This document shows, one piece after another, positions 1 through 64,000 of a stretch of 64,000 nucleotides of DNA. Location of the stretch: contig CAWAOD010000009.1 in NCBI GenBank assembly GCA_963783575.1, forward strand, positions 288,001 through 352,000, read 5' to 3'. Each line of letters opens with the position of its first letter. The first letter of the stretch is position 1. The translations under genes and the position numbers were made by a program. The stretch is from an uncultured Spirochaetota bacterium (GTDB lineage Bacteria; Spirochaetota; Brevinematia; Brevinematales; JAOACQ01). Below the pieces are notes generated by a model. That model saw nothing but the letters and a program-made list of their open reading frames with translations, was not told where the DNA came from and made no database searches.

Positions 1-1
1 G

Positions 2-352
2 ATACATAAAGATTCAAAATTTATAGGCATTTACCTAGACAATCCCAATGTGACGCCGCCGGAAAAATGCCGGTCCTATGCCTGCATATCAGTGGATAAG
101 GATGTTGAAACATCAGGGGAAATAGGCAAACTGGAAATACCTGGCGGAAAATATTTTATTGCTTCTTTCGAAGGAAAAACTTCAGAGATCTATCAATTTT
201 ATACTGAAATTTATAACTGCCATCTTCCGTCGAAAGGATACGAACCCTGGGATTTTCCGGATTTAATGGTTTACAACACAAAGCCTGGCGAGTTCCGTGA
301 AAACGGATTGATAAAATTTGACACCTATATTCTGGTAAAACCAATTGTCTGA
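2..352 (+). CDS. GyrI-like small-molecule-binding domain, probably the C-terminus of an AraC-family regulator; 5' end outside the window
   Basis: Frame is open from base 2 (IHKDSKFIGIYLDNPNVTPPEKCRSYAC...IPGGKY). The DNP.VTPPEKCR.AC and PGG.Y motifs are typical of GyrI-like domains. Confidence 0.75.
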   Translation: MHKDSKFIGIYLDNPNVTPPEKCRSYACISVDKDVETSGEIGKLEIPGGKYFIASFEGKTSEIYQFYTEIYNCHLPSKGYEPWDFPDLMVYNTKPGEFRENGLIKFDTYILVKPIV

Positions 353-406
353 AATCCTCTCTCATCTGTTCTTCACCGGCTTTTTGTTTTATAATTGGAG
401 GAACAA

Positions 407-1960
407 ATGAAAGCAGAAGAATTATCGAAAAGACAGCATATTTTAACTATGCTCGGAGTGATGCTCGGGGTACTGTTGAGCGCGCTGGACAGTACCATTG
501 TCGGCACATCCATGCCGAAAATCATAAAAGACCTTCGTGGAATGGAATACTACGCGTGGCCATTCACGGCATATATGCTTATCTCAACCATTTCAATCCC
601 TATTTTCGGTAAACTTGCGAATCTATTCGGGCAAAAGAAGATTTATATAACCGGGCTTGTTGTGTTTATGGCCGCTTCAATGCTTTGCGGACTTTCTAAA
701 AATATGGTATTCCTTATTGTATTTCGAGGCCTGCAGGGACTTGGCGGCGGAATTCTTGTCGCTAATGCTTTTGGCATTGTAGCAGAAATTTATACTTTAC
801 AGGAAAGGGGCAAATATATGGGAATATTGGGATCCATGTTCGGGATCTCGAGTATAATCGGCCCGGGAATAGGCGGGTTTATAACGGATTCCCTGGGCTG
901 GCATTGGATATTTTATGTAAATATGCCGGTAGGATTATTTTCCATATTAGCGATTATTTCGGGGCTTCCTGGGGCGGTTGAGCATACCGAAAAACGCCCG
1001 GTAGACTGGCCGGGAATCATCACGCTTACGGCTGGGCTGGCGCCGCTTTTACTGGCACTTTCATGGGGGGGAAGCCAATATTCATGGGTTTCGTTAAATA
1101 TAATAGGCCTGTTCATTACCTCTATTCTGTTTATCAGCCTGTTTGTCGTTGCAGAAAAAAGGGCCAGGGAACCGATATTCCCTCTCTTTCTATTCGAAAA
1201 ACCGGTTTTTACACTGACTTCGCTTGCGGCCTTTTTTTCGAACGGGGCATTTTTCTGCGGCATACTCTTTCTCCCGTTGTATTTGCAGGAAGTGCGGGGT
1301 GCGTCAGCCTCGGCCTCAGGACTGGCAATTATGCCGATGACCCTCGCGTTTGTTATTGGGAGTGTTGCCGGCGGTCAGATAGTTTCCGGAATGGGGAAAT
1401 ATAAAATTTTATCCCTAGCAGGACTCTTAATTTCGGCACTTGGTTTGGTAATTCTGGCATACCTGCCGGAAAAGCCCGGATTTTGGATAATTTCAGGTTC
1501 AATGATTATAATGGGGCTTGGGCTTGGAATAAATATACCTATTTTTAATATCGCAGTTCAAAACTCCTTTTCACCCAAATATATTGGGCTTTTAACCTCA
1601 GCCGTCCAGTTTTTCAGAAATGTCGGCGGAGCGGCGGGGGCGGCAATCCTTGGAACGCTTCTCGCTATCGGCATAACCGCGGGGACGCAAAAAATGGATT
1701 GGGGGAAAATTCCTGTTGAAAGACGGGCACAGATTTCAAGCACTCATTTTTTTACAAACCCGATGCTTGTAAAAGAGGTTCGTGAAAATCTTCCGGAAAT
1801 CGCAAAACCTGAATTCGACTCAGTCATACAAAGACTGATAGGCATACTCGGCAGTTCTGTTAAGCGTAATTTTCTTGCCGGGGCTTTTTTCTGCATTGCC
1901 GCTTTTATTCTAGTATTGTTTACAAAAGAGATGCCGTTCCAAACGAAACGGAATGGATGA
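407..1960 (+). CDS. MFS DHA2 (EmrB/QacA-type) multidrug efflux transporter
   Basis: About 14 hydrophobic segments; LDSTIV, FRGLQGLGGG, GPGIGGFITD and WHWIFYVN motifs; GGAGG RBS before ATG 407. Confidence 0.9.
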   Translation: MKAEELSKRQHILTMLGVMLGVLLSALDSTIVGTSMPKIIKDLRGMEYYAWPFTAYMLISTISIPIFGKLANLFGQKKIYITGLVVFMAASMLCGLSKNMVFLIVFRGLQGLGGGILVANAFGIVAEIYTLQERGKYMGILGSMFGISSIIGPGIGGFITDSLGWHWIFYVNMPVGLFSILAIISGLPGAVEHTEKRPVDWPGIITLTAGLAPLLLALSWGGSQYSWVSLNIIGLFITSILFISLFVVAEKRAREPIFPLFLFEKPVFTLTSLAAFFSNGAFFCGILFLPLYLQEVRGASASASGLAIMPMTLAFVIGSVAGGQIVSGMGKYKILSLAGLLISALGLVILAYLPEKPGFWIISGSMIIMGLGLGINIPIFNIAVQNSFSPKYIGLLTSAVQFFRNVGGAAGAAILGTLLAIGITAGTQKMDWGKIPVERRAQISSTHFFTNPMLVKEVRENLPEIAKPEFDSVIQRLIGILGSSVKRNFLAGAFFCIAAFILVLFTKEMPFQTKRNG

Positions 1961-2097
1961 GTTAACTGAAAACCGCTACGATACAGGGAATGATGGGGGA
2001 TTGTTCACAAAATTGACTCCTCGATACATTCGCCTTCGATAAAGCCGGTCAACCCGCTCGACAATTGCGTATCAGGTTTGTTTTCAAAATATTGGAA

Positions 2098-2126
2098 TTG
2101 ACTATTTGGCCTTCAAGAGATATAAT
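2098..2126 (+). promoter_or_regulatory. Sigma70-type promoter for the SDR gene
   Basis: TTGACT-17 bp-TATAAT, about 90 bp upstream of ATG 2217. Confidence 0.55.
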
Positions 2127-2216
2127 ATTTTGAGGTTGAGATATTTTTTCGTACGGGATAGCCAGAAAATTTTAAATGTATTTCATAAAATAGAAATAAA
2201 TGCGGAGGAATAAATA

Positions 2217-3050
2217 ATGAATGGTAAATCAATTGTTATTACCGGGGGAAATACCGGGATAGGCAAGGCCATAGCCATTGAATTATCAAAGCAAAAATTC
2301 CATGTAATAATAGTCAGCCGGAATTTGGAAAAAGGAAAATCAGCTTTAGAAGAGATTAAAAATATATCAAATAATTCTATGGTTGATTTAATTACGGGTG
2401 ATTTAAGCAATATTCAATCAACCAAAGATTTGGCAAATAATATTTTACAAGATTACCCGGGAATTTCTGTTCTCATCAATAATGCCGGGATATGGCCGAC
2501 TAAACTGGAAATTAATAAAGACGGCCTGGAGATTGCATTTATGGTCAATCATCTTGCCCCGCTTATTTTAAGCAATATGCTGTTTGATCAATTGAAAAAG
2601 AACAAACCCGCCCGGATTGTTAATGTTAACGCGGGTTTATATATAAGAGGAAAAATCGATATTGAAAAAACACCGTATGGAAAAGATTTCGGTATGCTCT
2701 CGACTTATATGAATACCAAATTATGCAATATATTTTTTACTCAAAAATTTTCCGAACTAATACAAAATAGCGGCGTTACCGTCAATGCGATTCACCCGGG
2801 AGTCATCCGTACAAATTTAGGCATCAGCGACGGTTTTTTAGGCGGTATTATAAAGATACTTAAGAAAAATCTGGATTTGCCTGAAACAGGCGCAAAACCA
2901 CCTGTCTGGCTTGCCACCAGCCCGGATGTGGAAAACAAAAACGGCAGGTATTTTGATTTATTTTCTGAAAAACCGTATGCGAAAAATGCAACAAATGAAG
3001 AAATGAAAAATAAACTGTGGGATTTAAGCATAAAACTTGCTTCATTATAA
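2217..3050 (+). CDS. Short-chain dehydrogenase/reductase (retinol-DH-like subgroup)
   Basis: TGGNTGIG, LINNAG, YxxxK (YMNTK) and HPGVIRT motifs. Confidence 0.9.
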   Translation: MNGKSIVITGGNTGIGKAIAIELSKQKFHVIIVSRNLEKGKSALEEIKNISNNSMVDLITGDLSNIQSTKDLANNILQDYPGISVLINNAGIWPTKLEINKDGLEIAFMVNHLAPLILSNMLFDQLKKNKPARIVNVNAGLYIRGKIDIEKTPYGKDFGMLSTYMNTKLCNIFFTQKFSELIQNSGVTVNAIHPGVIRTNLGISDGFLGGIIKILKKNLDLPETGAKPPVWLATSPDVENKNGRYFDLFSEKPYAKNATNEEMKNKLWDLSIKLASL

Positions 3051-3072
3051 CGGAAGCATTTGTTTAATATAA

Positions 3073-3374
3073 CCAGTTAACCCAGGGAACAGGATGTTCC
3101 ATGATAGCCACTCATTATTAAAGAGATTGCCGAGCGTTAGCTCAGCAGCGACACGACGTCGCAGGGAACAGAGCCTGTCCTGAACAATAGCGAAAGGGAT
3201 GTTCCATAAGAACTGCACAATTAGAAATTAATAATGCCGAACGCCAGTTTGGCAACAACACGATGCCACAGGGAACAGGATGTTCCATGACAGCCACTCA
3301 TTATTAAAGAGATTGCCGAGCGTTAGCTCAGCAGCGACACGACGTCGAAGGGAACAGAGCCTGCCCTGAGCCTG
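3073..3374 (+). repeat. Tandem array of three-hairpin repeat family A (units 1-3 and left half of unit 4)
   Basis: Recurrent GGAACA-GGA-TGTTCC, GCCGA(A/G)C-N4-G(T/C)T(C/T)(G/A)GC and GCGACA-CGA-(T/C)GTCGC hairpins. 3083-3183 is nearly identical to 3269-3369. Confidence 0.9.
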
Positions 3375-5065
3375 CAGACTGTGTGAAAACACAGTAAATA
3401 TGCTATAATTATTAGAACAAAAATAATCGGAGTAAAAGATGAAGCATATTGAGGGAGAATCAAGGGATCAGATAGTTCTGTTCAATGAAACACTGGAAGA
3501 TCTGTTAGGAGAAGAAGATCCGGTAAGGTTTATAGATATTTTTGTTGATAAGCTAAATATGAAAGGAGTTGGTTTTAAAGTAAAAGAAGCATCAACCGGC
3601 AGAAGTTCATATAAATCCGAAATACTTTTAAAAATCTATATTTACGGATATTTGAATAAAATCAGGACAAGCAGGAAATTAGAGAGAGAGTGCCGAAGAA
3701 ACACAGAGTTGATGTGGCTGACTGGACGACTAGCGCCGGATTTCAAGACGATTGCCGACTTCAGGAAAGATAATAAGAAGGGAATACAGTCGATATTCAG
3801 AGAATTTTTGAAGATATGTCATAAAGCCGGGCTTTTATCATTTGACGTTGTTGGAATTGATGGAACCAAGATCAGTGCGCAAAACCACAATAACAATGTT
3901 TATCATAGGAAAAACATAGAAGAAATCATACATAGAATAGATCAAAAGATCGAAGAATATTTGAATGAGATGGATAAGAACGATAAGGAAGAAAAGAATG
4001 AATTTGAATTTCTTTCCGGAAAGATAGCGGAACGTTTAAAGAAAATGAAAACAAAAAAGGATAAAGTTGAGGCTATTAAAAAGATTTTTGAGGGAAATCC
4101 TGAAATGGAGAAATATTATTCAAATGACCCGGAAAGCCGGTTTATGAATGATAAAGGGAAATCCGACATTGCATATAATCTGCAGATGGCAGTAGATGAT
4201 GCGAATAAACTGATTGTGGCGATTGATGTGACGAATGAAAACAATGATATCAAACAGATGGCAGGAATGTGTGACCGAGTAGAAGAAATAAAGGACGAGC
4301 TTAAGGTAGAGACTGAAACGGTCAAAGTATCGGATGCCGGTTATTACAGCGAACCGCAGATACTGGAATGTATAGATAAGGGACATAACGTATATATGCC
4401 GAATCCGGATGACGGACATAAGGCAAGGATTCGAGGCAAAGAAGATAATAAAGGAGTACCTGCTGAAGAATACCAGGTTGATAAATTCAAATATGATCCG
4501 GGACAAGATGTTTATTATTGTCCGGAGGGAAACCCATTAGTGAGAAATGGGAAAAAAGTAGAGAAGGTCAATGGAGGAAAAGAGATAGTCAGGTACAAGT
4601 GCGGCTTATGCAGCCAATGTGAAGTAAGAAATAAGTGTACTGAAAGCGTGGAAGGACGAAGTATCAAAGTACCAGTTAGAAAAGAAGAAATTGAGAACTT
4701 CAAGAGGAAAATTCGTTCTGAAGCCGGGAAAAAGATCATAGAGAAAAGGAAAGAGATATGTGAACATCCATTTGGATCGATAAAAAGGAATATGGGTTAC
4801 AGTTATTTTTTAATGAAGGGAAAGGATGGCGTTCTGACGGAATCCAGTTTGGCAGGATTCATTCATAATTTAATAAAAGTATTGAATATATTGGGAATAA
4901 AGAGACTTATGACTCTGGTTTGATGCTAATAAACCATCGTTTATCGTATTCGGATAGATTTTTTAAACTAAGATTTTTTTAGCTTGAAAAATATATCAAA
5001 AAATGGAGTTTTTGTATAATTAATCGATTTTACTATAAAATTTTACTGAGTTTTCACACAGTCTG
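3375..5065 (+). mobile_element. IS1182-family insertion sequence
   Basis: 24-bp terminal IRs with one mismatch (CAGACTGTGTGAAAAC[A/T]CAGTAAA) flank a single transposase; no clear target duplication. Confidence 0.92.
3439..4923 (+). CDS. IS1182-family DDE transposase
   Basis: SRKLERECRRN..MWL...PDFKTIADFR (DUF772), IDGTK, DAGY, Cys cluster and RKEICEHPFGSIK motifs. Confidence 0.95.
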   Translation: MKHIEGESRDQIVLFNETLEDLLGEEDPVRFIDIFVDKLNMKGVGFKVKEASTGRSSYKSEILLKIYIYGYLNKIRTSRKLERECRRNTELMWLTGRLAPDFKTIADFRKDNKKGIQSIFREFLKICHKAGLLSFDVVGIDGTKISAQNHNNNVYHRKNIEEIIHRIDQKIEEYLNEMDKNDKEEKNEFEFLSGKIAERLKKMKTKKDKVEAIKKIFEGNPEMEKYYSNDPESRFMNDKGKSDIAYNLQMAVDDANKLIVAIDVTNENNDIKQMAGMCDRVEEIKDELKVETETVKVSDAGYYSEPQILECIDKGHNVYMPNPDDGHKARIRGKEDNKGVPAEEYQVDKFKYDPGQDVYYCPEGNPLVRNGKKVEKVNGGKEIVRYKCGLCSQCEVRNKCTESVEGRSIKVPVRKEEIENFKRKIRSEAGKKIIEKRKEICEHPFGSIKRNMGYSYFLMKGKDGVLTESSLAGFIHNLIKVLNILGIKRLMTLV

Positions 5066-5150
5066 TTAACGAAGGGATGTTCCATGATAGCCACTCTTAA
5101 TCGAAGAGATTGCCGAACGCTAGTTCGGCAGCGACATGATGTCGCAGGGA
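5066..5150 (+). repeat. Right half of repeat family A unit 4, split by the IS
   Basis: GATGTTCCATGA, 23-nt linker, TGCCGAAC-GCTA-GTTCGGCA, GCGACA-TGA-TGTCGC, AGGGA. Confidence 0.9.
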
Positions 5151-5199
5151 GTTAATAACGAAAAATCAACAAAAATATCAGTCAAATGAAAAAGTAAAC

Positions 5200-6126
5200 A
5201 TGCACCCGCGTAATTTGCACCGTTTCGGTTATGATTTTCAAGCTCTTGTTGAGTCCAGTCCCGCATTGGCGGCCTTTGTCCATGTTAACCGTTTTGGGAA
5301 AGAAACTGTCGATTATTCCGACCCCGGGGCGGTCAAAGCCCTCAATGGAGCACTTTTAAAGCATTATTACGGCATCGTTTGGTGGGATATACCCGAAGGG
5401 TATCTATGCCCGTCTATTCCCGGCCGGGCGGATTATATACATACCATTGCCGACCTGCTTGCGGCGGATAGTAAAATCCCCACCGGAGCCCGGGTTTCTG
5501 TCCTGGATATCGGCGTCGGGTCGAATTGCGTTTATCCCATTATCGGCCGGCATGAATACGGCTGGAATTTTGTAGGGACGGATATTAATCCGCGTTTTCT
5601 GGAGTCAGCTGGAAAAATTGTCCGGGCTAATGCTTTACTTACCGGGATGGTAGAATTACGTCTTCAAAAAGATGCTCATTCCATTTTTCGGGGAGTTGTA
5701 AAAACGGGCGATTTCTTTGATCTGACCGTTTGTAACCCGCCATTTCATTCTTCTGAAGAAGAGGCGGGTAAAAGTACGTCCCGTAAACAGAGGAACCTGG
5801 CCTGTAAAAAGAATCCTGCATTAGTACTGAACTTTGGCGGCGGATATTCAGAACTCTGGTGTGACGGCGGCGAAAAGGCTTTTATTAATCAGATGGTAAA
5901 GGAAAGCGCTGAATTCGGCGGACACTGCCTCTGGTTTACAACCCTGGTATCTAAAAAGGACAATCTTACAGGAATATTGAAAGCATTAAAAAACTCAAAA
6001 GCCATGGATATAAGGGTTTTTGATCTGGCACAGGGACAGAAAGTGAGCCGGGTCGCGGCATGGACATTTTTAATACCGGGGGAGCAGGCTGAGTGGGTTA
6101 GAAGGAAGCGGTTATGCAGATATTAG
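5200..6126 (+). CDS. rlmF: 23S rRNA (adenine1618-N6)-methyltransferase
   Basis: HPRN.H, LCP.IPGRADYI, LDIGVG.NCVYP, CNPPF, NFGG...ELWC.GGE and QGQK.SR..AW motifs. Confidence 0.95.
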   Translation: MHPRNLHRFGYDFQALVESSPALAAFVHVNRFGKETVDYSDPGAVKALNGALLKHYYGIVWWDIPEGYLCPSIPGRADYIHTIADLLAADSKIPTGARVSVLDIGVGSNCVYPIIGRHEYGWNFVGTDINPRFLESAGKIVRANALLTGMVELRLQKDAHSIFRGVVKTGDFFDLTVCNPPFHSSEEEAGKSTSRKQRNLACKKNPALVLNFGGGYSELWCDGGEKAFINQMVKESAEFGGHCLWFTTLVSKKDNLTGILKALKNSKAMDIRVFDLAQGQKVSRVAAWTFLIPGEQAEWVRRKRLCRY

Positions 6127-6566
6127 TAGACGCGGACGCGAACCCGAGAATGATACAGGAAACCCTGTATAGGGCGGCTGACCGTTTAAATCTGCCGCTA
6201 TATCTGGTTACCAACCTGCCGCTGAAAAAACCTGATTCCCCTAATGTTTCTATCATTTCCGTCAATATGGACCCGGACGCTGCCGATAACAAAATAATTG
6301 AATTGACGCAGCCCGGCGACCTTGTTATTACTTCCGATATTCCCCTCGCCGACCGGGTAATTGAAAAAGGGGGGATTGTGATTACACCCAGAGGTGAACT
6401 CTTAACAATAAACAATATCAAACAGAAACTGTCTCTTCGCGATCTTTTATATGAATTAAGAAACAGCGAAGTTCATACCGGCGGCCCGCCCGTGTTCAAA
6501 CCAAAGGACGGCCATGCATTCGCGAACCGGCTGGATAGATTTCTTAACTCATACAGGAAAAGTTGA
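6114..6566 (+). CDS. YaiI/YqxD (DUF188) family protein
   Basis: ILVDADA, DAAD..I, DLVIT.DIPLA and TGGP..F motifs. Confidence 0.9.
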   Translation: MQILVDADANPRMIQETLYRAADRLNLPLYLVTNLPLKKPDSPNVSIISVNMDPDAADNKIIELTQPGDLVITSDIPLADRVIEKGGIVITPRGELLTINNIKQKLSLRDLLYELRNSEVHTGGPPVFKPKDGHAFANRLDRFLNSYRKS

Positions 6567-6580
6567 ATAAATGATTATCT

Positions 6581-7009
6581 TCATTCCACATCCTTTATAA
6601 ATGAAATGATTCTGTCCCTAATTTCATCCCTGACTTTTCTTGTCTTATCAAGTTTTTCCTGATAGCTTCCGGTAAAGGACGCCGGGTCTTCGAATTCCCA
6701 ATGGAGCCTTTTTGTGATCCCCGGAAATATAGGGCATCTTTCACCATTTGCGCCGTCACAAACCGTTATGACATAGCTGTATAAATTTCCATTTTTATAA
6801 AAGTCAAAAACGCTTTTGGTTTTATTTCCTGAAATATCTATTCCTTCATCCTTCATGGCATCTATAGCAAGCTGGTTAAGACTTCCCGGTTCAAGTCCGG
6901 CGCTTTCAGCGTAATATCTATCACCGCCCAGACGGTTCAAAAGAGCTTCGGCCATCTGGCTTCGCGCAGAATTATGGACACAGACGAAAAGGACTTTTAT
7001 TTTATCCAT
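6581..7009 (-). CDS. arsC: Thioredoxin-coupled arsenate reductase (LMW-PTP fold)
   Basis: [17 protein letters not shown]...CP.FPG and HWEFEDP motifs; ars context. Confidence 0.9.
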
Positions 7010-7445
7010 ATTGACCCCCTGTTTTAAAGTAATAATTAAAACTAATAATATTAATTATAATCAAAAATTGTTAGAAATTCATTAATTTTCCCATAATTTT
7101 TGTAATTTGATAAATATCTTACAAGGATACGGATATACCTGTACGAAAGTATTCGATTTGAGTGCCGAGAATCTTTTTTAGCCTAAGGAACTGTTTTTGT
7201 CCGGTACAATGGCAGGTATAATTTTTATATCGTGGGTCTTTTGGAATGTATTAAACAGAACAGAGGAAAAATTGTAATTGATGGCTATCAAAATTGCAAC
7301 CAATTCTCGAATAAATATGATTTTGAACCGGTTGATGAATCTGATCCCGTCAAATTAAAAGAAAAATTCTTTAAAGGTAATGATGTTTATAAAATCAACG
7401 GCGCTCATTGTATTATTACCTCAAGGAAAAAATAATTATTGCCCA

Positions 7446-8122
7446 TCAATTTTTCTGTTTATTTGCAGTCTTCAGTTTCTCAATCAAATCCAGCGCGCGC
7501 TGTCTTGCTTCCATTTCCTTATCGCTTAAAGGTCCAATCCATGGTTCTTTAATATTCCAGGTTAAATTGGTATCAATTAAGGGTTCTTCAAAAGCTCCGG
7601 GATCAAATAATTGATAATCCATAAAACTTACTGGTGTTTCCTGATATGAAGACCATATCGCCTTTTTAATCAATAGTCCGTCTTTAAACTGAAGATTGAT
7701 CAGCTTGACCTGCCGCCTGAATCTTTCAATATATTCGACAGGCAGGTTGTATAAATATGCATGCAGAGCATTCGTTCCTTTAATTTTTTTCCTATCGTCA
7801 ATGCCGTGCTCAAACAAAGCGATCAATGCCTCACCCGTTAAATGCCCTGCAGATTCAGGCCCTGCAAGTATTAAATACCTGATATTCGGATTGCCGATTA
7901 TATTGCATATCATTTTTTCAAAACCGATATTCGGGGTTTGAACTGTACCTGATAAAGCGGCCCCTGATTCAATACCAAGCTTTACAATATTATGAATATC
8001 ATCCGGGATTTTGTCTTCATCAGTGTTTAAAATCACAGCTAAAGCAACCGGCGAATAATCATTGCCGCGCATGTATCTTCCGGCCTCCGAGGGGTATGAG
8101 GGATTAGGTTCAACTTTAACAT
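7446..8122 (-). CDS. Soluble MtrA-like (tetrahydromethanopterin S-methyltransferase subunit A-like) putative corrinoid protein; probable true start 8122 is one base out of frame
   Basis: TPNIGFEKMICNIIGNPNIRYLILAGPESAGHLTGEALIAL and IERFRRQV match the MtrA core with its conserved His. No C-terminal TM anchor. Adding one A near 8115 gives MLKVEPNPSYPSEAGRYMRGNDYSP. Confidence 0.85.
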
Positions 8123-8163
8123 TTTATTTTCCTAAAATTATTAGATTCAATAATATTATTAAC

Positions 8164-9111
8164 TTACAGAATCGCATTGAATAAATACCCCGTCAACATA
8201 ATTCCAACCGCTACCACGCTGAAATAGATTATCAGCAGGCGAGGCTTTAAGACCTTCCTCAAAATAATCGCTTCCGGAAAAGACAATGCCGTAACGGCCA
8301 TCATAAAGGATAAAGCAGTCCCTATTGCCATGCCTTTATCCATTAAAACTTTTACAATCGGGATGATTCCGGCGGCATTTGAATATAGCGGTATGCCTAT
8401 TATAACCGCGATTGGCACAGCAAAAAAGTTTGAAGGCCCCGCGGCTTTTGATAGAAAATCCGCCGGCGCGTATCCATGCATAAAGCCGCCGATGGCTATT
8501 CCCACCAGAACATATGGCCAGACTTTCCCGATTATTTCGGAAACATAATCCCTTCCATAAATAAACCTGTCTTTCCAGTTCATTTTTTCAATTTTAGCAT
8601 ACCCGTATTTGATTTTATAAACATAATCCTCAACATGCTTTTCCAGTTTCATTCTTCCAATCGCCAATCCGCTGACAATAGCGATCACAATGCCGCTGGC
8701 AATATAAAGAACAGCGACTTTCCATCCGAAAAGGCCCCAGAGCATGATTAAGGCGACTTCATTGACCATCGGTGATGATACCAGAAATGAAAATGTCACA
8801 CCCAGAGGGATTCCTGCTTCAATGAAGCCGATGAAGAGGGGCACAGCCGAGCATGAACAGAAAGGTGTTACTATCCCCAGCAGGGCCGCAAGAATGTTGC
8901 CTACAAACTCCGGTACTTTTTCCAGTATTTTCTTTGTTCTTTCAGGTGGAAAAAAACTTCTGATAATAGCAATCGCAAAAATAATAACCGCAAGTAGAAA
9001 AAATATCTTTACAGTGTCGTAAATGAAGAAATTCAGCGCAGCCCCGATATGTGAATCCGGCTGAAGGCCAATTATTTTATAAACCAGCCGGTTAACAATA
9101 GTTTTCCACAT
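8164..9111 (-). CDS. arsP: ArsP/DUF318-family permease
   Basis: TPFCSCSAVP, FLVSSP.VN, G.PLYSNAAG and MMAVTALS.PE motifs. Confidence 0.85.
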   Translation of the reverse strand: MWKTIVNRLVYKIIGLQPDSHIGAALNFFIYDTVKIFFLLAVIIFAIAIIRSFFPPERTKKILEKVPEFVGNILAALLGIVTPFCSCSAVPLFIGFIEAGIPLGVTFSFLVSSPMVNEVALIMLWGLFGWKVAVLYIASGIVIAIVSGLAIGRMKLEKHVEDYVYKIKYGYAKIEKMNWKDRFIYGRDYVSEIIGKVWPYVLVGIAIGGFMHGYAPADFLSKAAGPSNFFAVPIAVIIGIPLYSNAAGIIPIVKVLMDKGMAIGTALSFMMAVTALSFPEAIILRKVLKPRLLIIYFSVVAVGIMLTGYLFNAIL

Positions 9112-9114
9112 ATT

Positions 9115-9347
9115 TTAAACTTTTAAGATTCTGATGATCTGATCTTTATCCAGAACCCTCCCTGCGCTTTTAACTATTCCATCTATAGCAAGCGCGGGTG
9201 TTGCCATCACGCCGAATTCCATAATCTTCTCAATTTCAGTAATCTTCTCGATTTCCGCATTTATGCCTGTTGCCGCGATAGCTTCTTTTGCGTTTGCTTC
9301 AAGCTTTTTGCAGTTAGCGCATCCGGAGCCAGAATTTGAATTTTCAT
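9115..9347 (-). CDS. Small redox-active disulfide (thioredoxin-family) protein, about 77 aa; one base missing near 9331; not in the ORF track
   Basis: GAGG RBS, then MKIQI[L] and, after one added base, GSGCANCKKLEANAKEAIAATGINAEIEKITEIEKIMEFGVMATPALAIDGIVKSAGRVLDKDQIIRILKV*. Confidence 0.85.
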
Positions 9348-9358
9348 TATCAACCTCT

Positions 9359-10402
9359 CTAAATAAAACTTTTCTTTAATTTTAATGCGATGTTTACCAA
9401 TAAAACCATCACAGGCACTTCAATAAGCGGCCCGATAACCGCGGCAAAAGCCTGGTTTGAATCAATACCGAAGATGGCTACCGCCACAGCGATAGCAAGC
9501 TCAAAATCATTCGAAGCCGCCGAAAAGGAAACAGCCGCACATTGCTGATAATCGGCACCGGATTTTTTTGCAATAAAGAAAGTTGCGAACCACATTATAA
9601 AGAAATAAATTAAATACGGAACAGCAACCCTGATTACATCAAATGGAGTTTCTACTATAAATTTACCTTTCATTGAAAACATAACTATTATTGTAAATAA
9701 TAATGCGATCAGGGTTAGCGGGCTTATAAAAGGCGAGAAAACCTCATCAAACCATTCTTTACTTTTTATCTTTATCAATATAAACCGTGTAAATAGTCCC
9801 GCGATGAAAGGTATTCCAAGATAGATCATAACCGTTTTTGCGGATTCTAATATTGATATATTTACATTCAGCCCTTTTATCAGTCCTAATATGTTCAGGA
9901 AAACGGTAATAAATATAAAAATATAAAGTGCGTAAAACATAACCTGGAAAATAGCGTTAAAAGCGACAATACCGACACCAAGCTCCCTGTCGCCTTCAGA
10001 AAGGTCATTCCAGACGATAACCATCGCGATGCATCTCGCCAATCCTACAAGAATAACACCAATCATATATCCCGGATTATCCCTTAAAAATATTACAGCA
10101 AGAGCAAACATTATTAGAGGTCCTATAAGCCAATTCTGGATCAATGAAAGAAACATCAGTTTTTTATTCCTGAAAATTCTTCCCATTTCCTCATACTTCA
10201 CTTTTGCAAGTGGCGGATACATCATAATTATTAATCCTATTGCGATAGGAATGGAGGTCGTCCCGACCTGCAGCTTACCGATCCACACAGTTAAAGGTGG
10301 ATAAAAATAACCCAGAGCAATTCCAAAAGCCATAGCAATGAATATCCACAATGTGAGAAACCGGTCAATAAAACTGAGTTTTTTTGAAACTATAGTATCC
10401 AT
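9359..10402 (-). CDS. acr3: Acr3 arsenite efflux transporter; the RBS-linked ATG at 10428 is one base out of frame
   Basis: [44 protein letters not shown] and GPLIEVP motifs. Confidence 0.95.
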
Positions 10403-10548
10403 AATTTGCTCACTGTTTTTAAATCCATATTTTTCTCCTTAGAAATTATATTTAAAATCTAATTATGGATCCTATTTTATAATTTTATAATAAGTTTCAT
10501 ATTTCCACAACCATGGATTCAAGAACAATTTCATTAACCTGACCGTTT

Positions 10549-11328
10549 TTATCCCTTTAGTTTCTGGTATATACCTTTAAGCCTTGTTTGATAGATGCTT
10601 TTAATAGTTTCTTCATCTTCCTTTATCGGTTTACCCGGTATCAGGTCGATTGTTTCATCAAAAGACAACCCCGAGTCCAGATAAGTTTTCAGCGCTCCGC
10701 AGATCATTTTTTTAAAAGCAGCTTTAAAATCTTCCGCTGATAAACCCATGCCCAGGCTTATTTTTTTAATTTCTTCCCATTGAAACCAGAAATAAGTCGG
10801 CCCCATCGCAGTTAGAACAGCGTAAGCCTCAAGATTTTCTTCGGGGACAACCGGCGACTCGCCTAAAATCTCCAGGATCGCATATAGCATATTTCTATCA
10901 ACTACTGATAAGGCATTTGAATAAGATACCGGGTTGAATCCCGAATTTATTACAGAAGGACCGTTCGGAATAACTCGCGCAATCCTGTTGAAACCTCCCA
11001 GAAGTTCTGATAAATTTTTTATGGTAAATTTCGGTGCCAATGAAATGACAATCGAATCTTTTTTTAGCGAGGCTCCAATTTCAGGAAGCTCCTGACTGAT
11101 AACGGGCGGGTGAAGCGAAATAAAAACCAGGTCTTTAGCTGCCGGAGTTTTATTATCATTCTGATAGGTTTTGACATCCGGAAATTTTGTTTTGATTTTT
11201 TCCAAAACTTCCGGATCATTATCACTGACCGATATTTCACTGAATGTAATTCCTTTCTTCTTAAAAGCCTCCAAAAAAATACGCGTAATTCTGCCGCCCC
11301 CAATAAAACCAATAGTTCTGTCAATCAT
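10549..11328 (-). CDS. Pyrroline-5-carboxylate-reductase-like NAD(P)-binding oxidoreductase
   Basis: IGFIGGGRIT Rossmann motif, R.IPN and AMGPTY motifs; first gene of the ars operon. Confidence 0.7.
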   Translation of the reverse strand: MIDRTIGFIGGGRITRIFLEAFKKKGITFSEISVSDNDPEVLEKIKTKFPDVKTYQNDNKTPAAKDLVFISLHPPVISQELPEIGASLKKDSIVISLAPKFTIKNLSELLGGFNRIARVIPNGPSVINSGFNPVSYSNALSVVDRNMLYAILEILGESPVVPEENLEAYAVLTAMGPTYFWFQWEEIKKISLGMGLSAEDFKAAFKKMICGALKTYLDSGLSFDETIDLIPGKPIKEDEETIKSIYQTRLKGIYQKLKG

Positions 11329-11341
11329 ATGATTCCTCCAT

Positions 11342-11398
11342 ATATATGATTATATACATATATGCACATATAATAATGTAACATTAATAAAATGTCAA
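11342..11398 (-). promoter_or_regulatory. ars operon promoter with putative ArsR operator
   Basis: Minus-strand TTGACA (11398-11393)-17 bp-TATTAT (11375-11370), followed by inverted repeat ATATATG-N8-CATATAT (11342-11363). Confidence 0.6.
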
Positions 11399-11583
11399 GA
11401 AAAAATAATTTTATTCTAATTTGGAACAAAGAACAAACTGCAATTTATGTTTACACCTGGATTTTATAATGAGCGAAAATCAGGTTGACTTATTTAATAT
11501 TTATGATTAGAATTTGTATATTAGAAAAGACCGGTGGCGGTTTTCCGGCAGCGGTCATTATGATTGAATATAGGAGGCGATTA

Positions 11584-12075
11584 ATGGAAGCAATTTATCA
11601 ATTTGTAATGAATGATATAGATGGAAAAAGTGTGCAGCTATCTCAATACCGGAACAGAGTGGTTCTTATTGTCAATGTTGCCAGTAAATGCGGTTTTACA
11701 CCGCAATATAAGGGCCTGGAAGAGCTTTACCTCAAGTATAAAGATAAAGGCTTTTATATCCTTGGATTTCCGGCTAATAACTTTATGGGCCAGGAGCCGG
11801 GAAGCAATGAAGAGATTAAAAACTTTTGTTCGCTGACTTACGGTGTTACATTCCCTATGTTTTCCAAGATTGATGTAAAAGGTATAAACATAGCTCCTCT
11901 TTACTCTTATTTAACCGATAAAAAGCTGAATCCGAAGTTTGGCGGTGATATAAGCTGGAACTTTAATAAATTCCTTATTGATAAAAAAGGAAATATCATC
12001 AACCGGTTCGATTCAGCTGTAAAGCCTGATGATCCGAAGCTTGTAAATGCAATCGAAGAAGCTTTAAAAGAATAA
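11584..12075 (+). CDS. Glutathione peroxidase family protein (Cys type)
   Basis: VNVASKCGFTPQY, GFPANNF..QEPG and WNFNKFL motifs; AGGAGG RBS before ATG 11584. Confidence 0.93.
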   Translation: MEAIYQFVMNDIDGKSVQLSQYRNRVVLIVNVASKCGFTPQYKGLEELYLKYKDKGFYILGFPANNFMGQEPGSNEEIKNFCSLTYGVTFPMFSKIDVKGINIAPLYSYLTDKKLNPKFGGDISWNFNKFLIDKKGNIINRFDSAVKPDDPKLVNAIEEALKE

Positions 12076-12084
12076 TGTCGGTTT

Positions 12085-12420
12085 TTATTTTCCGGCGGCA
12101 CAACTCACGGTAGCGGCAAGTTCAATATCTTTTCCGTATTGATCAAAAGAGGGCAGTTGTACTAGGAGGCTTTTAAGGAAAGGGAATCTTATCAGTGCGC
12201 CGGGATCTATCTTATGGCAGACAAACTGGCCGAGTTTTTCCGAATCAATGAGGCCTGCTTCTTTTAGTTTCATAAGATGCCTGGATGCGTTGGACTGGTT
12301 CATCCCAAGGACTTTTTCAATCTCACAGACGCATAGCTTTCTTGTGTTTAAAAGATTAAGGATTCTGATTCTGTTTTCATCCGCCAGGGCTTTTAAGATC
12401 TTTATTAATTCTTTTGACAT
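12085..12420 (-). CDS. arsR: ArsR/SmtB family repressor with CxC As(III) site
   Basis: KALADENRIRIL, LCVCEI and SRHL..LK.AGLI motifs. Confidence 0.88.
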   Translation of the reverse strand: MSKELIKILKALADENRIRILNLLNTRKLCVCEIEKVLGMNQSNASRHLMKLKEAGLIDSEKLGQFVCHKIDPGALIRFPFLKSLLVQLPSFDQYGKDIELAATVSCAAGK

Positions 12421-12647
12421 ATCAAACTCTTTTTTTAATTATTCCAGAAGAGTATAAAATAAATAATAATAAAACTCAAGGATGGGCTTTTTAATAGTGT
12501 CAACCGAATCACTCACTTTTATTTAAATTTGTGGTTTTTTTTACATTCAATTATAATTCTTCCGGGGATAGATTTTTTAACAAATATTATTAAATCATCA
12601 TATTATCAGTTTGATTAATATAATTATCAGTATATTCGTCAGGGGGC

Positions 12648-13751
12648 ATGAGAACGAATACACTACAAAAGAACTTTTCCGGCACAGAGAACAATGATAA
12701 TTGGAATGATAACTGGTATTATTATACTTTCCGGTTATTATACGGCTCCTGCCTTATCATCCACACATTATATTTTATCTTGTTCATACTGTTGAAGGTC
12801 AACCTTCTCTTCTACTTTAATATAGGAAGCATTCTGTTGTATTCTCTCGCCCTTTTTTTTAATAAGAGAAGAAAATACAGACTATTTTATTTTTTTTCTC
12901 ACATTGAAATTTCTTTTCATGCTTTTCTGGCTATTCTCTGCCTGGGCTGGCAGAGTAATTTCGGGTTTTTCTTTATCGGAATATCTTTGTTGATTTTCTT
13001 TATTGAATTATTCAAACGATGGATTAGATTAACAGAAGTAATAGTAATTATTTTATTGGGTATTCTCTCTTATTTCATTTCAGTTCAGATTCAGCCGGTT
13101 TATAAAATCAACTCTATTGTCCTGAATGTTCTTGGAAGCTTTAATATGGTTTCGTTTATCCTGCTCTGTTTGTATATTATTAACGATAGAAACTCATTAT
13201 TAACCGGTAAACTTAAAGAGATGGCTGAAATAGATGGTTTAACCGGGGTTTACAACCGGCATGTTTTTAATGAAAACCTGGAGATAGAAAGCCGGAGAAT
13301 GCTGAACCAGATCCGTTTTAATACAACCAGCCAGACCAATTTTGCAATCGCTATGCTGGACATTGACGATTTTAAGGTTATTAATGACTTATACGGCCAT
13401 TTAGCAGGCGATAATGTCCTCAGGGAAGTTGTCCATATAATGGAAGAGACCATCTTTTCACGTGATATTCTATGCCGTTTCGGCGGCGATGAGTTCGCCA
13501 TACTCTTTATCAGCACGCCTCGTGAAGGCGCTCTAACAGCGATTGAGAAAATCAGGCGGAAAATAGAAGAATACCCTTTTTATTTCTCTTCGGAAAAAGC
13601 CGTTTTTCACATTACTGTAAGTATCGGGTTTGCGAGCTTTGAGGAAGAAAATGATAAATTTAAACTCCTTCATATAGCCGACAAAAGACTCTATGATTCT
13701 AAAGCGCGCGGAAAGAACCGTATTGTTACAAGCGATAATAAAAAAACATGA
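12648..13751 (+). CDS. Membrane-bound diguanylate cyclase
   Basis: N-terminal TM segments; D.LTG.YNR, DIDDFK.IND.YGH..GD and RFGGDEF motifs. Confidence 0.92.
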   Translation: MRTNTLQKNFSGTENNDNWNDNWYYYTFRLLYGSCLIIHTLYFILFILLKVNLLFYFNIGSILLYSLALFFNKRRKYRLFYFFSHIEISFHAFLAILCLGWQSNFGFFFIGISLLIFFIELFKRWIRLTEVIVIILLGILSYFISVQIQPVYKINSIVLNVLGSFNMVSFILLCLYIINDRNSLLTGKLKEMAEIDGLTGVYNRHVFNENLEIESRRMLNQIRFNTTSQTNFAIAMLDIDDFKVINDLYGHLAGDNVLREVVHIMEETIFSRDILCRFGGDEFAILFISTPREGALTAIEKIRRKIEEYPFYFSSEKAVFHITVSIGFASFEEENDKFKLLHIADKRLYDSKARGKNRIVTSDNKKT

Positions 13752-14832
13752 GCATCATAAAATAAAATATACTGGGTGGCAATTTTTGAAGAAGCTTGCT
13801 ATTAAATTAATTCCCTCCATAATTCTTGTAAATTGTTTATTCTCCTGTTCTTCTTTTAAAATCTGCCTTGATCAATCCGGCATTCGGGAAATTGCCGGTT
13901 ACATAATGAATAACTATAAAACCGGTACAAAAGAAGAATTGAAAGATTATATGGCCGATTTAAACTTTCTTTCGGAGACAAATACCTATAACCCGGAATC
14001 TATTAAAATCCAGCCGTTAAAAAAATGGAATTTGACAAGAAAGGATATAACTCAGCAAAGACTGGAATTCCCTTCATGCCTTAAATTTGATGATGTTAAA
14101 ACGGATACGGCGGTTTTTTATTTCTACAGGAAAGCTGAATTGAGCAATCAGAATATTATACTATGGATTCCCGGTTTCGGGGTTTCGGATTTCGCTTTTC
14201 AATTTATCCGGAAATTCTTTAATGAGGAATTGGATTCCGGCTATTCCATTCTATTCTATAATATCCCCTATCACCTGGAAAGAATCCAGCCGGGTAAAAA
14301 AGCGGGGGAAGGCTTTTTTACGGCGGACACGGAAAGAAATCTGGAAACGGTAAGGATATCTCTCTGTGAAATCCGTACAGCCCTGTCCTATCTGAATAGT
14401 GAAGGTATAACAAACATAAGCGGCTGGGGCGGTTCAGTCGGGGCAGCGCTTCTCTGGCTTACATCCATTCATATTAAGTTCGATCATATGGCTTTGATGA
14501 TTCCGATTGTCGATTGGAACACCATAGTTTTCAACCCAGGCTTGAAAACAGTCCTTAACCGGAATGAAAAAGAGGGGCTTTCAGACGGACTTATCCGAAG
14601 TGCATATAACTATATCAGCCCGATAAATTATCCCTCATTAACACCGGAAGGCCGCATACAGGTACTTTACGCAGAATATGATCAGCTTTCACCCGAAAGA
14701 AATGTTCTTGAATTTGCAGGGAAATGGGGTATTACAAATATTCATGGATATGATGAGAGCCACGGTTCTATCCTGATCGATGACCGTATGTACAATGATT
14801 ATTCTGAATTTTTGAAAGAAATGCAGAAATAA
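13693..14832 (+). CDS. Alpha/beta-hydrolase-fold protein, possibly a lipoprotein; true start probably downstream
   Basis: IPGF, PYH.ER, GGSVG elbow, YDQ and SHG motifs; lipobox-like LFSC. Confidence 0.55.
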   Translation: MILKRAERTVLLQAIIKKHEHHKIKYTGWQFLKKLAIKLIPSIILVNCLFSCSSFKICLDQSGIREIAGYIMNNYKTGTKEELKDYMADLNFLSETNTYNPESIKIQPLKKWNLTRKDITQQRLEFPSCLKFDDVKTDTAVFYFYRKAELSNQNIILWIPGFGVSDFAFQFIRKFFNEELDSGYSILFYNIPYHLERIQPGKKAGEGFFTADTERNLETVRISLCEIRTALSYLNSEGITNISGWGGSVGAALLWLTSIHIKFDHMALMIPIVDWNTIVFNPGLKTVLNRNEKEGLSDGLIRSAYNYISPINYPSLTPEGRIQVLYAEYDQLSPERNVLEFAGKWGITNIHGYDESHGSILIDDRMYNDYSEFLKEMQK

Positions 14833-15035
14833 TCATTTTGGCAAACATCCTCTCTTAATTTATCAAACAGCTTACACAGGTGTAATGTGTCTGAAAGTAT
14901 TTTTAACTTCTTGACATATTAGTTCAAATATAATAGGCTGATATATTGCATGAATGCAGCCCGTAACGGTGATATCAAATTTATCCGGAATTATAAAATG
15001 GATATAAATAAAAAAATGGAAGAGGAAAATAAAAA

Positions 15036-15860
15036 ATGATTAAAAAAACAGTTTATTTAACTGCGGCGGTTCTTTTTATAACTTTTACGGTTTATGCAGG
15101 AAATAGGAATGAAATACCGATGAAGCCTCTGCAAAAAATGATTCAAGACGGTGAATATTTAAGATATTCAATATTCAGCAGCGGCAAAAAGACAGGCAGT
15201 TTCTATATTGTCAATAAGGTTAACAAAAAGGAAAAGAATGTTTTATCATATATGGAATTCCTTAAAGAAGACTCATTACAAACACTTCCGGCTCATTATA
15301 CGAATTTTTCGGCTTTAATGAAAGTTTCTCTGGAAAATGGCTCCCTTGTCTATTATCATGAAAACAGGCTTTCAATTATGAAGATGCTTAAAGAAAAAGG
15401 CAGGGCAGTAATGGATCTGGAGATTTATGAAAAAAGCGGAACGGCAAATTACAAATCAAAAATTTGGGATGGATTTGTATTAAAAACATCTTCGGCAAAT
15501 CTAAATATAATACAAGGCTACCCGGCCTGGAATTGGAACGATGTTATGTTTCTTGGGTTACGGTTCCTTGATGCCGATAATCCGGGATTTGTATGTATGG
15601 TTGTGCCGGAATGGATTAAAAATCCGTTTCTGGGAAGGTTTGTTTTTGAAAACCATGAAATAGTTTATACAAAAACTGGAAAATTCAATACTGTCAAATT
15701 CGGGTGGGCCATGGGCAATTTGTTTCTAAGCAAATTGATGGAGATATTTTACAAAGAATACTTTTTCTGGATGGATGAAGAAACCGGAATTCTTGTAAAA
15801 GAAACAGGCAATAACAACTATTCTATAGAATTGGATGTGCTGGGAATATGGAAAGAATAA
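15036..15860 (+). CDS. Secreted hypothetical protein (DUF3108-like)
   Basis: Signal peptide; GE.L.Y, T..GKF.T and W.D..TGILVK patterns. Confidence 0.5.
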   Translation: MIKKTVYLTAAVLFITFTVYAGNRNEIPMKPLQKMIQDGEYLRYSIFSSGKKTGSFYIVNKVNKKEKNVLSYMEFLKEDSLQTLPAHYTNFSALMKVSLENGSLVYYHENRLSIMKMLKEKGRAVMDLEIYEKSGTANYKSKIWDGFVLKTSSANLNIIQGYPAWNWNDVMFLGLRFLDADNPGFVCMVVPEWIKNPFLGRFVFENHEIVYTKTGKFNTVKFGWAMGNLFLSKLMEIFYKEYFFWMDEETGILVKETGNNNYSIELDVLGIWKE

Positions 15861-15878
15861 AATATATTTTTTGAATGT

Positions 15879-15907
15879 TTGATAAAATACAGGTTTTTCA
15901 TTATAAT
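15879..15907 (+). promoter_or_regulatory. Sigma70-type promoter
   Basis: TTGATA-17 bp-TATAAT upstream of ATG 15960. Confidence 0.5.
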
Positions 15908-15959
15908 TATATATGAATAAATCCCCTTGTTATAAGGGAATTAGCGAATTGGGGGTTAA

Positions 15960-16853
15960 ATGGAACCGAATTTAAAGGGTTTTGTTGAGTCAAATCAGCT
16001 GCCGAAAGAATATTTTCAAAAAATATCCAATCTAAAAGAATATTTTCTCGATCATAAAATAGGAATAAAAGAAAAAGAAAAAGAGCTTGAAACCGGGGTT
16101 GTCTGGGCTTTTTTTGTGCTCAACCAGTTGTTTGAAAATATAATTGATATTGATAAAATTTCAGCTTATTTTAACGTTGATAAGAAAATTATCGAAGAAC
16201 AAAAAGATATTGTAATGGATGGCATATCTTTATTCGATGAACGGTTTTTACTCTCGAAGGTTGTTTCCAAAATGGATGAAATTGCTCCTTTAAGAAAGAA
16301 ATTGATAGGCTGTTCGGTAAGAGACCTTGAAAATATTTTTAACAGCTCGATGAAGCTTTATAATGAAGATAATCTTGAATCAGCTTTATATACATTTTTA
16401 GCGCTTCAGGATTTTGTAAATATCCACTGTGATATGCTTTCAGCCGATGAATTTTTAGGGTATAATCTGGATACGATATCTATGATAGGCCAGATTTACT
16501 GGGATAAAGAGGATATGGAAAAAGCCCTGCAGGCATTTCAATACGGCATACAGTTTGTCGAGGCTTTTTTTGATGATCTGAAGAAAGAGGAACTGGATTT
16601 TCATGATCCGAATCAAACCGGTATTTTTTATATTCTGGAAGATTACGCATCGATACAATATGCTCTTGAAAACATTGCGGAAGCGGAAAAATATTTTAAA
16701 ATACTACAGGTTATCGACCGGGAAAATAATCTAAAAGCCGGAACCGCTCTTGATTTCATCGCAACCGGGAAAAGCTGGAATGATTATGTCGATCATCTAG
16801 ACAAAAAGATAGAGCTCAATCAAGGGGAAAGCGGCGGAGTGCAGAGTGCCTGA
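15960..16853 (+). CDS. Hypothetical acidic helical protein with TPR-like repeats
   Basis: Long ORF; GQIYW...D.EKAL..FQ and A..Y...N..EAEKYF resemble TPR helices. Confidence 0.55.
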   Translation: MEPNLKGFVESNQLPKEYFQKISNLKEYFLDHKIGIKEKEKELETGVVWAFFVLNQLFENIIDIDKISAYFNVDKKIIEEQKDIVMDGISLFDERFLLSKVVSKMDEIAPLRKKLIGCSVRDLENIFNSSMKLYNEDNLESALYTFLALQDFVNIHCDMLSADEFLGYNLDTISMIGQIYWDKEDMEKALQAFQYGIQFVEAFFDDLKKEELDFHDPNQTGIFYILEDYASIQYALENIAEAEKYFKILQVIDRENNLKAGTALDFIATGKSWNDYVDHLDKKIELNQGESGGVQSA

Positions 16854-19800
16854 TGATGGTAAAAAACCGGGTAAAAGGAAAATGTTATTTTCAATTGATC
16901 CTGATAGGAAAACAAATTCAGGACATGAAATGGCATTAAACTCCGGGAAAGATTTGATTGAAATTGCTGTCGAACTTGAAACGAATGGGCGCTTTATAGC
17001 GAATATAAATGTTCAGGTAACTTCAAATAACGCTTTTATAAATAAATTAATGTCCATAAATCTTGAGGGCGAACACTTCGGATTTGATTTTACCGGCGAT
17101 TTTTCATCAATACCTAATGAAATAAAAAATTTCCTGCTGTCATACAAATCATATCAATTAAACCTTATTCAGAAAATCGATAATTTTACCATCAGGATTA
17201 CATCGCCTGTAGATTTTCTTTTTTTTGACAAGCTTCTTTCCTTAAAGCCGAGGTTAATTTTGCACGGGAAAAGTTTTTACCCTGAGATTTCACAATCCTA
17301 TTATCCGCTGAAAATTGAAATGGATGACTCGGCTGAAAAACTGGTTTTAAATGATAAGAATGACTTATACCTGATCCAGACAACAGCACAGGATTTTGTT
17401 TTTGATCTTCATAAAGTTTATCCTGTTTTATCGCTTTTTAACAAAGATCTGAGCCGTGAAATATTTGTCAACGGTTTTATCCCGGCGGATTATGAAATTA
17501 AATTAAAACTTTTGTTTCAAAAATCTGAAAATAAGGAATGGATGAATCATTGGTTCAAGCTGCCGGAAGTAAAGGAATTTTCAGATGAAAATATCATTTT
17601 TTATTTTGAGCACGGGGAGAAGGAAAATTTTGTTTTGAAAGCTTTTTTTTCGGTAAAAACAAACGGTAAATGGAGGGAATATCCATTTTTATTCGATGAA
17701 ATAAGGAAATCGGCGCTGCTTCATGAGGATATTATTATCCCGATAAATAAGGACACTGTTTATATATGTAAAGCCGGCACTGATTTTTATAACAGGGTCG
17801 CACAGATAGGATTCGCCGTTAAGAATCATTTCTTTGAAATATTAAACGAGGTTAACGGGAATATAATTTCAACACCGGATAACGAGGCTTTATTTCAGAA
17901 GTTTTTACCCGCCATTCAATCATACGCGGAAATCAGGGGTGTGAATTCTAATATAAAAATGATTCATGGCACATTTGACGAAAAAAAGATTGTATTATCA
18001 TATGCTAAAGATAATGACACTCCCAGGATAGACTGGCTTGAGGTCGGATTCCAGTTTAAGATACAGGATATCGTATTAACCTTGAACGAGCTGTCGCAAT
18101 TGAGCAGGAACGGTTTTGTCCAGAAGGGAAATATCATACTGTCGGTAAATAATGAAGATTTAACGGAACTCAAGGAATTCCTGCTTGAAACCAGGCTCAA
18201 AAAAAATCATGATAAAATTTATATCAGTAAATATAATATTCCATATTTACTCAGGGAAGGCATTAATCTTCAGCTTCCCCAGGATATGAGAAATCTTCCG
18301 GCTGAAATGGATCTGTCGCTCAACAGGAAAAAGGCTCTGCAGGAAGTTCTTATTCCCGATGGTCTAAGCGGAATTCTAAGAGAATACCAGAAAACCGGTG
18401 TATACTGGTTAAACTTTTTAAACCGGTACGGTTTCGGCGGGATTCTGGCTGATGAAATGGGCCTCGGTAAAACCATACAGGTTCTGACTTATCTATTAAT
18501 TAATAAAAGAATTAGAAAGTCAGGCGGTGAAGATATTTCCGGGCCTCTGGATAATGGTTTATTCAGATACAGGACGGCTTTGATTGTATGCCCGACAGCG
18601 CTTTTATACAATTGGGTGGGAGAAATCCAGAAATTTATTGGCACTCAGTTATCTTATATTGTTATTGACGGAAATAAAGCCGAACGTGCGGGAAAAATTA
18701 AGGAAATTAACAATTATGATATTGCCATTACATCTTATCAGATGGTTCACAATGACAGTGAGGAATATAAAAATGTCCAGTTTTTTTACTGCATTCTCGA
18801 TGAAGCACAGCATATAAAAAATAAACAGGCTAAAAGGACTTTAAGCGTCAAAGGGATTCATGCCGCAAATAGGCTTGCCGTTACAGGAACACCAATTGAA
18901 AACAATATAGCTGAATTATGGTCGATCTTCGATTTTTTAATGCCGGATTTTCTAGGAACACATATCTGGTTTAAAAAATATATTGAAAACCCACTTAATT
19001 CCTTCAATAATCAGGAAAAAAATAAAACAATGGACAGGTTGAAAAAGCTTGTCAAACCTTTTATTCTTAGAAGGATCAAGGTTAATGTCTTAAAAGAGCT
19101 TCCGCCGAAGATCGAACAGGATGTTGAACTCGAGCTTACCGAAGCCCAGAAAGCAGTATATCTTGATACACTTTCACAGATTAGGAATAATTTGTTCAAA
19201 ATAGTCGAGGTTAAAGGGCTTGAAAATTCTTATATCGATTTTTTATCGGCTTTGACAAGACTTCGCCAGATTTGCCTTCATCCGGGATTGATAAATTCTG
19301 ATTATTTCAATGTTGAGGATATTTCCATCAAGCTCAAGGCATTAATGGAGCTGGTCTACGAGTCAATCGACAGCGGGCATAGAGTTGCAGTTTTCAGCCA
19401 GTTTGTCGAGATGCTCAAAATTATCAGGAAAGAACTTCATAATGACGAGATCGAATACCTCTATCTTGACGGCCAGACAAAAAACCGGGTTGATCTTGTT
19501 AATCATTTCAATCAGTCTGATATCCCGCTGTTTCTGATATCTCTTAAAGCCGGAGGAACCGGACTTAATTTGATCGGTGCCGATTCCGTGATCCTTTTCG
19601 ATCCATGGTGGAATCCCGCCGTTGAAAATCAGGCTATTGACCGTGTGCACCGCATCGGCCAGGTAAGCACAGTTAATGTTTACCGATTGATTACAAAGGG
19701 AACGATTGAAGAAAAGATTAAACGCCTTCAGGTTTATAAAAAAGAGGTTTTTGATAACCTAATTGCATCCAATCAAAGCTTTATTAAAAATATGAAGTGG

Positions 19801-19857
19801 CAGGATATTAAAAATTTGTTTGAACTGGAATCAAATGAATTAAAATCTGAAATTTAA
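16846..19857 (+). CDS. SNF2-family ATPase/helicase
   Basis: LREYQ..G, GILADEMGLGKT, LDEAQ, TGTPIEN, FSQF, SLKAGG.GLNL, DPWWNP and QA.DR.HRIGQ motifs. Confidence 0.95.
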   Translation: MPDDGKKPGKRKMLFSIDPDRKTNSGHEMALNSGKDLIEIAVELETNGRFIANINVQVTSNNAFINKLMSINLEGEHFGFDFTGDFSSIPNEIKNFLLSYKSYQLNLIQKIDNFTIRITSPVDFLFFDKLLSLKPRLILHGKSFYPEISQSYYPLKIEMDDSAEKLVLNDKNDLYLIQTTAQDFVFDLHKVYPVLSLFNKDLSREIFVNGFIPADYEIKLKLLFQKSENKEWMNHWFKLPEVKEFSDENIIFYFEHGEKENFVLKAFFSVKTNGKWREYPFLFDEIRKSALLHEDIIIPINKDTVYICKAGTDFYNRVAQIGFAVKNHFFEILNEVNGNIISTPDNEALFQKFLPAIQSYAEIRGVNSNIKMIHGTFDEKKIVLSYAKDNDTPRIDWLEVGFQFKIQDIVLTLNELSQLSRNGFVQKGNIILSVNNEDLTELKEFLLETRLKKNHDKIYISKYNIPYLLREGINLQLPQDMRNLPAEMDLSLNRKKALQEVLIPDGLSGILREYQKTGVYWLNFLNRYGFGGILADEMGLGKTIQVLTYLLINKRIRKSGGEDISGPLDNGLFRYRTALIVCPTALLYNWVGEIQKFIGTQLSYIVIDGNKAERAGKIKEINNYDIAITSYQMVHNDSEEYKNVQFFYCILDEAQHIKNKQAKRTLSVKGIHAANRLAVTGTPIENNIAELWSIFDFLMPDFLGTHIWFKKYIENPLNSFNNQEKNKTMDRLKKLVKPFILRRIKVNVLKELPPKIEQDVELELTEAQKAVYLDTLSQIRNNLFKIVEVKGLENSYIDFLSALTRLRQICLHPGLINSDYFNVEDISIKLKALMELVYESIDSGHRVAVFSQFVEMLKIIRKELHNDEIEYLYLDGQTKNRVDLVNHFNQSDIPLFLISLKAGGTGLNLIGADSVILFDPWWNPAVENQAIDRVHRIGQVSTVNVYRLITKGTIEEKIKRLQVYKKEVFDNLIASNQSFIKNMKWQDIKNLFELESNELKSEI

Positions 19858-19859
19858 AT

Positions 19860-20261
19860 TTACCTGTTTTTTTTCTTATTGAAATAGATAGCCATTGTCT
19901 CAAAATAATAGTCTATCCACCCTTCCCTATATTCGTTGCTCTGCCCACCGGGAATATCAGTATGGTTAAGAGTAATTTTTGCTCCTTCCGCAGTATCCTC
20001 AAAAATTATTTCAAGCTTTGAATCCGGAGCTTCCTTAGGGAAGTCTGTGGTTCTCCAGTCCTGTAATATCCTCCTGTATGGCTCAAGCTCTACCGTTGTT
20101 CCCTGGATATAACCTTCCCAAGCAGCAAATTTTCCTCCAATCCGCGGATCTATCACAGCCTGGCTTCCTGTGAAAGCGGTATGTTCCTTGCTTGAAAGCC
20201 ATGCTTCGTATACTTCCCTTGCTGAGGCAGGAAAAACAGCAGATAACGACAAAGATTCCAT
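19860..20261 (-). CDS. SRPBCC/AHSA1-like domain protein
   Basis: VYEAWL.S..H..FTG, GG.F.AW.GYI.G, W.T.DF and GW..YY motifs. Confidence 0.85.
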   Translation of the reverse strand: MESLSLSAVFPASAREVYEAWLSSKEHTAFTGSQAVIDPRIGGKFAAWEGYIQGTTVELEPYRRILQDWRTTDFPKEAPDSKLEIIFEDTAEGAKITLNHTDIPGGQSNEYREGWIDYYFETMAIYFNKKKNR

Positions 20262-20359
20262 AATATTACCTCCCGTTTAGCGACATTATTTATCCCAGAA
20301 TGTGAACAAATAAGAATCTTGATATTTCAAAATTTTGGCCAAAAATATTCAGGGTGCAG

Positions 20360-20405
20360 CCCTTTGGTTCGACAAGCTCACCATAAACTCAACTCAGGGC
20401 AGGCT
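20360..20405 (-). repeat. Repeat family B copy with a nested hairpin
   Basis: Reverse complement reads AGCCTGCCCTGAG...TGGTGAGCTTGTCGAACCA-AAGGG; same ends as the inserts at 3172-3197 and 3358-3374/5066-5075. Confidence 0.7.
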
Positions 20406-20419
20406 ATCATGCTGCCTTG

Positions 20420-22105
20420 TTAAAGTTCATTATGATTTATTTCTTCCAAAATACTTACTTCATACGGCATCATTCTAAAATTGAGACTGAAATAGTCCTC
20501 AAGAAGATTTTTATGTGTTGAAAATAATACCTTCCAGCTTCCATTATCGTTTACATGGATTCTCTGAGTATTTTTTGAGAAATTTAAAGCGACAAAAATT
20601 TTCTGTTTGTCTTTTTTACGGTAATATGCCAGAATATTTTTCCCTGCCTTCGCAGATTCCCATGTCCCGCTGTTTATTGCGACTTTCTTTTTTCGCAAAT
20701 CAATTAATTTTTTATAAAAATTAAGCATTGAATTTGCGTCCTGTGATTCTTTTTCGATATTTGTTAAAAGATAATTTCCATTTAATGGAAGCCAAGGCTT
20801 AACTTTTGAAAACCCGGCATTTTCTCCGGAATTCCATTGCATCGGTGTTCTTTGAGGATCCCTTCCTTTATTAAAAGGCCAATATTTTTTCCCAACCGGA
20901 TCGATAATTTCGGATTTTTTTAATGGGGTATCGCTCATGCCTATTTCTTCGCCATAATAAAGGAATGGGGTTCCCTTAACAGTCAAAAGAAACGCCGCTG
21001 CAATTTTTGCCCTTTTGATCCCTTCCTTACCGTAGTTAAATCGAGTGAAATGCCTTGACACGTCGTGATTGGAAAGAGCAATTGCAGGCCATCCCTTTTC
21101 CGGGATCTCAGAATACCAATTCTCAAGGGCTTCAAGCATATTGCCTGACCCCCACTTTTTGAAAAGTAAAGAAAAATCGAATGTAAGATGAAGTTCATCC
21201 TCTCCGTCACCGAGGTATGAAGCAGCAAGCTTTGGATCTCCAGGATAAGCGGTCATAATCTCGCCTACCAACATAACGCCCGGGCATGAATTTATAAGTT
21301 TCCTGAAATATCTTAAAATATCATGCGTTTCAGGCTGGTCAATGTCATAAATATGTTTCTGCATATCATAAGGCCTGGGCGTAGGCCCGATTGTAAAAGG
21401 ATTGTCCCTCAATTCATCATCTTTTATGTAGCAGTTGGCAACATCAAGGCGGAATCCGTCAATCCCTTTATCCAGCCAGAAGACAATTTCGTCGGATACG
21501 GCTAGTTTAACCTCCGGATTCCTCCAATTTAAATCCGGTTGTTCCTTAAGGAATTTATGAAGATAATACTGCCCTGTAATTTCATCTATCTCCCAGGCAC
21601 TTCCTCCGAATACCGATTTCCAGTTATTCGGCGGCCTGCCTTTTTCTCCGTCATGCCATATATACCAGTTTCTTTTAGGGTTGTCTAAAGAGGATCGGGA
21701 TTCAACAAACCATTGATGGAGATGGGATGTGTGATTGACCACAAGATCCATAATAATTTTCAAATTCCGTTTGTGAGCTTCGGATATTAACCGTTCAAAG
21801 TCGGAATTTTCCCCGAATTGAGGGTCGATCTTTCGGTAATCGGATATATCATATCCGAAATCATACATTGGAGACTGATAAACCGGTGAAAGCCAGAATC
21901 CATCCATACCCAAACCGGCAATATAATCCAGTTTTTTAATGATCCCGTTGATATCACCTATTCCATCATTATTCGTATCAAGAAAGCTGCGGGGATAGAT
22001 TTGATATATCACACCGCTTTTCCACCATAAATTATTTTCCACAACAACCAGCCTCTTTATAACATTAATGGAAGATAGTTTAAAATAATGAGTTCGTTTA
22101 GTCAA
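20420..22105 (-). CDS. GH13 alpha-glucosidase/oligo-1,6-glucosidase; start possibly GTG 22042
   Basis: WWK..V.YQIYPRSF, DLVVNHTS, QPDLNW, GFRLDV, GE and NHD motifs. Confidence 0.93.
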   Translation of the reverse strand: MTKRTHYFKLSSINVIKRLVVVENNLWWKSGVIYQIYPRSFLDTNNDGIGDINGIIKKLDYIAGLGMDGFWLSPVYQSPMYDFGYDISDYRKIDPQFGENSDFERLISEAHKRNLKIIMDLVVNHTSHLHQWFVESRSSLDNPKRNWYIWHDGEKGRPPNNWKSVFGGSAWEIDEITGQYYLHKFLKEQPDLNWRNPEVKLAVSDEIVFWLDKGIDGFRLDVANCYIKDDELRDNPFTIGPTPRPYDMQKHIYDIDQPETHDILRYFRKLINSCPGVMLVGEIMTAYPGDPKLAASYLGDGEDELHLTFDFSLLFKKWGSGNMLEALENWYSEIPEKGWPAIALSNHDVSRHFTRFNYGKEGIKRAKIAAAFLLTVKGTPFLYYGEEIGMSDTPLKKSEIIDPVGKKYWPFNKGRDPQRTPMQWNSGENAGFSKVKPWLPLNGNYLLTNIEKESQDANSMLNFYKKLIDLRKKKVAINSGTWESAKAGKNILAYYRKKDKQKIFVALNFSKNTQRIHVNDNGSWKVLFSTHKNLLEDYFSLNFRMMPYEVSILEEINHNEL

Positions 22106-22172
22106 GAATAAATTTTTCTATTTTTAATTGTATAAACTCAGAAAAATAATTATAATTTATAATAAATTTTAG

Positions 22173-23780
22173 ATGGTAAATAAGAAATATTATTATCAAC
22201 TACAGACGGTGAATAGGATGAAAAATCAAAGAAACGCGCAACTGCCTTTAAAATATTACTATACGAGTTCCAATGAATTTTATGTTAAAGCCATAAATTT
22301 TCTTGGTTTGATTACAAGTCTTGTCATGTTATACGGATTAATTATGCTTTGTTTAAAAAATCTGGAATTTTTTATAATATTTACACCATTTATATTGATA
22401 TTCCTGTTTTACTTAATCACCCATTTTCTCTTCAACCTGAAATATAGAAAATTCAATATTGAAAGCCACCGGAAATGGGCCGACCGGTTCTGGCGTGAAA
22501 ATAAAAATGAGCCTCCCGTGGATATCTTCATACCTTACTGCGGAGAAGGTTTAGAGATTATTAGAGAGACCGGCCAGGCAGCTAAAAATATTAATTATAA
22601 TAATAAAAATATTTATATCCTGGATGATTCCGGCGATGAGGAGGTCAGAAAATTAGCCTCGGAGATGGGAATAGGTTATTTCAGCAGGCCCGACAGGGGA
22701 TATATGAAAAAAGCCGGCAATTTAAATTATGCGATAGACAGGACAGAAGGCGACTTTATGGCTGTTTTTGACACTGACTTTATGCCTGAAGCGGATTTTT
22801 TAAAGGATCTTCTTCCTTATTTTTCAGATGAAAAAGTTGGAATTATTCAATCACCGCAATATTATATTGATGAAAGCAGTAATTTTTTCGGGAAGATTCT
22901 GCTGCAGGGATGTTCATCTTTACAGGAAGATTTTTATAAGATAATACAGCCCTCTAGAAATATTTATCATAGTGCGATTTGTGTGGGTACTAACCTTATT
23001 TACAGAAGATCTTCGCTTAAAATTTCCGGGGGAGTGGCAAATGTGCCGTATTGTGAAGATTTTGAAACCGGATTTGACGTTACGGCTGCAGGATTTAAAA
23101 TCCAGTATATCCCGCTGATACTTGCAAAAGGGCGCTGTCCAGAAAATCCGCAAGCTTATTTTAACCAGCACAGGCGCTGGTGCTATAGTTGTGTTAGACT
23201 ATTGTTTTCCAGAAAGTTTTTCAAAGCTCCGGTAGGTTTTATTGTCCGGGTGGCTTATATTTCAAACATATTCTATTATTTTACAGAGGGTTTTTCCATT
23301 TTAGTCATTTTTTTATTCACTGTTTTGATGACGGCAAGGCACCATGTAATCGATACAAGATACTTTGATTACTTTTTACCATATTTCCTTTATTTGTTCC
23401 TTGTCCAGCCATTATTCAGATTAAAAAAAATAAATATCGGGTCTTTTATAACAGCGACACTGCAATCTTTTGCCTATTTATACACTCTGATTGTTATGAT
23501 AATAAGCCGCGACCTGGATTGGATTCCTTCTCATAAAAAAATAAACAGGGCTACAACTCATTTTATTAATTTTATAATACTTTCAGCAGTAATAATTGCT
23601 ATTGAAATTTATAACCTGTGCACCGCGTTAGCTCTTAAAAATATTACTTTCAGGTTATGGTCATCCTATCCTTTCATTGGATGGTTTTTCTTTTTGTTTG
23701 CTACGCAAATTTTACTGATGTCATATTTAACCGGCTATTTGATTTCTATAAAAATTAAAAAGCCATTAGCTAAATCTTAA
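22173..23780 (+). CDS. Processive GT2 glycosyltransferase (cellulose-synthase-like, no PilZ domain)
   Basis: ILDD, KAGNLN, FDTD, QSPQ, CED and QHRRW motifs; N- and C-terminal TM helices. Confidence 0.88.
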   Translation: MVNKKYYYQLQTVNRMKNQRNAQLPLKYYYTSSNEFYVKAINFLGLITSLVMLYGLIMLCLKNLEFFIIFTPFILIFLFYLITHFLFNLKYRKFNIESHRKWADRFWRENKNEPPVDIFIPYCGEGLEIIRETGQAAKNINYNNKNIYILDDSGDEEVRKLASEMGIGYFSRPDRGYMKKAGNLNYAIDRTEGDFMAVFDTDFMPEADFLKDLLPYFSDEKVGIIQSPQYYIDESSNFFGKILLQGCSSLQEDFYKIIQPSRNIYHSAICVGTNLIYRRSSLKISGGVANVPYCEDFETGFDVTAAGFKIQYIPLILAKGRCPENPQAYFNQHRRWCYSCVRLLFSRKFFKAPVGFIVRVAYISNIFYYFTEGFSILVIFLFTVLMTARHHVIDTRYFDYFLPYFLYLFLVQPLFRLKKINIGSFITATLQSFAYLYTLIVMIISRDLDWIPSHKKINRATTHFINFIILSAVIIAIEIYNLCTALALKNITFRLWSSYPFIGWFFFLFATQILLMSYLTGYLISIKIKKPLAKS

Positions 23781-23794
23781 TTTCGGAGGATTAA

Positions 23795-25696
23795 ATGCCC
23801 CGGTTTCTATTTTTAAGTTTATTTTCTATTTTAATAATATTTATTTCAGAATGGGGAGATCAGAAAAGCCTTTCAGCCGGATCAAAATATATAACAGTAA
23901 AAAATATTCAGGGTAAATGGTGGCTGATCAATCAGGATGGAAATCCCTTTTTTTCCATTGGTATGAATAATATACTGCCTGAAGATAACGAAGCGAAGCT
24001 TGGAGCAAGGCATTATAATGCTATGAAAAAATTTAAAAATTTACAGGACTGGACAATTGAAACTATTAATCTGCTGACAAATATAGGTTATAACACTATA
24101 GGCTGCTGGTCGTCACCGTTAATTTATAATCAGAAAATACTCTATACAATAGTCATTGAAGATCCGCAATCCGGATTATTCAAGCTTATTGATATTTTCG
24201 GCCCGAATTTTGAAAAAATTATTGATAGGGCTGTTACCAGATTCTGTCTTCCTCATAAAGATGATCCTTATTTAATGGGGTATTTCTTAGGCAACGATTT
24301 ATTCTGGTACGGGGATTATGCCTATTATACGGGACATAATTCATATCTTTTTGACAGATATTTTGATCTCCCGGCTTCTTCACCGGGGAAAAAAAAGGTT
24401 GCCGAATTTCTTCAGGATTATTATAAAAACATCAGTAATTTTAATAATAATTGGGGCACAAATTTTACTGAATTTAGCCAGATAACAAGAACAAGCCTGT
24501 ATCAATATACAATTAAAGACCTTAATACTCTCCGCGTCGAATTTCTAAAAATCGTTGCTGAGCACTTTTATTCCGTTTTGCATGATAAAATCCGTGCTGT
24601 TGATCCGTCCCATCTGATTTTCAGCGATCGTTACGCTAATTCAGTGCCGGAAGAAGTATTAAAGATCGGTAGTAAATACTGCGATATTGTTTCAATTAAT
24701 TATTACAAGAATTTGCCTGATATTGACAAAAAATTCCTTGCAGCGCTATCTTTCATCTCCGGCAAACCAGTTATAATTTCGGAATTTACATTCCGTTCAA
24801 TGGACAATACATCCGAATTAAAGAATGTTGTAGGGCCCGATACTACAGTCTCTAATCAGCAGGAAAGGGCGGATCATTTTAAAAAATACGCTATGGCATT
24901 TGCGGAGTTGCCTTTTATAGTCGGCTATCACTGGTTTCAATTTTTTGATGAACCTCAGGATGGAAGAGTTTCTGACGGAGAGGACAGTGATTACGGTATT
25001 TTTGATCAATTCGACAGGCCGTATTCATTACTTATCGAAGCAATGAAGAACACAAACCCTAAAATTGAATCAATTCACAGTAAAAGTAAAATTGTTATTC
25101 AGGCAGAAAATATAAAATTTATATATAAAACAATCGTGAGAACCGGCAAAAAGAATCCCGCTTTCGGGAGTATCTATCTCGATCCCGATACAGTTCAAAA
25201 CAGTATAGTATATTCCTGGGGAGATACCGGTAATGGGGCCAGGGTTGAACAGCAGAAAAAGAAGAACGGTCTTGAGGTTAAATTTGGTACCGGAGACGGA
25301 TGGGGCTGCGGTATTTCACTGCTCCCCCCGAATTATCAGAAAATAGGATACTTTGACGCCAGTGGCTTTAAAGGCATAAAATTAAGGATGTCTTTACCTT
25401 CTAAGTTGAAATTCATAATCATTCTAAATGAAAGCGGGGCTGATGTGCCATGGAAAAAGGATTATCCGGGTGCAAACGGTGCCGATGGTGAAAGCTATTC
25501 TACTGATGAGGATTTCGGCAATAGCAGAATTACGGAATATACTTATAATTTTGAAGATTTTAACATCCGTTCAATATATGGAAACCAGACGGGGAATCAT
25601 ATTCTGGATCTTCAGGCAATTAATGATATTGAGATTTCGATTCCGGGAAGTCAGGGTACAGGAACTATATTAATTGAAAATATTCAATTTTATTAA
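23795..25696 (+). CDS. Secreted GH50/beta-agarase-like clan GH-A hydrolase with C-terminal carbohydrate-binding-like domain
   Basis: GKWW....G.PFFS.G, G.NT.G.WS, PVIISEF and GYHWFQF.DEP..GR..DGE...YG motifs. Confidence 0.7.
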   Translation: MPRFLFLSLFSILIIFISEWGDQKSLSAGSKYITVKNIQGKWWLINQDGNPFFSIGMNNILPEDNEAKLGARHYNAMKKFKNLQDWTIETINLLTNIGYNTIGCWSSPLIYNQKILYTIVIEDPQSGLFKLIDIFGPNFEKIIDRAVTRFCLPHKDDPYLMGYFLGNDLFWYGDYAYYTGHNSYLFDRYFDLPASSPGKKKVAEFLQDYYKNISNFNNNWGTNFTEFSQITRTSLYQYTIKDLNTLRVEFLKIVAEHFYSVLHDKIRAVDPSHLIFSDRYANSVPEEVLKIGSKYCDIVSINYYKNLPDIDKKFLAALSFISGKPVIISEFTFRSMDNTSELKNVVGPDTTVSNQQERADHFKKYAMAFAELPFIVGYHWFQFFDEPQDGRVSDGEDSDYGIFDQFDRPYSLLIEAMKNTNPKIESIHSKSKIVIQAENIKFIYKTIVRTGKKNPAFGSIYLDPDTVQNSIVYSWGDTGNGARVEQQKKKNGLEVKFGTGDGWGCGISLLPPNYQKIGYFDASGFKGIKLRMSLPSKLKFIIILNESGADVPWKKDYPGANGADGESYSTDEDFGNSRITEYTYNFEDFNIRSIYGNQTGNHILDLQAINDIEISIPGSQGTGTILIENIQFY

Positions 25697-25700
25697 AACG

Positions 25701-26675
25701 TTATTTTTCCTTTCCAAGCATTAGAAAAAGTTCTTTAGATGAGTTTAGGTATTTTTCTTTTTTTATTTCCTTATACCACTGCTGTTCAACATATTTATTA
25801 TCCTGAACGCACGCATCCTGCCAGCCCTGCCCTTTCCACATTTCCTGTTTTTCCCAGTTGTTATTAATATAGCAAAGTGCTTTAATTCCATTTTTATCTA
25901 TAAAATTAAAAAAATTATCATACCAGGCTTTCCAGGATGACGGCCCCAAACAAGCTCCAATCCCTTTCGGAGTGCCTTCGGCTACCATTACCGGTTTATG
26001 GTGCGATTTTGCGAATGCAATCACAGGCTCCATTTGATTCTGCGGCTGGTCAAAATAGCTAAAACCTATCCAGTCCGTATAATTATCACCCGGATACCAG
26101 GCATTAAGCTCAGGTTTTGTATTATGTGCATGCACATGCCAGACATAAGCTATATTATTTACATTATATATTCTCAACTTATCAACAATATACCGGTATG
26201 CCTTTTTATAATTATCCGGATCATAATGATTATGCAGACCGTCACATTCATAACCTATCCGCAAATATACCGGAATTTTTACTTTATTGATCCATACCGC
26301 AAGCTTCTTGATATTTCCATCATATCTACCGTTATAAGTGTCCTGAAGGGCGTCAACCATATAGAGGCCTATCTGGAGAACTGTATTGGGATATTTTCTA
26401 ATCAATTCAGCGGCGTTCATTACGCCCGCTCCGTAGTCAGGTGATTCTCTATCAAGCCCCTCCATTTTTTGTATGGAGGTATAAACCATAAAACCAGCCG
26501 GGATCATTTTTTCTGACATGATATAATCCTCTATGGTTTTATTGTCCTGCCCTATAATAATTAGTTTTTTCCCGTCCGGCGGTTCATATTTTGATCTGAC
26601 CGTATTTGAAAATACAATCTGCCCTATAATAAAAACCAGCAGAAGCGCTAAAAGTAAGCTATAAAGTCGATTCAT
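25701..26675 (-). CDS. Secreted GH26 glycoside hydrolase
   Basis: YLRIGYE, WYPGD.Y.DW.G.SYF and KPVMVAE motifs; signal peptide. Confidence 0.8.
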   Translation of the reverse strand: MNRLYSLLLALLLVFIIGQIVFSNTVRSKYEPPDGKKLIIIGQDNKTIEDYIMSEKMIPAGFMVYTSIQKMEGLDRESPDYGAGVMNAAELIRKYPNTVLQIGLYMVDALQDTYNGRYDGNIKKLAVWINKVKIPVYLRIGYECDGLHNHYDPDNYKKAYRYIVDKLRIYNVNNIAYVWHVHAHNTKPELNAWYPGDNYTDWIGFSYFDQPQNQMEPVIAFAKSHHKPVMVAEGTPKGIGACLGPSSWKAWYDNFFNFIDKNGIKALCYINNNWEKQEMWKGQGWQDACVQDNKYVEQQWYKEIKKEKYLNSSKELFLMLGKEK

Positions 26676-26974
26676 ATAATTCTCGATCCTTTAAAAATCC
26701 CTACATAAAAAATATTGAATTTTTCAGAGAAAAAGGCAAAGTTAAATAAATTTCATTTCCTACTTAGTAAGTATAGTATAATGTTTTAATAAAAGCAAGA
26801 GTATTTTAAAATATTTTGCATTAATTAATTTCACTATTAACTGAAAGTAATAAAATTAAGTGTTTTTATTCAGAAATATGAAGATATCAGGCAAAATTAT
26901 GCAGAATTCATATTTATAAAATAATCCAACAATAAAATTATTAAATAAATTTAATTTAACAATAATTTTCAATG

Positions 26975-27002
26975 TTGACATTATTTCAATATAATGTATA
27001 AT
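26975..27002 (+). promoter_or_regulatory. Sigma70-type promoter for the PilZ gene
   Basis: TTGACA-16 bp-TATAAT. Confidence 0.55.
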
Positions 27003-27119
27003 TTTAATTAAAGAATAAAGATCATAGATTATTAACTGGGAATTTCGTTTAATCTAACTCTAATGGTTATTCTTTGAAGATTATTATTAAGAATAAATAA
27101 GGATTCGGAGGTAATTAAA

Positions 27120-27449
27120 ATGTATTCTGAAGAAAAACGAAGGTCTCCAAGATGCACATTCGAGCAGATAATTAATATATCAAATAACCGGGAGACATAT
27201 ATCCAGGCTGATGGTATTAACATCAGCGAATTTGGCATAATGTGCGGGACAAAAGAAAAATGCGATCCTTATGACCGGTTGTTTCTGATGTTTACAATTA
27301 ATAATGGCGATACAGAAAGAACTATCCAGTGTGACGGTATGGTAATACACAGCAATAAAAAAGATGATTCTTTTGAAACAGGAATACAGTTTGAAGATTT
27401 AACCAGTGAAGATAAAGCCTTTATAGCAAGTTATTTGAAGTGTTTATAA
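27120..27449 (+). CDS. Stand-alone PilZ domain c-di-GMP receptor
   Basis: RRSPR (RxxxR), NISEFG and GIQF motifs. Confidence 0.85.
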   Translation: MYSEEKRRSPRCTFEQIINISNNRETYIQADGINISEFGIMCGTKEKCDPYDRLFLMFTINNGDTERTIQCDGMVIHSNKKDDSFETGIQFEDLTSEDKAFIASYLKCL

Positions 27450-27638
27450 ACACCCGATTCGCCGGTTAAGAATTACAAATTCATAAGTCAGGCTTTTGTT
27501 ATACCAAACAATTCAATATAATCATTCGACTGATTATTTCTTAATAAAAAATATTGAATAATTTAACAAAAATTGCATAAAAATCGTTATTCTCCGGTAG
27601 TATTTAATATAGTTAAATTCAAGATTAAGGAGATTTTT

Positions 27639-28610
27639 ATGGTTAAACCAAGCAACGCTCAAATTTCACTAATCTTAAACCAGGAGAATCCTGAATCTGT
27701 TCTTACCGAGGTTAAAAGAATTTTTACATATTATTATGGAAGAAATTATCTCAAAATAGTTAAAAATACTTTCCATTTGATTAAGAATCTATTTTCCGGA
27801 AAGTTTCCTGGTTATCAGGCTTGTAATACGGAATATCATGATTTATGTCATACTATGGATGCATTTATCGCAGCAGTAAGATTAATTGACGGAAAAAATA
27901 TATTCGAAAAACCATTTCCTGTTAAAATAGCGGTTGATCTATTGCTTGCTTCGCTTTTTCATGATACAGGCTATATTCAGGAGAATGGTGATAAAACCGG
28001 AACCGGTGCAAAATATACCAGAATCCATGTCGGAAGAAGCATACAATTTTTACAAAAGAATAGAGTTTTATTTGGAATTAATATGGACGATGCAGGACTC
28101 ATATCAAAAATTATTTCATGCACGGGTCTAAACGCGGAATGCGATAATATGTGCTTCCAAAATGAAGAAGAGATAAAAGCAGGCGCTATTCTTGGAACAG
28201 CAGATCTAATTGGACAGATGGCCGACAGAAATTACCTTGAAAAACTGCTTTTTCTATATTATGAGTTTAAAGAAGCAAGTATTTCAGGTTACAATACCCA
28301 GTTCGATATCCTGAAAAACACATTATCTTTCTATGACCAGACAAAAAAAAGACTGGATGGTTCTTTTAAAAAGGCTTATACGTATGCTTTTTACCATTTT
28401 AAAGAAAGGTATCAGATACCACGTAATCTTTATATGGATTCCATTGAAAAACATATAGGTTATTTAAAGGAAATAATCATGGATGAAAGCACCAATTTCC
28501 GTCATAAATTGAAAAGGATGGATTTGAAGGAAAAGGAGCTTAAATATCTTGAAAAAAGCATCGATCAGCCTCTGGAAATGAATTTTGCAAATTCATCTAT
28601 TATAAGCTGA
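27639..28610 (+). CDS. HD-superfamily metal-dependent phosphohydrolase
   Basis: YHDLCHT, FHDTG and TADL.GQ motifs; AAGGAG RBS before ATG 27639. Confidence 0.75.
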   Translation: MVKPSNAQISLILNQENPESVLTEVKRIFTYYYGRNYLKIVKNTFHLIKNLFSGKFPGYQACNTEYHDLCHTMDAFIAAVRLIDGKNIFEKPFPVKIAVDLLLASLFHDTGYIQENGDKTGTGAKYTRIHVGRSIQFLQKNRVLFGINMDDAGLISKIISCTGLNAECDNMCFQNEEEIKAGAILGTADLIGQMADRNYLEKLLFLYYEFKEASISGYNTQFDILKNTLSFYDQTKKRLDGSFKKAYTYAFYHFKERYQIPRNLYMDSIEKHIGYLKEIIMDESTNFRHKLKRMDLKEKELKYLEKSIDQPLEMNFANSSIIS

Positions 28611-28635
28611 TATTTCCGATTTTTTATTAAAATGG

Positions 28636-29115
28636 TCAAGCATCTTGGAAAAATTCAGAATATTCGGGAAAACGGAGCCTTTCCCGGGCTTCATTAGGAG
28701 AAAAGGTAAAGTATAAAATCTCGCCTTCCGTGCAGACTTCACCCTTTGTATTAATCAATTTAACCGACATTACGGCAATGTTCTTTTTCATTTCTTTTAA
28801 CAAGGCCTTTATAATAATTTTACCTTGATCAGTAAATACTGTCTTTCTGTATTTTAACTCGAGCTTAGAAGTCACACCGCCTGTTTTAAGAAGAATCGAA
28901 ACAGCCCAGCCTCCCGTTTCATCCATTAAAGCAGCCTGAATTCCACCATGAAGAACATCGCTGTAACCCTGGAAACTTTTATCAGGCTCCCAAAAACAAA
29001 TAACTTCATTATTTTCCAGAAAAAACTCCATTCTAAGCCCATGAGGATTAACGGGAGAACAACCGAAACAATTATAGCCGGGAATATTAATATAGGGATT
29101 TTTAATTTTCTGCAT
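28636..29115 (-). CDS. PaaI-family hotdog thioesterase
   Basis: CFGC...N..GL and HGG.QA.LMDE motifs. Confidence 0.88.
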   Translation of the reverse strand: MQKIKNPYINIPGYNCFGCSPVNPHGLRMEFFLENNEVICFWEPDKSFQGYSDVLHGGIQAALMDETGGWAVSILLKTGGVTSKLELKYRKTVFTDQGKIIIKALLKEMKKNIAVMSVKLINTKGEVCTEGEILYFTFSPNEARERLRFPEYSEFFQDA

Positions 29116-29376
29116 AACTTTACTCCAAAATATCGATATTCAATATTGATCCGGATTATGATTATACCTATAAATAGGAAGTAAATCAAAAATAATATCT
29201 ATGTAATTTAGCCGGGTTTTACCTATTGTGCAATTTTTTTTATACAATGTAAATACAAGAATAATTTCATTAATAATAAAAATATTGTTATAATTTATGC
29301 CTGAGTAATAAAGTAAGAAATAGGACAAAGACTTAGCACTCAACGAATATATTTCTGATAAAATCCGGAGGAATTT

Positions 29377-30762
29377 GTGGAAAGAGTCGCCCAATTAGGA
29401 AGTGAAAAAATCAGGAAACTGATAATAAATTTTTCGGCACCGGCAGTTGCGGGCCTTCTAGTCAGCGGCTTATATAATATCGCAGGCGGAATATTCGTCG
29501 GAAGAGGTGTTGGCTCGATGGCTTTGTCCGGGCTATCGGTTTCATTTGCGCTAATGATCATCATAATGGCTTTTGGAATGCTTTCCGGAATGGGGGCAAC
29601 AGCCCTGACATCACTTAAGCTGGGTGAGGGAAAAAATGCAGAGGCAGAAATTGTTGTTGGAAATGCCGTCACTCTTGGGATAATAATATCAGTTTTAATT
29701 ACTGTTTCAGGGATTATTTTTTTAAAACCAATATTATCGGCTTTCGGTGCAAGGAATGAATCAATGAAGTTTGGTTATGAATTTTCAAGCCTTTTGTTAT
29801 TCGGAACGGTCTTTCAAATTTTGACATATTCATTGAATAACCTCATCCGGGGAGAAGGGAATCCAAGAATGGCATTATCAACTACTATTATAGGCTTTCT
29901 CATTTATTGCTTAATTACCCCTATGTTCATCTTCGGATTTCATTTCGGCATCCGCGGTGCATCAGCGGGAATTATTACAGCCCAGATATTCACTACAATC
30001 TGGACATTGTTTTATTTCCTCGGTAAAAAAAGTACACTAAGACTTCATTTTAAAAACCTTAAGCTAAAGATGAATATTGTTACAAGAATTTTATCGATTG
30101 GAATAGCCCCATTTTCAATGCAGCTTATTTCGGGAATAATTCTTATATTGATTAACCATATGGTGGGAATTTATGGCGGTAACACTGGCATTGCTGCAAT
30201 GGGAGTGGCTTTCAGCGTATATAATTTATTTATGATGCCGCTTATCGGAATAAATCAGGGAATCCAGCCGATAATCGGCTACAATTACGGCGCCAAGCAG
30301 TATAAACGGGTTAAAAGTACCCTTAAAACCGCAATAATAGCGGCTACAGTATTCTGTATGGCAGGATTTTTAATTATTATAAATTTTAATGTTTCAATAA
30401 TGAAATTATTCGTTAACGATAATCCTTCCGTTGTCATAATGGGGGCCCATGGTTTGAAGGTTTTTTTAATGATGCTGCCCGTTATAGGATTCCAGATTAT
30501 AAGTATCAGCTATTTCCAGGCAGTGGGCAAACCAAAGGAAGCAATAATATTAAGCCTTTTAAAGTATATCTTACTTTTAATGCCTTTGGTCATAATACTT
30601 CCTTTGTTTTTTAAACTGGAAGGAGTATGGTTATCCGGACCTTTATCGGATTTTATTTCCGCAATTATCACAATAATTTTTTTATACCTGGAAATCAGAC
30701 ATCTGAACCGCAAACACAGCTATGAATCCTCATTAAAAAAGGCAGAGGTGGTTTTAGAGTAA
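29377..30762 (+). CDS. MATE efflux transporter (MepA-like)
   Basis: 12 TM segments; IRGEGNP, G.QPIIGYNYGA and FQAVGK motifs. Confidence 0.9.
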   Translation: MERVAQLGSEKIRKLIINFSAPAVAGLLVSGLYNIAGGIFVGRGVGSMALSGLSVSFALMIIIMAFGMLSGMGATALTSLKLGEGKNAEAEIVVGNAVTLGIIISVLITVSGIIFLKPILSAFGARNESMKFGYEFSSLLLFGTVFQILTYSLNNLIRGEGNPRMALSTTIIGFLIYCLITPMFIFGFHFGIRGASAGIITAQIFTTIWTLFYFLGKKSTLRLHFKNLKLKMNIVTRILSIGIAPFSMQLISGIILILINHMVGIYGGNTGIAAMGVAFSVYNLFMMPLIGINQGIQPIIGYNYGAKQYKRVKSTLKTAIIAATVFCMAGFLIIINFNVSIMKLFVNDNPSVVIMGAHGLKVFLMMLPVIGFQIISISYFQAVGKPKEAIILSLLKYILLLMPLVIILPLFFKLEGVWLSGPLSDFISAIITIIFLYLEIRHLNRKHSYESSLKKAEVVLE

Positions 30763-30783
30763 TTTATTATTAATAATCCCTGC

Positions 30784-32154
30784 TCATATATCGTGGACAA
30801 GATTATTGATCCATTTTCCTGAAATAAACCGGGTTGTCAATAATATTGCTTTAAATATTTCCTGAATTGAAATAAGAGCAAAAACCCATTCTATGGGTAA
30901 TTTCCATACAAATCCTCCAAGAAGAGCCAGAGGCATACCGATAAACCAAACTGCTATCGTATCCATTATACCACAAAAAAGATTGTCGCCCCCGCCCCTC
31001 ATTACGCCCATGACTGCAACCATATTGAATACATAAAATAAAAAATAAAGACCATAAACAAAAAGAACATTCGAAGCGCCATGGATAACACTTCCCGAGA
31101 CCTTATACGGCAGCAGGACAAAATGCCTTGAAGCAATAATCATTAAACCAAGGATTAAGCTCAATACAACTGTTATCCTTAGATACCTTGATGCATATTG
31201 ATAGGCCCTTTCCCTGCTGTTTCCGCCGATGCTGTTTCCGATCATAATCTGGCAGGCATTGGCTATTCCTATAAAAAGTACTGTGGATAAATTCCTGACC
31301 GTAGTTGTAATGTTCATTGAAGCGGCAACTTCAGTTCCCATCCTGGCATATATCGCCATATAAACCGATACGCCGATTGCCCAGATCATATCTTTGCCGA
31401 TCATTATTCCGGTCTGAACAAAAAATCTATGTACAAGATCTTTTGAGATTGAAAAAATTTCCCTGATGCCTTTTATCAATTCAGGCCTTTTTTTATAAAT
31501 ACGGAAAATCTGAAACAATAATGCCACGCAATTAGCAATTACCGTTGAAACAGCGGCTCCTTCCACACCCATTGCCGGAAAACCGAAATTCCCGAAGATC
31601 AGCAGATAATTCAGCGATGTGTTGATTACTATTCCGATCATATTGGCCTGCATCGGGATGATCACTTCATGCATTCCTCTTAAAGCAGCGGCAAAACATA
31701 GATTTACTGCCGTCAAAACATAACTGAAAGAGTAAATTCTCAGAAATTTCACTCCAAGATTTATTACAGCCGGATCATTGGAAAAAAAGCTCATTATACT
31801 TTGGGGAAACAAAAAAGCCGTTATAAAAAATAAAAATGACGAAGCGGTGGCCAGGATCAATCCCAATCCCAGAATGCTTTTGATATGATGAAGGTCTTTT
31901 TTTCCCCAAAACTGGGATACAAAAATCGAAGTCCCGCCGCAAACTCCCTGCATAAGAAGGAATAAAATAAAAAAATACTGGTTTGCCAGGCCGACAGAAG
32001 CAACCGGGGCATCGCCAAGCTGTCCGACCATTATGTTATCGATCAGGCTGAACGATGCCGCCATTAGATTCTGGAGAACGACAGGCACGGCGATCTTAAA
32101 AAAAGACCGGTAAAATTCCCTTTCCTTTTCAAAATAAAGCGTTATTTTTCTCAC
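30784..32154 (-). CDS. MATE efflux transporter
   Basis: IDNIMVGQLG, SQFWG, LNYLLIFG..GFP.MGV.GAA and RGGGD motifs. Confidence 0.9.
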   Translation of the reverse strand: MRKITLYFEKEREFYRSFFKIAVPVVLQNLMAASFSLIDNIMVGQLGDAPVASVGLANQYFFILFLLMQGVCGGTSIFVSQFWGKKDLHHIKSILGLGLILATASSFLFFITAFLFPQSIMSFFSNDPAVINLGVKFLRIYSFSYVLTAVNLCFAAALRGMHEVIIPMQANMIGIVINTSLNYLLIFGNFGFPAMGVEGAAVSTVIANCVALLFQIFRIYKKRPELIKGIREIFSISKDLVHRFFVQTGIMIGKDMIWAIGVSVYMAIYARMGTEVAASMNITTTVRNLSTVLFIGIANACQIMIGNSIGGNSRERAYQYASRYLRITVVLSLILGLMIIASRHFVLLPYKVSGSVIHGASNVLFVYGLYFLFYVFNMVAVMGVMRGGGDNLFCGIMDTIAVWFIGMPLALLGGFVWKLPIEWVFALISIQEIFKAILLTTRFISGKWINNLVHDI

Positions 32155-32206
32155 AATATAATCCTGATAAACGGTTATTGTGGCATGGATTTCATATTAT
32201 GTCTAT

Positions 32207-32396
32207 GCGACATCGTGTCGCTGTCGAACTGGCGTTCGACCACCTTTATAATAAAAATGAAGCTCTCATGGAACATCCTGTTCCCATGGTTACTTGGGCC
32301 GCTTTGACGTCGTATCGCTGCCGAACTGGCGTTCGGCGGCCTGTTTGACTTATGGATGGTTCTCATGGGACTTCCATGCCCCCAAGGTCAATTGGG
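32207..32396 (-). repeat. Two units of repeat family A
   Basis: Reverse complement contains GGGAACAGGATGTTCCATGA, GCCGAACGCCAGTTCGGC / GTCGAACGCCAGTTCGAC and GCGACACGATGTCGC. Confidence 0.88.
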
Positions 32397-32431
32397 ATCG
32401 ACAAACTATTTATCAAAATCTTTTGACTTTA

Positions 32432-33280
32432 TTAGGGATGATTTATCAGTTCGGATAAAATATCTTCACTCAGTAGGTCATCATTGTCAATTATTTCATT
32501 GAATGAGCCGGATTTCTTTATTTCATCAAGGATTTGCAGAATAGTTTTCATTGTTGAAGAAATCAGAATTGAAGGAAGGCTGACATGCTCAACGCCAAAT
32601 TCGATGCAGAAATTTATATCAAATTCATTGATATTGTAAGGCATTCCCGCCGCAATGCTTAAAGGACCTTTAATTTCCTTTTTCAGTAATTTTATTTCGT
32701 CCTTAGTTATGACATTAGTCACAAAACAAATATCTACGCCGAGTTCAAGATATTTGTTTCCCCTATCAACCGCAATTTTCATTGCTTCATTTCGGTTTTC
32801 AAGACTCTTTAAAGCGTCTGTCCTGGCATTTAAAATAAAATCCGGGATGTTCAATTCTTTTTTAATTTTATTAACTTCGTTAATCTTACGAGCCATCATA
32901 TTAAACGGTACGATTTTACCGGAAAAATCATGATTCCGAAGGTTTTGATCTTCGATGTTAATCCCAGCGATCCCTGTATTGATAAATTTAATAATATTAT
33001 TATGAAAAACTTCTTCTTCCCCATAACCATCTTCACTGTCAGCCATAACTGGAATTTTAACAGAATTCACAATTTCCTTGGTTATGGAAATGTTTTCATC
33101 AATAGTCAACACATCTTCAGTCCTGTATTTCCTGGCTACCGAATAGCTATAGCCGGAGCATTGAACAGCTTTAAACCCCGCATATTCGATGAGCCTTGCT
33201 GAGATGCCGTTATAAGCATCGGGCATAATCAAAGTTTCTCCGCAAGTCAATAATTTTTTAAGTTCCCGGTATTTATCCAT
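32432..33280 (-). CDS. Isocitrate lyase/PEP mutase superfamily protein
   Basis: P.AY...SAR, SGYS, ADSEDGYG, INIEDQ and NARTD motifs; lacks KKCGH. Confidence 0.85.
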   Translation of the reverse strand: MDKYRELKKLLTCGETLIMPDAYNGISARLIEYAGFKAVQCSGYSYSVARKYRTEDVLTIDENISITKEIVNSVKIPVMADSEDGYGEEEVFHNNIIKFINTGIAGINIEDQNLRNHDFSGKIVPFNMMARKINEVNKIKKELNIPDFILNARTDALKSLENRNEAMKIAVDRGNKYLELGVDICFVTNVITKDEIKLLKKEIKGPLSIAAGMPYNINEFDINFCIEFGVEHVSLPSILISSTMKTILQILDEIKKSGSFNEIIDNDDLLSEDILSELINHP

Positions 33281-33325
33281 AAATTACTCCACATAAACCT
33301 TTCAATCACAGAATATTGAAATTGC

Positions 33326-33856
33326 TCAGTCAGACATTTCCGCCAATCTGTTAACAGTATTCCAGTTTCTGGTTGTTGCCGAAACATTCAGCTTTTTCTC
33401 GATAAAGCCGTTTGACAGATTTGTTTTTGCAACACCATTGTGATAATAAATATAAATTTCCTTACCTGAAATAAAGTATTCCTCAAAATCATCCTTTACT
33501 TCGTCCAATTCTTTTATCGGAGGATCAGCATGAATTCCTGAAAGAAACATAACGTGGAGATGGTTAAAATATTCTTCTGAAAATGGGTTTTTTTTAATAA
33601 TCTTTTTCAGCTCACCTTTTGTTCTGATCATAACTTTCACATCAAAACCGAAAGTATTTCTTACAGCAGTTTCGATTTTTTGCTCCAACTCATCCGGTTT
33701 TAAATTCACAGTATTAAATACAACATTGCCGCTCTGAATATAAGTTTTAACATTTATTAATCCCAATGATTCATACAAATCGGATAAATCGTCCATTTTT
33801 ATCTTCTTATTCCCTCCGACATTTATGCCGCGAAGAAAAGAGATATAGGTTTCCAT
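33326..33856 (-). CDS. DUF1697 family protein
   Basis: LRGINVGG..K.KM, V.TYIQSGNVVF and T.RNWNT motifs. Confidence 0.9.
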   Translation of the reverse strand: METYISFLRGINVGGNKKIKMDDLSDLYESLGLINVKTYIQSGNVVFNTVNLKPDELEQKIETAVRNTFGFDVKVMIRTKGELKKIIKKNPFSEEYFNHLHVMFLSGIHADPPIKELDEVKDDFEEYFISGKEIYIYYHNGVAKTNLSNGFIEKKLNVSATTRNWNTVNRLAEMSD

Positions 33857-33881
33857 AATTCTCTCACCCACCCCTAGCCTC

Positions 33882-33980
33882 CAGCGGCACGATGCCGCAG
33901 GGAACGCGGAAGTTCCATGATAGTTTGCCTATCAATCCCAAACTGCCGAACTTACGTTCGGCATCGCAAAGATTGCGCAT
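33882..33980 (+). repeat. Repeat family A copy
   Basis: GCGGCA-CGA-TGCCGC, GGAAC-GCGGAA-GTTCC-ATGA, 23-nt linker, TGCCGAAC-TTAC-GTTCGGCA, CGCAA-AGA-TTGCG. Confidence 0.85.
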
Positions 33981-33981
33981 G

Positions 33982-34737
33982 TCAAACTTTCATCCTGTTG
34001 AAAGACCATGTTCCGAAAAGGATCAATGCTAAGTCAAATCCTATTATAATCATCAAATTTACTGAGAAAGGCATTGATGAATTTCCTAAGATGCAGTTTC
34101 TTAAGGCATCGACCGCATAGGATGCAGGGTCTATCCGTGTTAAAACCTTGAGCCATACAGGAAGTTTATCCAGCGGATACAATGCTCCGGAAAGGAGGAA
34201 TAAAGGATAAACAATAAAGCTTGAAATAATTCCATATCCCTCCGGGCTTTCCATAAATGACCCGATAATCAGGCCAAGGCTTACAAGACCTGTTGCCAGC
34301 AGAAAAAGAACGAGTATTGTCAATAGCACACTTACGGGTGTGAACGGAATGCCGAGAAATATTCCTATGATGAGAAGTATTGTTGCCTGGAGCATTGAAT
34401 CTGTCATGCATCCGGCAACTTTTCCTATGAATATAACAGTTCTGGAAAGAGGAGCTATAAGAACTTCTTTTAAAAAGTCGATCTTTTTATCCCAGACAAT
34501 ATAGGCACCGTTAAATAAAGAGCTGAAAATAACCATCATACCAAGGAAACCGGGAAAGATGAAATGCTGGTAATTGCCGGCGGTTTGAGCAATGGAACTC
34601 ATTCCACCACCGAATATGAAATACCAGAAAAGAGGCATGACTACTGAAGAAACCACCCTGGTTTTCTCCCTGGTAAAAACCTTAAATTCCCTGTACCAGA
34701 TCGCAAAAATGCCTTTTAAATTTTTTTTCAGGTTCAT
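33982..34737 (-). CDS. ABC-2 type exporter permease
   Basis: Six TM segments; PG..GM, LKEVL.AP.SR and SGALYP motifs. Confidence 0.88.
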   Translation of the reverse strand: MNLKKNLKGIFAIWYREFKVFTREKTRVVSSVVMPLFWYFIFGGGMSSIAQTAGNYQHFIFPGFLGMMVIFSSLFNGAYIVWDKKIDFLKEVLIAPLSRTVIFIGKVAGCMTDSMLQATILLIIGIFLGIPFTPVSVLLTILVLFLLATGLVSLGLIIGSFMESPEGYGIISSFIVYPLFLLSGALYPLDKLPVWLKVLTRIDPASYAVDALRNCILGNSSMPFSVNLMIIIGFDLALILFGTWSFNRMKV

Positions 34738-35717
34738 TTATTCTGCCTCGCTTTATTAAATGCCCTCACAAACTCCATGGAACTTCCTTCCTCTTCCCTG
34801 ATCTCTTTCCCGGTAAAATGGATAAAAACATCATTTAAATCAGGCGAATGCGCTTCCACAGATTTCACTTTACCGGCTACGCGCAGTAACTCCTGGAGGT
34901 TTTCGCTCGTGTTATCAACGGAAAGCTGAATAAAACCGTTACACTCCTCAACGTTTTTGATAAACTTCAATTTACGAAGCTCCGTCAGGTTGAGATTTTC
35001 ACCCTTAAGAACGACTATATCCCCGCCAAGCCCACTTTTTAAATTCTCCGGGGAATCAAGGGCAATTATTTTTCCATGATCGATAATCGCAACCCTGTTG
35101 CAGAGTTTTTCCGCCTCTTCCATATAATGAGTTGTTAAAATAATTGTCATTCCGGTATTTTTCGCAAGCGAAATAATATAATCCCAGATATGTTCCCTGG
35201 TCTGCGGGTCAAGCCCGATAGTGGGCTCGTCCAGGAAAAATATTTCGGGTTTATGAAGAAGCCCGCGCGCAATTTCCATTCTTCTCCTCATCCCGCCTGA
35301 ATATGTCTTTACAAGATCTTTCTTTCTTTTTTGAAGGTCAACAAGGTTAAGCACTTCATTGATTTTTTTATCAATTTCTTTTATGGGTAGGTTGTAAAGA
35401 TAAGCATGAAGCTTTAGATTTTCATATGCTGTAAGTATATCATCGGAACTCGGATCCTGGAACACCATTCCGATCGATGCCCTGACATCCGCCGGATTTG
35501 AAAGCACATCAAACCCATTGATAACGGCCGTACCGGAAGTAGGTTTCAATAATGTAGAAAGCATCATCAATGTAGTGGTTTTACCGGCGCCGTTAGGGCC
35601 CAGTAAGCCGAAGATTTCCCCTTTTTTTATAGTCAGGTTTATATTATCGACAGCAATAAGATCATTATATTTTTTTGTCAGATTGACAATCTTTATACTA
35701 TCCATCAACATCTCCAA
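34734..35717 (-). CDS. ABC exporter ATP-binding protein (DrrA-like)
   Basis: GPNGAGKTT, YSGGM, LDEPT and TTHYMEEA motifs. Confidence 0.93.
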   Translation of the reverse strand: MEMLMDSIKIVNLTKKYNDLIAVDNINLTIKKGEIFGLLGPNGAGKTTTLMMLSTLLKPTSGTAVINGFDVLSNPADVRASIGMVFQDPSSDDILTAYENLKLHAYLYNLPIKEIDKKINEVLNLVDLQKRKKDLVKTYSGGMRRRMEIARGLLHKPEIFFLDEPTIGLDPQTREHIWDYIISLAKNTGMTIILTTHYMEEAEKLCNRVAIIDHGKIIALDSPENLKSGLGGDIVVLKGENLNLTELRKLKFIKNVEECNGFIQLSVDNTSENLQELLRVAGKVKSVEAHSPDLNDVFIHFTGKEIREEEGSSMEFVRAFNKARQNK

Positions 35718-35898
35718 TATTTTTTATTGAATTCAATTCTTAATCCATTATTAATTCTATTTAATTCCATCAATAATCTTTAATTATAACACTGCTTTTA
35801 AATCCAGGCAAATGTATGGTAAAATTTGATTTATTAAATATATTATGATAAATTTAATAAGATTTTATTTTACTTTCAAAAAAAGATAGGAGAAAAAG

Positions 35899-36615
35899 AT
35901 GAATAATCTTAAAATTAAATTATTTATGTTAATTTCAATTGTTTTCCTGGCAGTTATTTCCATATCATCCCCAGCCGGAGCATCAAAACTTATCCTGAAT
36001 GTTAAAACCGGGACGGAATACTCACATCAGCTTAAATTTGGACTGCTTAAATTTGATATTATTCCTCAAATGGCTTTCTGGGTTGAGGACGAGAATGGGA
36101 AATTTATAACAAATATTTACATAACAGAAAAAAGCGCAAAATCAAAATGGGGCATACCTGGAGTCAACCGGCCTGCAGCCCTCCCCATCTGGTCGCATAA
36201 TCAGGGAATTTTGTATTCAACCAAACTCTACATGCCAGACCCCAAACATCCTTTACCTGATGCGGTTACCGGTGCAACTCCAAAAATTTCGTTCACCAGA
36301 GAATGGGTGGTACCTTTAGATTTGGCTTCCGGAAAATATAAAATCAATGCCGAAATAAACAGCTCTTATGATTATAACGAAACATATAAAAAAGGTTTAC
36401 CGGCGGACAGCTCAAATTATAATGATGTAAACGGACAGCCGTCGGTTTTATATCAGGGTGAAATTATTCTTGATAAAAATGATATGAAAATTAACCTGAT
36501 TCCTGTCGGACATGGAAACCCGCTGGGAAAAAACGGTGAAATTACCGCCGATATGACTGGAATTACAACGGCTTTGAAAATTATTGATTCTGTAGATGTT
36601 GAATTTGTTCCTTGA
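35899..36615 (+). CDS. Secreted DUF2271-like protein
   Basis: PQ.A.W.ED..G.F, LP.W and DAVTGAT motifs. Confidence 0.65.
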   Translation: MNNLKIKLFMLISIVFLAVISISSPAGASKLILNVKTGTEYSHQLKFGLLKFDIIPQMAFWVEDENGKFITNIYITEKSAKSKWGIPGVNRPAALPIWSHNQGILYSTKLYMPDPKHPLPDAVTGATPKISFTREWVVPLDLASGKYKINAEINSSYDYNETYKKGLPADSSNYNDVNGQPSVLYQGEIILDKNDMKINLIPVGHGNPLGKNGEITADMTGITTALKIIDSVDVEFVP

Positions 36616-36621
36616 TCAAGT

Positions 36622-37050
36622 TTATTTAACTGACGGCAGTCCTTCGCTTAACCAGGAATCAAAGCCTTTCGACAGATTGTAAACTTTTTTAAAACCTAAT
36701 TCTTTAAAAGTTTCTAGTGCTTCGCCTGACCTTCTCCCGCTCCTGCAGTAAATCAGGTAAGTATCATTGCGGTTAAGTTCCGATATTTTTGCCTTAAAAT
36801 CAGGATTATTATAATTGATATTGACTGAGTTTTCTATATGGCCTTCGGAATACTCATCGGGAGTTCTCACGTCTATAATTTTTAATCCGCCTTTCTCCTT
36901 ATCGGATTTTATCAGCAAATCCGCTTCATCCGCAGGAACCGATTGATAAGGTTTTAAAACCGGAGAAATGCTATTTTTACTAAAATTTCCGGCACAACCG
37001 GGCAAGTTTATTATTATTGCTAAAATAATAATAAAAAATAACCTTAGCAT
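36622..37050 (-). CDS. Rhodanese-domain lipoprotein
   Basis: DVRTP.EY..GHI and YCRSGRRS motifs; lipobox LPGC. Confidence 0.88.
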   Translation of the reverse strand: MLRLFFIIILAIIINLPGCAGNFSKNSISPVLKPYQSVPADEADLLIKSDKEKGGLKIIDVRTPDEYSEGHIENSVNINYNNPDFKAKISELNRNDTYLIYCRSGRRSGEALETFKELGFKKVYNLSKGFDSWLSEGLPSVK

Positions 37051-37184
37051 GATTTTATACCACTCTGAAAATCATAAATTTTGAATGAGCTCAACGCTGA
37101 TTTTATAATCAAGAAACGAATGATTTAGATTTTACAAATAGTTCATTTCAATATTAAACATTGAAATTAAAACTGAACACTTTA

Positions 37185-37796
37185 TCAATTCATTTTCTTA
37201 TCTTTATCAGTTGGTTTAGAACCCGGCAGATAAAGCAGATCAACAATGGAATGTGTGCCTTTCAATGCATCATTCATTACTGCCAAATCATTTAAAGCAG
37301 GATCAAGTTTTTTAATGGCTGCAATATCCGCATCGGCATTATCTGCAACTGATTTAATGCCCCAGTGAATATATGTTTTGTCGTAATCGGCCGTTGTAGA
37401 AAATGAACCAAGATAAGTAATCTGATTCGGCTGAATGGTGAAGGTAGAATGCAGCAATTGATTGTCAATAACAGCCCTGCCCCAGAGATCCCTGTATTCC
37501 ATCATACTTATTTTATAGGTACCGGGCTTTAAAAAATATAGAAAGTACCCATTTTGTTCACGCATATCAATGTAAAATTCCTTTTGATCTTTGCCTTCAA
37601 TTCCGGTAATAAGGACAACATTAGCATTCATAAAATAAGTATTATCTGTAAAAGTATATGTCCCATATAAAAACCCGCCATCCTTTCCTACAAACGATTG
37701 TGCATCTGAAGGTTTCAAATTTTGCATTGTATATACACCGCATCCCGTTATTAACCCTGTTAAAATTATCAGCGCAACAAAAACCCTTAGCTTCAT
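37185..37796 (-). CDS. Hypothetical lipoprotein
   Basis: Lipobox ITGC; LKPG.Y and ITYLG patterns. Confidence 0.6.
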   Translation of the reverse strand: MKLRVFVALIILTGLITGCGVYTMQNLKPSDAQSFVGKDGGFLYGTYTFTDNTYFMNANVVLITGIEGKDQKEFYIDMREQNGYFLYFLKPGTYKISMMEYRDLWGRAVIDNQLLHSTFTIQPNQITYLGSFSTTADYDKTYIHWGIKSVADNADADIAAIKKLDPALNDLAVMNDALKGTHSIVDLLYLPGSKPTDKDKKMN

Positions 37797-37806
37797 AAAA
37801 GACCTC

Positions 37807-37838
37807 CTTTCATATATAAGTCTTTCATATATAAGTCT
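37807..37838. repeat. Exact 15-bp tandem duplication
   Basis: CTTTCATATATAAGT twice, plus CT. Confidence 0.8.
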
Positions 37839-37997
37839 ATTTTATTAAAAATAAATGCAGGAATTATAAAATTTAGCTAAATAATATTTAAAAAAACAAA
37901 TCAATAATTTACCAGAAAAGAAACATTGGAATTAAATATAATTAATTCCCTGATTAATATCAAATAAATCAACCGGGAAAAATTTAATTTAGTCTCT

Positions 37998-38672
37998 CTA
38001 AAATCTTTTCACAATTCCCATAAAGTTCCTTATCATATCAGGATCCTTAACACCTCTTTCTTTTTCTACACCGCTCGAAACATCTATTCCATAAGGCTGT
38101 ATAGATTTCAGTATGTCCATGACATTTGAAGCGTTAATGCCCCCGGATAAAATAACTTTTTTAGCTATAAATTCCTTTAATATCGGATTTGATAAATTAC
38201 TAATTGATACTTTTGTTCCCGTTCCGCCGAATTGTTCCGGATCAAATCTGTCTATCAGATAAGCGTTCACAATTCTTCCACCTTCATGATCGGAAAGGAT
38301 AATATTACTGACCGTTTCTTCATTGAGAATTTGAGTTCGGACTGCAAGTACAACCGGCAAGCCGGTTCTTTCTTTTAATTTAGTAACAAAATCAATATCA
38401 TAAAAAAAAGGTTCTCCATGGAGCTGTATCGTATCAATACCTGTTTTTTTTACAATTTCAAGGATCTCATCTATATCTTTGTCAACAAAAACACCAACCC
38501 TGTTAATGAACGGCGGAAGATTAGATATTATTTCGCCTGCTTTTTCAGGTTTAATGAACCGCGGGCTTTTATCATAAAAAACAAAACCGACAGCATCGGC
38601 TCCGTTTTCAATAACCGAATCAGCAATCTCCGGGGTTTTTATACCGCATATTTTCACTCTGACACTAATCAT
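37998..38672 (-). CDS. trpF: Phosphoribosylanthranilate isomerase
   Basis: VKICG, GFVFY..SPR, QLHG, GGTG and DVSSGVE motifs. Confidence 0.93.
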   Translation of the reverse strand: MISVRVKICGIKTPEIADSVIENGADAVGFVFYDKSPRFIKPEKAGEIISNLPPFINRVGVFVDKDIDEILEIVKKTGIDTIQLHGEPFFYDIDFVTKLKERTGLPVVLAVRTQILNEETVSNIILSDHEGGRIVNAYLIDRFDPEQFGGTGTKVSISNLSNPILKEFIAKKVILSGGINASNVMDILKSIQPYGIDVSSGVEKERGVKDPDMIRNFMGIVKRF

Positions 38673-38949
38673 GACTTAACACTCCATAATCTATATTATT
38701 TTAAAGTATAGCATTCTATTATGCAATCAATCACTTAAGTATTGAACAGCTCAAATATTTGATTGAAGAAGGATCGCTTTTTATAATCATTATATTGGCA
38801 CTTCCGGTTTATTAAATAATTGGCCTTAAATAAACAACAGCAGCAAGCTGCGAGTATTAAACCGGGTCAAGCAGCCTGCCTACGCCGGGGGTCTCCGGCA
38901 GGTAGACGGCAGACAGGTCACGCTTGCAATCGGTTCCAGAGGATAAATT

Positions 38950-40545
38950 ATGAAACAGGAAAGGCTGGGAATACTTATTTTTTTATTCATTCTATTTTTT
39001 ATCCTTCTTGAAGTCAGAATAGTCGCAATATCTTTATTCCCTGACCCAAGGCTGAAAAATATCGACGCAAAACAGGCAAAAAGGGGCACAATTTATGACA
39101 GGAATAAAAAAGAACTCGCAGTTTCTACTGCATTTTATTCATTTTATGCTCGTCCTGTCTTGTTAAATATTGATTCAAAAAACAATGTTTACGATTATCT
39201 AAGGCAGAACAGCACAATTTCAACAAACGACCTGGCAAATATTTATCAGGAAAAGAATTTTGTCTGGATAAGGAGAAAAGCCGGTTTACAGGAAATTACT
39301 CCTGTAAAAGATTTTATCGATTATCAAAAAAAGAATAATTTGCTTACAAAAGATGAGCTGGGCATTGTCCCGGAACAGGGCAGATATTATTCCATAACTG
39401 CCGCAGCGAATTGTATAGGTGTAGTTGGTATCGATAATAACGGGCTTTCCGGTTTGGAACATTCTCTCGATTCTTACCTTGACAAAGGATGCGATGTTTA
39501 CACTTCATTAGATTCAGATCTCTTAACAATAGTTTACGAAGAATTAAAAAGAGGTATACAAATAAGCCAGGCCGAAACTGGAAGCGCTGCCATTTTGGAT
39601 GTTGAAAACAGGGAAATATTAGCGCTTGTTAATTACCCGGGCTTTGATCCTAATGATTATAAAACAATAACCCCGGATAATTTAAAATCCGGGTTTTCAT
39701 CGGTTATTTTTGAGCCGGGTTCCGTTATGAAGCAGTTCAGCGCTGCATTTGCCCTTGAAAAAGGATACGCTACACCGGATAAACCTGTTTTTCAATGCAC
39801 TGGTAATGCCGCTATAAAGGATCAGGAATTTAATTGTCCCGTCGCGCATGGAAGCGTTGATCTTACAAAAATAATACAAAAATCGTGCAATATAGGTATG
39901 ATACAATTGGCTGACCGTTTTAACAGGGAAGACTTTTACAATTTTTTGAGGGGTTTCGGATTCGGCGAGGCTATCGATCTTCCATTAAACGATATTGAAC
40001 CTGGAATTTTGAGACCTGTTTCAAAATGGTCTTTTATATCCAAGTATTGGATTTCAATAGGTCAGGAAATAGGAGTCACAACCGTGCAGTTGCTCACTGC
40101 TTCCAGCGTCATCGCCGGCAATGGTATTTATAAGACACCGCTATTGGTTAAAGCGATTTTGGACGATAAACAAAATAATATCTACAAGCCTGATTTAAAT
40201 GAAAGAACATTAATTTCTCCGGGTACTTCAATTTCCTTGTTAAAGATGATGGAAACTGTTGTAAGCGAAAATGGGACAGCTATTGCCGCTAAAATCGAGG
40301 GAATGCCTATAGCCGGGAAAACGGGAACAGGTCAGATCGCAAAGGAGGGCGGCGGCGGATATTATAAAGACCTTTTCAATTCGGTCTTTATCGGTTATGT
40401 CCCCGCTAATAAACCAAAATTTACTGTAGTGGTTGTAATTAATAAACCGAAAGGAGAAAAACATACCGGAGGCCAGATAGCTGCGCCTGTTTTTGCCGAT
40501 ATCATAAGAAGAATGCTTTCTTCGACATCATATTTTTCCAATTAA
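38950..40545 (+). CDS. Class B penicillin-binding transpeptidase (FtsI-like)
   Basis: RGTIYDRN, EPGSVMK (SxxK), SCN and GKTGT motifs. Confidence 0.9.
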   Translation: MKQERLGILIFLFILFFILLEVRIVAISLFPDPRLKNIDAKQAKRGTIYDRNKKELAVSTAFYSFYARPVLLNIDSKNNVYDYLRQNSTISTNDLANIYQEKNFVWIRRKAGLQEITPVKDFIDYQKKNNLLTKDELGIVPEQGRYYSITAAANCIGVVGIDNNGLSGLEHSLDSYLDKGCDVYTSLDSDLLTIVYEELKRGIQISQAETGSAAILDVENREILALVNYPGFDPNDYKTITPDNLKSGFSSVIFEPGSVMKQFSAAFALEKGYATPDKPVFQCTGNAAIKDQEFNCPVAHGSVDLTKIIQKSCNIGMIQLADRFNREDFYNFLRGFGFGEAIDLPLNDIEPGILRPVSKWSFISKYWISIGQEIGVTTVQLLTASSVIAGNGIYKTPLLVKAILDDKQNNIYKPDLNERTLISPGTSISLLKMMETVVSENGTAIAAKIEGMPIAGKTGTGQIAKEGGGGYYKDLFNSVFIGYVPANKPKFTVVVVINKPKGEKHTGGQIAAPVFADIIRRMLSSTSYFSN

Positions 40546-40570
40546 AAAACATCCTGGAGTAATTAAAAAA

Positions 40571-42401
40571 ATGGATGAAGTAAGTATAGAAGGATTTATC
40601 AGTAACGATGGAAATCCCAATGCAAGAATATTGAGGAATGGGAAATCAATAACCCTTCATTCGATTTCTCCATATAAAGAAGCAGAAAAAATAGCATCTA
40701 AATTCAACCCATCGATTAAATGGCTTATGATTGCAGGATTCGGCCTTGGTTATATCGTAGAGTATATTTTAAAAAATACGGATTACTCAGTTATCGTCTT
40801 TGAACATTTTGATGAAATCCTTGAATTCGCAAAAAAAAACAGGGATATAAATTCTATTCTGACTAACAGGCGGATTCATTTTATAAAAAATTCACCTTCA
40901 AATCTGATCGATTTCCTTGTTGTAAACTCTATCAAGGAATTAAATTTTTATATTCATCGCCCATATTTTACGATTTTCCCGGAAATATACTCAACACTGG
41001 AAGGCATTTTAATTTCATATCTTTCAAAATCCCAGATAAACAAAGCGACTTTAAAAAGATTTCAAAAAGTATGGCTTAAGAATATCATAAAAAATTCATA
41101 TTTTTATTTTACCATTCCGGGAATAAAACAAATCCGGCATAATTATAAGGGAAAACCTGCAGTAATAGTTGGGGCCGGTCCTTCCCTTGAAAAAAACTTA
41201 AGCAAATTAAAAGATGCAGAGGACCGTGTTATAATAATATCAACCGATACAGCCTTGTCAATACTTCAAGAAAATAATATTCATGCAGATTTTGTTGTCA
41301 GTGTGGATCCTCAGGATAAGAACACTCTTTACCTTCTTTACTCAAAATTTAAAGACAGTACTTTAGTGATCGATTCGGCGGCTTCTTTTTTAAGCATATT
41401 GAAATATAATCCCGACAAAACAATTCTATTTGATACTCCTTTCCCGCTATACAACGATATGGCCGGTTTCTGGGGAGAGAAAGGCAGCCTTATTTCAGGT
41501 GGTTCAGTTTCTACAACGGCTTTTGACCTTGCAAGGTTTTTCGAATGTGACCCGATTATTTTTATTGGTCAGGATCTGGCTTTTACCCAAAAACAAACCC
41601 ATTCAAAGGGCAGCATTTTAGAGGATTTCCTTTATTTTAAAATTAACCGTTTTCAAACATTTGACAATTATAATACCAGAATGTTGAATTTTTCTGATAA
41701 GATTGAAGTTAATGCCTGGATTTCGGGAAAAGATCCGACAAAAAGCATGAAAGTATTTACGGATAGAAAATTCATCACATTTATTGAATGGTTTAAGAGG
41801 GAATTCCAATTTACAAAAGCCAGAGTAATTAATTCAACCGAAGGAGGCGCATTTCTTGAAGGGGCAGATCATCTTACTTTTGAAGAAGCGATTCAAAGGT
41901 ACCTGAAAGAACCATTGATAGGCAAGACCTATGAATTAATAAACAATGAAAATATTTCAATGAAATATAATAAAATTTTAAATTTTATAAAATTTACAGA
42001 CAATATTTTAACAGAGATCAACAGGTTAATACCATATGCACAAAAGGCATACTCGGCATCAAAAGAAGCTGCGATTTTTTATGAAAATCAGAATTCGAAA
42101 ATGAATAAGAACAATAATTATATGGACCGTTTTTTTAAAACAATGAATGAATTTGATCAAGAATTACTTGGTTCCATCCGAATAAAAAATCAGATTGCAC
42201 GTTTTATAGAATTAACCATGCAGGCTGATTGAAAGAATTCTGGATACTGACATCTGCCATGAAATATCATTAGAACTTCTAAAAAAATGGAAGGATTTTT
42301 ATTTTGAAGCTTATGAGGGTTTAATAAATATAAAAAGACTTTTAAATAATAAAATACTGCTGAAAAAAGCATTATATGAAATAACTGATCATTCTAAATA
42401 A
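40571..42401 (+). CDS. Maf/DUF115 (motility-associated factor-like) protein; ORF stops at 42232 but continues after a frameshift to 42401
   Basis: HS..P.KEA, IVGAGPSL, VSVDP, GGSVST, IGQDLAF and INSTEGGA motifs; the shifted frame reads IERILDTD...DHSK*. Confidence 0.8.
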
Positions 42402-42426
42402 TCTTTAATTAGATATAAAAAACAAC

Positions 42427-42460
42427 GAAGGGGAAAGGTTAAACCTTACCCCTTCTTTTT
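42427..42460. terminator. Intrinsic terminator between convergent DUF115 and flaA genes
   Basis: GAAGGGGAAAGGTT-A-AACCTTACCCCTTC hairpin followed by a T run. Confidence 0.7.
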
Positions 42461-42532
42461 ATATTTTGATTTCTCGCTGTATTTAAACAATACAAGCCGT
42501 ATTGTACTACTTTTTCAAAACCAGAATATTTA

Positions 42533-43525
42533 CTATTTTGGAGTAGTAGTACTCTGCTGACTTGTCTGCGCTTTCTGTTTGGATTCTTCCTGCTGCATTA
42601 AATAAATCTTTTCACCGATAGTTTTTATATCTTCCATCCTCTTTTGAAGTCTTTCCTTTGCAAGAATTGACCAAACGCCTTCATCATCGATATCAAGTTC
42701 TTCTCTAATAATAGCCCTGTCGAATTCCACTTCAATATCTTTGAAATAAATAACAAAATTACCGCCATTTTCAACTTCGGGCTTATATATAATATAAGAA
42801 TCAAAAGTAATATAAGGATAGCTTTTCGGATAGAGGGGAAGTCTCTGGAGAACTCTATCCTGTATGCTGTCGGTATATTCAGGATTGGACCATACCAGCT
42901 TTCTCCAACCATCATAATAAACTGATCCCATAAAGTAATCCTGGATTAAATCGTTTCTGTCTTTTAATCTTATAGCTACCTGCATCTGATAATTCAATCC
43001 ATAAACCCAGGAGGAAATTGATTTAATCTGGCCGACATTCATCAAAATTCCCATTACGAGGCTGTTTTCTTCACCGGAATCATTTACATTAACATCTTTA
43101 CCGTTATCGTAATAGGGAAAGAAATCAAAAGGCGGTCTAACCATAGCCCAGGATAAAAATCTTCCCTGGATAAAATGAATGCGTGAGCCCAATACATCAT
43201 TAAACCTTTTACTTTGTGCTTTTTTTGAGTATGATTTAACCTTGTTTTCCACCGTATTTGCTGATGAAGTAAGCATAATTCTCCACTTATCAAGCTGCCA
43301 GTCAGCTGCGGTGAACTCAACTTTCGGATAACCATACTGGGTTAAATCTTCACTTTCATTGGAAGCTATCGCATCCTGATGGATTTTTTTATCCTTCTCA
43401 ACAACTATACTCATATTCGGTTCAAAAGTAGGAAAATCAATCAGAGTCTTCTTTACAGCCGAGAAAGACACGGAACTAATTAATAACAGAGATCCGATCA
43501 ATGCCAACAATACTCCTTTCTTCAT
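42533..43525 (-). CDS. flaA: Flagellar filament outer-layer (sheath) protein
   Basis: Signal peptide; LIDF, LG.RIHF, G...NVG.IKSI..WVYG.N, GWR.L.W.NP.Y, PLYP and IDDE..W motifs. Confidence 0.88.
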   Translation of the reverse strand: MKKGVLLALIGSLLLISSVSFSAVKKTLIDFPTFEPNMSIVVEKDKKIHQDAIASNESEDLTQYGYPKVEFTAADWQLDKWRIMLTSSANTVENKVKSYSKKAQSKRFNDVLGSRIHFIQGRFLSWAMVRPPFDFFPYYDNGKDVNVNDSGEENSLVMGILMNVGQIKSISSWVYGLNYQMQVAIRLKDRNDLIQDYFMGSVYYDGWRKLVWSNPEYTDSIQDRVLQRLPLYPKSYPYITFDSYIIYKPEVENGGNFVIYFKDIEVEFDRAIIREELDIDDEGVWSILAKERLQKRMEDIKTIGEKIYLMQQEESKQKAQTSQQSTTTPK

Positions 43526-43562
43526 ATATAAACTCCTTTAAAAAGATTTAAAACTGAGATTT

Positions 43563-43590
43563 ATTGTAAGTCACTTAATAAATTTGTCAA
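43563..43590 (-). promoter_or_regulatory. Sigma70-type promoter of flaA
   Basis: Minus-strand TTGACA-16 bp-TACAAT. Confidence 0.55.
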
Positions 43591-44046
43591 TATTTTTTTG
43601 AAATTATTCTAAAATAATTATTAATCCATCCGATAATTATAATAAGTAAAACTTTTGAATTGACAAAGGAATCCACATTATCATCGGAAAAGACGGATTG
43701 GAAGTTTAATATCCACTAAAAAATACTATTTTAATGGTCCCCTGCTTTGAAAAGTCATCCTGAAAACATCGAAAAATCTTCAATGTTTAAATTCTTCATC
43801 CAATTTGTATTGTAAGACTGTTTTACAAATTTGTCCAGTAAATCAATAAAATTATTTAATGTTTAAAGTTTGTTTTAAGTACATTAAAAGGATATTTTGC
43901 CGCAAAACCCCTGCAATGGGGCTTTATGCATCAGTCACGGCGTCCCTGCCGTGAAATGACTTTAACAATATGTTTTTATTTCACAGGAATATGACTGATA
44001 GAAAACCTTTACAGAAAACGTACCAAGCAACCCTGGGCGCAAGGAT

Positions 44047-45896
44047 GATTTTGCTGAAAAATAATGTAAAAAAACAACCGTCTTTTCCAAATTTTAAATA
44101 TTTTTTAATTTTTACCTAAGACACAGATCAATTTTGCCTTACGTCATTATTTACCTCTTTTTTCCCGGATTCTTTGAGCATTATACCCTCTATGTTACTC
44201 TATTAAGCCAATATTCCTTCAGATATTGGCAACTTTTGTTGTAATGACAATATTTTCTTAATATATCTTTTGAAGTTCACCGCTGCCCCTGTCATTAAAT
44301 ACTGGAATTGTCTGCCTTCTGTTCCTTTATATTTTATTTTCCTGAGTCCATGAAATCTTACCGATTCGCTGATTGTGCCTTCTACCTGCGCCCTTACACT
44401 CATTTCGCTTTTAAATTTAGCGGTTTTTTGTTCTTCCCTCCGTTTTCTCAAATGATCGTAATCCATCCCGACTCTTATTATGCGCATCTTTTCCCTTCCG
44501 GCTACACAATCTTTGAAGAAGGCGCAGGCCATACATTCATTCTTTGGAAATATTATACAATAAGCATTATCACCATTTTTTTTATGTCTTTCACTTCTAA
44601 CGCCCTTCGGACAGGTAGCTGTCAGGTTTTTCATATCAATCTTGAAATTTTCTAATTTAAAATTCTTTGGCTTTAATGAAGTGTCTTTCTGTACATAACC
44701 CATCAGATTTTCTCCACGTTCTTCGAATTCCCTTATTGCCGTTCCGCTTAAATAATTTGTATCTGCATATGTCTTATCAGGCTTCAAGCCCCTTTCATCA
44801 TTCATCTCTTTGAGCTTAGGAAGAATTTTATTATCATTCTCATTCGCAGGCTGTTGTATCATACCGACTATAAAATTGATTTCCCCTTTCTCCGCGGTTT
44901 CAACAACATGGCACTTTTCTCCTACCCAACTTGTTTTACCCTTTTTGCCCAGTTTCAATGTCGGATCGTCAGGCGTGAAAATCGTTTGCTTCGGGGTTAC
45001 TATTTCTTCCACTTCAATGAATTCTTTATTCCCCACTTCCTTTGTCCGGATGATCACATTCTCAGAAAAAATAGTTTCCATAATCTCTAATTGCCTCAAT
45101 TCTTTAAGGCTTTCTGCCGGATTATCCATAATGCCCCTCTTAATCCTGAAACCGTCTTCAACAATCTCTGCCTGCCTGTCTCCCCGTTTTTCTTTTGATA
45201 ATCCGAAGGAACTGAAATCTTTACTGTAACGTTCCTGTATATCATCCGGAATCATCTTGTTATAATATTCAGGGTCAATTTTTCCTATCTCTATAACAAC
45301 CCATTTTACTGCCCGAAACAGAAGATCAGTAGTGGATATTCTGTTTAAATGCTTTACAACATGAGTCGCATCAATCCTTTGCTTGGCATGGTCTCTAATG
45401 AAACCCTTTTTCTTGATTTGATTTAATAGAGTGTCAAATATGATGCACATTTTATCGTTTTCTATAAGTCTTTTCCTGAATACGCAAAGTGTGCTGGCTT
45501 CAAAGATATCCTTAGCGGCAACTTCAAGATGCAGGCCAATTTTCCAGTCAAGTCTTGTGTTAACGGCTTTTACCGTTTCATCGTCGGACAGTGATTCTTT
45601 CCATTGAAGTAATGTTACCATAGCAAGGAATGAAGGTGATCTGCAATTTCTTCCAACGTCTGAATAACAATCTTTAAAAGGCTCGTTATTAAATATTGGG
45701 AAAAGCTCTTTACTGAACACTTGCATTGGATCGGAAGGCTTCAGGAAATCTTTCATCACTATATGTGCCGAATAGAGACTTTCTTCTTTTTCTTTTGGTA
45801 AAGACATATAAGTCCTCATTTGTAAATTATTATTAATATTATAACACGTATCTATATAAATAGCGATGATTGCCCTCTACATTTTTCAGCAAAATC
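44047..45896 (-). mobile_element. IS1182-family insertion sequence with 6-bp target duplication
   Basis: Perfect 16-bp IRs GATTTTGCTGAAAAAT; AAGGAT at both 44041-44046 and 45897-45902. Confidence 0.92.
44203..45819 (-). CDS. IS1182-family DDE transposase
   Basis: LLQ..E.LSD, STLC.FR.RL, QRIDATH, YADTNY, Cys cluster and RAQVEGTISE motifs. Confidence 0.9.
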   Translation of the reverse strand: MRTYMSLPKEKEESLYSAHIVMKDFLKPSDPMQVFSKELFPIFNNEPFKDCYSDVGRNCRSPSFLAMVTLLQWKESLSDDETVKAVNTRLDWKIGLHLEVAAKDIFEASTLCVFRKRLIENDKMCIIFDTLLNQIKKKGFIRDHAKQRIDATHVVKHLNRISTTDLLFRAVKWVVIEIGKIDPEYYNKMIPDDIQERYSKDFSSFGLSKEKRGDRQAEIVEDGFRIKRGIMDNPAESLKELRQLEIMETIFSENVIIRTKEVGNKEFIEVEEIVTPKQTIFTPDDPTLKLGKKGKTSWVGEKCHVVETAEKGEINFIVGMIQQPANENDNKILPKLKEMNDERGLKPDKTYADTNYLSGTAIREFEERGENLMGYVQKDTSLKPKNFKLENFKIDMKNLTATCPKGVRSERHKKNGDNAYCIIFPKNECMACAFFKDCVAGREKMRIIRVGMDYDHLRKRREEQKTAKFKSEMSVRAQVEGTISESVRFHGLRKIKYKGTEGRQFQYLMTGAAVNFKRYIKKILSLQQKLPISEGILA

Positions 45897-46009
45897 AAGG
45901 ATGCGCCTTGAGAGCTTTTCTTTAAACATTCAGGCAGCAGAACGGTTTGCCTGCCAATACGCCTTGGAAGTTCTGCTATAGGCACGATGCTGTACAGCAT
46001 AAATGCTGT

Positions 46010-48386
46010 CTACCATTTCATCCAGAAACCGACTATAGGCGTAAATCCAAGTAACTCTTTAACTTCTGTTTTTTTTGTGAAATCGAAATTATAATCATAT
46101 CGAATAACCGCCTGATAATTATATATATTATCCAATTGATAATAAAATCCGTAAGGAATACCATTAACTGTTTCATTGTTCCATTCAAGCTTAAAGCTTA
46201 GTTTATGCTTATCTGGGAGTTTCGTGGAATGAAAGGTCCCATAAATTGGCGTATACACGATATTTGTAACTCCTTGCTGATTGACTGCTGTATGCGGTTC
46301 GCCTCCAATAACCGGGGTATAATAATCCCCGGAAACAAGATTAAATTCCCCCGTTACAACAAACTTTTTATTAATCTCATATATAACTGTCAGATTAATT
46401 TTATAATCCATAGAATTTCCTTCATACCATTGCTTAACTGGTATGGTTCCATAAAAGTGATAATTAATAAGATCGGCATCGCTGAATCCATAGTGAGACC
46501 TTCCTGTGTCGAAGAATCCTCCGGTAAAGCTTGAATTTTCATTTATTCCTTCAGTACGGAAAATTTCTCTCTTAAATGAAGAAAAAGAGAGCCAGCCATA
46601 AAAAGGAAAATTGTCCGGCTGTTTTTTCAGCATTATATCAAAGCCATATACTCTTGCAAATGATATACCTGTATGGTAAAGATCGTCTTCTCCCTTCACC
46701 GGGACATTATCATAATATTTGCAATATACATCCGAATCCAGGGAATAACTCTCAAAAAACTTTATTCTGCCGCCTAAATCTGACATCCAGCATTCAGATA
46801 GGTCTATTTGTTTTATTTGATTGGAATATGAATAGAGTAAAAATGGATCGGTAAAAAACTCAGTCATCTTCCCAATGGAAGCTGAAAGAGTTAAGAAATT
46901 AAAATCATACTTTCCTGTGAGCCTAGGATCAACATTTGCTTTATTTAAAAAATCACAATAAGTTATCCTTCCCCCGGCAAGTATTGACATTGATTTTAAA
47001 GGCGACATTTCAGTTTCAGCGAACATTGAATAAATTCCAAGATTTGTTTTTGATTCAACAGAACCGGATACAATTTTAATAGTGCCTTCATCAATATTTG
47101 TGGTAGAACTGTTTTCAATGGAATTACTATAAAAAGCCCGCGGATAATAAAAAATGTCAAAACCTGTCCGACATCCCAATTTATCTGAGAAATTCATACT
47201 TAAAAGATTTTTATATGAAATAACATCAATTTTATTCACATCCACATAATTGATTGGTGTTTCTTTATCATCAATAGAAAAAGACCTCGAATAACTTGAC
47301 CATTGTATCCTCTGATCAAGGTTGAGAAAACCTGAAAATGAATGATCCCACCGAAAGCCCAATGAGTAATATCCGTCGGAAGTTTCTGAAAGGTAGGTAT
47401 TCGAATAAAAGATTGACATAGGTTCGTATGAGTAAAGCCAGATAAAGTCAAATTTGTTTTCCGGAACCTCATAGGATATTATGCCCTGAAAATCATAATA
47501 AGAAAAATTCGTATCCCCGGAAGGATGGAAATTCCCGGTATAAATACTGTTGATAAGCTGTATAAAATCATAATTCATTCTTCTCAACCCGGCCGACCAA
47601 TTCAGTTTACCGTCAAGAAGAGAACCGTTCAATGACAGTGAAGCATTGAGGGCACCAATATCCAACCTTCCATGAAAAGGCGGCATTGCTTCCGCCGGAT
47701 CAATATCAAGAACGGAAGATAAAGCCTGACCGTGTTGTAAAGGTAAAACTCCCTTATACAGGGTCATATCTCCAACCAGGTCACTCAAAAATATCGAATC
47801 GCCGAACATATTATGAAACGGCCTGACAACATAAAATCCATCAAAAAGAACAAGATTCTCCGAGTCGCCTCCCCCTCTTACGGAAAGTCTGTCACTAAGA
47901 CCGCTTGACATCAAATCACCCGATTCAACACCAGGTATCTTATCAAGGACCTGTGTCGGGTATCCTGAACAGGGTTGTCATTGCCCTCTGCCTATCCTTC
48001 TTTATAAATGTATATTTAGAGCCAACCGCTTTTTCTTTTTCTCCCACGACTTCATAAAATCCAAGATTATAAACTTTAGGTTTGAGATATATTCTGCAGG
48101 AAAAATTCTTATCAAGATTTACTTCAAGTTTTTCATCATAATATCCCGGCGCTTTTGCAATAATGGAATATTTTCCGCCGTCGATATCATCAAAAAGTAT
48201 AATGCCTTTATCATCGCTTTGTCCGCTGATAAATACGCTAGTATTTGATTGAACCGATACAAAAATACCCTCAAGAAGCTCATTATTTTCGATGTGATAT
48301 ATTGTGCATTTAATTCGAAATGCAAAATTAAAATCTGATAAAAGTATGAGTAAAAAACAAAATATTATTAGTTTTCCTATATTCAT
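46010..48386 (-). CDS. TonB-dependent receptor-like outer membrane protein, split by a frameshift near 47960 (ORFs 47943-48386 and 46010-47914)
   Basis: N-terminal carboxypeptidase-regulatory-like domain; the shifted frame reads PTQVLDKIPGV...LSVRGG...NLVLFDG...PFH; barrel with DPRL and terminal W. Confidence 0.8.
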
Positions 48387-48403
48387 ACAGTTATTTTATA
48401 GTA

Positions 48404-49279
48404 TTAATCTTTATTAAGAGTCTTATTCTCGCAAATCAATATCAAGCCTATCAAGACACCAAAAATACTGTTGGATAAAAATACTTCAATAAAATGCGCA
48501 AGCCTTACTAATGGAGGCATAACTGGATTTGGTAAAATGAGTTGGATTATTGGCACTATGGATATTAGCAGAACCAATATAATAATTTTTTCTGTCTTAT
48601 TCCCCTTTGTCATTTTTATCACTGGCAGTGAGATAAGAACCCAGAAAAAGCCCCTGATAATCTGGATCAAAATTAAAAACAACTGATTTGATGAAGACGC
48701 CCATGTAGAATAAAATGCTTTAACTTCAGGGAAAGACATTGGGAATAATCCGAATAAAAAGTATAATATGCAATAAAAGACTGACAATACGGGTATTTTC
48801 CAGGTTAGTGATTTTGAATCAATAATTTCTCCTTTATCGACTGATAAAGATAAATTTTTCATTTTTCCGGTCATTAAAACCGCTAATGGGACAAAAATAA
48901 TAGTTGAGAAGAGACCTCTTATGAATATTAACATAAGTTCATGGAAGGATATAAGAGGAAACGCCTTAATAAATATAAATGTCTCAATCTGAGTCATAAA
49001 AGTTTGAAATCCCCAGATTATAATTATCATTGAAATTATCAATTTCAAACCATGCCACCTGGATCGGTTTATTGCATATATCAAAATCGTAGAATTTATA
49101 AAAATGCAAAGAAACAGTAAATATCCTGTACTCCCGGATTCGGAAGCCGGAATAGCATTTGCAATTTCCTTTGAAACGGGAAAGATAAAAGAAGAAGCAA
49201 TGAAAACAACCGCATAAATAAGCATTAAAATTAAGTATTTCATTATTGCCAATATCCTGGATTTTATATTCATATTCAC
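48404..49279 (-). CDS. Multi-pass membrane hypothetical protein
   Basis: About 8 TM segments; PNP.MP..VRLAH..E...SN motif. Confidence 0.6.
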   Translation of the reverse strand: MNMNIKSRILAIMKYLILMLIYAVVFIASSFIFPVSKEIANAIPASESGSTGYLLFLCIFINSTILIYAINRSRWHGLKLIISMIIIIWGFQTFMTQIETFIFIKAFPLISFHELMLIFIRGLFSTIIFVPLAVLMTGKMKNLSLSVDKGEIIDSKSLTWKIPVLSVFYCILYFLFGLFPMSFPEVKAFYSTWASSSNQLFLILIQIIRGFFWVLISLPVIKMTKGNKTEKIIILVLLISIVPIIQLILPNPVMPPLVRLAHFIEVFLSNSIFGVLIGLILICENKTLNKD

Positions 49280-49385
49280 CTCTTTAATAAATATATAATA
49301 TTATTTCATTGATAATGTAATTATAATATAAATAATATTATATTTCAAGTGAATATAATATTATTTATTAGAAAAAGATTCCCGA

Positions 49386-50063
49386 TTATTTACAATACAA
49401 TTGAATTTTTTCTATGAGTTTTGAGAAAAATTCTTCAAGATTCGGTTCGCCGATTTTTTTATGAAAGGATTTTGTCATCCGGCCGATTACTTTATCCGGT
49501 TTGATCAACAATGATAAACCCAATATTCCCGTTACGAAACGTGTGTGGAATGCAATATTTATTATAACGGGCTTGCCGCTGAATTTTCCCTTATTCTTTA
49601 TACTGCCGGAAGTTTCTTCAATTACAGCAGAGAGCCAGCTGCTGTGTAGATAAGGATAACGATAGACATCAACAAAGAAAAATATTAAAAATATCCATCC
49701 GATTATCGTTAAAAATATGCCAATTACCGGATTCAGGACAAATGTTAATAAGAAAAGTATAATAGCTATACTAAAAGTCAGGGATTGGTAAATTGATTCC
49801 CTTCCTTTAATAATGTTGAGCCATTTAAGGCCGAGATACGGTAAAAGGACTATTAATGTTATAAGTATGAAATAAATCGGATTAACGGGAATTTTAATAA
49901 ACCATTTCAAATAACTCGCAATTATAATAGGCAGACCAATGGACAATCCATATAATATATCTTTAACCATACTCCGGAAACGGAATTTCCCGCGGCTGAA
50001 TATTAAATATATTATTAAAATCAAAACAATAAAGCATGAAATAAAAACAATCATGAATATCAT
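49386..50063 (-). CDS. Membrane hypothetical protein
   Basis: About 5 TM segments, co-oriented with the adjacent regulator. Confidence 0.5.
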   Translation of the reverse strand: MIFMIVFISCFIVLILIIYLIFSRGKFRFRSMVKDILYGLSIGLPIIIASYLKWFIKIPVNPIYFILITLIVLLPYLGLKWLNIIKGRESIYQSLTFSIAIILFLLTFVLNPVIGIFLTIIGWIFLIFFFVDVYRYPYLHSSWLSAVIEETSGSIKNKGKFSGKPVIINIAFHTRFVTGILGLSLLIKPDKVIGRMTKSFHKKIGEPNLEEFFSKLIEKIQLYCK

Positions 50064-50065
50064 TT

Positions 50066-50605
50066 TTAGACCTTTACCTCTTCTATAATATTCAATCCGA
50101 TCATATCCTGAACAAAGCGGATTGCATCCGTAACCGGCATGCCGGACCTCCGTGCAAGATTTTCAACGGTTTCACCTGCTGAATCAGGCGGAGGTAAAAG
50201 CCAGAGAAATTTCCCGTTTTTATCGTTAAGCCTGATTTTTTCACCTGTTTTACCGCCGATTAATATAACATTGACTATTTCTTTATCCACATCATAACTG
50301 AAGGAAACTTTCGGGTTACCTGTTTCCCTGATTTTTTTAACTCTTAAAAGGTAAAGTGTGAGCAATTCATCCAGATTGATTGACAGCTTTCCCCCGATAT
50401 ATGTATAGATTCTTGAAGGACGCCCTATGCCCTTTTTTTCCATACCGCTAACAAAATCATATTTCTCAAGCATATCAAGAATCCTCTGGATTGTAAAAAT
50501 ATGTATTCCCAGTTTCCCTGCCAGAAAAGAAGCGTTTGAACCGGGATTATTTTTGAGGTATTCCAGTACATCTAAAAAATATTCCGAAGATAAAATCTTT
50601 ATCAA
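50066..50605 (-). CDS. Winged-HTH transcriptional regulator
   Basis: NPG.NAS.LA..L.IH..T.Q..L..L and GRP.R.Y motifs. Confidence 0.7.
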   Translation of the reverse strand: MIKILSSEYFLDVLEYLKNNPGSNASFLAGKLGIHIFTIQRILDMLEKYDFVSGMEKKGIGRPSRIYTYIGGKLSINLDELLTLYLLRVKKIRETGNPKVSFSYDVDKEIVNVILIGGKTGEKIRLNDKNGKFLWLLPPPDSAGETVENLARRSGMPVTDAIRFVQDMIGLNIIEEVKV

Positions 50606-50670
50606 ATCAAAAATACAATCCTCCGAATTTAACTTATTTCACTTAATGTGTAATTATAAATAATTTAGAA

Positions 50671-51495
50671 TTAACTTCCAAGTATTTTTTTATGATAATT
50701 AAACAGGTCGATCCATTTTTCCCGGGCGATTTCTTCCGGCCTTAACCCGGGATCAACCCCGATTTCATTAAGTTTACCGGAATCAAAGCCCAGATTTTTA
50801 AGGTTGTTTATAATAGTTTTTCTTCTCGATTGAAATGCCTTTCTAAGGAATGAATTTAATTCCTTCTGTGGGATGGGCTTTCTTCTTTTTATGATCTTTA
50901 TTACACTTGAATCGATGGATGGTGCAGGAAAGAAATTATTTCTTCCGATTTCAAAGAGGATATATATTTCAAGATAATATTGAGAAAGAATTGAAAAGAC
51001 TCCATATCCTTCTTTACCCGGTTCGGCTATCATTCTGTCCGCAAATTCTTTTTGAAGCATTACAATACCAGCTTGCAGTCTATCCGAATCAATGAATTTT
51101 CTAATTGCTTCTCCCGAAATCGAATAAGGCAGGTTGGAAACAAAAAACAATTCCTTTTCCGGTATTCCGGAAAAATCATATTTTAAGAAATCATTATTCA
51201 ATAAAATAAGATTATTATTTTGATACAGCCTGCCGAAAAGCCTGGAAATCCCATTATCGATCTCCAGGGAATACGTTTTACGTGTCCCGGCTAATAAAAT
51301 GGTAAGGCTGCCCAACCCGCTGCCCACTTCAAAAAAAGGCATATTGCCGTTTCCGGACAAACAAGCCGCTTCGGCTATTTTTTCAGCGGAGTTTCTATCG
51401 ATAAGGTAATTCTGCCCTCTATCCTTTGAAAGGTGAAGTTTCTCTCTGCTTAAAATATTTTTAATAAAAACAGGGGAATAAGGATTATATTCCAT
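50671..51495 (-). CDS. rsmA: 16S rRNA adenine dimethyltransferase
   Basis: GQNYL.D, EVGSGLGSLT, EID, SNLPY, MLQKE and F.P.P.IDS motifs. Confidence 0.93.
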   Translation of the reverse strand: MEYNPYSPVFIKNILSREKLHLSKDRGQNYLIDRNSAEKIAEAACLSGNGNMPFFEVGSGLGSLTILLAGTRKTYSLEIDNGISRLFGRLYQNNNLILLNNDFLKYDFSGIPEKELFFVSNLPYSISGEAIRKFIDSDRLQAGIVMLQKEFADRMIAEPGKEGYGVFSILSQYYLEIYILFEIGRNNFFPAPSIDSSVIKIIKRRKPIPQKELNSFLRKAFQSRRKTIINNLKNLGFDSGKLNEIGVDPGLRPEEIAREKWIDLFNYHKKILGS

Positions 51496-51530
51496 TCATG
51501 CTTCCAATTATAATAAAAGTTGTCATTACA

Positions 51531-52541
51531 TTATTCATCGATACCCAGCTTTTTTTTGATTTTCTGGACGGTCTTAATAAGTTCAGGCAGTTTTGCCAGG
51601 GAAAAATGTATCCGCTTCTGTTCCATAAAATCCCTGGCTGGCGAACCGAAAAGAATTTTGTTATCTTCAACGGGTTTACTATCCACACCTGATTGCGCCA
51701 AAACAACTACATTATTTCCAATCTTGGCATGATCTGCTATACCAACCTGCCCGGTCAGGATACAATTTTTACCAATTGTAGAACTGCCGGCAATCCCGGT
51801 CTGTGAAATGACGATTGTATTCTCGCCGATTTTAACATTATGCGCTATCTGTACAAGATTGTCTACCTTAACACCTTTGCTAATAACCGTTGCCCCGATC
51901 ATTGCGCGGTCAACTGTTACACAGGCTCCTATTTCCACATCATCCCCGATGATTATTTTTCCGATATGAGAAATTTTTATGTTTTCACCGTCTTTCTGGA
52001 TATAACTGAATCCGTCTCCGCCTATTACCGCATTATGATGTATAATTACGCGGTCCCCGATTTCCGTTTCATCATCAATCTTTACACCGGCTTTTATCAG
52101 GCACCCATTACCTATTTTCACATTTTTGCCTATGAAAACCTGCGAATATATTGTTGTCCCCTCACCGATCTCTGCATTGTCCATTATATTGGTAAAAGGC
52201 AATACTGAAACATTCTCTCCTATTTTTGCCGATTTTTCAATATAAACATTCGGGTAAACCTGATTTTTATATTTCTTATAAGGACTGAAAATTTCAAGGA
52301 CTTTTGAAAAGGCAATTTTGGGATTATCAACTGTAATGTACGGTTTTTCATTTACTTCCATACCTTTTAGCGTAATAATGGCTGCAACCTGAGAAAGTGC
52401 CAATAATTCAAGATTTTTCTTATTTTCGGCATAAGCTATAGTATTTTCATTTTGAGATTCAAGGTCGGACACACCGGTTATTTCCACATCGGGTCCATTA
52501 AACTCTCCGCCTATTTTTTCTGCAATTTTTGATAAATTCAT
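51531..52541 (-). CDS. lpxD: UDP-3-O-acylglucosamine N-acyltransferase
   Basis: Hexapeptide repeats; IG.DGF.Y, DDVEIGA..T.DR and KVDNLVQIAHNV motifs. Confidence 0.95.
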   Translation of the reverse strand: MNLSKIAEKIGGEFNGPDVEITGVSDLESQNENTIAYAENKKNLELLALSQVAAIITLKGMEVNEKPYITVDNPKIAFSKVLEIFSPYKKYKNQVYPNVYIEKSAKIGENVSVLPFTNIMDNAEIGEGTTIYSQVFIGKNVKIGNGCLIKAGVKIDDETEIGDRVIIHHNAVIGGDGFSYIQKDGENIKISHIGKIIIGDDVEIGACVTVDRAMIGATVISKGVKVDNLVQIAHNVKIGENTIVISQTGIAGSSTIGKNCILTGQVGIADHAKIGNNVVVLAQSGVDSKPVEDNKILFGSPARDFMEQKRIHFSLAKLPELIKTVQKIKKKLGIDE

Positions 52542-52718
52542 TAGTTTTCTCCTAAAAATTATATAATAATATAACATCCTTTGGAGAAAATTTACAATTT
52601 AGTCATTGATTGCATACTAATTTTATAGCATATAAATCCATATAATTGGATTACTTGGCCAAATATAATTGCTATTTTCTTCAGAAATAATTATTATTTT
52701 TAACAAATTCATTTTATT

Positions 52719-53648
52719 ATGACAGAGGAGTATTTATTTTTGAGTAAAGTTATTCTTTATATACTATTAATTATCCTACCGCTACTTTGCTTTTCTGCTT
52801 CGGACGATTTATCAGGAATCATTAACCGGCTGGAACTATCTGCAAAGCGGATTTTTACAAATAGTTCCGGGGAAATCTTCATTAAGATAACTAATAATTT
52901 TGATTTGTCCATATATATGGTGGATGCAAAAGAACAGACTCGCAATCTTGCAAAAATTTACGCTATAAATTTTGAGGGTGGAAAAGCCGACCGCATGTTT
53001 TTTTTGAATGAAATGTTTGAAAGCCTCCGTACTTACCAGTATTTCCAGAGTTCTCATACAATTCAAAATAACGGTTATATAACTTCTTTTACTGAACTTA
53101 CAGATTGGGCAGTTACAAATGAAAAAGACAATTCATTTTTAATAACACTTTATTCAAAAATAAAATATGAGAATATTCAGGGCGGAATTGAACCGCATTT
53201 TTTTATTAATGCGGCAATGAATACAAGCACCAATATTCATAATAAAACAAGACTTTCTTATTCCGGCAATATTTTCCTGAACGGTGAAGAAATGGAATTG
53301 CATATTCAAACGGAAGACGATGGCTATATTTACATTTATAATATAGAAGAGAGCGGAATATGTGATATGATTTTTCCTAATAAATATGATGCCGATAATA
53401 TCATCCGGGCGGGTCTGATATTCATCCTTCCTACTGATATAGAAAGAAAAGCCGGATTGAAATATACTCTCGGAGTTTCGCCGAATTCAGATGAAACATT
53501 GGGAATAATTAGAATTGTTACTGTAAAAAAGCCTTTAATAAATGCAGATATAACTAATTTTGATGCTTTTGCCGGTATATTTGTTAAGATTAACCGGGAT
53601 GAGCTGGAGTTTTATGATATAGGATATAGAGTAATAAAAAATAATTGA
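52719..53648 (+). CDS. Secreted DUF4384-domain protein
   Basis: F..GE, DGY.YIY, IFPN.Y..DN.I.AG motifs. Confidence 0.6.
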   Translation: MTEEYLFLSKVILYILLIILPLLCFSASDDLSGIINRLELSAKRIFTNSSGEIFIKITNNFDLSIYMVDAKEQTRNLAKIYAINFEGGKADRMFFLNEMFESLRTYQYFQSSHTIQNNGYITSFTELTDWAVTNEKDNSFLITLYSKIKYENIQGGIEPHFFINAAMNTSTNIHNKTRLSYSGNIFLNGEEMELHIQTEDDGYIYIYNIEESGICDMIFPNKYDADNIIRAGLIFILPTDIERKAGLKYTLGVSPNSDETLGIIRIVTVKKPLINADITNFDAFAGIFVKINRDELEFYDIGYRVIKNN

Positions 53649-53656
53649 GTGATGGA

Positions 53657-54220
53657 TTAATTAATAATTTTCATGATAAGCGTTTCCAAATCATCATAAG
53701 CTTTTTCTAAAATATTATTGATAATAATATAATCATATTTATCGGAGTAATTCATCTCCGAAACGGCATTTTCCATCCTTGTATGAATACTGCCGAGGCT
53801 TTCGGACTTCCTTTTTTTAATTCGTTTCTTCAGTTCATTAATTGATGGCGGAGAAATAAATATCAATGAACTTTCGGGGAAAATCCTTTTAATATTCATT
53901 CCTCCCTGGACATCTACGTCCAGCAGGCAGTTTTTACCCGAGTTTATAATTCTTTCAACTTCCGACTTTAATGTCCCATAAAGATTTTTATAAACAATCG
54001 CCCATTCAACCAACTCATTATTCTCAATTTTATTTTTAAATTCATCCTTACTAATAAAGAAATAATCCTTACCTTCTTTTTCGCCTGATCTTTGAGGTCT
54101 TGTTGTTGCTGATACCGAAAACGCAATCGATTCCTGGTACTTATCAAGGATTTTCCTGTATAATGTCGTTTTTCCAACTCCGGAGGGGCCTGATATAACG
54201 ATGATCTTGCCCTTCTTCAT
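53657..54220 (-). CDS. gmk: Guanylate kinase
   Basis: SGPSGVGKTT, SATTR..R.GE..G.DY.F, YGT and DVQG motifs. Confidence 0.97.
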   Translation of the reverse strand: MKKGKIIVISGPSGVGKTTLYRKILDKYQESIAFSVSATTRPQRSGEKEGKDYFFISKDEFKNKIENNELVEWAIVYKNLYGTLKSEVERIINSGKNCLLDVDVQGGMNIKRIFPESSLIFISPPSINELKKRIKKRKSESLGSIHTRMENAVSEMNYSDKYDYIIINNILEKAYDDLETLIMKIIN

Positions 54221-54223
54221 ATA

Positions 54224-55111
54224 TTACTCCAGATTTCTTAATTGTTCCCTGATCTTCTCTATTTCGCCCTTAATCATAATTGTATTCTCAATGATAGTAT
54301 ACTCGCTCGATTTTGAAGCAATGGTATTTGTCTCCCTGTTCATTTCCTGGCTTATAAAATCCAATTTTTTACTGTCGCCTGTCATTATTCCATCAATAAT
54401 TTTTTTAAACTGGCTTAAATGACTTTTTAAGCGGACAATTTCCTCATTAATCGCAGTTCTTGAAGCTATCATTTCAAGCTCCAGAAGCAGCCGGTTATTT
54501 GCCAGCTGGTCTTCAAAAGATCCGGGCATTAATTCTAAAAGCCTTTCTTTTAAAGATTTTTTGTATTTCTCAAGACTTTCCGGATATATTTTTTCTATAA
54601 AAGCCGTGCTTTCTTTTATTATATTAAGTGACTTTTCTATATCTTCCCTTGTTTTTGCGCCTTCTGAAAGCATCATTTCCATAATTTTTTCAAGCAAAGA
54701 ATCAAGCGTTTTCATTATAGTTTCGAATAAATCTTCATATCCTCCGATTCTCTCAATCTGTAAAATATTATTAAATGAGATAAAATCTTTCATAGCCAGA
54801 TCGGAGACTATACCGATTTTTTGAGAAAGTGAAACAAGAGCGGTCTCATATTTTTCAGCAAGCTCGTAATTAACGATAATATTATAATTCTGAGCATCTT
54901 TTTCAACAATCTTAAGGTATAAATCGATTTTACCGCGTTTTAGTTTACTATTAATGGCATTTTTAATATCATTTTCCCATTCTTCAATCGACGCGTTGGA
55001 TTTCATTTTAAACTCAAAGTATCTAGAATTGACGCTTTTTATCTCCATTGAGACATCATACTTTTCAGTATTGATATACTCACTAGCAAATCCTGTCATG
55101 CTTCTGATCAT
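54224..55111 (-). CDS. yicC: YicC/YloC family endoribonuclease
   Basis: MIRSMTGF, EIKSVNSRY, EE..RLKSH and LDF..QEMNRE.NT..SK motifs. Confidence 0.92.
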   Translation of the reverse strand: MIRSMTGFASEYINTEKYDVSMEIKSVNSRYFEFKMKSNASIEEWENDIKNAINSKLKRGKIDLYLKIVEKDAQNYNIIVNYELAEKYETALVSLSQKIGIVSDLAMKDFISFNNILQIERIGGYEDLFETIMKTLDSLLEKIMEMMLSEGAKTREDIEKSLNIIKESTAFIEKIYPESLEKYKKSLKERLLELMPGSFEDQLANNRLLLELEMIASRTAINEEIVRLKSHLSQFKKIIDGIMTGDSKKLDFISQEMNRETNTIASKSSEYTIIENTIMIKGEIEKIREQLRNLE

Positions 55112-55862
55112 TTCTATCCCCTTCAATAGGATACTTACTATTTACTTTACTTTTTATTTCATTCAGAACTTTTTCCGCCGCTTTTTGTTCCGCATCTTTT
55201 TTTGTCCTGCCTGTTGCAGTTGCAGCATATTCATTATGAATACTTACCCTGACCTCAAAAATTTTATTATGATCGGGTCCCGATTCATTGATTACCTGAT
55301 AAACCGGGTATTCTTTAAACTTTGAAATCGACCATTTTTGAATCTGCGTTTTATAATCCCTGGTTCCTGTTTTAAGCCTTTTGCTAATTTCATCTTCCAT
55401 CAATTTTTTTACAAAAGCTAGCGCCCCTTTAAAACCCTTTTCAAGAAACAAAACTCCTATAATCGATTCTATTATATCCGCGGCGACCTTTTCTTTTGCT
55501 CTTGTATCGGAAAGGGTTTCCCCCTTGCCAAGATTGATATAAGCAAGTATATTGTATGATATCGCAATTTCCGAGAGTGTTTTTTCATCAACCAGGCTTG
55601 ATCTTAATGCCGATAAACCGCCCTCTGTTAGCTTTGGGTTATTTATAAAAAGGATAAACGCGACTGACGCATTCAATATTGAATCTCCAAGAAATTCCAG
55701 CCTCTCGTAAGTTTCATTGTATTCATTGGCTTTATCCAGGCATGACGAATGGGTTAGCGCCCTATCCAGCATATAATATTTTTTGATTTTTATATCCAGC
55801 TTCCGGCATAATATTTTAAGCTTTTTGATACGAATGGGTGAAATCTTCTCTTTATCCTTCAT
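55083..55862 (-). CDS. rnc: Ribonuclease III
   Basis: ALTHSS and ERLEFLGD motifs; dsRBD with GPDH.K.F and KK.AEQ.AA. Confidence 0.96.
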   Translation of the reverse strand: MKDKEKISPIRIKKLKILCRKLDIKIKKYYMLDRALTHSSCLDKANEYNETYERLEFLGDSILNASVAFILFINNPKLTEGGLSALRSSLVDEKTLSEIAISYNILAYINLGKGETLSDTRAKEKVAADIIESIIGVLFLEKGFKGALAFVKKLMEDEISKRLKTGTRDYKTQIQKWSISKFKEYPVYQVINESGPDHNKIFEVRVSIHNEYAATATGRTKKDAEQKAAEKVLNEIKSKVNSKYPIEGDRNDQKHDRIC

Positions 55863-57105
55863 ATTTCTTGAAAACAAGGGTTGCATTATGACCACCAAAA
55901 CCAAAAGAATTGCTGAGGGCAAAAGTCAAATCACATTTAACCGGTTTATTCGGAGTATAATTAAGATCGCATTCCGGATCGGGATTATCCAGATTAATTG
56001 TTGGATGTACAATTCCGGATTGGATCATCTTAATGACAGCTATGGCTTCAATCGCCCCCGATGCTCCAAGTGAATGCCCGGTCATTGACTTTGTTGAATT
56101 AATATTTAATTTATAAGCGTAATCTCCGAAGACTGATTTTAAAGCCTTTGTCTCTGCAATATCACCGAGTTCCGTCGATGTGCCGTGAGTATTTACAAGC
56201 TGAATATCCTGGGGGCTTAAGCCGGCTTTTTTAAGTGAGTTCTTCATTGCTATAGCAGCGCCGCTTCCATCGCCGCATGGCGCTGTAATATGATGGGCAT
56301 CCCCACTTACACCGTAAGAAATAAGTTCGGCATGTATCTTCGCACCTCTTTTCTTAGCATGCTCCAATTCCTCAAGAACCAATATGCCGGAACCTTCGGC
56401 CATAACAAACCCATCCCTGCCTTTATCGAAAGGCCTTGAAGCCTTTGCCGGATTATCGTTATAATGAGTTGAGAGGGCAAGAGCCTGGGTAAAACCTGCA
56501 TATCCGATGTTTGTTATTGCAGCTTCTGAGCCACCTGTTATAACAATATCGGCATCCCCAAGCAGGATATGATTAAATGCCGCGCATATACTGTGAGAAG
56601 CCGAAGCGCATGCCGAAACTACTGAATAATTCGGCCCCCTGAAACCGTATTCGATCGAAACATATCCCGAAGCGATGTCGCTTATAAGCATGGGTATTAA
56701 GAGCGGTGACACTTTTTTATGACCTGAAGTGTAAAGTTTAACGGAATTATCATAGAAAGTCTGAATACCGCCGATCCCCGAACCGATAATCACACCGATT
56801 CTTTCTCTGTCAATATTTGAATTCAAAATCCTGCTATCATTAATCGCTTCTTTTGCCGCCGCAAAAGCAAACTGACAATAACGGTCCATTCTTTTAACCT
56901 GTTTTTTTCCCATATAATTTTCAGGATTAAAATCCTCATTGTTAACCTGACCTCCGATTAAAGAAGGAGAGTCTTTTAAATCAATATTTGTAACTTTTTT
57001 AATTCCGGATTTACCGTTCTTTAAACCTTCCCAAAATTCCTCGACATTCATTCCAACCGGATTTATCGTTCCCATTCCGGTCACAACAATCTTCCGTAAT
57101 TCCAT
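55852..57105 (-). CDS. fabF: 3-oxoacyl-ACP synthase II
   Basis: SACAS, HGTST, KSMTGH.LGA and SNSFGFGGHN motifs. Confidence 0.97.
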   Translation of the reverse strand: MELRKIVVTGMGTINPVGMNVEEFWEGLKNGKSGIKKVTNIDLKDSPSLIGGQVNNEDFNPENYMGKKQVKRMDRYCQFAFAAAKEAINDSRILNSNIDRERIGVIIGSGIGGIQTFYDNSVKLYTSGHKKVSPLLIPMLISDIASGYVSIEYGFRGPNYSVVSACASASHSICAAFNHILLGDADIVITGGSEAAITNIGYAGFTQALALSTHYNDNPAKASRPFDKGRDGFVMAEGSGILVLEELEHAKKRGAKIHAELISYGVSGDAHHITAPCGDGSGAAIAMKNSLKKAGLSPQDIQLVNTHGTSTELGDIAETKALKSVFGDYAYKLNINSTKSMTGHSLGASGAIEAIAVIKMIQSGIVHPTINLDNPDPECDLNYTPNKPVKCDLTFALSNSFGFGGHNATLVFKKYEG

Positions 57106-57204
57106 CTCAATTCCTCCTGACTAGCATGTTGCTTGATCCTAATAAATTAATTCCACCCTAAAATTTTTACAATAAAAACTTTAATTCCATCTTGTTTGTT
57201 AATA

Positions 57205-57951
57205 CTAAGACATTACCATACCGCCATCAACCGTTATAACCTGCCCGGTAATATAATCGGCTTCTGCGGAAGAAAGAAATAATACCGCCTTCGCGATATC
57301 CTCAGGCTGTCCCATTTTTTTCAACGGGATTAATTTAAGCATCTCTTCTTTAACATTATCCGGAAGTTTATCAGTCATGGCAGTCTGGATGTATCCCGGC
57401 GCCACAGCGTTAACATTAACATTCCTTCCGGCAAGCTCCTTTGCTGCGGTTTTTGTCAGGGCTATTACACCGGCTTTACTTGCAGCATAATTCGCCTGTC
57501 CGGCATTACCCATCAATCCTATAACAGATGCAATATTAACAATTTTTCCGCTTCTCTGTTTCATCATTACCGGATAAACTGCTTTTATACCATTAAAAAC
57601 ACCCTTCATATTTATATTAATGACAATATCAAAATCTTCCGGTGTCATTTTCAGTATTAGTTTGTCCCTTGTTATCCCGGCATTATTAACCAGTATATCA
57701 ACGCTTCCAAATTCTTCCTTTGTTTTATTGATCATAGATTCGACTTCACTGTATTTTGATACGTCAATCTTTAAGGCGAAACTTTTTCTGCCCAGATTCC
57801 TTATCTCTAAAGCTGTTTCTTCGGCAGCTTCAAGCATAACGTCTACAATTGCAACATTAGCTCCTTCATTCGCAAGTTTCATTGCTATGGCTTTCCCAAT
57901 ACCCCTTGCCGAACCTGTAACAATCGCATTTTTATTATCAAGTTTTCCCAT
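57205..57951 (-). CDS. fabG: 3-oxoacyl-ACP reductase
   Basis: TGSARGIG, NNAGITRD, GQANYAASK and VDGGM motifs. Confidence 0.96.
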   Translation of the reverse strand: MGKLDNKNAIVTGSARGIGKAIAMKLANEGANVAIVDVMLEAAEETALEIRNLGRKSFALKIDVSKYSEVESMINKTKEEFGSVDILVNNAGITRDKLILKMTPEDFDIVININMKGVFNGIKAVYPVMMKQRSGKIVNIASVIGLMGNAGQANYAASKAGVIALTKTAAKELAGRNVNVNAVAPGYIQTAMTDKLPDNVKEEMLKLIPLKKMGQPEDIAKAVLFLSSAEADYITGQVITVDGGMVMS

Positions 57952-58100
57952 TTATCATAACCTCCTAATTTTATCAGGTATTGTTAATATAACAGGGACA
58001 GTTCCATTTTATTTAAAAGCCGGTTTTAATTTGATTTTCGAACTGCCCATAGATTATCAATAATTTTCATTTAAAAATCAAGAAAGATGCTTGTAAAATA

Positions 58101-59084
58101 TTACCATTTTAATATGGTGGCTCCCCATGTCAAACCGGCTCCGAAGGCCACCATTGCAACTAAATCGCCTTTCTGCAATCTTCCTTCGGAATGGGCTTCA
58201 GCTATAGCAACCGGTATTGTTGCGGCGCTCATATTGCCATATTTGGCCAAATTCATAAAGACTTTATCTTGCGGAAATGAAAGTCTCTCGGCTACACTTT
58301 TGATAATACGTTCATTCGCCTGGTGAGGAATTAAAAGTTTTATATCTTCCACTTTAATATTCAATTCCCTGATTAATTCATCCATAACATCCGCCATAAA
58401 TCTAACTGCGACCTTAAACGTAGCATTCCCATTCATCCGAAGAAAATGTTGCCCACGGTCAATTGTTTCATGACTTGCAGGTTTATAGGATCCGCCGGCT
58501 TCTATATATAATAAATCCTTATAATTGCCATCACCGCGAAGACGGAATCCAAGAAAACCCGAATCATCGGAATCATTCCTGGTAACCACAACAGCGCCGG
58601 CACCGTCTCCGAAAAGAACACAGGTATTTCTGTCTTTCCAGTCCGCGACTCTGGAAAGGGTCTCAGAGGCAACAACAAGAACATTTTTATACATGCCGGA
58701 AACAATATAAGCATTTGCCATCGAAACACCGTAAATAAAACCTGAACATGCCGCCTCAATATCAACCGTACCGGCTTTTGGAATCTGCAGCTTATCCTGC
58801 AGAAGACAAGCTGAAGCCGGAAACAACATATCGGGAGTGGCCGTGCAAAAGATTACCATTTCTATTTCCTCTTTTGCAATTTTCGCCATATCAATAGCCT
58901 TCTGTGCTGCAATAACGCCCATTGTAAAAGATGTTTCCTCCGGAGCGGCTATATGCCTTTCTTTAATCCCTGTCCTTGTAGTTATCCATTCGTCATTTGT
59001 TTCAACCATTTTTTCCAGATCATGATTCGTTAATATTTTTTGCGGTATATACTTACCGACGCCTGAAATTTTAGCCTTAATCAA
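58101..59084 (-). CDS. fabH: 3-oxoacyl-ACP synthase III (intact copy)
   Basis: AACSGF, PHQAN, YGNMSAA and FGAGLTWG motifs; 327 aa. Confidence 0.96.
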   Translation of the reverse strand: MIKAKISGVGKYIPQKILTNHDLEKMVETNDEWITTRTGIKERHIAAPEETSFTMGVIAAQKAIDMAKIAKEEIEMVIFCTATPDMLFPASACLLQDKLQIPKAGTVDIEAACSGFIYGVSMANAYIVSGMYKNVLVVASETLSRVADWKDRNTCVLFGDGAGAVVVTRNDSDDSGFLGFRLRGDGNYKDLLYIEAGGSYKPASHETIDRGQHFLRMNGNATFKVAVRFMADVMDELIRELNIKVEDIKLLIPHQANERIIKSVAERLSFPQDKVFMNLAKYGNMSAATIPVAIAEAHSEGRLQKGDLVAMVAFGAGLTWGATILKW

Positions 59085-59106
59085 TTTTGCCCTCCAAACT
59101 AATTTA

Positions 59107-60090
59107 TTACCATTTTAAAATACTTGCTCCCCAGGTAAACCCTCCGCCGATAGCCACAAAAGCAATTACCCCGCCATTTTTGATTTTACCGTCTTCAAAA
59201 GCCTCCGTTAATGCTATCGGAATTGTGGCTGCACTAGTATTTCCATATTTTGCAATATTTATAAAAATTCTTTCTTCGGGTAAATTTAATCTTTCCGCTA
59301 ATCCATTTATTATACGAATATTTGCCTGATGAGGTATAAGAAGATTAATATCACTTACTGTCAGATTCAGGTCATTTAATAATTCTTCCATAATATCGGA
59401 CATAGACCGAATGGCAATTTTAAACGTAGATTTCCCGTTCATTCTGAGAAAATGAAGCCCTTGCTCCACGGTTTCATGAGTTGCGGGCTTATATGAGCCT
59501 CCTGCGGTTAAATATAAAAAGTCTTTATAACTTCCATTCCCCCGCAATTTAAATCCAAGAAAACCTGATTCTGCCGAACCAGACCTCGATACAACCACTG
59601 CTCCGGCGCCATCCCCAAAAAGCACACAGGTATTTCTATCCTTCCAGTCAATAATTCTGGACATAGCTTCCGATCCGATAACAAGAATATTTTCATACAT
59701 GCCGGAAACAATATATGCATTGGCTAGAGACATCCCGTAAATAAATCCTGAACAAGCCGCTTCAATATCTACCGTTCCTGCATTATTAAGTCTAAGCTTT
59801 TCCTGGACAAGGCATGCCGATGCCGGGAAAAGATAATCCGGACTCATAGTAGAAAATATTATCATATCAATTGCATCTTTAGAAACTCCGGACATCCTGA
59901 TCGCCTCTTTAGCGGCTTCCATACCCATGGTCGATGATGTCTAATGAACACCGGCGATACGCCTTTCTTTGATCCCGGTCCTTGTCGTTATCCATTCATC
60001 ATTTGTTTCAACCATTTTTTCAAGGTCGAAATTCGTTAATATCTTTTCAGGGAGGTACTTACCCACCCCAGTAATTTTAGCCCTGAACAA
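59107..60090 (-). pseudogene. fabH: Second 3-oxoacyl-ACP synthase III with in-frame TAG at codon 50 (59941-59943)
   Basis: GGAGGT RBS plus TTG 60090; 984 nt like the paralog; reads RIAGVH*TSSTMG; catalytic Cys/His/Asn retained. Confidence 0.85.
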
Positions 60091-60121
60091 AATGCACCTC
60101 CGGTACTCCTGAGTCGCTTGA

Positions 60122-60160
60122 TCGAAAGTCATTTAGTCAATTTGACTAAATGACTTTCGA
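60122..60160. promoter_or_regulatory. Perfect 19-bp inverted repeat (39-bp palindrome), possible operator
   Basis: TCGAAAGTCATTTAGTCAA-T-TTGACTAAATGACTTTCGA. Confidence 0.55.
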
Positions 60161-60252
60161 CTAAAACACCAATTGATTAAAATTTTATACAATTAATAAT
60201 TCAGTATGTTGGAATAGTAAACTAATTCGAATTTTGAAGGGAAATTCTTCTG

Positions 60253-61305
60253 TTATTGCGATTCGGTAAGATGAAGCTCCTCGATTTTTCTATTTATTTT
60301 ACCTAATATATCGCTTCTGACAGCGTTAGCAGCATTTATTATTCCGCATTTAACAGCTTCCCTTCCGGACTTGCCATGACCTATAAAGATGTTGCCGTTT
60401 ACCCCAAGAAGCGGAGCTCCGCCATGTCCTTCCGGGTCCATTGTCTTTTTTAATGTCTTTATTGCCCCTTTATAAAAAACAAATGACAGAGTGGCAGAAA
60501 TACTTTTTTTAACCGCGCTTTTAAGTATTGTAGACACTGCTTTTCCTGCTCCTTCAGCAATTTTTAAACCAATATTACCTATATATCCATCGCAAACCAC
60601 AACATCGACATCATCGGAAAATAATTGATCGCCTTCAATATTACCAATAAAATTGATATCCATCTCCGATAGTCTTTTATAGGTAGCTTTTGCCGTTGAT
60701 GTGCCTTTATGAGATTCTTCACCGATATTTAAAAGCCCAATTCTTGGATTATTAATACCTAAAAGTTCCTGGATATAAATTTTACCCATAGCCGCAAACT
60801 TTATCAGATCATCGGATTCACACTCGGCGCTGGCCCCAACATCAAGTACAAGGTTCGCACTTCCAACAACATTTGGAATAAACGCTGCCAGTGCGGGCTT
60901 TTTGACGCCTTTAATGCGCCCCATTATTAGTGATGCCGCAACGACAATTGCACCGGTATTGCCCGGCGAAAAGAAACCGTCGATCTCTCCTGCTTTATGA
61001 GCCTGTAATCCCCTGACAATACTGGAATCTTTTTTCTGCTTGATCACGGTAAGCGGATCATCTTCCATTGTAATTATTTCCGAAGCTTCTAAAATGCTAA
61101 TCCTCTGAATAGACTTTTTCTTAATGATCAATCTTTTATTTTGCAATAAAGGACGGTAAATATCACCCTTCCCAATCATAATTACTTCAATGTCTGGAAC
61201 AGCTTCAACACCGTCTATACATCCATGGACCAACTCATCAATTGCAGATTCACCGCTAATCAGATCAACACCGATTCTAATAGTTTTTCCCATAGATAGT
61301 TCCAA
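60253..61305 (-). CDS. plsX: Phosphate acyltransferase
   Basis: KKDSS, S.GNTGA, LDVGA, LLNIGEE..KG, F.GNIEG and GGAPLLG motifs. Confidence 0.95.
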   Translation of the reverse strand: MELSMGKTIRIGVDLISGESAIDELVHGCIDGVEAVPDIEVIMIGKGDIYRPLLQNKRLIIKKKSIQRISILEASEIITMEDDPLTVIKQKKDSSIVRGLQAHKAGEIDGFFSPGNTGAIVVAASLIMGRIKGVKKPALAAFIPNVVGSANLVLDVGASAECESDDLIKFAAMGKIYIQELLGINNPRIGLLNIGEESHKGTSTAKATYKRLSEMDINFIGNIEGDQLFSDDVDVVVCDGYIGNIGLKIAEGAGKAVSTILKSAVKKSISATLSFVFYKGAIKTLKKTMDPEGHGGAPLLGVNGNIFIGHGKSGREAVKCGIINAANAVRSDILGKINRKIEELHLTESQ

Positions 61306-61317
61306 CCACTAATCAAT

Positions 61318-61512
61318 TTATTCTTCTTTCACTACTTTTGTAATAATTTGTTTCTCTTTGTAAAAACCGCAGCTCATGCAGACCCTGTGAGGAAGCTTTT
61401 TAGCTCCACAATTTGGACAAACTGATAAAGCCGGGGCTTCCATATTATAATATCCGTTTGATTTTCTCATCCTGCTTTTGGTTTTCGCTGTTTTATGTTT
61501 CGGTACCGGCAT
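61318..61512 (-). CDS. rpmF: 50S ribosomal protein L32
   Basis: MPVPK.K, CPNCG...PHRVC..CG.Y motifs. Confidence 0.96.
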   Translation of the reverse strand: MPVPKHKTAKTKSRMRKSNGYYNMEAPALSVCPNCGAKKLPHRVCMSCGFYKEKQIITKVVKEE

Positions 61513-61545
61513 TATTTACTCCTTAAATAAAATTAACGCTATTAT

Positions 61546-61574
61546 ATTTTATAAGGCAAAGAACCAATTGTCAA
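61546..61574 (-). promoter_or_regulatory. Sigma70-type promoter of the rpmF-plsX-fab operon
   Basis: Minus-strand TTGACA-17 bp-TAAAAT. Confidence 0.55.
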
Positions 61575-61705
61575 AATTTGGAAGAAAAGCGCTTTATTCA
61601 TTGTACAAAAAAAGGTATAAAAAAAGAAGATTGCTCCCGGAAAACTTTTTCTATTTATTTTCAAAATCAAACTCATCGCCATAAAGTTCTATTGTTTCAC
61701 TGTTG

Positions 61706-62380
61706 TCAAGAAGAACTCTCATAGTATAACGATGGGACATAGGATCGAGCAGAATACCCATGCCTTCCTTTATAATTTGCGACCCAATACCGTCCTGTTC
61801 CATTACATATCACTCTTTTTATTTCGTTCCCCGGCTCAAGGATATTTTCGATCATTTTTGAAACTAATTCTCCTTTTGTTCTTTTAATCAGCATTGTGTA
61901 TAATTCTACAATTATTGTAATTAAATTAATTATTGCAAAAACCAGGCACAAAATATATAAAATTGAATAAGTACCTTGAACAATTAAAACTATAAACAAA
62001 ATAAAAGCTATAAAATAAATCGATGCAGAAAGGGTTCTTGTTATAATTACCGTTAATGGCTTAATTATTTTCACGCCTGAAAGAACCGGAACTTTTTTCT
62101 CAAAAACAAGATGCACTGAATCTTTTTTACTATCAGAATTTTTCTTAATTATTAAATAATATATATTTATAAATGCTCTTATTAAGGAATAGAAGAAAAC
62201 GAATAATATGCAAATCCTATAAATATACCCCGGTAATTCTTTCCATTTAAATATATTCGGTATTGTAGAAAAAACTACAATAATGCAGTAAATAATGTCC
62301 AAAAAGAATAATTTTTCTATAAAACTTAATTTCAATAGAAATTCCTTTAGTATGATTTTAATGTCAATAATGTATAGCAA
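61706..62380 (-). CDS. Membrane hypothetical protein
   Basis: AT-rich ORF with four hydrophobic segments; no family recognised. Confidence 0.4.
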   Translation of the reverse strand: MLYIIDIKIILKEFLLKLSFIEKLFFLDIIYCIIVVFSTIPNIFKWKELPGYIYRICILFVFFYSLIRAFINIYYLIIKKNSDSKKDSVHLVFEKKVPVLSGVKIIKPLTVIITRTLSASIYFIAFILFIVLIVQGTYSILYILCLVFAIINLITIIVELYTMLIKRTKGELVSKMIENILEPGNEIKRVICNGTGRYWVANYKGRHGYSARSYVPSLYYESSS

Positions 62381-62591
62381 AGTGATTAAAATATCAAATA
62401 AATCATTTCATTATAAAATAGCACTATTTTAATAACCACAATATTAATAAAAATCTATTATTAGACAAATTGCCCTTCAGTTATTATAATCAGATCCTAA
62501 TCTGAGTGATTATTGCAAAGTTAAAGCTTGAAGTGAGTTTGTCGAACTGTTAAAAGTACCACTTAATAAGGTGTATATTACGGGGATCTTT

Positions 62592-64000
62592 ATGAACTCT
62601 CTTTTAAGAATTCAAATAAAATATATTATTTTAATCATCCTTATGATAATTCAGTGGTTCCACGGTTATCTATATTCCGACAGTCCCTTCGGCGGTCTCT
62701 ATGATCCGGGAAGAAAAATGTCGATCATATCTACTAAATATTTTGACATAATATTCTCAAAAGAATCCGAAGGCACCGCTGTTTACCTTGCCGGCATATC
62801 GGACAGTATTTACGAACGTCTTAATGGATTGCTGGTATCGAAGCACAAAGAAAAAATAACGGTAGTTATCACTTCGGATGTGCAGACTGAGAACGGCTTA
62901 ACCACACTTCTGCCTTATACTGAAATTATCCTGCTGGATTATCATATCGATACTGCTTGGGCCAATGAAAAAGAATACTTTAAGGATGTTTTTACCCATG
63001 AACTGACTCATGCAATTTCGCTCAATATCAGAAGTGGCGAGTTTGAGAAACTTTCGGGGATTTTTGGCAATTATATGGCTCCAAACCTTACAATGCCCGA
63101 ATTTATGATCGAAGGTGTCGCTGTGAGTTTTGAGAGTCTCGAAGGAAACGGCCGGGTTAATGAGCCCGCGGTTCAGGAGCAGATTAAGCAGGACATCATT
63201 GAGAACCGCTTTAAAAACCTCTCCCAGGCAAGCGGTCCCTATGACCTTTACCCATTTGGTAATGTTTATTATTATTATGGAGGACTCTTTAATCATTACA
63301 TTCAGGATAAATACGGTATAACCAATTATAATGAACTCTGGATCCGGAACGGCGGAGATTTTCCATATACCTTCCCGGCAGTTTTTAAATATATATACGG
63401 CAGCTCGCTGTTTAGTGAATGGAATCTGTTCAGGGATTATCTCAGGCCTTTTTATTACATTTTTAATAATACAAACATTTTGTTTCCTGCGTCTTCGCAA
63501 GTTAAATTATCCATAAGAACTCCCGGGTTGTCAAAAAACAGGATATATTTCTGTGATGACTTTGACCATGATATAAAATATTTTGATCCGGATAATAAAA
63601 ATTACGGAGAGATACTCGATTTTCCCGGAGATGTATCAGTATCTGAAGACGGGAAATTCCTTCTGATTACAGCGAATACGGCCAGGGACGGAGTAATAAA
63701 AAATTTCACAAGAATATATGATATCGAAGAAAGAAAGTTTGTAGAAAATTCATACAAATATAAAATAGTTGGTTCTGTCGATATGAATCCGATAGGAGAC
63801 GCATGTTTTTTTGAAACCGGCGATGAAAATGAAAAATATATTGTTGCCATCAGAGCAAACGGACATAAGTCCGATCTGGTATTGATTAAAGCGGACGGAA
63901 GCAAGCCTGAAACACTTTTATACGGCAATGAATCAGTATCATACAGAACCCCGGTTCAATTGAACGGCAATGAAATCACATATATAATTTCAGACAATGG
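62592..64000 (+). CDS. Large secreted protein with HExxH metallopeptidase-like domain; runs off the window and is not in the ORF track
   Basis: Open from ATG 62592 to the end; signal-like N-terminus; TKYFDIIF, HELTH, PEFMIEGVAVSFES..GR.N and YYYYGG motifs. Confidence 0.75.
   Translation, partial: MNSLLRIQIKYIILIILMIIQWFHGYLYSDSPFGGLYDPGRKMSIISTKYFDIIFSKESEGTAVYLAGISDSIYERLNGLLVSKHKEKITVVITSDVQTENGLTTLLPYTEIILLDYHIDTAWANEKEYFKDVFTHELTHAISLNIRSGEFEKLSGIFGNYMAPNLTMPEFMIEGVAVSFESLEGNGRVNEPAVQEQIKQDIIENRFKNLSQASGPYDLYPFGNVYYYYGGLFNHYIQDKYGITNYNELWIRNGGDFPYTFPAVFKYIYGSSLFSEWNLFRDYLRPFYYIFNNTNILFPASSQVKLSIRTPGLSKNRIYFCDDFDHDIKYFDPDNKNYGEILDFPGDVSVSEDGKFLLITANTARDGVIKNFTRIYDIEERKFVENSYKYKIVGSVDMNPIGDACFFETGDENEKYIVAIRANGHKSDLVLIKADGSKPETLLYGNESVSYRTPVQLNGNEITYIISDN

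Follow-up and report, generated by a model that had tools for sequence, protein, structure and literature searches.

An MtrA-like gene among arsenic-resistance genes

Why does a bacterium carry a homologue of the methanogen methyltransferase subunit MtrA among its arsenic-resistance genes? The question is raised by a 64,000-nucleotide stretch of DNA (hereafter the window) from an uncultured Spirochaetota bacterium (GCA_963783575.1, contig CAWAOD010000009.1, positions 288,001 to 352,000). A sequence-only reading of the window had described a co-oriented gene between arsP and arsC whose MtrA-like product carries a characteristic motif and has no transmembrane anchor, and had proposed that it could be part of a B12-dependent, ArsM-independent module for arsenic methylation or demethylation. 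The gene, its position and orientation, the motif and the missing anchor were all found as described. The features of the region are as follows.

6581..7009, minus strand: ArsC-type arsenate reductase of the LMWP fold (PF01451; TIGR02691 at 115.7 bits, below the cut-off of 174.3)
7187-7435, plus strand: short open frame, convergent, in the gap before arsC
7446..8072, minus strand: gene for the MtrA-like (cobamide-type) soluble protein, ORF as assembled, 208 aa
8073..8122, minus strand: stretch encoding a family-type N terminus, its ATG at 8122 in a frame shifted by one base from that of the ORF
8164..9111, minus strand: ArsP-family permease (PF03773, 270 bits), 41 bp upstream of the start at 8122
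9115..9347, minus strand: MTH895/ArsE-family CxxC thioredoxin (TIGR00412, 90.5 bits; cut-off, 62)
9359..10402, minus strand: Acr3 arsenite efflux pump (TIGR00832, 432.7 bits; cut-off, 282.8)
10549..11328, minus strand: P5CR-like oxidoreductase, from profile matches, first gene of the run
11343..11398, minus strand: sigma-70-type promoter match (11/12) overlapping a 14-2-14 imperfect inverted repeat
11485-12075, plus strand: divergent glutathione-peroxidase gene, between the operon and arsR
12085..12420, minus strand: ArsR/SmtB repressor with a CxC motif, beyond the divergent glutathione-peroxidase gene

Read along the minus strand, the order is P5CR-like gene, acr3, thioredoxin gene, arsP, MtrA-like gene, a gap and arsC; the thioredoxin that had been called adjacent to the MtrA-like gene is separated from it by arsP. 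The intergenic gaps from the P5CR-like gene to the MtrA-like gene are 146, 11, 3 and 41 bp, and arsC starts 436 bp downstream of the MtrA-like gene. Because this last gap and the short convergent frame intervene, we are unsure whether arsC is cotranscribed with the MtrA-like gene. The convergent frame, which had no Pfam match and no longer homologue, is possibly a gene remnant.

The site ahead of the P5CR-like gene is the best sigma-70 match of the region, in a scan in which promoter-like sites as a whole were not above chance (27, versus 21.8 ± 5.2 expected). Together with the short gaps, this match is suggestive of a cotranscribed, ArsR-controlled operon, and positions 11343 to 11398 are likely to hold its promoter and an ArsR-type operator, the latter role being assigned from the usual architecture of ArsR operators. 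A shared operator motif was considered and dropped, since the first pattern was not above chance in the window and the second occurred in 1 of 160 loci.

A paralogous run lies on contig C5 (G000:C5:86800-89600), with arsR, a P5CR-like gene, an intact thioredoxin gene and a truncated arsP, and without acr3 or an MtrA-like gene; its promoter region resembles that of the window operon.

The product belongs to the MtrA family but is no Mtr subunit

The ORF as assembled scored 110.2 bits against the MtrA profile PF04208 (gathering cut-off, 25), in agreement with the family assignment made from the letters alone. The only NCBIfam models to match were MtrA types, each below its own cut-off: TIGR01111, for the MtrA subunit of the MtrA-H complex (108.2 bits versus 249.15), NF010654, of MtxA type (91.8 versus 279), and NF002126 (PRK00964.1-4), against which the N-terminally short ORF reached 152.9 versus a cut-off of 161 and the full-length relative L045 reached 185.2. 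Among the NCBIfam models, the HgcA profile NF040863 did not match the ORF, and neither Pfam nor NCBIfam gave a match to the SAM-methyltransferase or dioxygenase domains of ArsM or ArsI, the hits being to MtrA-type families only. The product lacks a transmembrane segment, its Kyte-Doolittle means over 19 residues peaking at 0.89 overall and at 0.27 in the C-terminal part.

Structure modeling (mean pLDDT, 84.9, falling to about 50 at residues 171 to 180 of a C-terminal extension) predicts the MtrA Rossmann-type fold. Foldseek placed the model with the MtrA fold at an E value of 4.5e-12, and superposition on PDB entry 5LAA gave a Z score of 20.8 and an rmsd of 1.3 Å across 141 residues, versus a Z score of 6.7 for the runner-up fold.

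We then compared residues, numbered as in 5LAA, across 280 aligned and non-independent rows (160 loci and 120 proteins). The cobalt ligand His84 was present in 279 of the 280 rows, as expected of the soluble corrinoid-protein homologue that had been proposed. His84 and the pocket residues Thr53, Asn55, Gly57 and Asn64, which correspond to H77, T46, N48, G50 and N57 of the host protein, were each retained in 279 to 280 rows, counts that are partly built in because the locus search patterns contained the QTxNIG stretch. By homology to 5LAA, the protein very probably binds a cobamide in the same base-off/His-on manner. Other sites depart from the reference. Glu54, which hydrogen bonds to His84 in the structure of the MtrA homologue according to the text of PMC4915002 available to us, is Glu in 171 rows, Pro in 98 and Ala in 11, the host having Pro47; the Ile111 site is His in 262 of the 280 rows (His104 in the host), and the Ala63 site is Cys in 271. 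Of the GAIP(F/Y)xEN meander consensus, just the final Asn is invariant in the family.

The ORF is the only PF04208 match in the host genome. No MtrH, MtaB or ArsM above its cut-off was found in the host assembly, which is 89.85% complete. The host protein is a member of the MtrA fold and not an Mtr subunit.

The frame of the host copy

As assembled, the gene carries a one-base gap at its third codon. Upstream of Met-8072, the translation in frame with the ORF aligns with the N terminus of relatives, and an AGGA site precedes the out-of-frame ATG at 8122. The one-base offset before Met-8072 is probably an assembly error, the alternative being a real lesion. When 123 conserved genes of the host assembly were compared with the proteins of two genomes of the same family, the frames of 14 were likewise split, some at >80% identity. 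Because of this count, assembly error is the likelier cause of the frameshifts both here and in the thioredoxin gene, which has a one-base gap near its start and an intact paralogue on contig C5, and apparent pseudogenes of this assembly (G000) call for caution. Some decay of the host copy is conceivable as well, since a Cys conserved in 275 of the 280 aligned rows is Ser in the host and the terminal branch of the host copy is long in the tree.

Relatives recur in ars clusters of unrelated taxa

A protein search gave 2,640 matches, which may take in more distant MtrA types; the best 120 of them are 208 to 251 aa long and at least 56% identical. In GTDB, we found 334 matching stretches and examined the best 80 (77 genomes), and metagenomes gave at least 516, the best 80 of which were examined and were mostly short. 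The window protein and the 80 genome loci form one clade (FastTree support, 99) with a protein length of about 227 aa. Outside this clade lie Cys-rich, Fe-S, thymidylate-synthase and DUF4346 fusion types.

At least one of acr3, arsP, arsC, arsA and arsD lay within 8 kb of the MtrA-like gene in 29 of these best 80 of 334 loci (35 with a looser gene list), or in 29 of 64 after we dropped 16 loci that had <3 kb upstream and no ars gene. A random place in the host genome falls that near to its ars cluster 0.4% of the time. The ars-linked copies among the best 80 fall on several separate branches of the tree and in six named phyla of bacteria and archaea, the carriers being methanogens, Spirochaetota, Syntrophia-type deltaproteobacteria, Kiritimatiellota, Anaerolineae and Actinomycetota. 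In a sample from even draws and relatives, unranked as to similarity to the query, 5 of 16 stretches were in ars clusters. Thus, the gene is a recurring member of ars clusters in unrelated taxa, far above chance. A lack of enrichment near ars genes had been named as the first observation that would count against the sequence-only reading; the survey gave the opposite result because the relatives recur in these clusters.

Within the 29 ars loci (among the best 80 of 334), we counted arsR in 25, acr3 in 24, ArsE-type thioredoxin genes in 23, arsP in 22, arsG-like genes in 15, DGC in 15, arsC in 12, arsF in 9, hgcA in 7, arsM-like genes in 3 and P5CR-like genes in 2. The commonest upstream neighbor was acr3, directly upstream in 9 of the 29. 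The P5CR-like reductase, which had been included in the proposed module, was dropped as a partner in view of its presence at only 2 of the 29 loci and of the P5CR-thioredoxin-arsP run on contig C5 that has no MtrA-like gene.

The association is also clade structured, with 6 changes of context on the tree versus 21 when the states were shuffled, so that there are few independent cases. Of the 64 well-flanked loci (3 kb upstream or an ars gene), 35 are without ars genes in the flanking DNA available, and their neighbors vary; the stand-alone copies belong mostly to one Desulfobacterota clade, and a scan of 94 of their 117 flanking ORFs showed varied neighbors. Among the relatives' loci, we saw neither a methyltransferase nor an activator that recurs beside the MtrA-like gene. 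At two closely related stand-alone loci (L019 and L030) an ArsM-like gene scoring below the cut-off is directly upstream, and at L080 arsM is directly downstream. The gene is rare, occurring in 5 of 251 genomes of a Desulfobacterota draw and 12 of 201 of a Spirochaetota draw; among 60 relatives, one genome holds broken pieces of it, and on plasmids we found no family member covering 80% of the query. Replacement of Glu54 by Pro or Ala was rejected as a mark of ars-linked copies, since the raw difference (19/39 versus 7/41) gave no signal in independent pairs.

Some near relatives outside the clade (L173, P0133 and P0130) join the MtrA-like domain to a CFeSP-type [4Fe-4S] domain or a ferredoxin, and the L173 fusion gene (L173:1291-2127; also L199) sits behind arsR, arsP and a thioredoxin gene.

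Two further observations concern Desulfobacterota-type loci. At five of them (L009, L018, L045, L094 and L128) the gene follows TsoC, of a selenoprotein cluster, and TsoB/DsbD is also present in 4 of the 5. The L033 contig, labeled Shewanella, nests tightly among Desulfobacterota-type rows and is probably misbinned.

Acetyl-CoA synthase is the strongest genome correlate

The host genome encodes acetyl-CoA synthase (ACS), the CFeSP large subunit, RACo, CobS and HgcAB. In a draw of 200 Spirochaetota genomes, ACS was the strongest correlate of the MtrA-like gene, being present in 10 of 11 carriers versus 21 of 189 noncarriers, with P values that overstate the link because related genomes were treated as independent. 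ACS was also present in 8 of 10 further, hand-picked carriers.

We found hgcA in 31 of the 49 carrier genomes that were searched, which stand for 50 of the best 80 loci, versus 77 of 251 and 41 of 201 genomes in the phylum draws; it lay within 8 kb of the MtrA-like gene in 7 of the best 80 of 334 loci. The host hgcAB pair is complete and lies 190 kb away (G000:C9:485700-487100; L224:3686-5080), from which we predict that the host methylates mercury; by eye, the product of the gene upstream of it looks like a MarR-type regulator and not ArsR. An accessory role of the MtrA-like protein for this mercury methylase is nevertheless very improbable: the raw association in the Spirochaetota draw (7/11 versus 33/189; P = 0.0014) vanishes among ACS-positive genomes (7/10 carriers versus 13/21 noncarriers; P = 1), and 33 of the 40 hgcA genomes of that draw have no MtrA-like gene.

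Among genomes whose copy of the MtrA-like gene is not in an island, 22 of 28 had arsM, versus 2 of 18 with an island copy, a difference that comes down to 2 independent pairs and is not significant. The even Spirochaetota draw showed no link (2/11 carriers versus 15/189 noncarriers), and baselines were 71/251, 17/201 (Spirochaetota), 51/121 and 55/101, the large searches having scored fewer candidates per genome. The description of the system as ArsM independent therefore stands for the host and for most island genomes and does not stand for the non-island carriers, most of which have arsM, or for the three loci at which an ArsM-like gene adjoins.

A possible cobamide methyl shuttle and its alternatives

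It is probable that the protein takes part in arsenic handling in one way or another. As to the chemistry, we tentatively favor a cobamide methyl shuttle that would demethylate methylarsenite without oxygen and feed the Wood-Ljungdahl pathway, a reading that we put forward as possible and short of probable. The background, as given in the parts of the cited papers available to us, is that the ArsI C-As lyase requires oxygen and anaerobic demethylation has been tied to corrinoid methyltransferases (PMC10579292; bioRxiv 10.64898/2026.08.27.747368), that methylcobalamin methylates arsenic as a side reaction, and that anoxic arsenic methylation yields a more toxic product (PMC13262295, PMC6205960). 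In view of the side reaction, cells rich in methylcobamide would meet methylarsenite, and ArsI, with its need for oxygen, would be of no use to them.

The shuttle would work in five steps. The MtrA-like protein would bind a cobamide base-off/His-on, and arsenic would probably induce the operon through ArsR. From context and analogy, a host ferredoxin or the RACo activator may reduce the cobalt to Co(I), and the methyl group of a trivalent methylarsenical, perhaps thiol bound through the ArsE-type thioredoxin, could then pass to Co(I). On the same grounds, Acr3 would export the arsenite and ArsP any unconverted methylarsenite, and the methyl group would enter the folate/CFeSP pool. In its widest form, which we hold more tentatively still, the proposal is of a dedicated, ArsR-controlled methyl-transfer protein that, with a cobamide and without oxygen, would do the work of ArsI, removing the methyl group of methylarsenite and passing it to the Wood-Ljungdahl pathway, in bacteria and hydrogenotrophic methanogens, and that would be the first role of the MtrA fold outside methanogen-type C1 transfer.

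The shuttle is favored by the 5LAA-like fold and pocket residues, the ars context, the tie to ACS and the Fe-S and ferredoxin fusions of near relatives. Against it, the gene is not accompanied by a methyltransferase that would activate the substrate, and neither MtaB nor MtrH was found in the host; Pro or Ala replaces Glu54, the residue that tunes the cobalt His, in 109 of the 280 rows; a conserved Cys is Ser in the host; the gene is rare, and the host copy is frameshifted as assembled; 35 of the 64 well-flanked loci have no ars genes, and the ars context is clade structured.

Several of the same observations would suit protection of corrinoid enzymes, which we consider nearly as likely as the shuttle. 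Here, the protein would be a cobamide sink, decoy or repair protein shielding CFeSP, MetH and HgcA from arsenite or from thiol and metal stress, and the arsenic species would show no net change. The tie to ACS is tighter than that to any ars gene, the neighborhood offers no methyltransferase partner, the replacement of Glu54 in 109 of 280 rows fits binding better than a His-on/off cycle, and the stand-alone copies remain highly conserved, with short branches. Protection accounts less well for the repeated adjacency to organoarsenical genes (arsP at 22 and arsG-like genes at 15 of the 29 ars loci, among the best 80 of 334) and for the Fe-S fusions of near relatives, both of which suggest redox cycling, and the structure matches included no known B12 chaperone fold.

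The clade structure of the ars context, with its 6 changes, and the 35 well-flanked loci lacking ars genes could also mean that a Wood-Ljungdahl accessory with no arsenic role has been picked up by a mobile ArsR-type metal(loid) island and moves along with it, and the islands do bear unrelated cargo (e.g., DUF166, radical SAM and CoA-disulfide reductase genes). We consider such hitchhiking unlikely: gene order is reshuffled between phyla, yet the MtrA-like gene stays in the cluster; the ars context occurs in several separate branches and around an Fe-S-fused relative outside the clade; and ACS and CFeSP genes are never adjacent among the recurring neighbor families.

The reverse reaction, in which a methyl-cobamide would pass its methyl group to thiol-bound As(III) and ArsP would export the methylarsenite so that the protein stands in for ArsM, has in its favor the methylation of arsenic by methylcobalamin in methanogens, according to the available text of PMC13262295 and PMC6205960, arsP beside the gene in 22 of the 29 ars loci, and the near absence of arsM from island-type genomes (2 of 18) and its not being found in the host. 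That low rate is close to the Spirochaetota baseline of 17/201, however, arsM accompanies most non-island copies, ArsM-like genes adjoin in L019, L030 and L080, and the product would be the more toxic one under anoxia (PMC13262295 and PMC6205960, as far as available). We regard arsenite methylation as quite unlikely.

Finally, the position of arsC as the commonest recognized downstream neighbor (4 of the 29 ars loci, among the best 80 of 334), the ArsE-type thioredoxins at 23 of the 29 and the existence of ferredoxin and Fe-S fusions would fit a cobamide-dependent reductant, whose Co(I) would serve to reduce As(V) or organo-As(V) species or to return the ArsC/ArsE thiol chain to its reduced state. 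This seems improbable, as ArsC and thioredoxins already perform such chemistry and none of the solved proteins of the MtrA family is reported to be a reductase.

Comparison with known systems

The closest structural counterpart is the cytoplasmic MtrA homologue of Methanothermus fervidus, 5LAA (PMC4915002, available in part), which is likewise soluble and shares the fold, the His and the pocket residues. That protein is 97% identical to true MtrA, whereas the host protein is only about 37 to 44% identical to 5LAA, has Pro for Glu54, His for Ile111 and Cys for Ala63, is longer at the C terminus by a conserved stretch of about 55 residues, and is encoded in the ars clusters of nonmethanogens. 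The cobamide domain is also homologous to that of MtrA in the Na+-pumping MtrA-H complex (TIGR01111; 8Q3V, 9QTQ), but the host protein has no membrane anchor, a genome without MtrH and ars neighbors, and is not an energy-conserving subunit. Soluble MtrA-like proteins outside the Mtr complex are covered by NF002126, MtxA-type NF010654 and the Asgard MtrA-like and MtrAH proteins, the last from the accessible part of PMC11291895; the NF002126 label bears the Mtr name without a function of its own, and the host gene, unlike the MtxA type, has no MtrH partner.

Cobamide methyl carriage to or from arsenic under anoxia has a possible parallel in methanogens, in DMAs(III) demethylation by MtaB/MtaC and side methylation by MtaA, as described in the text at hand of PMC10579292, bioRxiv 10.64898/2026.08.27.747368, PMC13262295 and PMC6205960. 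Those proteins are catabolic enzymes of another B12 fold that act on arsenic incidentally, whereas the host gene is in an ars cluster and has no MtaB-type partner. HgcAB, too, involves a stand-alone corrinoid protein that acts on a metal(loid), and its genes often lie close to ars genes and ArsR (bioRxiv 10.1101/2022.10.17.512643, in the portion available), but it has a CFeSP-type fold, a membrane domain and a ferredoxin partner and is not homologous to the host protein. ArsI and ArsM, also encoded in ars operons, respectively cleave and form the C-As bond; their folds are unrelated to the MtrA-like protein, and ArsI needs oxygen and ArsM uses SAM directly, whereas the MtrA-like protein would use a cobamide.

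Wagner et al. (2016; PMC4915002) mention MtrA homologues with His84 in some bacteria, with no function given in the part of the paper available. The passages on Asgard MtrA-like proteins (PMC11291895) and on MtxAH (PMC9982363) available to us do not mention arsenic. In the main text, as far as accessible, of bioRxiv 2022.07.06.499078, PMC10349881 and bioRxiv 2026.08.27.747368, neither mtrA nor tetrahydromethanopterin occurs; the latter term is likewise absent from the accessible text of bioRxiv 2022.10.17.512643, as mtrA is from that of PMC10579292, and in the corresponding part of PMC7997004 the term refers to the Mtr complex. A literature search that covered mostly titles and the beginnings of abstracts, with few subscription papers and no supplements, gave no link between an MtrA homologue and an ars operon. 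This MtrA-fold gene of ars clusters is real, recurrent and apparently undescribed.

Methylarsenite demethylation by anaerobes is poorly resolved, and the methanogen route that has been studied ends at MMAs(III), according to the available parts of PMC10579292 and bioRxiv 10.64898/2026.08.27.747368. A small soluble protein from the ars clusters of Wood-Ljungdahl anaerobes offers a single purifiable candidate for the anoxic step, which is relevant to the speciation of arsenic in paddy soils, sediments and groundwater. If the protection reading is the true one, the gene is still a new ars-cluster member that ties arsenic stress to B12 chemistry. Nonmethanogen members of the family are annotated as "tetrahydromethanopterin S-methyltransferase subunit A," a label that can pass wrongly for a marker of methanogenesis.

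Other fusions and repeats

A sister group (L172:1501-3183, L174, P0272, P0273 and about 50 proteins) joins the MtrA-like domain to a Cys-rich helical C-terminal domain that has no Pfam match; these fusion proteins often have a TusA-like N terminus, and a stand-alone paralogue of the Cys-rich domain often adjoins their genes. Many distant MtrA-like domains (P0154, P0167, P0170 and P0321 to P0330) are fused to thymidylate synthase. Two fusions were rejected as pointers to an arsenic partner, both being apparent frameshift joins: P0320 (methyltransferase plus MtrA) is the sole member of its cluster and contains a methyltransferase other than ArsM, and P0147 (ArsC plus MtrA) has a garbled junction.

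Elsewhere in the window, several near-identical, palindrome-rich repeats of about 100 bp were seen by eye between co-oriented genes at 3085-3370 and 5065-5160, and a DDE transposase gene (3439-4923; DUF772 and DDE_Tnp_1_6) lies among them. The repeats could be REP-like elements or integron attC-like sites targeted by the insertion sequence.
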